From: Paragordius varius
Taxonomy: Eukaryota > Animalia > Nematomorpha
NCBI GenBank assembly: GCA_964247055.1
Contig: OZ176050.1
Location: 3,224,001-3,288,000 of the forward strand
Length of the DNA: 64,000 nucleotides
Direction of reading: 5' to 3'
The notes under the pieces were generated by a model that made no database searches, was not told the origin of the DNA, and was given only the letters and a program-made list of their open reading frames with translations. A program made the position numbers and the translations under genes. Positions 1 through 64,000 of the stretch are shown here, one piece after another; the first letter of the stretch is position 1; every line of letters begins with the position of its first letter.

Positions 1-1
1 A

Positions 2-232
2 ACGATCTATCGCGCTCCTGAACCCGGTCTAATTCATTTGTATCACAAACGCGGTTGCTCAACTAATCTGCCAAACGCTCAATATAAAATGTGCTTGGAT
101 TCGATGTCTTCTTACGAAGCCAATCACCGTAGTCTAGCAGCTTCCGTTCTTAATATATTAAGCAAAGAGCCGACAACTATTGTACACAAGATGTACGTAT
201 CCAAAGATAAGAATAGTATCTCCACATCCTAA
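2..232 (+). CDS. 3' end of a chondroitin sulfate synthase / CSGalNAcT-family glycosyltransferase (5' part outside the window)
   Basis: Frame open from base 2: TIYRAPEPGLIHLYHKRGCSTNLPNAQYKMCLDSMSSYEANHRSL...TAA. Matches the C-terminal GLxHxxH..C...QYKMC..S...EASH pattern I recall for CSGALNACT/CHSY proteins. Confidence 0.75.
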   Translation, partial: TIYRAPEPGLIHLYHKRGCSTNLPNAQYKMCLDSMSSYEANHRSLAASVLNILSKEPTTIVHKMYVSKDKNSISTS

Positions 233-1380
233 ATTACTCGTGTATCAGTCAACTACAAAATTTCTATATTTCTTTAATTATTCTTTTCATAAATTTTTCA
301 TTATATGTGATAAATAGTTAAAATAAATGAATTGTTAATATCATAACAATTTTTTACAGTAACGACAGGGCTACTATATATGAAGCGGTTATACATGTCG
401 GGTTGTACAGGTTTGGTTATTTTGTGTAAGGATTATGATAATACTTTTTGTTAACTTGTTCTATAATAAATATATTTAATATTTATGTAAAGATGTTAGA
501 AAGCAATTTTCAAGAAATTATTGATCTAATTAATAAAATAGTTAGTATCTTTAAAGCCATTTTCCGGACAACGTGAAGTGGGTATCTAAATTCAGTAATA
601 GCCAATCGTATATCTTTTTTAATGTGTCGATTGTTGTTTAGTCATTTATTAAACTAGCTTTTGTGTTTAGTGCCCCTTTGTATTAGCGATTTTGCATAAG
701 GCTTCGAACATATGAGACCATATTAATCCAATCCCGATGGTTAGGGTTACTCTTATAAAGGCAAACATTATAATCAAGCGCCTTTTTAGTTCAGATTCTC
801 CACGAGGGTCGAAAGCTTTTTATAATTATCAGCCGCGGGTAGCGATATTAATTTAAAAATGTCTTTGCTTAAAATAATGATTTTAAGGAGTACATAAAGA
901 AAGATCTAAACATTTGAATTTGATATAAAAGTTCTCTGATTGATATAGGTTATTAAAATAAAATACCAATTCAATAATAGCTATAAATTAGAAAAATCAT
1001 TGTATACAGCGGTGTTAATCACCAAAAAAAGATTTAAAGGGCTAAAAAATATTTTTCTCATCTTAAAGGCCATAATATCGATCAAAATTTTAAGTTGTTG
1101 TGACACATCAGCAAATATTAATATTTCAAATAAGTACACCCAAAAATTAAATATAAATCCAGGGCCATAAAATTTTGAGGGCCGCATGTCACCTGTTGGT
1201 CCAGATTTGAGCATCCCTGGGAGAGTAAATTAAACACTGCCTTTGTGAAGATGAAATATCTTAGTTTATTATATGCTTTATTTACATCAGATTTTATCAT
1301 TTTTAATACTTAAAAAAATATTTTATTATCGATATCGTTTCTATAAACTCCCCGAATATTTTTAAAATTTCCTTGCTTAA

Positions 1381-1959
1381 CACTTCGATTCAAATTGGGG
1401 TATCCAAATACCCCAGACTAAATTTGAGTGAGAATTTTTAAAAAACTACTGATGGAAACGGTCCCAATTTAAATTTATGCTCTTATCGTAATAGATATTA
1501 TATAAATATGCCAAAATATCTATATAAAATTTTGTTTTGACAAAAAAGTTTCATGTCAAACTACTTCGACGCCATTTTTATTTTACAAAAATTTTGAAAA
1601 TATCATCTTCATTTAATTTTAAGGGTAAAACTAAAGCTTATTTTTCATATAAATTACATCTAACATTGATAGAAATAGAAAAAGCGGTTTATTTTCTATT
1701 ATTTTTTAATTTTACAATTTGACACATGTCGTTGACAAAATTTTTACCTTTCAGTTTTAGCTCAAAATAAGTAATATCAAGTATTTTTGAATAAAATTTT
1801 TTATATATTTCGGTTTATTAATGTTATATAAGTGCAAAATTTTGCCATGGTTTCGATTGCTTCCATACTTTGTTAAGTATTTGATTTTAAACAGGCCTGG
1901 GGTATCCAACTACCCCAATTTGAATCGAAGGACTAAAATGAGTGTGTTGTATCTAAGTG
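1381..1959. mobile_element. piggyBac-like MITE, copy 1
   Basis: TTAA at 1377-1380 and 1960-1963; ends CACT...AGTG; subterminal IR TTCGATTCAAATTGGGGTA / TACCCCAATTTGAATCGAA with asymmetric spacer; no ORF. Confidence 0.8.
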
Positions 1960-2127
1960 TTAACATCATTTTCGTCATTAACATCTTCAAATGTATAAAT
2001 CGAAATTTCAATATGGCTGAGTAACAAATTACATTGGAATCTAGAAATAATATCCTTATACATTTATACCAAAAGAGCTCTCATATTTTAGAATTATTGA
2101 ACAGCATTGATGATCATTTGTTCTTAA

Positions 2128-2685
2128 CACTTTGATTCAAATTGGGGTATCTAAATACCCTAGACTAAATTCAAATTATATTTTTAAAAAAACTACTGAA
2201 AACTGTCCCAATTTAAATTTATGCTTCTATCCCATAAAAATTATATAAAAAATCCAAAATACCTAGATAAAATTTCGTTTTGAAAAAAAAAGTTACATGT
2301 CAAACTTTTTATTTTATGATATTTTTGCAAAATATCGTGTTCATTTAGTTTAAAGGTAAAACCAAAGCTAATTTTTTATTTAAATTACATATAACAGATA
2401 GAAATAGAAAAGTGGTTTATTTTGTATTGTTTTTCAATTTAGCCAAAGCACACATATTACATTGACTAAATTTTACCTTTGGGTTGTATAAATAAATAAG
2501 TAATATCAAGTGTTTTTGAATAAAAATTTTTTATATATTTCGATTTATTAATGTTATGTAAGTGCAAACATTTGCCATGGTATCGATTCCTTTCATATTT
2601 TTAAAGTATTTAATTTTAAACAGGCCTGGGTTATCCAACTACCCTAATTTGAATCGAAGGACTGAAATTGTGTTGGATCCAAGTG
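2128..2685. mobile_element. piggyBac-like MITE, copy 2
   Basis: TTAA at 2124-2127 and 2686-2689; same termini and internal sequence as 1381-1959. Confidence 0.8.
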
Positions 2686-3480
2686 TTAAAATAGGGTATA
2701 TCAAACATTTAAAATATATAAAATTTATCTTGCATTTTTAATCTGAATATTTATTTTACCGATTAGTGTACACAAAAAATATTCTGATGAAATATATATA
2801 TGCTGATAAAATAATATACGTGAATTATGCTTGTGTTTTTGGTTTAGGATCTTACGACTGTTTTAAGAAAACTAACTATTAACACATTTGTGTTAAGTTT
2901 TCAAAAATGGGAAAATAAGCGCGTTTTTTTATTAACAAATTTTTTTTGGTGGAAGCTAAATGCATAAAAAATTTGATTAAAATATACCATAAACTACACA
3001 TAGAAAGCAAAACAATAATAAAATTTAATTTTTAATGGGCTCCGAAAGTTTTTTAACTCTTCTAAAATGGGCTAGTTTTTAAAATAAACGCAAAAATTCC
3101 AAGATTGCCGATAACAACTTTAAATATATATTCTAAATTTTTATGTCAATTAAAAATATATTTAAAAAAACACCCATTTTGTAAAAATTGTGTTTTAGCA
3201 AAATTTTGGTGAAGCCTACTTCAAACTATTATGAGGCATGATGGAAACGGTATAAAAACTTTTAAGTTATTATTAAAACACTTTCTACATAATTCGATGA
3301 TGCAGAACATTTGTATCACCTAATTTTGATTTTAATAACTTGTCTTTAAATACATGTTAAATTGAATTGTGTGTGTTACAAAAATTACCCAAATTTAAAA
3401 GCAAATTAAATTGAAATTCTGAAGCGATAGAAATGTTCAACATTATAGAATTATATAAAAAAAGTGTTTTTATAATATCA

Positions 3481-5900
3481 CTAGCTGGCCCTGTCAGGCC
3501 TCGCTGTGTGGTAGTCTCACCGATAATTATTCTTAAAAATTTGAAATAAATAACGGAAATAAAAAAATAATAAAAAACAAATTTAAAAAAAAGAATGTCT
3601 TTAATTATTCTCTTACGGGTTTTTGCATAGGTTATTGTTTACTCAAATCGACTATATTTAAATTATACTTTATTAAAGTTAATATTCAACTATTATTGAA
3701 TTTAATTTAAGATTTTCGTTTTACGAAATCATGGTTAAAAGTTTTATTTTGAAAATGTGTTCACACAGCTGGGATCAAGGGATATAAAAACTAAATCATT
3801 TGTGGTCCATTTTTAAAGGAAAGAATGATTTTATACAAATTCCCCAGAAATATGTTTAATTGAACTCGTATGGCTTCTTAAGTTTTTAAAAAATTAGCTC
3901 CAAAACCCCACCATTTTTTATCCGTCTCAGTTTTAAACCGGTAGATCCCTACCCATAAACTTATTTGGAAAAAGTGTTGAGTTAAATTCTTTGTCTTTAA
4001 AGGGAAAATATTTGGAATCATCTTTGATATCATCATCTCATGGGTTATTCGAAAAAATACCTCAACACTAATAATCGTTATGGTATGGCTTATTTTTAGG
4101 GCATAAAGTCCCCAAATTCACGGCTTATAAAAATAAGCCTGACCTTAATTTTACCTAATTACGGGTAATATTTCAAGCTTTTAATGAGCACATATGCTTC
4201 ATAAATTTTCTGAAAATTAGCTCCAAAACAACGCGATTCCTATATAGTGGCGCAGTTTTTAGCGGGTAGCTCCCAACCCAGGGATAGGTTTAAAAAAAGC
4301 TCTGGGTTAAATTTTTGCCTTTATATGGGCAATATTTGGAACTATCATGGATTCCATATGTTCCTATATAGGTTTTCTGAAATTTGACTCCAAAGGCATG
4401 CTGTATCGATATGGTGACGCAGCTATACGCGGGTAGCCCCCTAACCAGGGGCAAAAAAACGCTCGACTAAAAAATTTTGCCTTAATTTAGGTAATACCTG
4501 GAATCATTATTCATATTCTCTCGTAGGATTTTCGTAAATTGCCTCAAAATCAAAAAGTCACTCTATGGTGGCTAATTATTCAGGGCAAGGGCCTTATTAA
4601 GATATAATTTAATCAAACCGCTCTACTTAATTTTTTGCCTTTTTACAGGTAATATTTCGAGCCCTTATTAAACTTTATGGCCTGATAAATTTTCTAAAAT
4701 TTGCCTCCAAAGTCATGTTGTATCGATATGGTAGCGCAGGTGTTGGCGGGTAGCCCCTTACCCAGACACCAATATTAAAAGGAGGTTCGATAAAAAATTT
4801 TGCCTTTCTAGAGAAATACCTTAAATCATCATTTACATATGTTCTTAATAGTTTTTGGAAGAATGACTTCAAAACTAAATAGTTAATGATAGTTCATTTT
4901 TTAGGGCGTAAAGGGCCTAATTAATGGCTAATTTAAAACGCTCGACTTAAATTCCTCCTTTTTACGGGTAATATTTTAGGCCCTTATAAAACTTATATGG
5001 CCTGATAAGTTTTCTTAAAAATTAACTCCTAAACAACGCAAATTCGATATGGTGGTTAGACGAGTAGGTCCCTACCCACAGAGGCTGATACAAAAAAAGC
5101 GCTTGATTAAAATTTTTGCCTTTTTACGGAGAATAACTAGAATCATGATGGATTCCATACGCTCTCATTAGTTTTTGAAAAAAATGCATAAAAACTAAAA
5201 AATCCTTCTATGGTGGCGCATTTTTCAGGGCGCGAAGGGCCTTTTTAAGGCTAATTTTAAAAAACCGCATGACCTAAATTTTTGCCTTGTTACAGGTATA
5301 TTTTAAGCACCTATTTAACTCATGTGGCCTGATAGGTTTTCTGAAATTTTGCCCCAAAGGCACGCTAATATGACGGGGCAGTTTTTAGCGGGTATCTCCT
5401 TACCCAGCAGCTATCATCAAAGAAACACTTGACTAAAATTATTGCCTTATAACTCGGAATGCCTGGAATCATTAAATATTTACGGTCTCATACTTTGAGC
5501 GAAATATAGATTCAAAAAATTATTTTTGTCGACTATTTTTGAAAAAAATGGCATTTTACGGGGGGAAGGGGTAACAAGAAGGCCTAAATTAAAAGCGAGC
5601 CGACTATGTTCGGCGTAATCGAAAATAAGTATAAAAAAAATCATATTTGAAATCGAATGCTACAGATTTTCGGGAAAATTGTCTCAAAGACACGGTTTTT
5701 GTGGACTTGTGTTTTCCAAAAAACCTGTTTTTTACACGGGGTGGGCCCAAACTGGGGACCTAATTCAAAAAAAGGGGGAATCTATTGTCGGGGCGTTCAT
5801 TAATGATTATATTTTTTCGATATTTAGATTTGAATGGGTCTGCCGGTTTTCCGGAAACAGTTCACAAAGCCACCATTTTCCATTTTTATAAATATATGGA
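3481..5900 (-). mobile_element. Non-autonomous Helitron with internal ~160-bp tandem array
   Basis: On - strand starts A|TCCATATATTTATAAAAATGG (5900) and ends GGCCTGACAGGGCCAGCTAG|T (3481), a short GC hairpin before CTAG; about 10 internal monomers in 3780-5460; 5' module homologous to 10742 and 28160. Confidence 0.75.
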
Positions 5901-8636
5901 TTAAACGTTTTCATACCGTTTCCACGATGCCTCAAAATAGAATGAAGTACGCTTCATCCAAATTTTGCTAAAAATCAAATTTTTGAAACAGTATGCATTT
6001 TTAATATTTTGAGGTGATGCCAAACTTATATTTAACTTTTTCGCCCAATATCGGCATTTTTGCGTTTATTTAAAGGAAACTAGCCCATTTTAGTAAAGCG
6101 GAAAAATTTCCGACTGTGAAGCTTACATATAAAATTTTTTTTGAAATATTATTATATTTTATATCTAGTTTGATATATTTTAGTGATAATTTTTTAAATG
6201 AAGCATTTAGCTTTCACCATAAAAATAATGTGCGCAAATTTTGTCATTTTTTGATATGGAGCACTTACCACAAAAGTGTAAATAACTTTCTTAATCATTC
6301 ATAAGAGCCAAAACCAAAAGCACCATGATAATCCTGATACATTATTCTATCAGAACTTATATTTAAACATATTTTTTTTACCACTTAATTTTATACACTG
6401 TGTAATATGGAACAATTAGAAAGCAATTTAGAATTAAGGGTTTTAGGCATGCAGAGAAATCAAATTTTACCGATAAAATTTTTTTCATAAATAGTAAGAA
6501 TAGGTAGAACGGAACAATTCATAATTTAGGTTTCACAATATATTGTAATTTATCCGGAAATTGCTGGCAAAAGTCCTAATATCATCAATAAGATGATATG
6601 AGCCGGTGCGCTTTTCGCATATTAAAATTAAAACACACGTTCCACTATAAAGCCAAAAAACTATTTTGTTGTTTAAATTGAATTGCCAGAAACATTGCTA
6701 ATATAATATTTTGCTATATGCTCTAACCTTATGATAAACCTATTAAATGGCTTTTAAAAAATTATTTAAACGGGCTTAATTTTTCTCTTTCCAAGCAACC
6801 ATAAATATTTAGGTTCTTATTTTGTATGCAGCATACATAATTTATGTGGTTTATTGTATCGCCCATGAAAATAAAATTAGAGCTATTAGCCAATCCATTC
6901 ATTTATTTATTATAAATAATTTACTGTAATATAAGTACAAAAGTAAGTCACAAAGCTTTTTCCATCCATTATACCAATAAAATTGTCATACTTTTAGCTT
7001 GTGTGGACCAAAGAAAGCGCAAAGAATCCATAGCCTACTAAATATTTCTTTCCATTTATTTAGGTTCCCTTAAAATAAAATAAACGCTTGTATGTTAACC
7101 TATATCACTATTCAATGATGTATTATCCGTTATTAAGGGTTAAAAATCCTAAAAATTAGTACCGAATCGGCCCGTTGTTCAACTCATAATAAACTTGATA
7201 ATAGATAAGTTTCACATATAAAAATAGCTGATACGTTTGGCTTCTGAATGGTTATAAATTATTTAAGGATCTTAGTAATTATATTTCTTTCCGAAATTTG
7301 ATATAGGCTGTTGTATACTACTTATAAGAAGCTAGATAAAAATAATATAATCAATATTAAAAAGCTATTATTGAATTAGAAGGCCAATTAATTCCTTAAA
7401 TCTTATCTGAAATAATTAATATTTTTTTATTATTTGTTGAAAAAAAATTAATTATTTTATCTAAAAAAATAATTAAAAATAAAATAGGAAAGCGATATAT
7501 TTTTGGTAATCTTCTTAAATAATATGTAATTAATTAATTTATTATTGTGATTAACTTTTAAATTGAAATTTATGGACCTATATAGCGCTTTGTAATTTCA
7601 TAAAAGTTTTAAGGTGTGAACTATAAACAATGGAAACAAAACTACAATACAATACTTATTTTTGCTTTATTATATAAATTTATATATAGATAATAAATAA
7701 TAATTAGCGATTAAATGGTATTTATCATTTATTTACTATATTATTATTAATTTTTTTTGTCTCCATTCAGTGGTTTAGAAAAAGCAAACAAGGTTTAAGC
7801 AACTAAGCTTCCAATATGTTACGGTTGCTCCATCTCATAAATGTTTTGACCTAGTTATTTATTTTGTGCAATTATCATTTCAGTTTCTTTCAGTTTAACG
7901 AGAATATCTTAATATACAAATATATGTCCATCCTATTTTAGAACAGACAAATTTTCATTTGCTTTCAAATCGGTAAATTATAAAGTGCTTGACAATGAAC
8001 TAGATACTTGATTGTACTTTTTTATTAAAAAACTAACCGTTCAAAAAAAGTTGCCTGAAAATCTTTAGTTTAGTACATTGTTTTGATTTTTTTTGTAGAG
8101 TTGGTTGGTTAACTTTGAAAAAAGAATCAAAAACGTTTTTTCTGTATTATCCTACACAAAACAATTAATCTCATTTAATTACTAGAGTACGCGGACAATT
8201 GCTTTGGAAATTGTATAGTTAAAGTTTTTTTTACTCTCCCTGTTTTTATCTAACAACTTGTTTTTGTTTGATATTGAAAGTTATTACAAAGTATTATTGA
8301 TGCTATTATTATTATTAAAACGGAATCAAATCTTTAATCTATTAACAAATACGTAATATATATCATAGGAGAGAATACACCGCGATTTCATTAAAGTTTA
8401 AAAAATGGTAATATTTGAGAAATGGTACAAATGGTGACAAAGATTTATATTACCTTAAAACTGTTTGAAATTTTGAAAATTTGAAACTAAATATTCAAAC
8501 CAATATGTGAAATACTCTCCATCTAATTTGCTCGAGTGCATTTGGTGCTTCTGTTTGTATTACGAAACCGCTTCGAAAATTTTGGTCAAAAATTTTAAAT
8601 ATATTTGAACGCCTTAATAGTGAGACTCCGACAATT

Positions 8637-10592
8637 ATGAATTATTCCAGCGATAACTACAATAAGTATAATAATGATATTAATATTTTAATTCCCCGGG
8701 TTTTGTATGAGATCGGGCCTAACAGGTTACCAATCATAGAATATGGTGGGATTTTACCACTTTTACTTACCCTTGGGTTGGTTGGGAATGCCCTTTATTT
8801 TGCTTGCACGCTGCATCTCAAAACCAAAGATAAAGCAAATGTTTTCATTTACGTCCGAGCTTTATCTATTATGGATTTCACCATATGCACCATACTCATA
8901 GTTATCCCGTTTTGGTTTTGGTCCTGCAAACGGACCGTGTTTAACTCCAAATTTCTTGGTTCCATGCAACAGGCTTTAAATGCATGTCAATTGACCACAA
9001 ACATGACATCTGAAAATTCAACACTCCTATCATTCCAATATATTTTGCAGGGAGAATGGAACAAACCACAAATAGATCTTGTTGTTAACAGAAATATAGA
9101 GAGGATTAAGGAATCGTATTGTACGGATTCACGAAATTATTTTGTGTTAAAAATGGCAAATTTAATACTCCTACCTGTTATTTACATAAGTAATTGTCTA
9201 CGATTAGCCATGTCGCTTGACAGGCTAACAGCGTTGGCTTGGCCTTTCGTGTATCAAAAGGCATCACGAAACCGATATCCCCGATTTATAGTTATGGTTT
9301 TAGCCGTTACAGTTGCCTTACTCATACCGATTACCTATTATTTTCAGGAACACACGGATGTGGGACTGTCAGACTACCAAGAACAAATTAAAACTTGTAT
9401 GGTAACTCATAAAATGGCTAGCGATGAAAAGTCTAGAATGAACGATTTAAGCACAAAGTTCTTTGGCGTGCCCCAATTTGTGCTTGAAAATTCTCCTGTC
9501 TGGTTCGAACTTAAAGGAACAATTTTATCGACCTTTAAAACCACATCCTACAATTATTTTACACGTGCTATGTGTCTAATATTTTTCGTTGGACCAATGG
9601 CCATATCAACTGTCGCAAACATGTGGGTCATATCACTCATCACAAAACATGGGCGAAAGAATTTTAGTATATTCCCTTTGGCTGGCCCTAAAACGGGAAT
9701 TATAATACATAGTTCGACTAAAGGTGGAGATGGTATGCCAACCTCAAAGCAAGCCTTATCAAACTCAATCGAAACTAATAAAGTGAACACAACAATGTTA
9801 AAGGATGGAAAATCTAGCAGCACAAAAAGTTACAGCATGTTTTCAAATACTCAAAACTTATCACCAAGTGGAATAAACGCTAATTTTCACAATGTTTCGT
9901 CAAATTTTACTTTGAGTAAACATGATAAAGAGATGAATTTTCCTTCCACATTCTTATCTGTATCACACAACAATTTAACTGTACCCACTAAAACTGATTT
10001 TGTACCTCCCAATAATGCCTCTATGAAAATATTATCCCAAGATAAAAATACGTTTAAATGGTTACTACCTGCCCAAAAATTTATTCATTCATATAATAAA
10101 CGGAGTTATGAAGCGAGAACCGCTCCAGACTCCGACTTTAGAAGAGAGTTAACAAATGAGCCGTCAAATAAGCATAGTTCACGGATAAAGAAAAAAGATC
10201 TCAAAATTACTTGGCTTATGATTGGGTTAACTACGGAATTTTTTGTTCTCATGATCCCATTGATTGTTACTACACTCAGGGGCTTTCCTCCCCCTGACCT
10301 AGCCAACATTCTAAAATTATCCTCTTTGATTAGCGTTAAAAATTGCAATTCCAACAAACATGTAACGCATAATAATGTTGCGATCAATTTTCAAAATCCA
10401 ATAACAGTTGTGTCATTGAATTCTTTGCTCATAATATATTTGCTGTGGTATGGTAACCATACCTTAAGTGTTTACGTTAAATTTGGTTTGGACCCCACCA
10501 TACATGGTATTGTGGAAGCAAAATCGATCCTGTATCTCCGTAAAATTAGAAGATTTATTGTAAAATATCTTCCATTTTCTCACCATTATTAA
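8637..10592 (+). CDS. Intronless class A (rhodopsin-like, peptide/FMRFamide-receptor-like) GPCR, 651 aa
   Basis: Seven hydrophobic segments; TM1 LGLVGN, TM2 LSIMD, TM3 SLDRLTAL (DRY variant), TM5 GP; long loops. Confidence 0.85.
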   Translation: MNYSSDNYNKYNNDINILIPRVLYEIGPNRLPIIEYGGILPLLLTLGLVGNALYFACTLHLKTKDKANVFIYVRALSIMDFTICTILIVIPFWFWSCKRTVFNSKFLGSMQQALNACQLTTNMTSENSTLLSFQYILQGEWNKPQIDLVVNRNIERIKESYCTDSRNYFVLKMANLILLPVIYISNCLRLAMSLDRLTALAWPFVYQKASRNRYPRFIVMVLAVTVALLIPITYYFQEHTDVGLSDYQEQIKTCMVTHKMASDEKSRMNDLSTKFFGVPQFVLENSPVWFELKGTILSTFKTTSYNYFTRAMCLIFFVGPMAISTVANMWVISLITKHGRKNFSIFPLAGPKTGIIIHSSTKGGDGMPTSKQALSNSIETNKVNTTMLKDGKSSSTKSYSMFSNTQNLSPSGINANFHNVSSNFTLSKHDKEMNFPSTFLSVSHNNLTVPTKTDFVPPNNASMKILSQDKNTFKWLLPAQKFIHSYNKRSYEARTAPDSDFRRELTNEPSNKHSSRIKKKDLKITWLMIGLTTEFFVLMIPLIVTTLRGFPPPDLANILKLSSLISVKNCNSNKHVTHNNVAINFQNPITVVSLNSLLIIYLLWYGNHTLSVYVKFGLDPTIHGIVEAKSILYLRKIRRFIVKYLPFSHHY

Positions 10593-10741
10593 TCACCGTG
10601 TCAATTATTAACTATAAAATTGAAATATATATGGTATATATTAGATTAGATTAATCCTTGTACAACAAAATTAGAAAAATTATTATTTTATTATATTTGA
10701 TAAAGATGTTTATAAACATTATACCAAAATAAATATTATCA

Positions 10742-12909
10742 TCTATATATTTATAAAAATGGAGAATGCTGGCTTTGTGATCTGGTACAGGAAAACCCGG
10801 TTTACCCATTCAAATCCAAACATTGAAAAAATATAATCATTAATGAATGCCCCGACAATAGTTTTGCCCTTTTTTTGAAATAGGCCCCCAGTTCGGGCCC
10901 ACCCTGTGTGAAAAACGGTTTTTTTTGAAAACAGAAGCCCACAAAAATTGTGTCTTTGAGACAATTTTCCGGAGAAAGTGTTGGACCATTCAATTTCAAA
11001 TATAATTTTATATTTAATTTTCGATTGCGTCGAACATAGTCGTCTCGCCTTTTTGATTTAGGTCCTCTTTTTACCCGCTCCCCCCGTAAATTGCCACCTT
11101 TTTCAAAAAACAAAGTCCACAAAAATATTTTTTTAATCTATTTTTCGATCAAGGTATGAGACCGTAAAAATTCAATATGGATTCCACGTATTCCCTGTTA
11201 AAAGGCAAAAATTCAAGCGTTTCTTTGATGATAGCTGCTGGGTAAGGAGCTACCCGCTAAAGACTGATTCCTCATGTAACTTTGTGATCTGTTTCCGGAA
11301 AACCGGTGAACGCAATCAAATCCAAATATCGAAAAAATTTAATCATTAATGAATGCCCCGACAATAGCTTCGCCCTTTTTTGAAATTAGGTCCCAGTTCA
11401 GGCCTACCCCGTGTGAAAAATGGGTTAAGTCAATTTTTTGGAGAACGTGTTGGACCATTCAATTTCAAATATGATTTTTGTTTTTTTATTTTTGATCGCG
11501 CTGAACATAGTCGACTCACTTTTTTGATTTAGGCCCTCTCTTCCCGCTCCCCCCGTAAAATGCCACCTTTTTCAAAAAACAAAGTCCACAAAAATATTTT
11601 TTTTAATCTATTTTTCGACCAATGTATGAGACCGTAAAAATTCAATATGGATTCCACGTATTCCCTGTTAAAAGGCAAAAATTCAAGCGTTTCTTTGATG
11701 ATAGCTGCTGGGTAAGGAGCTACCCGCTAAAGACTGACTCCTCTTGTAAACTTTTTGATCTGCTTCCGGAAAACCGGGGAACGCAATCAAATCCAAATAT
11801 CGAAAAAATTTAATCATTAATGAATGCCCCGACAATAGCTTCGCCCTTTTTTGGAATTAGGTCCCCAGTTCGGGCCTACCCCGTGTGAAAAATGGGTTAA
11901 GTCAATTTTTTGGAGAACGTGTTGGACCATTCAATTTCAAATATGATTTTTGTTTTTTTATTTTTGATCGCGCTGAACATAGTCGACTCACTTTTTTGAT
12001 TTAGGCTCTCTTTTTACCCGCAACCCCCGTAAAATGCCATTTTTTTCAAAAAAAAAACAAACTCCACAAATATGATTTTTTGATTGTATTTTTTTGCCCA
12101 AGGTATGAGACTGTAAAAATTCGAGAAGGATTTTTCGTATTGCCTGTTAAAAAGCAAAAATTTTAGTCAAGCGTTTCTTTGATGATAGCTGCTGAGTAAG
12201 GAGTATCTATCATATGTATAGGATGTTAAAAGATATATGGATATTAATACATTATTTATGGTAATCTATATATTTATAAAAATGGAAAATACTGGCTTCG
12301 TGATCTGGTACAGGAAAACCGGTAGACCCATTCAAATCCAAACTTCGAAAAAATATAATCATTAATGAATGCCCCGACAATAGCTTCGCCCTTTTTTTAA
12401 AATAGGCCCCCAGTTCGGGCTCACCCCGTGTGGAAAACGGTTTTTTTTGAAAACAGAAGTCCACAAAAATCGTGTCTTTGCAATTTTCTGGAGAACGTGT
12501 TGGTCCATTCTATTTCAAATTTTTGTTTACTTATTTTCGATTGCGCAGAACATAGTCGAGTCACTTTTTTGATTTAGGCCCTCTTTTTACCCGCTCCCCC
12601 CGTAAAATGCCATTTTTTCAAAAAACAAAGTCCACAAAAATAATTTTTTTATCTATTTTTTTGCCCTAGGTATAAGACTGTAAAAATTCGAGAAGGATTT
12701 TTCGTATTGCCTGTTAAAAGGCAAAAATTTTAGTCAAGCGTTTCTTTGATGATAGCTGCTGGGTAAGGAGCTACCCGCTAAAAACTGATTCCTAATGTAA
12801 CTTTTTGATCTGGTACCGGAAAACCGGTAGACCCATTTAAATCCAAACTTCGAAACCCCCCCACCGAAGGATATCCTCGGGCTGCGTAGCAGCACGAGAT
12901 TTACGCTAG
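10742..12909 (+). mobile_element. Non-autonomous Helitron, tandem concatemer of the 5' module
   Basis: A|TCTATATATTTATAAAAATGG at 10742 and again at 12265; hairpin CTCG-G-GCTGC-GTA-GCAGC-A-CGAG at 12876-12898; CTAG|T at 12906-12910; four to five ~460-540 bp units. Confidence 0.85.
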
Positions 12910-12910
12910 T

Positions 12911-12944
<34 letters not shown>
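12910..12944. repeat. (TA)n microsatellite
   Basis: TA run directly after the Helitron CTAG end. Confidence 0.9.
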
Positions 12945-13479
12945 AGTAGAGCTTTGAGACAATTTTCCGAAAAACGTGTACTCCAATTAGTGTCGCCCCA
13001 CTATTTTGAACTAGCTCTTCAGTTAATCCCCTGCAAAATATGCCCCAAAAATCATGTATTTGAAAAAATAACTCAAAAAACATATATGCTCAATCCTATT
13101 CATTAAAATTTTTCCTTCTACGGATGCTAAGAACCGGCTTACGTTTAGTTAACCCCTGTATTTAACTGTTCTCCAAACATTTTTCATCAATCACCCAAGT
13201 TGTGCGACTATAACAAATCAATATAGGTTTTAGGTATTCCTAGTATAAATAAAGCAACGCTATTTTAAATTAGCCGCTGGGTAGGGCTCTGCCCTTTGTA
13301 GCGCTTTTATAATAGCCTGACTTTTAAGCTAACTTTTACCCAAGTAACTAGATGATATTATGATTCAATGAACGCAAAAAGGCAAAATTTTATGGCTCAA
13401 TCTGTAAAATAGATTAACAACACTTGAAGCTAATTTTTGGTCAATTCATAGGATCATAAAGAAACAATAATTATATAAT

Positions 13480-13740
13480 TTATGATTAACCGCAAAATTT
13501 TATTAAGCGCTTCTTATGGTTACTTTGGACACATAATTCCAGGATATTCTTTGGAAAAAGATATAATGTAAGGAAAAGTAAATGGCAAGATAATAAGATA
13601 CCGTTTATAAACGAAATTTTATCATTTTCCAAAATGTCATTGCAATAAGAATCTTAAAAAGCCCACGACAGAACCGAATGGAGAAAGTTTTTCCATAAAA
13701 TCGCTAATAGTCGATAATTGACTACAAGCTTAACAACAAC
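13480..13740 (+). mobile_element. Decayed 3' fragment of an RTE-clade LINE
   Basis: Translates as YFGHII..YSLEKDIM*GKVNG...AHDRTEWRK, like the C-terminus of the LINE at 59519-59800. Boundaries approximate. Confidence 0.6.
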
Positions 13741-15357
13741 AATTCTATCCTATGTTAAATACGCCAATATAAATAACGTGACTTTGCAGCTAAATTTCGG
13801 ATAGTAAAAAACCATATCATTAAATCATTTTCCTGTTTAAGGGCAATATTTTAAGTCAATGTCCTATTTATGTTGACCCCTAGGTCCCGGCCTCTGTTTT
13901 AAACGCTACAGCATGTAAACAAATTTTGAAGTTAATAGATATATGTAAAACCATGAAACATTAGTAACATTTTAGGTTTAAATCTAGTAATATGTATAAA
14001 TACTTTTTAAGATATTAATAATAATTTTTATTTATATTCCATTACCTTTGTGGTGATTTTCTACCATTGTTCAAAAATAAATATTTGAAATATATAATTA
14101 TTGAAACAGGTCTGAAATAGTCGTATAGACACATAAAAAAATTATTTTTTTAAAAAATGGGACATATTCCTCATTATTTATCTGTTACAAAATGAGGAAC
14201 GATAATGAAGTCACAGATACTTTGATAAAATATATTGTTATACTTAAGCAATAACTGAAATATACGGATAAAACGTAAAAATATAAAGACTATTTTTAAA
14301 AAAACTGTTGTACTTTTTTAAACCTATTTTATAATAACTAATTCTTTAAAATTGAGTATAAATAGAGATGCATATTAGTAACACAAATATGTTTCTTATA
14401 ATGGAATTAAAGTTAATCTAAGAAAAAGTAACGTGTAAAAAAGTATGGTTGTTCTTTCAAAAAAATATTATTTTTACGTTTTGTCCGTATAATTTTAATT
14501 TTTACCGTAAATGGCATATATTTTTTATATTATCCTTGCTATATTTTGGTTAAATGGCATTAGCATATCATTTATAATTTGGTTTTTAAATGTTTACAAT
14601 GTCATTGCATCTATTGAATAACTTTAACGCCTTACTTTGGTGTTGTAATGTGCGATGAATACACGATTATTTTTCAAACGTTAATTTTTCCTCTATAAGT
14701 ATATTATTACGATGGTAAAATATCAAATTGATTATTTAGTGATAGAGAGTTTAAAAAATTTAAGATTCAATATGGTTGTTTTTTAGCAAAAATATTTGTC
14801 TCTATATTCGTTTTGTCCGTATAATTTCAATTTTTACTGTTTTTTTGTTTTAACGTTTGTTTTAATACCGTTTTCCGATCGGAAACCACAAAGCTAGCAG
14901 AAAACTATATTAAAACCGTAAAAAATATTAAAAATAATGAACAGGGTTCAAAAAACATTTTAACTACCATTTGTTAAATCTTATGATATAGAATTTGATT
15001 ATTTTTTTTATAATATTTATATTAATGTTGTTCAGCAATGAAATATACATTTGTAAAGCATCTTAACCACCGAAAATGTAAAATAATTTTTAACATTTTT
15101 TATCTAAAACATAATATTTTTAAATAATAAATTGAATTAGCAATAATTCACTTTGATACATTTTCCAGAGTTAATATTAAAGTTTAAAAAACATTTATTA
15201 AAAAAATACGCCACCCAAATTTTCATTCTCCATTGCATTATAATTTTAAACTCATCTTAGACACACAATCATAAATGAATCAGTCTTTCACCGGCTATGA
15301 AAATGATAAAAGCAAAAAACATATATTAGGGCAAAATTATAACTGAGAAAAGTGTTG

Positions 15358-18300
15358 TTAAAATTTAAGTTTTCGAGGCGTAAAATATTGTTTAATCATT
15401 TCGTCTGTAATTAAAGCGCGTCTTGATTGATGTTCAGTCACTAACCTTTGAACAACAGTTATAAGCTCTTGTTTAATTTCTCCACTCAGCATACGACCCG
15501 AACTGTAATCCTATATAATAATGTAAGAAAACAGATTAGCTATATAAATTAAAGATTATACATTTACGATATCAAAAATGACCCATAACAATTTTGAGAC
15601 GTATAAACAAGGTTGCAAACTACTCAGGCCTATTAAGCACGTTATTTAACCATAATACAACCCTAATTTGAATTACTTTACATGTATTTTCAAAATGAAA
15701 AATATGAAAATTATTTATTTGTATATATTAAAATTAATAATTAATTATTTTTTTACGAAAAATGTCATTTTTTTATATAAAAAGTCACGCTGCAAATTAA
15801 TAAATTAATCTTGCAATCATTGCAAATTTTTCTTATATAGTTTTTTAATTTCAGACATTAAAAATTAAAAGAAATCAGAAAAATACAAATAATATTTTTT
15901 TTAAATTTTATAATAATACCAATCGGATTTGTTCCAATTTTTCATCGTCTTCCAATAGGAAGCGTAAATATTGATAAGGAATATCTATGGAACAATCCCC
16001 ACCCAGTGTCCTGTGCTCCTCTATCGTGTCTTTGCCACCAGAAAATGCATATTTGTTAATCTGATTATAACAATTCAAATAAAAAAAAATATTATATAAA
16101 AAAACTGTAAACTTTTTTAAAACAAATGCTGATAGAAACATCCATGAAAAAAGTTTTATTAAATGTAGAGTGAAATATAATATTATTAAAATAAAACCCA
16201 AAAAAGACAAACATCTTCTTACATGTCGATATCTTATATTGACCAAATGCATAGGTCATGTTAAATAATTAAGGTAATATGGTGCTCCTTCGAAAAAATA
16301 TTTTCTCGTTAAAATTTTACTCTATCAATCATATAATTTAATGGATATTAACCTTTTTCTTAATTTGATTGGGCGTGTCAGTTAGGTAGATAGATGTGTT
16401 TTCATCACTAGCACTCATTTTAGTTTGCGCTCCTTGAAGTGATGGGATAAATGATGAATATATCATGCATGGTTTAGCAAAACCCAATCGAGGTGCCACA
16501 TCACGGGTCATACGGAAATAGGGATCCTATTTTTGTGTAAAATAGTTTTAGTTACTCAACAGAGCCAAGAAATGTAAGAGTTAAATTGAATACATTGCTA
16601 AAAAAGTGTTTTTTGTTCAAAATGCTTGAAAATTAAAAATTATTTTTAACAGAATCTCTAGTCGCATTATACATATTGTGCGTTTCGATCCCGATTTTTG
16701 TTATCATAATTTATAATTATATTTTTTCAAATTTGTTGCAATTATATCGTATTATTATTTTGCTTTTGTTTTAGTTAATCCATAGAAAAAGATACTCCAT
16801 GTATCGAAAATGTTGGATAGTTTAATTTAATAAATTTTACGAGAATTCAAATTATTTATTTAACTTGGATATAACTTTAATTTTTCTAAGAAATTTTTAT
16901 TATTATTATTTTTGTTATGAAAATATATTGAGAATTGGTTTTATTCCTTGTCGCAGATAGCGCATGAATATTTGGGGCGCTGTGAGATCTCTTAAAACAA
17001 TATCATCCGCAAAGATTAACTCCTAGGGCGGTTCGGTAAATATGTTTTCTGTAATACAGTCTAATATCATAATAAAGAGTAATGGACTAGATACAGACCC
17101 TTATAGGCCAGTGTTTGTTTGAAAAGATTCCGTGTCTCCTATTTAAGTGCGTACTATTGTGGTTGTATTTTCATAGAGAAGTAGTATTATTTCTTTTAAA
17201 TATTCATCAATGTTATTTTGTCTTAGGCCTATTTGATTGTTTCTCTGGGGATATTATCAAAAGCTTTTTCCATGTCTATAAAGATAGTTTTAGATTTTTT
17301 GAAAGGTATTTTTATTGTAGTTGTTTGAGGATGAATATGGCATCTGTAGTGCTATGTTCTTTACGAAATGCGAACTGATTATTGGTTATTGTAATGGTTT
17401 GCCTAAGCCGGTTGTTATTTATGCTTTAAAGTATTTTGAAAGTGTGTTCTAGAAGTTTTAAGGTGCGGTATAAGCAGACGAGAAAGTTTCTCTTATTTGT
17501 GTATATAGAGTTTGTTATACTTTTAATTATGCACGGCCCAAATATCCATGCGCTATCTGCGACAAGGAAGTTAAAACCAATTCAATAAAATGCAACAAAT
17601 GCAAATTCTGGGTTCACAAACAATACTCTAAAATTACCGGCAAACTAAACGAACAAATAAACTTCAAATGTAACAACTGTAAAAACAATAATCCAACTCA
17701 AACACGCTCGACATATATGACAATCGACGAAAACTCAATAGAAAAAGTAGACCTGTTTACATACCTAGAAGACGTCATAGACTCTAAAGGCCATATAACT
17801 GGAGCTATAAGGAAACGAATTTAACAAGCGTGACGTAAAGTTAACACTCTAAAATTTGTCCTTAAAAATAAAAATGTATCTAACAATATTAATGACTAAT
17901 ATACAAAGCAGGAGTCAGACAAGCTCTTACTTACACCGCTGAAACATGGCCCCTAAATAAAACAAATCTTGACAAAATGATAAATACGGGAAACAAAACA
18001 GCTAAAGTTTGTTGTTTTGACAACAATATTCCTCCTAAACAAAATAACACAGTAGAAAGATTATACAGAGAAGCAGATTCAAATACTTGGGTAACAATGA
18101 AAGAAGACAAACCGACCATCCACTCCAAACCATTAAGCACATAACAATCCTTTGGAAACAACCGCAAAGGGCGCCCAACACATTCCTAGAACGACAACAT
18201 AAAAAATGACATAAAAATACTAAACCTCGACATTACCAAATGTCTAGATAAGGATCTTTGGAATACGATTGTAAATGGCAACCTTCAAAAATGAAGATAA

Positions 18301-20666
18301 AAAGCCATAAAGTAAGTAAGTATCAAGCTAAGAAAAGATTTTGATATAAATAAAATAGCAAAAATTTAACAAAAATGATAAATAAGCAGTTTAAGAATAC
18401 TTGATCAATTGCACATGGAATAAGGCATGGGATTTTAGAATGGTCAAATGATGTGGTGGAATTTTCAGAATTACTGGTCCCATTAGCATGTGATTCCTGA
18501 ATCCTAAAACATTAAATTTTATTTCATAATATTTTAGGACATTTAAATATATTTTTAATAAAATATGACTCAAACTAGTGAAATACATAATGAAATTAGT
18601 AAAAAGCTAAAAAATTATAATTATAAAATTTTTATTTTAAATTAATTATATTGCTTACATTGAGTTTTTGAAAGTTTTAAAAATTAATTTTGTTTGATTA
18701 GATCCATTTATTGAAGCTAGGTGTTTCAGATAATTTTAAGCATTTCCAACAAAAAAGAACTATCTTAATTAAAATTTATTATTTTTGTAAGTTGATTTTT
18801 TAGTTTTAAATTTTATCTTTTCTAATACTTATTTTGTAGATTAGATATTTGTTGATGTAGTTTTTCAAATAATCAACTTTTCCGAAAACGAATATACTTA
18901 AGCTAAGTTGTGTAATTAGGCTGGCTACTTCAGATGTTTTATACAATTTTTACATATTTTTCTTGTGCAAAAAAAGACTAAATTTATAAAATACTTTTTA
19001 TGTTGATTGGATTGCCCATTTTTTTGAGTTTTTTTGGATGTTTTAGTTGATAAAGTCGCGCCAGCTGGTAGTTTTGAAAAAGAGTTAACTGGTCCATAAA
19101 TGTGAGGAAATGAGGTCGGAAAACAGGGGGCGGCTTCGACCGCAGGGAATTGAATTTTCCCAATACAATCAGATTCGGTTAACCCAAATATGGATTTGAT
19201 TTGATTGAAATTTACCATTTTTTGAATGCGGAGTATGTTTGCATAAAACTCGCGACATTGGCTAAAAATCATAAAATTAAGGTTTGACCAGTCAACAAAT
19301 AATAAACGGTCTAGCTTATAGATGGAGTCATTTATGTACATGACCAGTCAAATAATACCGCAATAAAAAAGTAATAAACGAAATTATAAAATAGCTTATA
19401 ATAGTGTATGCAATATTATAAAATAACAAATAAACAAGTGATAAAATTAAATATAAGGTTTTTTTGTATCATTTTATTGCATTTAAATCAGGCACCCAAT
19501 AACATATGTTTACAAAATGGTTTCTTTATAATTAGTCATAATCAGGGCATAGATGCATTTATTACCTGTAACACTTGACGCTTGATATGATCAAATTGAA
19601 TAACACAAATAATCAATTGAAGTAAAATATTTGGATATATATTAGTTTTAGACATATACGAGTAATTAAGTCATTTTTAAATAAATATATGGCATTTGAG
19701 CCAAATTTATATGCAAAATTACCGAAATTGAATAATTTATATAACATAAAAACTAATGAAATAACATAGAAACTATGACTTTACCTAACATAATCTAAAG
19801 TGGTGAATATAAAAGTCTTTTCAATATCAAATCCGCAAGCTATGATATCTTTGGCATTTTCATAAGCTAATGCATTTGTCTCTTCCAGGCTCAGGTCTTT
19901 CCAAAAGAATTTTTCATCATCCGTCATTTGAATGACCATTGGAACGTTAAATATATCCTGTAACCATCTATTTACATCATTAAAAAACACTGTTTAAGGC
20001 AAAGATTATGTTGCTCTATTCAGAGTCAATATTTATTCAATTAATAGTAACATTATGCAATTTAAATCAAGCAACAAAAAAGAGTATGAAAAAATTTCAC
20101 TTTCATAAAAATAATGTTTCAAGCTTTTAAATGGAACAATTTGATGGTATTGAAGCGAATACTTTCATCTGTTTAATGCCATTCATAGGCCAATATAATA
20201 TTTTTTAAATTTAGGATATAATTATATTAAATCTAGAAATACTTTGTGAAAATAAATGGAATCAAGTGTCCTAAATGCATAGCCTCAGAACTTGGACCAC
20301 GCCCAGTATAAAGAAAAAATGGTTGTTTTTTAGCATATGCATCCAGGATAACATCAAAATCCCTAAAAATATAAAATAAAAACTAACCTGTGTGCAAAAA
20401 ACATGCCTCGACTCAGTAAATGATGTGCTTTCCGCCCGGTTATAGTCTCAAATTTTTTAATTAAATCATCGTTCATTTTTGAACAACCAAATTTAGCTAA
20501 AAAATTAACAGAAAAAAATACCAATTAATTTATCGTAATCAACACCAGTGGCCCTAGTAGAGGAAACGGTCCAAGGGTCGACCACATCTATTTCTTCCTC
20601 TATTATTTCAATGCACGTTTCACCGTTCAATTTCATCACTTCGATTGCGGCTGATGCGTCCAACAT
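15358..20666 (-). CDS. WARS1: Cytosolic tryptophanyl-tRNA synthetase, 9 exons, 464 aa
   Basis: Exons 20666-20522, 20496-20388, 20362-20243, 19967-19785, 19261-18995, 18503-18401, 16526-16353, 16060-15920, 15510-15358 (1395 nt, in phase). Motifs [48 protein letters not shown]. Confidence 0.95.
16930..18320. mobile_element. Decayed, 5'-inverted LINE copy in WARS intron 6
   Basis: RT core ([30 protein letters not shown]) on - at ~17520-16990; zinc finger plus C-terminus on + at ~17525-18310; ends AAAGCCATAAAG like the LINE at 30970-34161. Confidence 0.75.
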
Positions 20667-20717
20667 TTTTGGTAAAATTCGGCTGTTTAAATTTCTTAAG
20701 CTAATAAAATTTACTCT

Positions 20718-23700
20718 ATGTCTGATGAAACTACCACCAAAAATCTTTTGCTTGAAATGGGATTCCCATTGCAAAATATGTATCATAAATTTTATAATAT
20801 ATTTTTTAGTGTTCAGGCTATGCTTAGTACAGGAACTCATGATATTGAACAATTAGTTTCATGGTAATATTACCTATTAAATGATGTGTACCGCCGTAAA
20901 ATACAGTTAAATTAAATGATACTATATTAATCTAATTATTGTCATTTGTATCAAGTTTTATCAAGGAAATTATTACATTTAAATAAGATTAAAATACAAA
21001 AATGAATAAAAATCTGTGAAATTTAGTTTTCCATTATTTTATGTATTGTTTCCATTAATCAACTAAGTCTTTTAAGGATATGATGTAAATATTAATACAC
21101 TTTTGTTTTACTTTATTTTACGGCGCTTTATGTAATTTTTATTACCCAACAGTCGTCGTTACCACTCAATAATATAATTTATGTTTTCATAGGATTGAAG
21201 AACACGGAGAATCGTTAAATTCAAATACAGATAATAATCAAACGCCTGCTGAAAAATCTATGAAATGCAAAGAGTATATTATATTTATTTCATAAGATAT
21301 TTTGCTGGTGTTAAAATTTATCTTGAAATATATACTTAAACTCCGTTTATTAATATGTTTTACAAATAACAGACTCCATTATATTATTTAACTGGAAAGT
21401 AGATTTTAATGTTTTTCCTGATGCTATGTTAATTTTTAATGAAAATAATTACCGTTGCTTATTTTATTATGAATTTTTTTTACATTTCTCCTTTACATTT
21501 TATATTAAGGTTATAAAGTTATTCCATAATCACCTCTTCTTTAAAGTCAAAATTGGCTCAACTTTATAAACTATTTTTAATATTTGTAATTTTTTAAAAA
21601 AAAAAATTATACGATTTGTTTTATAAAGAAAGTTATTCTGAAAGGTTCTACTATACATATTGTACATGTAATGAATATACCAATTATATGTCACATTTTT
21701 AGATGTGGGAAGCTATTTGCCAATGAAGAGTTTGCTGCAATCCACGCTTCAAAATCCGGCCATGCCGATTTCGAAGATTCAACGGAAACGATAAAACCTT
21801 TGACTGAGGAAGAAAAGGCCCGAAAAGTTGAAGAGTATGCGCTTTTTTTTAATTTTAAAAAATAAGTTTATGGACATTAAAATTGAAATTTATACCATGG
21901 TCTTTCAAATATTTGGTATGAAAATAATATAAAATTTATTTTATGATAATTGTTTAATCAAAAATTTACCTAACCAAAACGAAATATAATTTCAATATGA
22001 TTATTATATCGTCTTGATTCAAGGATTAAGATACAAATCCCATTTAATGATCATATTAAATCATCGTATAACGTTAATTTGAGGCGAGGTTCTTACTTTT
22101 TAAACATCTCCCCTTATGAAAAAACGTGACATAATTTTTTGACAGAAAATCTTAAAAACTGGCTAATGTAAGTTCCCCAGAGGTGATTCAGTCAACACAA
22201 TGCAAAATTAGTAACACTTTGTTGGCCACTATATTAAAATGGTGTATGAAACCAAAAAATATTTTCTGATGTCCTTTTTTTCTATTCCGCTGTCATTTTA
22301 GGTTACAAAAAACGATTGAACGTAAACGTGAAGAAAAGGCCAAAGCTGAAGAGAAGGAAGCTATCGAGCGGGAGAAATTGCGCATAAAACAGGGAAAAGA
22401 ATTTCTAAGCATTAAAGAAAAGTTCAAAATTATTTTATATTTTTTGTTTTTAGATACTTTCGATTTTGTTGACTACTGTATTAATTGATAACAATTTATT
22501 GCCTAAATATATAGTATTTTGCATAAAAGATTCGTCACCATCGTGAATATTTTGATTTAAAAAATTACTATTATAAAATTGCCTTATTCTTTAAAAATTA
22601 GTTTTTGTAAAACTTTTATCAATGCGAATTTAAAATAATAAGATGTTGAAAATTCATTGTTATAAGAGTTTTACCTAATCTATTATACAATATTAGAATG
22701 CGCCAACAAGAAATGCTGAAGATTGCAGAAGAACGTAAACGCGAAAAAATGGAGGAAAAACTTGCAAGGTTTTTTTAAATCTAAAACTTTTTTAATTATT
22801 AAGGACTTTTTATAAAATATATATATATTTACTAGACAAAGAATAAAGGAACAAATCGAACGTGATAAATTGGATCGTATGAAAAAGGTTTGATTTTTCC
22901 TTTTTATTTCCGGTAGATATAATAAAGACAAAAAGTAAAAAAAATAAAAAAAATCCATTATATTTTAATTATGTTTGATTTTTTTGACAAATAATCTCTA
23001 TGATTACAATTATGAAATATATAAAATTCATTTTTATCCCTTATTTTGCAACCCAAAACAATAGGTTACATTATAATCAATGTACAAAAATTACAATTTT
23101 TCTTTATATTCAATATATTTCTTTTCTGGTTTTTTATTTCGTTTTAATCATTTTTTTTGTTGTAATCTTGACTTTACTGTTGGTTTTTATATATAAGTTT
23201 GATTTTAATATAGTTTACATATTCGGAATCTGACCACGCCAATCTTAAGGATTCAATAAAATTACCTGCTGGCCATCATACTGAACACACTCAAAATGGT
23301 GGAAGTTCTACTATTACATCGAAATCGAGCCATCACAATGCAGATTTCACGCAAAATTCCAACAATGCAGTATCAGAAAATTCTGCTAAAACCTATGATA
23401 AATGTGATCTTCAAGTAATTCTTTGGCTTTGAAATATTGCTATTCCATAAATTTTTTTCGGTTTTTAATCCAAGTTGTTTTATATAAACAAATATGTGGT
23501 AATAATGCTTAATTTTGCAAAAACGTTCATATATTTAACAATTCAATTTTTCTGCTTTGTGATGGATTATTGTTAGTACTAAATAATAGTTATCAGATTT
23601 TAGGACAGGTATTACACTTAATTTGAAGGTAAAAACATCTATAGATTAATATACTACCATCATCTATGAATCACTTTGCTTTTTTTTGAAAATGGGTTTA

Positions 23701-25122
23701 GTTTTTTCAAATTATATATACTATTTACAACCCAAATTTACCCTTGAACAATACAAATTTAACCTAAAATAAACTATGTGTATTAAAAATTACCTATAAA
23801 TTTTTGAAAAATTAATATATACATAATACTGAAAAAATAATACCTATGCCATATAAAAATAATTCATATTAATGATAAATTATATATGCCCGAAAACACA
23901 TAATTTATTTATTTGAGTTGTTTGGGGGTGAATTTGAATTGCTCAAGTGTTTGAAATGTAAATAATATATATATATATATGTATAATATGCATATTACTG
24001 TTGGATTCCCATTATTATTGGTCAATTAATAATTCAGTAGGGTATGATATAAAACTTTTGTCCATAATGAATAAAATTTAATGTTGTAAAATGGGAAAAA
24101 TCGTAATTTAAACCATATTTGTTGTTTTTTATCCTTACTCTACTGTATTGCCGATTGGCCATAAATAATGTGAATTGACCAACATCATTGTGCATACTAT
24201 ATATATATATATACCCTTGAACAATTCAAATTCACCCTCGAACAATTCAAATTCACCCTCGAACAATTCAAATTCCTTTGAACAATTCAAATTCACCCTC
24301 GAACAATTCAAATTCCTTTGAACAATTCAAATTCACCCTCAAATAAAACATATGTTTTTTAAGATTAAAAAATACCTGTATTTTATATATTTTTTAAAAA
24401 TAAAAATTTTGTTTAAAATTAAAATAATACTGAAAAAATAATAAACTATACCATAAACATATATTTCATATTAATAATGAGTTATATTAGTTCGAAAACA
24501 TCTAATTTATTTTTAGCTTGAAGAATTGTTCAAAGGTGAGTTCGAATTGTTCAAGGGTGAATTTGAATTGTTGGAGGGTGAATTTGAACTGTAAATGGAA
24601 TATTTATAATAAGCTTAGTCAATATATAATTTAAACACAATTGAATTTGCTAACACTCCTTAGATCCGTCTTATGGATGGGACTGTGTTAAAACACACCT
24701 TTGGTGCCAATGAACAATTGGCTGCAGTTAAGCTTTACATTGCTATGAATTCTCCTTCCCCTCCATCTTTATTATCTAATTCGATGGGTGATGAGACCCG
24801 AGTCCACAATCTTGATTTTGGGGTTTCTTCCTCTGATTTCGCATCTAAATCTGATTTGAACCAATTTACGCTCATGACATCGTTCCCTAAAAAAGTTTTT
24901 AGCGACGATGATATGTTGAAACCACTAACGGAATTGGGTAGGTTTTGTTTTTTTTGGGCAACTGCTAATTTTTTATTCGGCGTTTTTTGGTAATTTGTTA
25001 TATACCATATTTAAATTTTTAGTAGCTATTATTGGATTATACTCTAAAAGTTAATTTGTTTTATATTTTTAGGTTTGGTGCCTAAAGCAGTTGTTACAGT
25101 TGTTAGACGTAGAGTAGCTTGA
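20718..25122 (+). CDS. UBXN1: UBX domain-containing protein 1 (UBA - C2H2 - coiled coil - UBX), 10 exons, 365 aa
   Basis: Exons 20718-20779, 20810-20863, 21193-21273, 21703-21834, 22302-22421, 22697-22768, 22836-22887, 23214-23414, 24664-24937, 25073-25122 (1098 nt). UBA EMGFP; CKECGK...H..KSGH; UBX IRLMDG..TF..EQLAAVKLY..FPKKVF..PLTELGLVP. Confidence 0.9.
23728..23958. mobile_element. MITE with 21-bp subrepeat TIRs (TA-flanked, Tc1/mariner-like ends)
   Basis: TA|CA...TG|TA ends; CCCTTGAACAAT vs GGGTGAATTTGAATTG inverted arms; core shared with 24213 and 38530. Confidence 0.6.
24213..24591. mobile_element. Same MITE family with expanded GAACAATTCAAATTCACCCTC tandem units
   Basis: About 6 direct 19-21 bp units at 24219-24341 and inverted units at 24520-24590. 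Confidence 0.7.
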
Positions 25123-26327
25123 TTCTATACACCTCTATTTATTTTATGTAATACATCTAAATAAATTTAATGATTTGCCAGTAAATTTGTTTTAGCGTGT
25201 GATTGAGTTTGGGATTTATATTTATATATTACCCTTAATTACGAATGCTAGGACATTACTTGTATAAATCATATTGAATTGTACCAATGCTGATTATCAT
25301 ATTTTTTATTTTATTTACGTTAGGGTTAAGTTATTTTATAATAATTAATAATACCAAAAAAATTATTTAATAATCAGCAAGTTTTCTCTTTTTATGCAAA
25401 CGGTATTATAGCACAAATTATTAAAAGTGATAACTTTTTTAACTGTTGAATTTCCACCGCTTTAACATAAATGCATTAACAGTTATTATCGTTGGCTCTA
25501 TATAAAAAATATGTGAATCTATGACAGGCATATTTATTGATGTGTTTGGAAAGTATAGTAAAAATGGATAATTTTTAAAACGAAAATTGCGCCTAGTTAT
25601 GTGAAATTCGATGTTTGACAGCAAAATTTTAGAAATAAATTTTCCAGATTGTAAAATTATTACAATTAGCTACAACAACGTTTTAAGAAATGCAAATATC
25701 CCAAGTATTTTGGTGGGATAGTAAGGTTTGAAAAATGAAAAATAACCCCGTTTAAGTTAACCAAAAAATTAAAATATCTATTACCCATATTTATAACGTA
25801 ACTGGAAGCAAATTTTTACAATTCATCATCACAACATATTTTTTATTAATAATTTAAAGGTCAGATAATCGGTATTAATAACAAAACTATAGTTTTGCTT
25901 TTTATGAATTAAAATTAATTTTGTGCATCGATAATGAAAATAAAAAGTTTTAAATGTCCAAATAATCTTAAAACCAATTATTATAATCTTAAACAACTGC
26001 CAGTTAATATAATTATATCTTAAAGAACATATGCGCTCTGATCGATAACATCATTATTGTTCTAATCTTTGCTAACATATCCATTTAATTTTGGCGTCTT
26101 TGTTCAGACTATCATTTAATCCGCTATTAAAACAAGGTTTCTACTTTTAGAATAAAATAATGAAATAGATCAAAGAAAAATATACATAAAATTAAAATGT
26201 GGCTGGTATATATTGTTGGCCAGACGTTTATATAGAATAATTAAACTGGTTTATGCCTGTACTAAATTTTTAATTATTATATCATACATAATAAAAAAAT
26301 TTTATGTTCGTCAAGAAATATAAAAAC

Positions 26328-26690
26328 ATGATTTGTCCAAATATTCTTGTTATGATACTCTTTTATATTCATGTGCGTACATACGATAGCAACCAAACGT
26401 TTTGGGAAAATGGTATATTTTATATAAATATAGATTTGTGCATATTTAAAATTAATGAAACAACAACATTCAAAATTTTACCAAATAATTCAATAAAAAT
26501 AAACATCCCTGGAAAATGCCAAGAATGCGAGTGCGCAAAAGACGGTGATCTTTTAAATCAAAGTTGCAAAAGGTTTACCAAATAATATATTATTAGTTGT
26601 GATTCATTGGTAAAAAAAGATTTTTGTGCGCAGATAAACTCGACAGATTTAAATTTCCCGAATTGTTGCTTTAAAACTTTATGCGAATAA
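26328..26690 (+). CDS. Small secreted single-VWC-domain (SVWC-like) protein, ~112 aa
   Basis: Exons 26328-26572 and 26597-26690 (24-nt intron). Hydrophobic N-terminus MICPNILVMILFYIHV; pattern C...CQECEC...SCKSC...FC...FPNCC...C*. Alternative upstream ATG at 26304. Confidence 0.7.
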
Positions 26691-27059
26691 AATATTTTAA
26701 CGTCATATGTGCACAAATTAATGTTTGACCGAAATGTTTAAAAGGTAAATCAAAAATTAATTTTAGCACATTTTTAAATATTAATAAATTAATTAAACCA
26801 TTCATTCCTTACCAAGAAACAGTTTTTGCTGGTTTATATCTTTTATCCGTCAGACATTATATCCGCTATGAAAATGCATGGAAAAAAGTCAAATATGCCA
26901 AAACAATAAAAAAATATGGATTTAAAGAACGCATCAAAACGTTAAATGGCAGACAAATGATTCGTAATAAAATTTTGAAAGGTAGAATGATACTTGGACA
27001 TTGAAACAAATATCAAAATAATTTATTGCATAGGTTTTTATATTGCATTAATTACATTG

Positions 27060-30000
27060 TCATATACATTTTTCATACAAAATCAAATATGCATTTGCAT
27101 GAACCGGTATATTATTAAATAACACATTACTTTTAACTTGTGAATCACTTATGTGATAATAAAATTTATCATTTGTATTATATTTTACGTAACAATAGTA
27201 ATGACCACTGCGTAGAGATCCAATATGACAGACTACAGCTTTTAATCTGTAATCCAAATTTGATTGTTCTCCAAATTTATCATTTTCATTGTGACAATAA
27301 TGTTGAACAGATAACTTTTCGGGGAAGTCGACATCAACATTATTTTTGACAAAACTTCGGCCATTTTTCTATTTTTTTTCCAAAATTTAAAAAAAGAATT
27401 TTATACTTTTAAAGGATGGAAAAAATTGTATAAAAAGTATTTTAATATCAACCATTAGTCGGCAAAAAACGGGGAACTTTTAGCGAAATTTTTTTAAAGT
27501 AATCTTCGAAAAAATTAGCCAATATGGGATAGCTTAACAAATTTTACTGTATTTAACGCCCAATGAAATATGTAAAAATACCTGCATAAATCGTTTTAAA
27601 TGTAGAATTAGAATGTTTGGTGCCGTCTTTATGAATGTTTGTTTCATGTATACAACATTTTTTCCTTTGCAATGTTCGCATACCGGGATCGAAACATTTT
27701 CAGGTTTGGTGAAATTGTACAATAAATTTTCTAAAACCGTTTTTTCAGTGTGTAAATTTGTTTGAGAATCACCGGATTTGGAGTTTTGGAATGATTTTTT
27801 AGCCATATTATTATTATAATGGGGAGATGCATTTAAATTATTTGGAGAGGGGTTTGTATTACCATTGTTTCCCTTTACTTTAGAATCGTTTTCTTCTAAT
27901 GAAATCTGCGACACTTTTTCGGTTATCACCTCTGACACTTCGGTTTCCGGCGAAGCTTTTATTGATATATCAGGCTGCTCAGATTCCGAAAGTGCTATAA
28001 AATAAAATTGTTTTATACAAAAAGATATTTTTCGTAGATTTTTGTTCAAGTTTATTCCTTTTTCTCAATTTCAAGCTCTTTTGCTATTTAGGGATTAATT
28101 TATATATAATTAATTGCCTTATTTTTTAAAATTAACACAAATATCGGAAAAGGGTGATATCTATATATTCATAAAAATAAAAAGTGGTGGCTTTGTGATT
28201 TGTTTCCGGACCGGTAGCATATTCAAATCCAAATGCCGAAAAAATATAATCCTTAATGAATGTCCCGACAATAGCTTCACCCTTTTTTTGAGTTAAGTTC
28301 GGGCCCACCCCGTGCGAAAAACGGTTTTTTTTGGAAACAGAAGTCCACAAAAATCGTGTCTTTAAGACAATTTTCCGAAACACGTGTTGGACCATTCGAT
28401 TTATATGATTTTTTAATTATTTTCGATTGCACCGAACATAGTCGGCTAGTCTTTTTTACTTTAGCTCTTTTTACAGCTCTACCCGTAAATGCCATTTTTT
28501 CAAATAGAACGAAGTCCACAAAAGTAATTTTTTTATTCTTTTTTCGCCCAAAGTATGAGACCGTAAAAATTCAATGAAGATTCCAGGTATTCCCTGTTAA
28601 AAGGCAAAAACCTAAGTCGTGATTTTTTTTACATTGGCTGCTGGGTAAGGAGATACCCGTTAAAAACTGCCGCGTCTTATTGAAATAGCGTGTTGGGGCA
28701 AAATTCCAGAAAACCTATCAGGCCATATGAGCCAGGTGCTTAAAATATACCTGTAACAAGGCAAAAATCTAAATCATGCGGTTTTTTATAATTAGCTTTG
28801 AAAAGGTCATTCACGCCCTGAAAAATGCGCCATAGAATGATTTTTCAGTTTTAAGGCAATTTTTCCAAAAACTATGAGAGCATATGGAATCAAATGATTC
28901 CAGGTATCCTCCGTAAAAAGGCAAAAATTTTAATCAATTTTTGGTTAGTGGGCTAACCGCATAAAACTGCGTCACCATATCGATACAGCATGCCTTAGAA
29001 GCCAAATTTCAAAAAACACCTATAAGACTATGTGAATTCAATAAGGGCCTAAAATAACTCCTTAAAAAACAAATATTTTAGTAAAGCGGGTTTTTTAATA
29101 AGTCGCTAAGTAAAGTTTTACGCCCTAAATGCGCCGCCATAGAACAATTTTTTAGTTTTGAAGAAATATTTCCAATAACTTAAAGAAACAATAAAATGAT
29201 GCAAAAAATGGTTAAAAATAGGGTATAATATAATGTTTTAAAAGTTTTACAAAATATTTATTAATTATTATGTAAACAGATATTATAAAAGATCAAAACA
29301 GACAAAACGATCGAAAATATCAAAAAAAATTGAAACCGTATCTTTTTTTTATTACTTTTGATTAAATTACTTTATTTTAGAAACAAGATATATTTCTCGC
29401 TTAAATTTAAAGTTTTTGTTTTAGACAAATTTACATTTATAATCTTATATTATAATACACTCCACTTTAAAATTACTAATTTAATATATATGTTGTTATA
29501 TTAAATTAAAACTAAACATTAACAATTATTATTCCAAAAAAAACTCAGAAAAGATAGTTGAAAAAATAGTATATTGATTTAGATAAAAATAAATAATGTA
29601 TATTATGAGTATAATTAACCTTCTTCAGTTGCTGATGGTTTATCAATACTATATTCTTCTTGCTACAAAAAATATATAAATTATATGGTAAAGTTATACT
29701 TGTAAATATTAAAACAAATGTAAATAAGTCCCATTCATATATTAAAATTTTAATCAGATTTAAAAAAGTATTTTTATTTACCAAATGTTAAAAAACTTAC
29801 ATGCTTACGCCGAGCTGCTCGTCTTGCTTGATTTTGCACCTTTTTATTAATTTTTTTATTCCTTTTAATTTGGTGTTTGCTGAGTTTGGTTTCTGCATTA
29901 ACATCCCTTGGTGTGTCGCCTAGAACTTTAACTTTCATTTTCTTGTCATCATTTTTCGGGTTTTGGACTAAAATATTATCATTATTATTTGTTACAGTGT

Positions 30001-33000
30001 TTTCGAATGTCAATGCTAAATTTTTAAATAACAACAAAAATACTTTGTTCATTAACTGATTCATTATGCTTTTTCTTTCCTTTATGCCTGGAACTTTTTG
30101 ATTGTGTGTTTTTCTAACCATTAAAAACGTTGTTCAAGAAAAATATATAAAAATAATACAATGAAATTATTTAAAACACATACAAAGTTAATTCATATTA
30201 AAGCTATAATTATTGATACTAATAATCAATTTTTTTAATCTTTAAAAATAAAAAGGACTTATTTGATCAGATATATCGCGATAAATAGTACTTTTAGATT
30301 TTTTTATCAGTATTTTATAAACTAAAAAAGCAAATACATCTGAGGTATGGAGGAGTTCATTGGTAGGAAGACATAAGGATATATCAAGAAAAGGTTCAAT
30401 CAAGGTATGCATTTTTTCACAATTCGTACATGTGAGTTTTGATATAAATTGGCCCCCAAAAACATAATCAATCAAATTTTTTATCTGATTTTTGTTTACC
30501 GTTGTGTCGCCATCTGCTATTGAATATAATATTAAAAAATATATAAAAATGAATATTGACAATTAATACATTCCTTCCTGAATATAACGCAAAATAAATT
30601 TCCGATGATAGTATCGAATTGGCCCTAACTTTCAAATTACCATTATTACAATAATAAAAATATATATATAAACATAATATCTAAGTTTTATTAACCTTTG
30701 ATACGTTTTAAATATCGGGACATTATACTAAATATTTTTGAAAATATACAACTAATTTATGATTATAGAGATATAAAACAGTATAGGTTACATGTATACA
30801 AAAAAGTATGCAGGATGTTATCCTCAAATAAATAAAACCTTTTTTTATAAAAAATGGCATATGCGACAAAAAGAGAGGGTCAACAATAAAACGTTCATGC
30901 ATTACATATATATATATCTTTAAATGGCTAATACAAAACTTTTATAATCTTTGTATAATTTTATCGCTAGATTCGCTTTAACAGCTGTAACCACCATCTT
31001 TCTTTAATCGTTTATTTAATCCAGACTCTCTGGTTGCCGGTTAGTAAGGGCATACACGGCGTAAAAAACGGTTGCTCCATAATTTACTTAAGTATTTTAT
31101 CGCTAATTCACTTTTCTTTCTCGCTTTTTGCTTGTTCTTATCATATCAATACATTATAACGAAACATAAGATGTGTTCGTATCCCACACTCCATACTAAT
31201 CATATCATTCGTCTGGCCTGGGATATAACATCTTTAACCAGAAGGAGTCAGGAAATAGCAGCTTTGCTCTTCTCCAAGAACATCGAAATATGTTGCGTCC
31301 AAGAAACTCGCTGGAAGAACACTTGTTCCAAAAACATTCAGATTATAAATTATTCTGGTCTGGATCTAATGGCCGTTCATCAGGTGTCGGAGTTTATGTC
31401 AAAAATTCCATTGTACCCAATATCATATCCATCGATTACTGTTCTGAAAGATTATCAGTATTAAAAATTCAAATCAACAAAAAAAATCTATCATATTTTA
31501 TCCGTATACGCCCCACAAATCAATTGTGATTCAAACTGTAAGGATTTATTCTGGTTGGCTTTATATGAAAAAGTCACTGCTATTCCACACACTGATTTCA
31601 TATTTATTGGGGATGACCTAAACTCTCACTTCGGTAAAGAATCCTTACATTCAGTACATGGAGGTTTTGGAATGGATGATTTAAATGAAAATGGTAAAAT
31701 ATTAATAGATTTCGCAAGTAATAATAATTTATCCATCATTAATACCTTTTTTAAAAAAATGATAATAACTTGATAACCTATATATCCGGCACAAATCGCT
31801 CGATGATTGACATAATTATGTCAAGAAAAGAAAACAAATCCCATTTTAAAAATATTAGATCTATCCCCGCTCTAGAACTACAGCACAAACTCATTATTGC
31901 TGAATTATATAAATCTACATCAACGCAATCACCCATTGGACAAAATAAACCTAAATTTAGATATAAAAAATTAGTCGATAATAATATCAATAATAGATTG
32001 AAACTCGACACGGAAAGTTCCCTTAAATTAAAAACAACCTCTCCGGAACACCTCTGGAATTCCTTAAAATATAGCTGCATTGATTCACTAGAGAAGAATG
32101 TTGGCAGAATGAAATCTAATAATAAAAAAGCATTTAAATGTAGATATAATTAAGAAAAAGAAATCTGCATTCCAAAAATGGAAAAAAGAAAAAAGTGCTG
32201 ACAGCAAAATAAATTATATCCAAACAAAGAAAGATTGCCGTAAAGCGATCAGAGCATCGATGAGAAAAATGGGTGAAGAAAAAGGGAAAGAACTAGAAAA
32301 AGCCATATCTTCCCAATCTGCATATAGATGGGTAAAATATGATAATAATATATGGGCCGAAACAAATGCAATTAGATTACCCGATAATACTATAACCCAC
32401 GACGCCCAAGTTATAAAAGCCACATGGTATAACCACTATTTTAATATTTTTAATAAACCTATAATACCCAATAAAATCACGAACCCGCACCCAACATATT
32501 CTTCATTCCAACCATTTACTAATGATGAAAAAGAATTTTGTTTAAAGAATTTAAAAAGTAATAAATGCCCAGGTTTATCAGAAATCACAAATGATGTATT
32601 CAAAGCCCTAGATCATAATTTGTTTTTGGACTATTTCAAAAATCTTGCGAACAACATAGCATTAAATAATATCATACCCTCTGATTGGCTGAAAAGCTAT
32701 ACAATCCCAATTTATAAGGGCAAAGGAGATCGTTTTAACGTTTCTAACTTCCGTCCCATACGCATCTTAGAACATGGTTTTAAAATCTTTGAAAATCTGA
32801 TAGCCAACAGAATCCGTCGACACTGCACCATAGATTCTATGCAATTTGGATTTTCAAAAAACAAGGGTACTATAGATGCAATATTTATAATCCGTCAATT
32901 ACAAAATGCTCACCTGAGAAATCTTCCTCTCCACTATGCGTTTGTAGACATGGAACAGGCTTTCGACTCAGTCCCACAACACCTGATTGCTTGGTCGCTC

Positions 33001-35039
33001 AGAAGGCAAGGTATAGAGGAAAATATGATACAAATAATAGAAGCACTATATAAGAACACCTCAACTGTAATCCGTACAAGCGTTGGCGATACGAACCCCA
33101 TCCCACTTAAAAACGGCCTACACCAAGGTTCTATATTGAGCCCCCTTTTATTTATCCTAATTATGGAGGAGATCACAAAAAACATACGAAAAGGCTTACC
33201 TTTTGAACTTCTGTACGCTGATGACTTAATATTATGCGCCACATCTGCACCGGAATTAATGGAAAAGTTAAATTTATGGAAGGATACCCTTAGTAAATTC
33301 GGTTTGAAGGTAAATACATAAAAGACTAAACTAATGTGCGATGAAAACAGGACAATAAAATGGCCCTGCTCCGTGTGCTCATTAAATGTAAAGTCAAACT
33401 CAATAAAGTGTAATGTTTAAAGTGGGTACATAAAAAATGCTCCACTTTAAAAAGTTTATATGATAATAAAAACTTTATCTGCCCCCCGTGCACTACAACC
33501 AATACATTAACCATAGAATCCCCCGAATCATCCACTTCATTCGAAATTGTCGACAAATTTACATACCTAGGCGATACTTTGGATGCTGGTGGTGATATAG
33601 AATCGGCCTTATCGCATAGAATCAAAGCCGCCTGGAAAAAATATCATAGTCTGCGCACAATAGTAAATAATAAATACGTTTTACTCAGCTCAAAGGCAAA
33701 AATTTTTATGACGGCTATACGTCCTGCTATACTATATGGTACGGAAACATGGCCTATGACTAAATCAAATCTACTATTACTGCAAAAGGGTGAACAAAAG
33801 ATCCTAAACGCCATTCTTTTCGCACATAACCCTAACATATACAATTTCCAAGCCAAATTTTGCCCCTATCAAACTCTAAAAATTAAACCAATTAATACAG
33901 CTATCCGGGAATACCGTTTGCGTTGGGCTGGTCACATCTACAGAGCGCAAGACTCAAACTGGATAAAGCTCATACAGTCTTATTCAACCAATAATAAAAA
34001 CAAAAAAGGAAGGCCGTATAAAACCTGGCAATCCACCATTCAAGAAGACCTAGATTCCCTCAGTATCGATATCGATCAAGCTCAAGATAGAAAAAAATGG
34101 AAAACTCTAACACGCTTACCTCCTTTGAAAGGAGAAAATAGCGTATAAAGCCATAAAGCTATGTATAATTTTATCGCTATTTATTGGGATAATTTCTGGT
34201 ATATATGCATGTTCATAATAGAACTCATTATAGATTACATAACAACCCATGTATATATAAATATATATATATATATACATATAAAGCAAAAAATACCCTT
34301 TTTCACTAATGCTCTAAAAAAGTTTTGTTGTTCGCATTTCAAAGCATCCAAAAATAAAAGCAAAAATTCATGAGCATCTTGTTGAGCACCGAAATCCAAA
34401 AATGGATAACTGTTAAAAATTTATGAAAAATTTACATTTTCGCACAAGTTTGTAAAACAAAATTTGGGTTGATTGAGCAAGATTTAGAGGTAGATATTTG
34501 GGTGTATAAATCAGTAAATGAATTTACTAAAGGTAAATCTGAAGATATAAAGGATAATATATACTTATATTAATATTGGCTATTTCATCGTTTAATCTTA
34601 AATAATTCATCATGTCAATATAGCCGTTTTTCAATTTATTGGTATATTTGGTCAAATTATTTAGAAATAAATTTGTTTCGACAAATAAATCTATTGACAA
34701 TAGAGATTGAAGAATTGAGTTAAAAAAACATGTATTTCCAAGATTAACAAGACCTTTGGGTTTTTTGTCATTTTTTTCTAAATTCATAATTCTTTTACAC
34801 TTCAAACAATTAATTACGTTATCAGCAACCAAAATTAAAAAATGGTCTTCAAAATGTTCAATATTTTCGGTATGAAAGTGGCAAACCTATATATTAAGAT
34901 TTAAAATGACTTTAAAATCGCAATCCACACAATATACGATTGCTGATTCATTGCACTTTGAACAAAACCCTTTAAGATCTTTAGGTATGGCAACATTAAT
35001 GCAAAGGCACTTTATATTCTTTCCTTGCTTTTTGGTCAT
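27060..35039 (-). CDS. Ubiquitin-specific protease of the USP16/USP45 type, 10 exons, 631 aa
   Basis: Exons 35039-34911, 34886-34565, 34538-34436, 34409-34297, 30516-30338, 30113-30044, 30015-29801, 29662-29620, 27994-27582, 27368-27060 (1896 nt, all phases match). ZnF-UBP-like N-terminus, GLVNLGNTCFFNS, QQDAHEF, FLDISL, basic SKHQIKRNKK insert, LHLKRF, GHYYCYV, HISDS. Confidence 0.88.
28160..29200 (+). mobile_element. 3'-truncated Helitron of the same family, in a USP intron
   Basis: A|TCTATATATTCATAAAAAT at 28160, 5' module, then ~160-bp monomers; no CTAG end seen. Confidence 0.7.
30970..34161 (+). mobile_element. Full-length, frameshifted RTE-like non-LTR retrotransposon (APE-RT-zinc finger), antisense in USP intron 4
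   Basis: 18-bp TSD TGTATAATTTTATCGCTA at 30952-30969 and 34162-34179; APE CCVQETRW and GDDLN; RT FRPI, QFGF, QGSILSP, YADD; premature stops and frameshifts. Confidence 0.92.
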
Positions 35040-35234
35040 ATGTCTGCCATATGAAAATAACTCTAAATTATAAAACTCTGTCTATATCCTAATGCCGTGA
35101 CATATTATAAAAATTTCTGTACCAAGCATGTTAACTCTCCTTCGATAATTAAAATTAGGAAAGCCATTTTAAACGTTTGTACTCAAATAAATAGAATTAT
35201 TTATACTTTTTTATCGATAACTGAAGGTATTAGA

Positions 35235-35494
35235 GCAGACGCGTACAACAAGTGGCCCACCAAATTATTTTTCCGGCCCGCGAAAAATTTCGATTATAAA
35301 ATTTTAATTGATTTATTTAATTTTAACTGTTAATTAGCCTTTGCTTTTGGCAATAAACTAGCAAAAACTGTTAATATAAATAGTAGTTTTTATCATGTTT
35401 TAAAGTAATGAAATATTTGTTAATTCCCATATATTTTGCGGGGTCCCGCACTATTTTTGATCTAAAAGACGACCAACAAAAAATGTCCACCCCT
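35235..35494. mobile_element. Decayed hAT (Charlie-type) MITE remnant
   Basis: Ends GTCCACCCCTG and contains CCGGCCCGCG motifs like the MITEs at 50017 and 52314; left end unclear. Confidence 0.4.
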
Positions 35495-36519
35495 GGTTTA
35501 GACTATGAGAGTGCATTTGCTAAATTTATTTTTATGTGGATATTTATATTAAATCTAATTATAATAGATATAATCCTTTATTTTACGATAGATAAAAGCA
35601 GCATTGCTCAGTTGTATAAAAAAATTTTGAAGATATTTGATATAATACTTGAAAAAAATTATTGTATTTGAACTCCTTTTAATTTATTTTTAAATATTAT
35701 AGAATTTATTTACGGGTATCTAATTGGCCAAATCTGTAACATGTTAACTTTCTTTTTCTTTCAATTTAGAAAATGACTAAAATAACTAGTATATATACAT
35801 TTTTGTATATTTCATCAAAATATTTTTTGTGGACACTGTGTAATATTAAGTTTTCCAGGGTTGTTGTTGCTCCCTAGATTAAAGGAAATAAAAATGATCA
35901 AAAAGGTCATTATTGGTTAGTAGTATATTTAAAGACGGTGAGCAAGTGTTATTTTTTCTCTTACATAAATCATACTATGATGACAATTTAATGAAAACTG
36001 ATATTTATTGCTCTGATATATAGTTATTTTGAAAAATAATAAGACGTTTAGTGGTAATAGCACTGTGCCCAAAATTTAGGGATAAAAATATTCTGATGAA
36101 ATATATATATTTCGATAAAATGTTTCGCGATTCTGAGATGCTATTAATTATTATAGGCCTTACAGGCTCTCTAAGAAGGTTACAACTTTTGTGGTAATTT
36201 TCCATATCGACAGAAAAATCTGCGCATATTGGGATAATTTGTCGATTCTTCATTCCAAAAAGTACAAAATAGTCATAAACTAGAATAAATAATTATATTG
36301 CTTTTAACAATACATTACATTTTGGGGTTGGTTCGAACCCCAGAGTTTTCAATTCGAATCGTTTGTTTATAAGATATTTGGAGATACTATAATCTTTTAG
36401 TACCTTGTTCATATTCTTAATTTCTCGGTTTACTCATTAATTAACCTACAAAACTATAGACTGAAATTGTCTTATCCTGGAAATAACTAAAACTCTTTGC
36501 GAATCCCTATAAACTCATG

Positions 36520-37040
36520 GTTAAAAATGAGCTTCAAACCATGTTTTTCGAGGCTCTAATCTCAAGAAAGCACTTGACAATAATTTGTCTTTATATGGAT
36601 ATTGTAATTCTATAATATATTATGGTTTCATAGGATTTCTAAAAATTAGCTTTAAAGCCATGTTATTTTAAATGGTGACTCATTTATAGAAAATGCCTGG
36701 TCAGTGAAAAATGGGTTTAACTACCCTTTATAAAAACCATCATTGTATAAATTTTTATGGCTAAAGCCACATTATTATTTTATAGTGGCGCATTTTATGA
36801 CAGAGTCCTACCCAAGGGTCAAAAAATAGGTTGGGTTAAAATTTAAGACAAGAAAAATTCAGACCATTCCTATGGTCTCATAGGCTTTCCGAAAAATTGC
36901 TACAGTTAGAACCCGCCCTTTCTTGTAATTTCTAAAAAATGCTTATGGATAGTCTATCTTTATATGGTGGCGCATTTTACTGAAAATGGGAAAAAATCTA
37001 TAAAAATATTTGACTATGATCGGCGTATTAGTTACTATTA
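36520..37040. repeat. Decayed copy of the Helitron-internal ~160-bp monomers
   Basis: Motifs AAAATTAGCT, TATAGTGGCGCATTTT, CCTACCC, GACTATGATCGGCG shared with 3780-5620. Confidence 0.55.
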
Positions 37041-37655
37041 CTTTATTATAGAGATGGAGGGCCTAATTGAGGAAATGATAATTTTCTAGTAATTTGAATG
37101 TGCCTACACGTTTTATGAAAAATTATTCCAGTTAACATTTTATAGTTTCATAATCTAACTTCCTGGCATCTTAATATGTAGCTAAAATTAAATAAAATAT
37201 AAACACTAGGAATTTCCTTTAAAATTGTAGGAAATTGTGTATATTACTTTGTAAAAAAAACCACCACCTAAATTTCAATTTTTAAATTTTGTTGGGTTAT
37301 AAAATTAAAACTCCTCAAAGTTTGCTTCTAAAATCATATAGTTTTGCGCTAAATATATTAATATGATGTAAATGATTGGGTTTATTTCACGTTAAAACAT
37401 AACATTGATTGTTAAACGTTATTTAACATTTTATCATAACAATCATTATATTTTTACAAAATCTTAAATATAATTAAACACTCACAAAAATATTTATATA
37501 AAAAACATTAATGCTTTCGAATATCTACTCTAATTGAGTATCATATACCCTTTTATAAAAACCTCCAAAGAATCATATATACTTGGTCTCGACCGGAATC
37601 CCACTCTAATTTAGAAAACCCTATCTAATCTCAAAGTTTAAAATCTCCTATCAAT

Positions 37656-40600
37656 ATGCTTATGTGTGATTCAATTAATAAAAACACCTTGCCATCATCG
37701 AATCCCTTTGATGACGATTGGAATGTACAGGCTGAGAATCTCGGTAAATTCCATTTGCCTTCAAGTTAACTTTAGTTCTTTATTATAAAATTTTTCGGTT
37801 GATATGGTTAAAAAATTTGAATAAAAATGTAAATGCATATGACTCTGAGATATTTAATACTATTATCTATTTTGTAAATGGCAAACATTTTTGGGTGAAG
37901 AGTCCAAATTGTGCGTAACAATAAATTGAAACACTTTCTTTATAAAATTGGTTGGTAATATATATTATGTAGTTTTTTTTTATATAAAATATTTTATGAT
38001 GGTAATTTTAGAATCAAATACAGCGGAATGCCAGTATTCTAGGAATCCCTTTAGCGACAACTACAAAGATCCGGAATTAGGTTTTTGGCTTAATACTTAA
38101 TCAGTGTTAATTAGAAAATATTAAATAATATGGCGACACATTTTCATACTTGGAAAATTTGCCATTGCATTTGGTATATAAAGTGGACGTAATTGCGGGG
38201 TTTATGAACAATATATATTATTGTAGAAAAATGAATCATTCATGTTGTTTTAAATTTTTTGGGGTACGAGTTATATAATAAAGTTATTTTATTTTAGTGT
38301 GATTGGTATATATCGATGAATTTTTAAGTAAACAAAATTAATTTACAATTATTTAGATTCAAATGAAATGAATAAAACATTCTCTACGAATCCATTTGCC
38401 GATAACTATAGGGAGCCCAGTTTATTAGGTTATATTTTATTTAATTATTTAATTTATTGTTTACAATATAATTCTCCATATTTTCGCTAAAAATTTGTCG
38501 GTTTAAGTAAAAAGTGATTATACCAATTACAGCACCCTTATTAACCCTTGAACAATCTAAATATACCCTAAAATATTACGTGTTAAAATCTATATTTTTT
38601 ATATTTTATAAATTGAAAATCAACGTAACAGAAATAATAATACTATGACAATTCGTATCAATGATGAGCTATATTAGTGCCCGTTAAGGGTGAATATGAA
38701 TTGTTCTAGGGTCAATTTAAAGTGCAATGGTATGTTTTTGATAATTACCACCTTAAACTTTTACCCTAGAAAGCTGTAAAAGATTATTTAGCACTTGGTT
38801 AGAGATTTGGGCCAACACTTTGTTAAAGATCTGTCGAGATATATTTTTTATTGGATTCCTAATATCTCATAAGTTTGTGATAAAACTTGCTTATTGAATT
38901 TAATTATGTATTTATTCAATAATAAATTTTATAATTTTATGTATCATAAAACTAAACATGACGTTATATTATGATTGCAGATTTCAATCCCTTTCTATGT
39001 ATTGCATCCGTAAACCGCCAACACGTAAACAATGAAAAACCGAATTTTGAAGAAATAAACTTTGCAGAAACTAAAGAGTTTCCCTTCCTCACTGAAAGTT
39101 TACATAATCAAATGGAGGAAGGGGTCTTATCATCACATGGTAAAATATTTATGAAATTAAATGATACTTTTAACAAAAAAGGCCCATAACACAGTTGGCT
39201 TTAAATTTCTAAAACTGGTGAATGGATATGTATAAAATAATAATTAATTAAATAATATTTATTATATTTAAATTACATCCAGACTCAAAAATGAAAAATC
39301 AAAACACTTCACCTTTGAAACGAGCATTTAACAGGGCCTTTGGGGGCCGCCACCCCCAGAGCGCTTCTGGAGAATGTGGAAACGAAAATAAGATATCTCA
39401 AAAGGTAAATAGCAATAAAAAGAATATGTTCACCATATGTTTTGGATCCAAAAAAGAAAACTCAGAGTTAAAAACAAATGGAAGCCAACTGAAAGATATG
39501 GAACTATGCAAAATATCGTTTTCGAAAGACAATTCATCTAATGGAGACACTTGGGGCTGCCACCCTCAGAATGCTTCTGGAGAATGTAGAAACCAAACTA
39601 AGGTATCTCAAAAGGTAAATAGCAATAAAAAGAATATGTTCATATGTTTTCGATCCAAAAAAGAAAATTCAGAGTTGAAAACAAATGCAAGTCAACTGAA
39701 AGATATGGAACTATGCAAAATATCATTTTCGAAAGGCAAATCATTTAATGGAGACTCTGGGGGCCGCCACCCCCAGAGTGCTTCTGGAGAATGTGGAAAC
39801 GAAAATAAGATATCTCAAAAGGTAAATAGCAATAAAAAGAATATGTTCACCATATGTTTTAGATCCAAAAAAGAAAACTCAGAGTTAAAAACAAATGAAA
39901 GCCAAATGAAAGATATGGAACTATGCAAAATATCATTTTCAAATGACAAATCATCTAATGGAGACGGGGGCCGCCAACCCCAGAGCGCTCCCTTCCATAC
40001 AAACCAGAATGAAGGAAAAAAAGTCAGTAATTATAAAATGAGATTAAGTTGTCTATTTCCCTTTTTCAAGAAAAACCAAGATGAAGAAAAGTTAATTAAA
40101 TTTAACATTCATGATTCAGTAATTTTATCATCGACAGAATCTATTTCCATTGGTCACCATGGTATGATTTTTATCAAATTAATTCGTGAATTGTTTTGCC
40201 TGACACTGACAAATTTTATGACATTATAAATATCGGTAGAAATATATCCAATATTTAAACTATTGATAAATGAGTAAAAATAGAAAATTAATACTATATC
40301 TGTAATATTGTCAACTCAATCTAAATATACTAAAAAAAAGCGAATATTGAGAATTTTTTAGTTATTTTACCATAAACTACATTTTTTGTCAAAAAAATGT
40401 TTAAAATATTAATTAATATTTTGTTACTTTGAATCAACCAAAAATTAATAAAAGAACGTGTAATTCATATATTATTTTACATGCCATCAGATATCGAAAT
40501 CAATAAAGCTAAGTTTCAATGCAGTCAACCGTCGAGTACCAATTTACCCAACGAAAGGAAGGATAATTATAGTTAATGGAAGATAACCTTAATAAATATA

Positions 40601-40656
40601 AAATTATATATTTCTGTATAGTTTACACCTTATTTCCAGATATAGCCAAATCCTGA
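37656..40656 (+). CDS. Orphan low-complexity protein with four NPF motifs and three ~70-aa tandem repeats, ~454 aa
   Basis: Exons 37656-37743, 38012-38080, 38357-38428, 38981-39139, 39283-40161, 40491-40571, 40640-40656; all introns GT-AG phase 1; frame continuous. Last two exons less certain. Confidence 0.6.
38530..38724. mobile_element. Third copy of the 21-bp-subrepeat MITE
   Basis: TA|CAGCACCC...CCCTTGAACAATC / GGGTGAATATGAATTG arms; same core as 23728. Confidence 0.55.
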
Positions 40657-41329
40657 TATATAGCTAAAAACAATTATTCATTTCATTTTAAGTATTAAAA
40701 TATGCATAATGACCATATTATCATTTGATAGCAATATTCTCTATCAAGCAACAAGATGTTACCAATTGATGTAATTAATAATCTAAAATTGTTAAACTGT
40801 GTTTCGGTTTGGGCATTAAGTAACCTTTAATTTAGAATTAAAAGATATATAAGGCTTTCTATAATATAAATACCCTCATTTTTAAAAATATTCGCATTTT
40901 TTTAATGGTAAAATGATAAAATTCCAAAAATTTTGAAAAAAATGAATTTTATGAGTAACACTCTGTCTTTATGACTGGTACTCAAATCGCGGAATAGGGC
41001 TTTTAGACCTAAAAGTTGCCCTAAATTATTTGTTATGTTTTTTGATGTAATTTTAGGTATAATATTGAAATGTGAACGGTTATGAAATATTATCATATAG
41101 GGAGTACGCCTTTAAAAAAAGTATTGCCCCTTTAATTTTATTAGACAACAAATTTTGATTTTTTAAGTTCCTTAGAAATTAATATTTATTTTATTAAAGT
41201 ACATAAATAGTATATCTAAAAAAATGGCCTAACACCTAAGAATTTTTTTTATTAGGGTTTAGCGAAATTTTTTGGCTTAGATATAATTAACACAAAATTA
41301 TAAATAAAAGTTTTACATAGAGTACCATA

Positions 41330-44300
41330 TATTATTATATCATTCGAAATAGCGCAAAAAACTAAATCTTTCGCATAGTTATTTAAATCAATCTGATGTT
41401 AAAGTTATTTGGATATATGTGTCAAGATCTTTATATAAGTTAAAAATTTTAACAGAAACTAATCCAAAAATTATATAAATTATATTATAATTAATAGGGT
41501 TACATTAGAATATTTAAAAAAATCTCTAAAAAAGTTGGTTTGCTTTTTTAATAAAATTATTATTATAATATTTTACCTATTGGATACTACATTCCATAGT
41601 TACAACTGTAAATTTATTAATATCATAAAAGATTAAGAGTGCCTTTAACTTCTAATCTTTGAAATTGTGAAATTGATGCCAAAAATAATGAAATTGATAT
41701 GATAATAATTTTTAAGAAATAAAATAAAAATGACTGTTCATAATGACATAATAGCAATAAAGTGTTTTAATTAAAAATATTTTCTTGTGTATTCTTTTTT
41801 AACATTCATTGCCATATCGACAAAGTTTGAGTCATTTTCATTATTGTTTAGAAAATATATTAATTAAGAAAAAGGCTCTCGATTCGCTGGTTTGACGCTT
41901 GCTGAATCCAATATTAACCATCGATGTAAATTATATTAGTATGCATTTTATAGAGTTTTCATAACTTTTTCGAATGATATATTACAAATGGGCATTTGTT
42001 GTATATTTTCAGAGAAAAACATTTTTTGTTAAAATTTAAGGGGACATACATATAAAATATCAAAATATGCAAAATTCTTAGGCGGAATTATTTTTATTTT
42101 AGATTTACTGTTAAAATGATAGTAAATTTTAGAAAATGCAAAAAACTCGAGCGGTTGAAGAAATAGTTGTCTAGTGTTATGAGTACCATAGGAATAAATC
42201 ATGGAAATTAAATATAAAATAAATTCATGATAAAAAGAAAAATCTTTGGGAGATTTATAAAATATTCATATGCTTAATATCGAAAAATTGCAAAAGTTTT
42301 CACATATGGCCATTAAATTTTTTTTTAAAAATTAATCAAACTCAAAAACACCAAAAACATCCTCTATATTAGCATAGCTTAGTTATTTTACTTTTGGATG
42401 TCGGCTCTAGAATTTTCATTCTTTTAGCCCTTTCCAAAATGGATTGATATTTTATAAATAAACCCAAAAAAAACGAGATAACATGATCTAAATATATATT
42501 ACATGGTAATTTTCGTAATAATACTATTTTAATAAAAATTTTGTTGAAAGGTATTTTATGGTATTTAATCATAGTTAAAACCGTGAATATATACTTAAAA
42601 ATATATTTCCATTAATTCGTCCATTATAAAAGGTCAGTTTGCTTCTATATTTAATTTTCTTGTCTCCATGCCACAATATACGCTTCAACAAAATCCCAAC
42701 AATAATTTTTAACGATACTTAACTTTTTGATATCAAATCTACATCATATATATTGTTACAATAATAGTCCATTTTAAAGAGGAATAAAGACTAACCCATT
42801 TAAATTTTGTATTGTTTTACCTTTTAAATAGAGTTTATGATGGCAATCATATTTTTTGCAATGAACTATTTAGCTTTATCAAAAAAATTTATTTAGCATA
42901 TTTGCGCAAATTTGATTCTATGAATTACTCTCCATTTAACCAAAACCACTATAAAAATTTTAATGTATTTTTTATTAAAAATATATATTTTTTGTTTTCC
43001 TGCACTTATTTTCCTACGATGTAAACATTTGTGCTTTTTACCGTATATTTTCCTCAGAATTATGCGCCATGAAATTTGTAACAATATTTATGGGTTATTA
43101 TCAACTTATAAATCTAAATCTATTTTGACGCTATCAATATCCAACACAATTAGTATTGCTTAAATCAAAAATATTATAAGATTAGTTTAATCACATCTGT
43201 TGTTGTAGTTTAATTTTGATTTATTGCTATTTCAAGGTGTAATGCCCGAATTGGCTAGGAAATTGAGTTTCGATTATAAGAGTGCAAAATAATAGAAAAA
43301 ATATTTAATCATATGGTTTTATCACACTATATATTATTTGCAAGTTTCACTCTATTAACCATCTGCCATAACAAACCATGTACTTTTAATCGTTTTAGTT
43401 TAATATTTTTTATATCTAAATATATGACTAATCGGCCTATGAAAACAATAACCCAAAGTGTAAAGTAATCCATACTATATTTTGATTATCCTGATTTTAT
43501 GCACTAAATAATTCAATGCTGAACATTTTTTTAACACATTTGTTCGCCTTCTTGTTCAAAAGGAATGTAAAAAGCACAATTTTTTAAATTTGGAGATAAA
43601 TGGGTCTTTGTCACTTTAAGGTGATACGATCGTCATCGAATTATATAAAAAAGGGTATTTGTCGTATAGAAATTTTTCTATGTTGATACTCTCTAATAGC
43701 ATAAAATGTGGGTTCATCAAAATTTTTATAAAAATTAGATTTAATATTTTTAGCATGTATGTTAAAATGTTATTGTGCAATCTTGACACTATAGCATCCC
43801 ATATGAGAGGGATCCAGAATTTAACACCGGAACCCACATCTATTATTTAATATAAATATTGTTTTGCTTTACAAGTGTCATATAATATATATTTTGTTAA
43901 TGTTTTTTGGATTGTAGCGTCCAGATTCCACCAAAAATACGTTTAGCATAATGTTAGCCAATTTTGCTATTTTTCCATAGGGAGCATCTGGCTTAAATTA
44001 ATATTTTTTAAATGATTCGCAAAAACTCAATGCACCATTCTTGATCCATTTTTTGCGCTCAATTAATATATTTCCCGGTTTTATTTTTAAATCAAAGGCA
44101 ATCAAACAAAATGGTATCAGTAAAAATATTTTTTACAAGAATATAATGTTTTTTTTAAATGGATACTTGATTTGAATTATAAATTAATTATAATATAATT
44201 AGAACTTGACACAATCAATCATTTATCAAAACTTTTGGCAGAATAATTTAATTGGTCAAAAACAAATTTAATATAGTGTAACTAAAACCTCGCGATATGA

Positions 44301-45530
44301 ATCCTCTAATCTAATATATTATGTCTAAAGAAAATAAAAATAGGAATAATGATGATTAATTTTGTAAATCGGTAGTTCGCTTGCCATTTGTCATCTTATA
44401 GATTATAACTCCCATTGTGGTCATAAATCAATTAGTTTGAGCGTCCTATTTATATCAATTATTTACACATTTTTTACAGTTTTTAGTATTATACGTTTCA
44501 TTGCATTTGTTATAGCCTAAGAAGAATGATACGTCCCCCTGACCAGAGGCGTGTAAAACCGTAGCAAGGTGGTAAGGGTCGTCCTGTGTGGACAGTGACC
44601 CCTTTTCTGAAAAAATTGAGCTTGATTTACTTTACAACGAATTAAATATTGAATTTAATTTTTCGATTTCCAATTCATAGCTAGTTTTTTATTTAATTTT
44701 GCCAGATATCATATACAACACAAGAAAATTACACTGGACAACAAATTTTTCTGCCATTCGAGTTTTTTGCATTTTCTGATATCTCGATGGAATAATTTTG
44801 TATAATTTATTTTTTTAATTATGCGCCCTCTTTATCAAAATTTAACTAAAAAATGTTTTTCTTTGAAAATATACAAGTAATGCCCATTTGTAATATATCA
44901 TTCAAAAGAGTAATAAAAACTCGATAAAATGCATATTAATATGCATCGACAGTTAATATTGGACACAAAGAGCGACAAACGCGCGAAGCGAGAGCATTTT
45001 TTTTAATTATTATATTTTTTAAACTAGATGAAAATAGCTCAAACTTTGTTTAGATGGTGATGAATGTCCAAAAAAGTTAACACAAGAAAGTTTTTTTGAT
45101 TAAAACATTTTTTATTGCTTTTATGTCACTCAAAACAGCCATTTTTAAGTTTTTTGTTTTTTAAAAATTACCATCTCATCAATATTAATTTATTTTCTTT
45201 ACGAGGCTGATAATTAGGAAATTTTAATAAAACAAGTTTAAGGTATTTTTGATATTTTATAGCCAATATGTAATAATTTACAGTTATAACTATGCATTTT
45301 AGTATCCACTAGGTATATTTATGATAATAATAATATTTATTAAAAAAGCAAACCAAAAGCTATTTCAAACATTTTTTTAAAATTAAATACTAGATATTCC
45401 AATTAGTTTGTTTGTGAAAATTCTTGACTTATTTCGACCATTTATATCCAAATAACTTTTACATCCGACTGATTTAAATGACTTACTACCATTTAAAAGA
45501 TGCAGTTTTTTGCGCTCTTTCGAATAATAT
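41330..45530. repeat. Large inverted-repeat (foldback-like) element with ~1-kb arms
   Basis: 41330-42350 is the reverse complement of 44590-45530, e.g. GAATGATATATTACAAATGGGCATT / AATGCCCATTTGTAATATATCATTC; ~2.2-kb spacer with no intact ORF. Confidence 0.75.
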
Positions 45531-46379
45531 AAAATACATGGCTTCATATCTAAAACTTTTAATTTTCGATATTTCGAGTTTAATGTTAAATCGGGGCCAA
45601 TTATCGATAAACTCCAATATAAAAAAATTCTTCCATGCTAGACCAATTTTCTTTTCAGATATATAAATTATGTACTTTAATGAAATAAATTTTAAATTTA
45701 AAAGAATGGCAGTTAAAAAAAGTTAAAATTTGTTTTCTAGTGTTATTATTGTTGAGCAGTAAAAAACAAAAAACAATTTGCCAACAAAATTGTATAGATC
45801 TTTCTTAATCCGGCAATAAGTAGTAAACTAACAATATCTATACCATCATTTCAAATTCACCATAAAAACAAATTAGGTGTTTTTGGGAATATAACTCATC
45901 ATTAATGTATAATATATTTTTACGACATATTCATTTTTTCAGCATTATATTAATTTTCAGATATAAAGATAAAGGTTTTAAATTGTAAACAATTTATTTT
46001 AGGGCAAATTCGAATTGTTTGATGGTAAATTTGAATTGTTCTCGGGTGAATTTGAATTGTATATGGTATATAATAATAACGTATGCTATACTAAACTGGA
46101 GTAATAATCAGATAAACTCAAAGAATTTATAATTATAACCATAATAAATTAGTTTAAATTAAAGCTAGCTATCATTATATTCAGATTATTAATGACTCAT
46201 TATAAAATTGGCAAGTAAAATATGAATAATGTTTATCTAATTTATATATCGATTAACGGTTGTATGCTAATTGTCAAATAGATTAGATGTCACAAAAAAA
46301 CATTCGATATAAATAAAACATTATCGATCGGTTTTTGGGTAAGTTTTGCCTGATATTTAAATTTTTTTGTTTTTTGAAT

Positions 46380-49300
46380 ATGCTAAAATTTTTATCATTA
46401 CCGATATTAGTCTTAGTTTGTTGCCAGGGAATTCTGTCACAATGGGTAAATATTTTTTTGTAGTGCTTATAGGTTATTGTGGAGGATACATTATTAATAT
46501 CTGGTTTATTTCAGAATGCCTTGTTTAATATTTAAAAATATTTGTTGATTTTTCTGTTTATTTGCTTTAATTCTAAATAAAAATTTAATGGCGTAGTAAG
46601 GGTATAAGGGGCTAATTTAAGTCATAATAAATAAATGAATAATCTTTTATGATATAAGGGAAAAAAATAAATCCTTGATATTCTTCAATCAAGTTTTAAA
46701 AGCTTTATAAAATTTATTGCGGTTGCCTTTAAAGACTGCGAATTTTATTTGCGGGTGCCAGAAGCCGCGATGGTAGGGCGGACCCTAGAATGTCTCTATG
46801 GAGCGCCACAGTCGTAATTTTTTCATCACTTTCAATTAGCACTGGGCAGAATGTTAAAGCGTTTTACAATCCTGAAATAATTTAAGTTCTCACCCTTTAA
46901 TAAAAATGGGATATAATGTAAACTCTATAAAAAAATTATTTATATGTTCTCATCTAGACCAGACCTTACCCTATACAATATCCCCCAAGTGGTGGTGGTG
47001 GTGGTCAAATACAGATACGCCCTTTACCCAATCAGCCAGGAGGGATTCAGATATCTCGCCCAGCTGTTGTTCCATCACGTGATCGCGATGATGATGACGA
47101 CCATGATGAGGATCACGATCATGACGACGATCACGTGATTATGAGACAACAACCAATGCCTCCATTGGGTCAAGGCGGTTATCAAAGTTCGTCTTCGAGC
47201 GTTAATGCAAGGTATACAAAAAAAATAATTTTGGTTTGGTAGTTTTTTTGGCATTCTTTGGTTTCTGAGGCTGCCTGATTCTAATTTATCTGGCCGAGGT
47301 AAATATTTATTATGTTGTCATGTTGCGGTATAACAGTAAACAGTCATATTATGGCTTATTGGGTCTTTTAACTGATTCATAGGCCAAAATTTTTTTATTT
47401 CCAACCATCTTACCATATAATAATTGTATTGATAATATATGTTGAATAATAATTAAAACATTCATGGCACATTTTTAACAATCATCATAAATATTTAAGA
47501 CAATGGAATAATGGTGATGTCCGGATTATATCGATCGAAATGGTACCAGCCACTCAGCCTTATCCAATCGGGCATCCTAATATGATTTTAAATCAACAAG
47601 GGGCAGGTATTAGAACTCCTCCACCTCATATCATGCAACCAATACCAGGCGCTAATCCCTATAATCAACAATCTGGGATGGGTAAATATTATTTTTTTAT
47701 CTTTTTTACATTTTTTATTAAACATTTTCGTTCAATTTATCTCTTATGATTAAATAAATGTCTATTTGTTTAATATAGATAAATTATAAAATATTAATTT
47801 AGGAGGCGGTGGAGGATATCTTGGTCGCAGAACTTCGTATCGAGGAACGATTCGCAATCATGGTTCCTTTAATGCCCAAGATGATGCAAATAAATTGTAT
47901 CAGGCTATGAAAGGATTTGGTAAATGATAATATTATTTTTTCATTTTATTTAAAAAAATTGGAATTTTTCAGCGTTATTTTTTACAGGCAGTGTGGATCG
48001 AACCACAATATAGTAGATTTAATATCATTTATTATTATATATTTCAGGAACTGATGAAACAACAGTCATTAATATATTGACAAAACGATCGAATTTACAG
48101 AGACAGGAAATAGCTAAAACATACGAAGCCATGTTTCACAACGTAAAAAATATATTATTATAAATTTGATTTAACTAGCCTCTTTTAAAAATGCATAAAT
48201 ATTTTTTATACATAACAGAGTTTAAAGAAGGACATTAAGGGAGATTTTTCTGGAACTACGGAGGATATGTTAGTTGCTTTACTCAAACCCAGAGCTGCTT
48301 ATTTGGCTCATCTAATTCATGAAGCAGTCAGGGTTTAGTTATTTTATATCCACCTGTTCAATAATTCATATTTTATAAAAGAAAAAATTAGTTAACCCTA
48401 AAATTTTTTTTGGAGTGATGCTAACTTATTCATATAATAGTTGGTTCGGCAACAGTAGTGTATGAAAAAAGCAACAAAATAATATTTTTTTTATCTTTAT
48501 AAACATTTTATTGTTTTTTCCATACACTACTGCGTTTCCAATTGACCAACTGTAATGTGAAGCCAGCATTAAAATGTATACTGTATTATCAACTAACATT
48601 ATATAACTCAACGCATTTCATATAGTTTATTGGAACTGATTTGGGTGAATTATCTGAAACATTGTGCTCATTGAGCCCACAAGATATAGAGGAAGTTAAA
48701 AATGCTTATCGACAAAGTAATTTGTTTAATATTACCTATATATGCACATATATCAATATATGTTTTTGTTTCATTTTTATAATGTATTATTATAGAATAC
48801 AAAAAGGACTTGGTTCAAGCAATCCGAAGTGACACTTCTGGACCCGTACAAGAATTTTTACTCAAATATCTCAATGTGAGCATATCCTTAATTTTAATAA
48901 ATTGCCTTATGTTAAAAAATTAATGTTTACGTTTATTGTATAACTGTTAATATATTTTTAGTCTCAAGGTACAAGTTATACAGGACCGCAGCAAATTGCC
49001 ACGGATGCACAGGTTTTGTTATTTATTTCTGAATTGAATCTTAATACGGAAATTATTTAAACATTGTGTGTTAACGTTTCATTAATGAATCACTAGATTA
49101 TGGCATCCAAAGGGGTGAATAATATGGAAGCGAAAGAAGTCATTGATATCCTAGCCACCAGGAGCCAAAATGATTTGAAAAACATTTTTGACAAATATAA
49201 GCAAGACACAGGACGAGACTTTTTAAATATAGTTAAGGATGAAAGAACGTTGCATTATACGCAAGCTGGAAAGCTTAAGAAAGTTCTGAAAAATTATGGT

Positions 49301-52170
49301 AAATGTCCTAAAATCATATTTTTTAGATCGATAACTTTTTCAATATGGTAAATTTTTGGCATAAATGAATCGGTTCCAATATTTTCACGTATTTTTTAAC
49401 AGTAATCCACTTATTAAATCCATGTTTTGACCCACTCTTTTCTCCAAATACGAGGCTTTTTACAAATAATTTTCAGGGTTGAAGCATATTCAAAAACATC
49501 ATATTTAATTAAGTTTAATAATGGCCATTAAATACTATACCATTTCTTAGATGAAAACGTTTTCCCAGTCAATCGAAACGTTTTCCTAGTCAATCGAAAC
49601 ATTTTCACAGTCAATCGAAACGTTTTCCCAGTCAATAAAATCATTTTCCCAATAAAAACGTTTTTCCAGTCAATGAAAACGGTTTTATTTTTGATGATAA
49701 ATATCAAAACAGGATATAAAAATAACTTTTAACCATTATCACCGTAATATTAGGATATTATTTTTTATTAAAACACAATTATTGGATGACAATTTTTCCA
49801 ATTATGTTCCAGTTCACAATCATTGACTTATTTAAAAGTTATATTTTTGATTTGGGATTTAGATAATATATGGTTCGTATTAAAATTTGCGGAACGCTTT
49901 AAAAAAGTTTCATTCAAGTTTGACGATGAAAATACTGTCGGAAAAAATATCTAAAAATTTTTTTTTCATAAAATGGTTTTGATTTATTATTTAATAAAAA
50001 AGACATTTGACTAATACAGGGGTGTCACACCAAAAGGCTTCGCTGGCCGTATTTTTAACTCAAAAGGACGGCGTTCCTCATTCGAAATATATACGGGTAT
50101 TCTTAAATAATTTTTTGATTAGACATAAGACTGTAAAATACAAACACAATATAATAATTTTTTTTAATAGGTTGCCAATTTAATAGACTCATTCAGAATA
50201 AATTGCGCAAGAAATATGAATTTTACTAAGATTTTGTGGGCATATTTTTGCATATGGATTTTCATTTTCGCGGGCCGCACAAAGATACTCGGAGGGCCGC
50301 GTTTGGCCCCCGCTGGACCTAATGATAAATATTATATAGAGTAGAGAAAAACTCATATTTAATATCCAATATGAAGTGTTAAATGACTTTAAAATAAAAA
50401 TGGTATATTTTTATTAATTTTATTATTTCATCCATAACTATAGATATTTTAAGTTAGCCGCAAATATTAATGCGAAACCTCAATATAAAAAATAAAATCT
50501 TAAAAATATCACAAATTCCAAAAATATAACTTTTAAAGAATAAGTCAATGATTGTGGACTGGAACATAATTGGAAAAATTGTCATTCAATTATTGTGTTT
50601 TTATATAAAATAATATCCTAATATTACGCTGATAATGGTGTAAAGATATTTTTATATCTTATTTGATACTTATCATCAAAAATAAAACCGTTTTTATTGA
50701 CTGGGAAAACGTTTTTATTGATTGGAAGACTGGGAAAATGTTTCGATTGACTCGGAAAATAAATTGTCCGCGCGTAAAATGATATAGTGGCAGGTCACAA
50801 GTATAATATAAGTTGATTATAACTATTTACCCCTCCTGATTTTAGGCTGTCGCAATCGTGGTTAGATATTGATAATTAGGGACACAAATTAATCACTCAT
50901 CAAAGAATTAGATGTCTTTCTTTTTGGCACATATAACAATTTTCTCAGCTTAATTAATATCAAATAATAATATACAGTTTAGAGTCTCTTTTTCCTTTTT
51001 ATATTAAAGGATAAGTAAGGACTTAAATTATATCCGGACTTGTGAAGGCTTTAACACTCACTTGCCCAGGGCTGACATTGATGATGGAAAAATTGCGTAG
51101 CTTCGGAGTTCGAACTCTGGCACGCAGTGTAAGAGTCCTGTGCCCTACCTACTACACCATCACGCCTTCGTTAAATAATGTAATTATCTTAAATATCTTA
51201 TTATAAGTTTTTATTAATCAAGCTTGTTTCAAGCAGCAGTTTTTAATTATCTAAGCACTGTATTTTAGATTTTCAACAATAACATCAAGCAATCCATAAT
51301 AATCGATATAAGATATACAAATTTTATCTGCACAATATAGCACTGTGGTACTCAAACAGCACCCCACGAGCCGCTCAGCCTTAATAATGCTTTTTATGGA
51401 GAATTATTTATTTAGTTTTTTAATATACTTATATTGAGCTATCTACAGAGTCAAACTTAGACATTTTTCCGGTATTCACGGCCCTTGAGACAAAATATTT
51501 TTTTGCGACTCCTTAAGATTATTTGGTGAGTGCCACTGAAATAACACGATATATATTCATTGTCCGAAAATTAATCGTTGTTCTACTTATCAATTATGTA
51601 AATAACATTAATATTTAATGATATTTATTAATTTTAGTGTATTGTGTGCTAAATCCCCCAGAATACTATGCTCACCGTATTCATCAAGCTTTAAAGGTAC
51701 AGTCTATATTTATACTGCTTTTATAATTAACATAAATTACTAATTATTGAATTTTCAATGTGATATCTTAGGGTCCAGGAACCAAAGAGAAAAAGTTGAT
51801 TAGATTATTGGTTAGTCGAAGTGAAACCGATTTACAGGACATCAAGGATGCCTATCAACAAAAATATGGGAAATCTTTGAAAAAAGCCATCGATGTATTT
51901 ATATTTTAATTTATATATAATGTAAAAAGAATCTTTTGTCTGGCCTCTAAAATAGGATAAATTATTTGGCTCATTAACACTAGCTACTATTTTTAATATA
52001 GAGTGATACATCCAGAAACTTAAGAAAAGTAGTAGATGGAATTATTGATGGCAATTAAAAATTAGGTATATTTATTACTTATTTTAAACATGTTTATATT
52101 ATAGGGTGATATATCTGGACAATATCAACACCTTATAAATGCTTTGCTGGAAGGCAATTCCTCACAATAA
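46380..52170 (+). CDS. Annexin with predicted signal peptide, long P/G/Q- and D/H-rich N-terminus and two alternative last exons (496/499 aa)
   Basis: Exons 46380-46445, 46958-47211, 47500-47681, 47803-47919, 48048-48142, 48219-48332, 48626-48716, 48796-48875, 48962-49012, 49097-49298, 51638-51696, 51772-51894, then 52002-52058 or 52105-52170; phases all consistent. Motifs [29 protein letters not shown]. Core certain; exon 1 inferred. Confidence 0.88.
46757..46925 (+). mobile_element. Decayed copy of the tRNA-derived SINE
   Basis: Body AATTTTTTCATCA..GCACTGGGCAG..TGTTAAAGC..TAATTTAAGT matches the reverse complement of 50990-51100. Confidence 0.55.
49550..50760. mobile_element. Foldback-type element with ~20-bp subrepeats at the outer ends
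   Basis: 49550-49860 inverted against 50520-50760; tandem GTCAATCGAAACGTTTTCCCA units. Confidence 0.75.
50017..50315. mobile_element. hAT (Charlie-type) MITE nested in the foldback loop
   Basis: Starts CAGGGGTGTC; GCGGGCCGCA/GGGCCGCG motifs; imperfect 8-bp flanks GACTAATA / GACCTAAT; core shared with 52314. Confidence 0.6.
50980..51166 (-). mobile_element. tRNA(Lys)-derived SINE
   Basis: - strand GGCGTGATGGTGTAGTAGGTAGGGCACAGGACTCTTACACTGCGTGCCAGAGTTCGAACTC: A box, CTT loop, B box, then a non-tRNA body; second copy at 46757. Confidence 0.7.
51343..51538. mobile_element. Small hAT-like MITE
   Basis: Imperfect TIR CTGTGGTACTCA / TGAGTGCCACTG. Confidence 0.45.
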
Positions 52171-52313
52171 AAATTCTTTAACCTATAATACACCAACTCG
52201 ATTTGAAACTGCATATTTTATTATTTTAATAGAATAGATATTCAAAATTCTAGTCTAATAATTCTAATAATATTTTATCTTTAATAAATTTCTTTCATTT
52301 GAAAACTCTAATA

Positions 52314-52587
52314 AAGGGGTGTCCAACACAAATAACTCCCCAGGCCTTATTTTCAAGGATTATTGGTATCTACATATGGTAATTCACAATTATTTAATAA
52401 TATTTCCGACATAAACTGTAAAATACAAACAAAATATAATAATTGCTTCTGCTTAGTTACAATCGTATAGACTTATTTTAAAATTGTTATGAAAATCAAT
52501 TTAACTAAGATTTATGTCCATATTTTTGCAAAAGGATTTAGATTTTTTGCGCCCACATGTTAGAAAGCCGCATGTTGGACACCCCTG
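52314..52587. mobile_element. hAT (Charlie-type) MITE
   Basis: TIR (A)AGGGGTGTCCAAC / GTTGGACACCCCTG. Confidence 0.7.
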
Positions 52588-53689
52588 CATAAATAAAATG
52601 TGTATGGATAAAAGAAAATCGATGACTCTACGATCGGAAAATTGTCCCTTTTTATAACAGATGAATCAAAAATTGGGTATATATACACCAATAATTGATA
52701 TAAATAATTTTAAAATAGTATTTGTTGGATGTAAGCCATATTATATATAATAAACTTTTTAAAAATTAAAAAACAACTCTAATTTATAGATGATCTTTCA
52801 TATATCATTCATCTTCGCTGTTATATCTTTGAGTATCATATATAAAGATTTTGATGATAAAAATATTGCGATCGGCATTGTCATATAATTTAGTTTAGTT
52901 AGAACCGTGTTATGCGATACAATTGCAAATTCATTTTTTACACTCTATTTATGCTCATTTAACTTACTGGTTTAGATTAACTTAGTAACATGCATACACA
53001 ATATATAAGATATTCTCATCGCAAAATCTCATTATTAATTAGTTTATTTTAGTTTACTAGTCTTTATAGACTTTCAGTATCACATTTTAAAATTAATTTT
53101 TTTAAAATAGCCTTTTTTAATCTAGTTTATTTATTGATTTTTGGAATGTAGTATTTAGCTTTAACCTAAAATAAGGCAGCACGATGTGCGCAAATTTTTC
53201 GTTTTTCATATTTTAATGACTTAACGCTTAAAATCAAAAGTATGAGAATTATACATTTTTTTATCAATTTACATATTTTATCATGTTTTTTTAAACCACA
53301 TCGCCGCTCTGTGTATTCTTTAAATCATGTTTACCGGATTAAATAGGATTCAACAATCGGGTTTTACTTGGACGAAAAATCGGATTTAATTTTTAAAGAT
53401 AGTCACAGAATCATCAAAAAATATAAAAAAATTTAACGATACTGAAAAGACTTATATTAATTAATATATCCATGTTTGATACTTTTCTCGATCCTCTGCG
53501 AAAATGGAGTCCTAACTAGAGATAAATATAAATACTTCTACGTTAAACAGCATATTATATCGCAATTCACTCATGTAAACACATGCTTTTAATCGAGTGG
53601 GAAAGGTACGGTATACCTACCCATCTCGTATCGATATTTTTTTTACCAAAAACATTAATTTTATACCTTCTCCGAATATTAGAAATAGT

Positions 53690-56600
53690 TAGATTCTATT
53701 TCTTGCATATCCATAACATATTTCTTATCACATTCTCCCATTCTAAGCACATTCTGCTGATGTTGAAATCACGTAATCTCAGCATCCGCATCGCCACGTG
53801 GAACTTACGTGGAGCCTACAAAAACCACAAACAAGATATTGTCGTTAACGAAATGACTAAGCATAAAATTGACATACAAGGAATTTCAGAATCACACATT
53901 CCCTCTACCGGAACTTTAGAATTTGACAATCATATTTTGTATTATTCCGGCCACGACTCGTTAAAATACAACGGTGTCGGCATAATAATGAACAAAAAAC
54001 TAGCTAACTTATCGGACATTTTTAATCCAATCAATGATCGTATTATTGCAATCCGCATACAAACTACCCCTCAACCCATTCCTCCAAATTTACGCATCTA
54101 CCTCCTCTTACAGCGATGACGACTGTGAAAAATTTTATAGCGATCTCGACTTGGCGATTTTCCAAATTTCAAAAAAGGATATCACATTTATCTTAGGCGA
54201 CTTCAACTCAATCATCGGAATAGACAAAACACCTCCTATGACGGGCGGCATGGGCTTGGGCATAAAAAACGAGAGAGGAGACAGATTGATCGAATTTTGT
54301 GCTAACCATTGTTTCTTCGTCGCAAACACTTTTTTAAACAGCCCAAACGACGTCTATACACATGGCGTTCCCCGTGTCAAAGATACCGTAACCAAATTGA
54401 CTTCTTAGGTATGGTAAAATACAAAAGTTCATTTCATAATGTCAAATGCCTACCAGGATCGGATTGCTACAGCGACCACAACCTATTGATCGCCAAACTC
54501 CGCATTAAATTACAACTTCCTAAAACATCCAAACCCACAAGAACAAGATTAGATTATGATACAATCGACGACATGTTTAGCACCGCTTTATCAAATCGTT
54601 TCGATTGTCTTGATCATAATTCCGAAAACTATCAGGATATAAACTTCTTTTGGAACGCTATATAATAATCTCCGAGACGCAGCCGACGAAATTATTCGGC
54701 CTCTCATACGCAATAAACAAAAAATAAAATTGTCAACCAAAAGTCTTGAGATCGCAGAAAAACGTAGAGAATCCAAAATTAAATGAAAATGGGATGAATA
54801 CAAACAACTAAACAGTGAATTTCAGAAGAGTGCAAGAGAGGACAAAAATAAGTATTATGACCAACTATGTGAAAAATTAGAAACAAACGCCAAAAATAAC
54901 CGAAACCTTTTTGCTCATGCAAACAATATTATTCCACATAAAAAAAGTTTTTTTTAAGGGACCTATACGACAACAACTCAATCGTCACTAAAAAAGACGA
55001 AATTCGCAAACTATGGCATAAACACATAAGCAAACTATACAATGTAAATAACCCCCCGACTATTAACGAACTTTCTCAACAAAAAGAACCACCTATTATG
55101 AAAGAAGAAGTGGAACTCGCGATAAAACACTCTAGCACTACTGAAATAATAAAATATATTCCAATCGATATACTTCACCAAATTATTTCAAACCATATTT
55201 GAGATGGAAAAAATTCCTGAGGATTGGTGCACATCCATTATGATTCAGATTTTAAAAAAGGGTAACCCAGAACTGTGCGACAACTATCGCACCATAGCGC
55301 TCATAACCAGGTGTCCAAAGTTTTTCTAAAATAATACAGTTTCGATTAAATACCATTCTTGACCCCGAGATATCCACGATTCAGGCTGGTTTTCGAAAAG
55401 GTAGAGGATGCCGAGATATGATATGTAATATGAGGTGGATAATCGAGAAACACATCGAATTTAACAAAGAATTGCATATGTGCTTTGTCGATTTATCCAA
55501 AGCATTTGATTCCATCTAGCATAATAAACTACGGAAAGCTCTAAAACAACTTGGAGTGTCAACACATCTAATCAACGTCATATTTTCAATATACTTAAAT
55601 TCCACGGCTGTAATATCTACACCTCACGGTATATCTAAGGTGACCAGATTTTTTGAAGGAAAAAGCGGGACAAATCTGAGAAAGGGGGGGGGTCATTGGG
55701 GGGTACAACCAAAAGATTTTATTCAAAAAATTTATTGTAATATTTATTTATTTTTAACACAGATACATTATAAATATAAAAAAATTAGTACCTTACAGGT
55801 TGTTTGTACCTTATTCAATAAATTTACATGTGCACGAACAAAGGGTGAAGTGATTGTAATATTCTAGAAAAAATTATAAAGACGAAATCATCATAAAATG
55901 CGCTGGGTGATGCAAGAAGCGACAAAAAATATTTTAATCAATTTAGCGAATAATCTTAATCAAAAAATTATTGGCAGATACACAACGCTATTCAAACAGC
56001 TATTGATTTTTTACCCCTGGATGTGGTAAATATAGATGTTAAAATGCTTGGATATTGTAGAACTGTTGGTTAACTCTTTTGCCAGCGATTGAAATATTTA
56101 TAAAAATGTGATTTCCTAGAATCCTATTTTTTATCACAGGACAAAGGTCAAAATTCCAAGTCAAAAAAGGTTAGAAAATAATTATATACCATTACCTAAT
56201 CGCAATATTATAAAGCATCCAGAAAAACAAGGCTCAATGAATAGCCAGAATATAAAAATGTTTTATACAAACAGAAACGATTATTTGGAAGACAAGAGGC
56301 TGCATAATGACACTTTTTTAGTCTCATTATTAAATAAATATATTGAATGAAAACTTATATTATGGACAAAAGAAAAAAATACGTAGGAGAGAAATGGTTA
56401 AAATAATCATTTTTAAACAAATTATGTTCCATACAATAATATTTTAATCGTAGAATTTACATTATCTTTACATGAACCACTGCCATTGAACGCGTTTTTC
56501 CACAGCAAATTAAGTAAGGAAACGGAATCAAATTTAAATGTTGAATATATGCCATTTTATGTGTTCAAACATAATTTGACAAATTATGAAGACTTATACA

Positions 56601-59600
56601 ATATTTTAAGTAATTTTGTTTATTTTTTAACATAAAAACTTTATTAATATAAGAAAATATTTTCTTCTTTGGTATATTTTTTGTTTGAGTGAATGCGTTT
56701 TAGCGGATTGTCATTTTAAAAATATTATAGAAGTCTTCACAAGAATGTGTCTAATTATATTTGACAGATAAAAGGGCCTTTAAAGGTTCAACATTTAAAT
56801 TTGATTTTTTCGATGTCCACACATATACTGTGGAAAAAACGCGCTCAGTAGCAGCGTTGGTTCCAGGTAAAGATAGTGCGAATTCCACAATTTTAATATT
56901 ATGTATGTAATTATAGTTGGCTTCAAAATGATAAAATATTTCCAACCATTTCTTTTCTACTGTATATTTTTCTTTTGTCCATAATTTAAGGAAAGATAAC
57001 TTTTTGAAAATTTTTGGGAACAGATATAATCAAATGATTTTTGAACATCGCACCAATTAAATTCTGTTTTTATTGTTATCCAAAGAAAATGATTAATTTC
57101 ATTGAATTGCGTCGTCCAGTCTTCCAAATAATTTTTACAGTTTGTATAAAATATTTTTATATGGTACAGGATATCTTGGCGATTTTTTAAGCCTTGTTTT
57201 TCTAAATTATTTATTATATTGCGGATGGTTAATGGTATAAAATTATTTTCTAACCGTTCTTGACATTGGAATTTTAGGTTACTAACTTAATTGGCTACTT
57301 CGATTGCCGAAATTTTGTCACCTTCTATAAATTTAATAACATTTTGAAAGAGAGAAGCTTGATTATGTAAGAATTCTAACCATATTTTTGAAGAATCACT
57401 TTTAAAAACTTTTTTAAAGTTGTAGGACATTTGTCCTGTGGTAAAAAATGATTTTAAAGTATCATACATTTTTAAAATTCTTTCGATAGCTGGCATAAAA
57501 GCTAACCAACGAGTTTTACAATATCCAAGCATTTTTTGATATTGAATTTCTGCATTTTCACAGAATTCTTTAAGCGTTTCAACACGTACCGTTTATATAT
57601 AAAAATAGGAATATATTTTAACAACTACATTTTCCACATCTAGGGGTAACAAATCAGCAGCTGTTTGAATATCATTGGGTATTATATGCGCTGCACACCC
57701 AACGCCAATGTTTTGATTAAGGTTTTCTGCTAATTTATGAAAAATATTTTTTGTTCCCCTCCTTGCTCCGAAGTTCGTATTGGTGTTGTCAGCGCAATAT
57801 GCGATAATTTTATCTTTAAAATTATTTTATTATAGAATATGCATTACTGAAGTAAATATTATTTCGGAATTTTTACCGGGTAAAATTAAATCTAAAATTT
57901 TAATTTTTACTCCGGTTTCTGAATCAAAATATCTTATTAAAGTGAGAAATAATTTTGTTTCATGGTGATTTGATGATCAGAGTATAGGGATAAGAAATTA
58001 ATTTTCAGCAAATCTTTTTGTATTTCAGAAAATGCATGTGGCGAAAGGACATTGCACACAATGGCTTCAGCCTTTGTACGGGCACATGTAAATTTTTTAT
58101 GGAATAAGGTACGAATAACCTGTGAGGTACAATCCATGGATCTAAAGGATTGATTGTGATTAACCGCGTGAAAAGATAAAACGCCTTCGGCTAGTGCCAA
58201 ATTCTTTTCTTCTTCTCCAAAAGCGGTTTTTCGAAAAAAAATCGCTCATTTTGTAAGATGATGCCGCCATATCTAAACATTTTATATGTTGTGTTTCCAC
58301 ATGCTTTGTAATATCATGCTTGCCGCCATGTGCTAGAGTGAATTCCCCCTCGCATATAAGACATTTAATTGATTGATTATTCGTTTTTTTGATAAAAGAA
58401 AATTCTTTCATTAATTCATCGTTGAATTTACAACCTCTTTTTGTGCTCATATTTATAAACTACGATTAGCATATTATTACTTATATTACCTTAATTTTCT
58501 GAAATAAACGTGTAAGCTACTGATTTGTGGTATCAATTTGTCTTTTAATCTAAAGATTTGTGGTATTAACTTGGCTTTTTGATAATGATGATAGTAGTAG
58601 TAGGAAGCAAAGTGTATAATCATATGATATAAATTCGAAAAAAATAAATATTTTTAATTTAAAAATAAAAAATTTTAATTTAAAATTGAATAGATTTTAA
58701 AGATATTTGATGATAAAAAAAATTTATTTGTGTTAAAAAAATTTTTTTTATATAATCGGGAAAAAGCGGGACATTTTGAAAACGTAGCGGGAGGCGGAAC
58801 AAAGTGTGAAAAAGCGGGACTGTCCCGCCAAAAGCGGGACGTCTGGTCACCTTAGGTATATCTGACTCATGTAAGGTAAAAGTCGGCCTCCGTCAAGGAT
58901 GCGTTTTATCACCAATTCTTTTTAACGCATACCTGGAGTGCATTATAAGAAACATCCCACAAACTTATGGCATCAATGTAGGTGGAAACCTACTTACATC
59001 CGTTCACTACGCGGATGATACAGTCCTATTCGCAGACAGTGTAGACACATTATCGCAAGCCTTGCAAGTGTTTACAACTGAATGCAATAATTTTGGATTA
59101 AATATCAATTTCAAAAAAACAAAAGTCATGCAAATAAATCCGGCTCAAACCAATCCAATAATCCTCAACGGCAACCAGATCGAAACAGTTAGCAGCCACA
59201 CGTACTTAGATAGCAGTATTAATAGTGAGAACAACTCTACGCCAGAAATAAAGCAAAGAATTGCTATTGCTAAAGCAGTAACTTTTAAATATAACAGGAT
59301 TTGGATGTCGCATGACATTAAACTACAAACCAAAATCAGATTAATTAAAGGTACAGTTTTTCCCTTCTTCATGTATGGGGGGGGGGGAAAGCTGGCTGAA
59401 AAAATATGATGAACGTCAAATAAACTCTTTCGAATTATGGGTTTGGAGGAAACTTCTTTAAACAAAATGGACAGACAAAGTTTCAAACACCACCATTCTA
59501 AATAAAATTAACCCAGAAATGTCACTTCTAGGCAGCTTAATACGGCAAAAACTCTCCTTCTTCGGGCACATTATGAGATCCAACTCACTTGAAAAATCAC

Positions 59601-59800
59601 TGATGCTGGGGAAAGTGAGTGGTGCCCGAAAGGGAGAAGACGAACTCGTTGGATGGATAACATCCTCAAAGAAACCAACCAATCATTATCCGAACTCAAC
59701 ACCAGACCTGGCAATCGCAGTGAATGGAGAAGCTATATTTTCAATGTTGCAGTTAGTCGGAATCGACCTTAGCAAACAACAACAATGGGCGAAGACAAAG
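53690..59800 (+). mobile_element. Decayed RTE-clade LINE (APE + RT) split by a hAT insertion
   Basis: APE IATWNLRG..GISESH..GDFNS..SDH at 53770-54500; RT NYRTIAL, AGFR, FVDLSKAFD before 55635 and GLRQGCVLSP, YADD after 58863; C-terminus FFGHIMRSNSLEK. Boundaries approximate. Confidence 0.88.
55636..58854 (-). mobile_element. hAT-Blackjack-like DNA transposon with degraded transposase
   Basis: Perfect 13-bp TIR TAAGGTGACCAGA; 8-bp TSD GGTATATC at 55628-55635 and 58855-58862; subterminal AAAGCGGGAC repeats; - strand BED finger (CLIC..H..H, from 58450), CKTRW, and LSLPGTNAATERVFS dimerization motif. Confidence 0.92.
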
Positions 59801-62391
59801 GCTTAATCTAAATAATTTCGTTAACATATAGATAAATTAATTTAGAAACTATCGCATTTATATTTCTGCAATTCCGAATGTTTCTGTTTGAATGTTGGGA
59901 AGAACGAACTAAAAAAAAACCCTTAAATGGTTTAATATAAACTATATATATTTATATCAAAACTCTAAAAATAAGCCTGTTTTTAGGTGTTCGTTTTATA
60001 TATTTATGCCAAAGTTCTCTAATATTAAGTAAGAGCTTTTTGCAACTAATTTTTTAATAAACCACTTTTATATTTTATCTAAAATTAAATATCATTAACA
60101 TATTTTTTGAGGAGAGAATTTATAAAATAATATATATAAAAGGGTTAAAAATGCCTATTAAATTCAAAATATTGTGTGACAGCTAAATTTGGAATTTATG
60201 TTACCTGGTATCGAAATTTTATAAAATAAATTGATCCAAAATCAATGAAAAAACATTAAATATTTGTTTTGAAAAGCATATTTTAATACATATATATAAA
60301 ATAATAGACCATATAGAGAAAATAGTTAAATTAGATTTCGGTAAAAATTCAGTGTGTAATTATTTACAACAATCAAATTATATTACAATAAAATAGAATG
60401 ATTCTACATTATATTCGATAAATTCACTAATATATAAACAATTATGCTAAATTTGTCCACGTTAGGTAATCAATTATTTGTTAAACACAAAAATTTTAAA
60501 TTTAATTAAAAATAATTGATATTTATGCATACATATATTTTTTACATGCCATCTAGTTATTGATATATAAATGTACAAAGGGAATTTTTATGTTATTTAC
60601 TTACTAAACACATAAAAATTGAATTATTTAATAATTGTACTAATATTTAAAAATTAATATTAGTGTGCCGCAAATTGGTAAAAATAAATAAGAATTAATT
60701 CATCAATACTTATACTAGGTTAAAGCTTTTGCTTATCCTCTCATATGAAAAATTTATTTTTTATGGAAATGATTTTCTTGTAAATTTTCCACAAAATTCC
60801 GTGTCCGTGTTATATACAAAGTTAAATTTAGTATGAAGAGGGTATGATTATAAGTAAAGATTTACTTTTTACTCATATTCACAGTAATTATTTGATTATA
60901 TTGACAAAAATTTAAAAATGCTATTGTAATACAGTATAATGGATGAAAAAATGAAACCATCTGACTTAAAAAGACCAGTCGGTTGACACTTTTCCCAAAA
61001 CCGTTAATTTTTAAGGAATATGTGCAATCGGATAGATGTTCAATTATCCTATCGAACCGAATAACTTGGTTGTGTATTAAATCACTTATATATATATTGG
61101 AGCTAAAATCATCATTAGTATTTTAGATTTTATTAGAAAATAAATTTATATATGCGTTTATGTCTAACTAATGATGCCCGAATGACGGGAGATATATTTT
61201 GATTAAACCTAGAACGGTTTTTCAAATGTGTTTATGACGAAAAAAATTGCTGGTATTACCAAAAAAAATTTTCTTTGTTAATTATTTACATTTAAATTAA
61301 CAACAAAATAACTATTATGTCTAAAGTCGTGTAATTTTAAGTTATTCATTTTTTTCCAAGGCTTATTTTTGATTTACCCACGGGTTTTTCGGTATGTGGT
61401 GTATGAGTCTGGCTAGTAGTTATTAAAAATAGCTCTATATAATAAATGTTTGATATGATTTGTCAACATAAGCTGTATTTTTATACAATTTTAAACCTTA
61501 GAATTAATATTTAAAATAGTTTAATTTTTTAAAAAAAATAAAAAAATATTTTCAAATTATGATAAAAAATTAAAAATCTTATCTATAGAGGCTACATGTA
61601 GTTGGCTACAATCGAGCTAGGAAAGGGACAAATTAAATATATTAGATATTATTATAAACTCATATGTCGTGTAAATACCCCTATGTCATATAACAATACT
61701 TGTTTTTTTTTTCACATACAAATCGTTGTTTTAAAATTCTTATCAATATTAGATCCAATAATAAACGCTATCTATAATCATAAAATATTCATCATGTTAA
61801 TAAAATGATTTAGCACATATTATCTCTACTCCTTAACCGATGATTCTTCTAAATATAAATTAGTAAAGGTTGACACATTATAATAAATATCTAAAAAATA
61901 TTTGAGTTTATTTGATTATGACGCCCGTATAATAGAGTATAGTAAATATCCATAGTTTTTTATTACTCGGATGGATACAGGAATTTTTTATATTATTTTG
62001 TTGGCTGAAAATTATATTTTTACTTTTAACTGCTATTAACAATAATATTTCTCTGCGTTGCATATGCTATCTCGCATAATTTAATGAAAAATAGATATGC
62101 ATTTAGCTCCGCAAATCATAAAATTAATTTTAATATTTAATTAACTCCAAAATACCAAGTAAAGCTTAAAAGTTTTATTTTCATGAGATAGTATGAAAAA
62201 TATTAAAATTTTCATTGAACATAATATGTGATATCGCGAATTCAATTGTTTATTTATCAAAAAGTATTCTACAAAAAGTTTTGATGATTGTTTTCTCAAT
62301 TTTTTATATTTCTTAATTTATTATTTGAACCTTTTATATCCATTAAAAAAAATAATTTAATTGTTCGATACTGCTGAAACCGAGAGATAGC

Positions 62392-63644
62392 TGTGCAAAA
62401 AAGAGGGTCATTTTCATTAAAAGAATTTTTTTTCAGGAGATAGCTTATGGCCGAATTTATTGCATAAATTATTATTTGTTGACAACCTAGTTTTTAAAAT
62501 ATTGAGGGAAAATAAAAATCGGGAAAGTGAAAATTAAGGATAATTAAGGATAATTCAAAAAATAATGATAAAATTTGAAATATATGGTTTATTATCATTT
62601 TAGGATATATTAATATTTAAATAACCTAAAATCATATAGTTTGGATTTCTATATAATTTCAGGTCAAAAGATGGCGTTTTTCTTTTATCACACTAAAAAG
62701 ACAAATTAAATTTTAATGAAACTATATTAAAATATTTTTTTTAATTATTTACTATCTATCACTATTAAAATCTTAACATTCATATTTTATTCGGTAAATA
62801 AACTTCTATATCAAAATAAAACCAAAAATATTGCTTTTTTATTTTTGCTTTTTTTATCATCTGGTTTATGAGGGTATTAAAAATTGAATCTGTTTTATTT
62901 TGGATTTTCACATGATTAGGAATTATTAAGTATATATACACAATAGGATCGAAAATTAGTGGAAGATCAACCAACAATCCGTACAAATCCCAATACAAAT
63001 ATTAATTTGTCATAAAAGAGACTTGTTAGAGTAAATTGTAAGGATTTTTTGGTTGATATTACTACTTTAAATCCTATTTTGCATAAACTATATACTTAAT
63101 AATTCCTAATCATGTGAGAAACCAAATTAAACATACAGTTTTATACACTCATAAACTAGATGAGAAAAAAATGCAAAAATAAAAAAAATTGGTTTTATTT
63201 TGATATAGAAGTTTATTTTACTGAATAAAATATAAATGTTAAAATTTTAATAGTGAGTTTAGGTAGTAAATAATTAAAAAAAAATATTTTAATTTAGTTT
63301 CATTAAATTTATTTTGTTTTTTAAGTGTGATAAAAGAAAAACGCCATCTTTTGACCTGAAATTATATAGAAATCCAAACTATATGATTTTAGGTTATTTA
63401 TATATTGAAAATATATCCTAAAATGATAATAAACCATAATATTTCAAATTTTATCATTATTTTTTGAATTATCCTTAATTATCCTTAATTTTCACTTTTT
63501 TACCGATTTTTATTTTCCCTCAATATTTCAAAAACTAGGTTGTCAACAAATAAATTTTTTTGCGGCAAATGAATACTCAGGTCATAAGCTATATAATGAA
63601 ATAAAAATTTTTTCGTTAAATCAAAACTACCCTCTGTTTTGCAC
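62392..63644. repeat. 1.25-kb near-perfect palindrome (foldback)
   Basis: 62392-62990 inverted against 63035-63644, loop ~45 bp; e.g. GGCGTTTTCTTTTATCACAC / GTGTGATAAAAGAAAACGCC. Confidence 0.85.
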
Positions 63645-64000
63645 ACAAAATATATAATATATTGAGCAGACAAACAAAATGGATTAAATATGGTTTAAAT
63701 TGGACATAACTGGTTATTAAAAATAGTTTTTGAGTTAGATACCTTGTATGAAAAAATGGCAAACTTTTTTGATGGAATCTGAACGCACAACAAAATATAT
63801 GTTAAATGAATGACACTTGAAACGCAAAACAAATACTAAATTAGAGGTGTGGATCTCCATTAGTCTTTAGTTTTTAGACTCCTCCCATATGGGATACAAC
63901 GATAAACACATGCTAATAAATTTAATTATTAAATTTCAATGAACCGTTTTTTTGCTATTTGTGGGCGTATCGAATGTAAATAAAATCTTGTACGACAAAT

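Follow-up and report, generated by a model that had tools for sequence, protein, structure and literature searches.

The window, by which is meant the whole 64,000-nucleotide stretch of Paragordius varius DNA that was analysed, probably carries one 13-exon annexin gene in which a dedicated leader exon encodes a cleavable signal peptide of the Sec type, with a predicted secreted product that belongs to a nematomorph annexin clade. Both the predicted gene structure and the models of its relatives lend good support to this reading, in which the annexin opens with a classical N-terminal signal peptide, encoded by a separate exon, and hence probably enters the ER. Built from the window sequence, the gene model extends over 5.8 kb of the forward strand (46380-52170), with GT-AG borders throughout, an unbroken frame and products of 496 or 499 residues depending on the choice of terminal exon (Table 1). 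The window is A+T-rich, with a G+C content of 23-35% in 2-kb steps. Translation bore out the leader exon that had been claimed in the original prediction, with an ATG at 46380, 22 codons to 46445 and a phase-0 end at a gtaaat donor, a hexamer that also follows exons 3, 4, and 10 of this gene. The join of this exon to position 46958 had also been claimed, and was described as leading without a break into the annexin core. The tctag acceptor and the phase 0 of this join proved right, but exon 2 encodes a part of an N-terminal arm, with the core being reached only across two more introns, by way of exons 3 and 4.

Table 1. Features of the annexin gene and its immediate surroundings (positions are those of the window).
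Feature	Position	Strand	Observation
TATAAATA motif, possible core promoter element	46308..46315	+	Read directly; 72 nt 5' of the ATG
Exon 1, 22-codon leader, phase-0 end at gtaaat donor	46380..46445	+	Passes a crude signal-peptide filter
Intron 1, 512 nt, gtaaat...tctag	46446..46957	+	In-frame TAG at 46955-46957 abuts the acceptor
Exon 2, first stretch of the Pro/Gly/Gln-rich arm	46958..47211	+	No Pfam family
Exon 3, second stretch of the arm	47500..47681	+	No Pfam family
Exon 4, from the last stretch of the arm (Gly run) into annexin repeat 1	47803..47919	+	tblastn with Gordionus annexins, 47835-47921
Exons 5-10, annexin repeats 1 to 3 (48048-48142, 48219-48332, 48626-48716, 48796-48875, 48962-49012, 49097-49298)	48048..49298	+	PF00191 on exon translations; tblastn with Gordionus annexins
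High-copy foldback element in intron 10, non-coding	49551..50760	.	Inverted ends of ~280 nt
Exons 11-12, annexin repeat 4 (51638-51696, 51772-51894)	51638..51894	+	PF00191, E = 1.3e-15; tblastn
Terminal exon A, end ...DGIIDGN	52002..52058	+	Matches C-termini of the closest Gordionus paralogs
Alternative terminal exon B	52105..52170	+	Own acceptor and stop; nearer to the canonical annexin C-terminus

At the 3' end of the gene, terminal exons A and B lie in tandem, each with its own acceptor and stop codon, and the end encoded by exon B resembles the canonical annexin end of more distant Gordionus paralogs. The pair looks like a duplicated last exon, the two copies of which may be used in a mutually exclusive manner. 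At the 5' end, the TATAAATA motif is weakly compatible with a transcription start near 46340, such a motif being common by nature in DNA of ~27% G+C.

The assignment of the protein to the four-repeat annexins relies on a Pfam run on the separate exon translations of the gene, in which PF00191 was matched on all four repeats. Repeats 1, 3, and 4 scored above the cut-off of the family (E = 9.7e-9 for repeat 1 and 9.6e-9 for repeat 3, with the value for repeat 4 listed in Table 1), and the two halves of repeat 2 (E = 0.003 and 0.0007) fell under it, each of these pieces being just 26-30 residues long. The whole core aligns with that of P0150, an annexin of Gordionus sp. m RMFG-2023 in which four Pfam repeats are present, with 57% identity over 301 residues. 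Judged by sequence only, the type II calcium-loop motif (G-x-G-T followed by an acidic residue some 38-40 positions on) is canonical in repeat 1 (GFGT...D) and in repeat 4 (GPGT...D). In repeat 2 the loop reads FIGT, the first Gly having been lost, and repeat 3 has no GT motif, a loss common to the window protein and its Gordionus relatives. Ahead of the core lies a low-complexity arm of 154 residues, encoded by exons 2 and 3 together with the 5' part of exon 4, which contains 22 Pro, 22 Gly, and 16 Gln residues and has no counterpart in P0150. An 18-residue cluster of Asp and His is found in exon 2 (47081-47134), followed by an internal Met at 47141. The predicted mature protein contains two Cys residues and no N-glycosylation sequon.

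The leader itself comprises a short n-region (MLK), a hydrophobic core of 12 residues and a c-region with small residues, where cleavage would be possible after G17 or S20. It was assessed with a crude signal-peptide filter, a rule of our own and distinct from SignalP, under which a protein must begin with Met, carry no net negative charge ahead of the core, contain an uncharged nine-residue stretch with a mean hydropathy of at least 2.2 and have small residues at positions -3 and -1. The window leader passes this filter with a mean hydropathy of 3.08 in its best nine-residue stretch, a net charge of +1 ahead of this stretch and three possible cut sites, after residues 15, 17, and 20. By this crude rule it displays the sequence features of a Sec-type signal, namely an N-terminal position, a basic n-region, an uncharged core whose length falls within 7-15 residues, and small residues at -3 and -1. 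In length, its hydrophobic core fits a signal that is cleaved better than it fits a membrane anchor. Neither KDEL nor HDEL occurs at either of the two alternative C-termini, and the protein has no membrane anchor. Since it carries no ER-retention motif and the hydrophobic core appears too short for a stable anchor, export would be the default fate of the protein.

The structure of exon 2 makes its own case for a coding exon further upstream. Its frame opens exactly at the acceptor, where the in-frame TAG lies, and no ATG, GTG or TTG occurs before 47135, leaving a first stretch of 59 codons that is uninterrupted, comparatively G+C-rich and without a start codon. In exon 4 no Met precedes repeat 1 of the annexin core, and a direct join of exon 1 to exon 4 would break the frame. 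Because the frame of exon 2 is closed at its acceptor, its first 59 codons hold no start and the core could not begin by itself before repeat 1, an upstream ATG exon ending in phase 0 is required. A scan of positions 43000-46957 was carried out for ATG frames of at least 15 codons ending in phase 0 at any GT. Three signal-like frames were detected, with a good donor only at 46380-46445, and among ATG exons of this minimum length the 4 kb 5' of exon 2 contained none besides exon 1 that ends at a good donor. Two further signal-like frames appear in intron 1 if any GT is counted as a donor. A+T-rich DNA readily yields hydrophobic open frames, and the rate at which such frames arise depends on the donor that is demanded. 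When a GT[AG]A[AGT]T donor was demanded, both strands of the whole window (128 kb) together gave 30 phase-0 ATG frames with 15 codons or more, two of which pass the signal filter, one of them being exon 1. This corresponds to a chance rate of ~0.008 signal-like frames per kb per strand for a strong donor, with the rate rising to ~0.2 per kb once weak donors are allowed.

Comparison with other annexins provides evidence of a different kind. Protein searches returned no protein of the window's own species and none near-identical to the window product, and the best match to exon 10 in an exhaustive protein search was an annexin of Gordionus sp. m RMFG-2023 (P0001, 37% identity). The assembly of this organism has been described as that of Gordionus montsenyensis, with a size of 288 Mb, a G+C content of 26.9% and a BRAKER annotation made with RNA-seq (bioRxiv 10.1101/2023.06.26.546503). 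Of 257 annexins gathered for comparison, 6 passed the crude filter, all of them from Gordionus (P0150, P0151, P0043, P0006, P0153, and P0155). None of the approximately 250 other annexins, from vertebrates, insects, nematodes, tardigrades, molluscs, flatworms, and sponges, passed it. A signal-like leader thus opens six of the seven closest Gordionus annexin models, the exception being P0033. These leaders are those of predicted gene models, and in four of the six leader-bearing models the same sequence is present in the submitters' and in the NCBI annotation, as the source names suggest. The layout of the leader exon was mapped in four of the Gordionus genes (P0150, P0151, P0043, and P0153), and in all four, as in the window gene, the leader has the first coding exon to itself, an exon 66-78 nt long with a phase-0 end. 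Leader exon and first intron measure 66 nt and 512 nt in the window annexin, 72 nt and 130 nt in P0150, 78 nt and 4.9 kb in P0151, 66 nt and 4.2 kb in P0043, and 69 nt and 71 nt in P0153.

The exception may be only apparent. The frame of P0033 runs 5' past its annotated ATG to an acceptor at about position 9964 of locus L002 (Gordionus OX940784.2), and an unannotated, signal-like phase-0 exon of 66 nt is found 1.66 kb 5' of this in-frame acceptor (L002 8241-8306), with no other frame of this kind in 10 kb of 5' sequence. The true first exon is probably missing from the public model of P0033. Shorter models with no leader have also been annotated beside long ones, P0001 beside P0150 and P0032 beside P0151, with P0001 being shortened at its C-terminus as well, and these may be either real isoforms or prediction artefacts. 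The model P0152 (XP_065315500.1, 'annexin A6-like', 1179 aa) contains hydrophobic, leader-like stretches between annexin tetrads, and its last 344 residues are those of P0006. Judging from this arrangement, P0152 is probably a false multi-tetrad model in which several leader-bearing annexin genes lying in tandem have been fused. Public annexin models from Gordionus should therefore be read with caution, given that some drop the leader (P0001, P0032, P0033) and that P0152 appears to fuse tandem genes. When the seven Gordionus annexins were used together in a profile search, the eight-repeat annexin A6 dominated the matches and no further nematomorph annexins emerged.

These findings bear on the reading that exon 1 is a chance hydrophobic frame, in which case the true first coding exon would lie elsewhere or be very short and the protein would be a cytosolic annexin with an arm of the A7/A11 type. 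The abundance of signal-like frames under weak donors speaks for such a reading, as do the long Pro/Gly-rich arms typical of the cytosolic annexins A7 and A11 (seen also in P0015 and P0020) and the RNA runs, which gave no match on the locus. The rarity of signal-like frames with a strong donor argues against it, and so do the lack, over the 4 kb upstream, of any other good-donor ATG exon that reaches 15 codons and the recurrence of a leader exon of like size and phase in the mapped relatives of the clade, to which P0033 adds a candidate. Taken together, a chance origin of the leader frame is considered unlikely.

A second alternative accepts the leader as real and assigns two products to the gene, one secreted and one cytosolic, with the latter arising through a second start site or through skipping of the first ATG and beginning at Met 47141. 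The elements invoked for a cytosolic isoform in the original prediction, an internal ATG at 47141 and a GTAAGT at 46339-46344, are both present in the sequence, and the pairs of leaderless and long Gordionus models (P0001/P0150 and P0032/P0151) could be taken as a parallel. If transcription begins ~30 nt after the TATAAATA motif at 46308, however, the donor at 46339 would sit at or before the transcript start, and the short Gordionus models are possibly prediction artefacts, P0001 being shortened at its C-terminus too. The existence of a second, cytosolic product is regarded as improbable.

The relationships among these proteins were studied in a maximum-likelihood tree of 33 annexin cores, which included eight nematomorph proteins and two nematode annexins and did not contain the Heterodera 4F01 annexin discussed below. 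The eight nematomorph annexins, seven from Gordionus and one from the window, form one clade with a support of 98/94, within which the window protein is sister to P0150 (support 95/63). The clade is divided into three deep sub-branches, each with leader-bearing members. The A11a and A7-like sequences are placed outside the nematomorph clade, the likeness of the window protein to annexins A7 and A11 being one of arm composition only. Since leader-bearing members are distributed throughout one clade, the leader appears to be ancestral to the nematomorph annexins sampled. As the simplest reading of the tree, a leader exon was probably gained once, before the clade diversified, and has since persisted across several duplications and in two species.

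Transcript evidence was sought in public sequencing runs. A search of sequencing runs for the window locus returned DNA runs only and no RNA run, and three presumed RNA runs carrying the same species label yielded no contig on positions 45900-51899, corresponding to ~6 kb of the gene. These runs are tiny (19-30 million letters of contigs), with tissue and stage unspecified, and their emptiness may reflect stage, depth or filtering and is no proof of silence. A DNA run (X5) was found to be nearly identical to the window, offering no divergence for a test of constraint on exon 1. The depth of this run is ~10 over exon 1, far under the thousands recorded over repeats of the window.

The empty RNA runs could also be explained by a gene that is silent or decaying, such as a recent duplicate in the course of being lost, whose leader would have no present function. 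The end branch of the window protein, longer than that of its Gordionus sister (0.62 versus 0.18), and the eroded calcium loops of repeats 2 and 3 would be in keeping with such decay. Against this stand the intact frames and canonical splice sites that all thirteen exons keep across 5.8 kb, the fact that the loss of the repeat-3 loop is found in the Gordionus relatives too, and the small size and unspecified origin of the RNA runs. Decay of the gene is very improbable on this evidence.

The surroundings of the gene were also examined. The foldback element of intron 10 has ends built of ~21-nt tandem units and reaches a depth of hundreds to thousands in run X5. A tRNA-derived SINE near 51040-51150 was considered and is unsupported, with no tRNA having been found in the 44-53 kb interval. 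Upstream of the gene, an open frame on the forward strand (39291-40229, 312 residues) consists of three copies of a unit of ~80-90 residues rich in Cys, Ser, Asn, and Lys, for which no Pfam family was matched above the cut-off. Downstream, positions 53600-59600 hold decayed pieces of non-LTR retroelements, in which endonuclease-like and reverse-transcriptase-like frames are broken by stops. The retroelement proteins of this region are ~33% identical to those of an element upstream of P0150 in Gordionus. When the window was compared with 114 kb of Gordionus DNA, no shared sequence was found outside the annexin exons and no repeats were shared. The window does not stem from the Gordionus loci compared, and an origin in that species is improbable. 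MCM10 had been entertained downstream of the window annexin as a hint of synteny and did not hold on re-examination. In Gordionus, POLR3C is located ~10 kb 3' of P0150 (L003 27259-27573).

If the leader acts as predicted, SRP would carry the nascent chain to the ER, where signal peptidase would cut after G17 or S20. The exported mature protein would then consist of the 154-residue arm with its Asp/His cluster, followed by the four-repeat annexin core. Outside the cell, at millimolar calcium, this core would be expected to bind acidic phospholipids on exposed membranes, and the arm could, more speculatively, serve in metal-ion binding or as a tether that holds the core to the cuticle or matrix. 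The parasitic life of horsehair worms and the analogy with an annexin effector of Heterodera suggest that the protein may act in the cuticle or where parasite and host meet.

Annexins are textbook membrane binders of the cytosolic face, and those found outside cells are thought to exit by unconventional routes. Recent helminth work has restated this view, with annexins being described as having no signal peptide and as leaving cells in a non-classical manner (PMC11195529). The same premise underlay the original prediction of a secreted annexin, in which a signal peptide was taken to be without precedent in the family. The signal-like leader in that prediction is upheld by gene structure and by the relatives of the window protein, but the premise was too strong. 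It is contradicted by the 4F01 effectors of Heterodera, for which a leader has been predicted by SignalP (PMC2791119), and by the public Gordionus models that start with leaders. With regard to the Nematomorpha, the literature search retrieved no paper joining this phylum and annexins, and annexins are not mentioned in the Gordionus genome paper (bioRxiv 10.1101/2023.06.26.546503) or in a comparative nematomorph preprint.

A broader scenario can be drawn from these observations, which in our judgement stands at an even balance between being right and being wrong. It would have horsehair worms turning a whole annexin branch, perhaps most of their repertoire, into ER-secreted proteins through one leader-exon gain and repeated duplication thereafter, with the window member adding an A7/A11-like arm that bears a putative metal-binding Asp/His cluster, and with action in the cuticle or on membranes of the host haemocoel. 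If true, theirs would be the first animal phylum in which a family of annexins is systematically extracellular, and this would indicate that the annexin fold can move wholesale into the classical secretory pathway and stay there through long evolution, in at least eight genes and two species. Such a family would offer a natural system for the study of annexin action at extracellular calcium levels, as well as candidates for proteins of the cuticle or the host interface in a parasitic phylum that has hardly been studied.

Among known systems, the vertebrate annexins A7 and A11 share with the window protein a four-repeat core preceded by a long N-terminal arm rich in Pro, Gly, Gln, and Tyr (cf. 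P0015 and P0020). They differ from it in being cytosolic and in having no signal peptide, and the window protein is not placed with them in the tree. A cluster of Asp and His is not a known feature of A7 or A11. Within the nematomorphs, P0150 (XP_065314991.1 / CAK9296554.1, annexin-B12-like), the public record of which carries an automatic name only, has a phase-0 leader exon and the same type of terminal exon as the window gene. In P0150 the leader is separated from the core by ~20 residues, whereas the window gene devotes two extra exons and part of exon 4 to its arm. The 'secretory' annexins of flatworms, such as B3/B38 of Echinococcus, resemble the window protein in being annexins of parasitic worms that act extracellularly, but they have been described as exiting through non-classical routes with no signal peptide (PMC11195529).

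The closest precedent is provided by the 4F01 annexin-like effectors of Heterodera glycines and H. schachtii, which are made in a secretory gland cell and have a SignalP-predicted leader cut between residues 21 and 22. Among nematode annexins, a leader has been stated for Heterodera species only (PMC2791119). As in the window gene, a four-repeat annexin of a parasitic ecdysozoan worm is found behind a predicted cleavable signal peptide. In contrast to the window protein, 4F01, which shares 41% identity with nex-1 of Caenorhabditis elegans, has a short N-terminus (PMC2791119), whereas the window leader lies on an exon of its own, is followed by the 154-residue low-complexity arm and belongs to a nematomorph-only clade of at least eight genes, apart from the two nematode annexins in the tree. 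We infer that the nematomorph and Heterodera leaders are of independent origin, the tree having been built from annexins other than 4F01. Signal-peptide annexins as such are thus already known from Heterodera, and what is new is a lineage-wide, exon-encoded leader on a private nematomorph annexin clade, combined in the window gene with an A7/A11-like arm.
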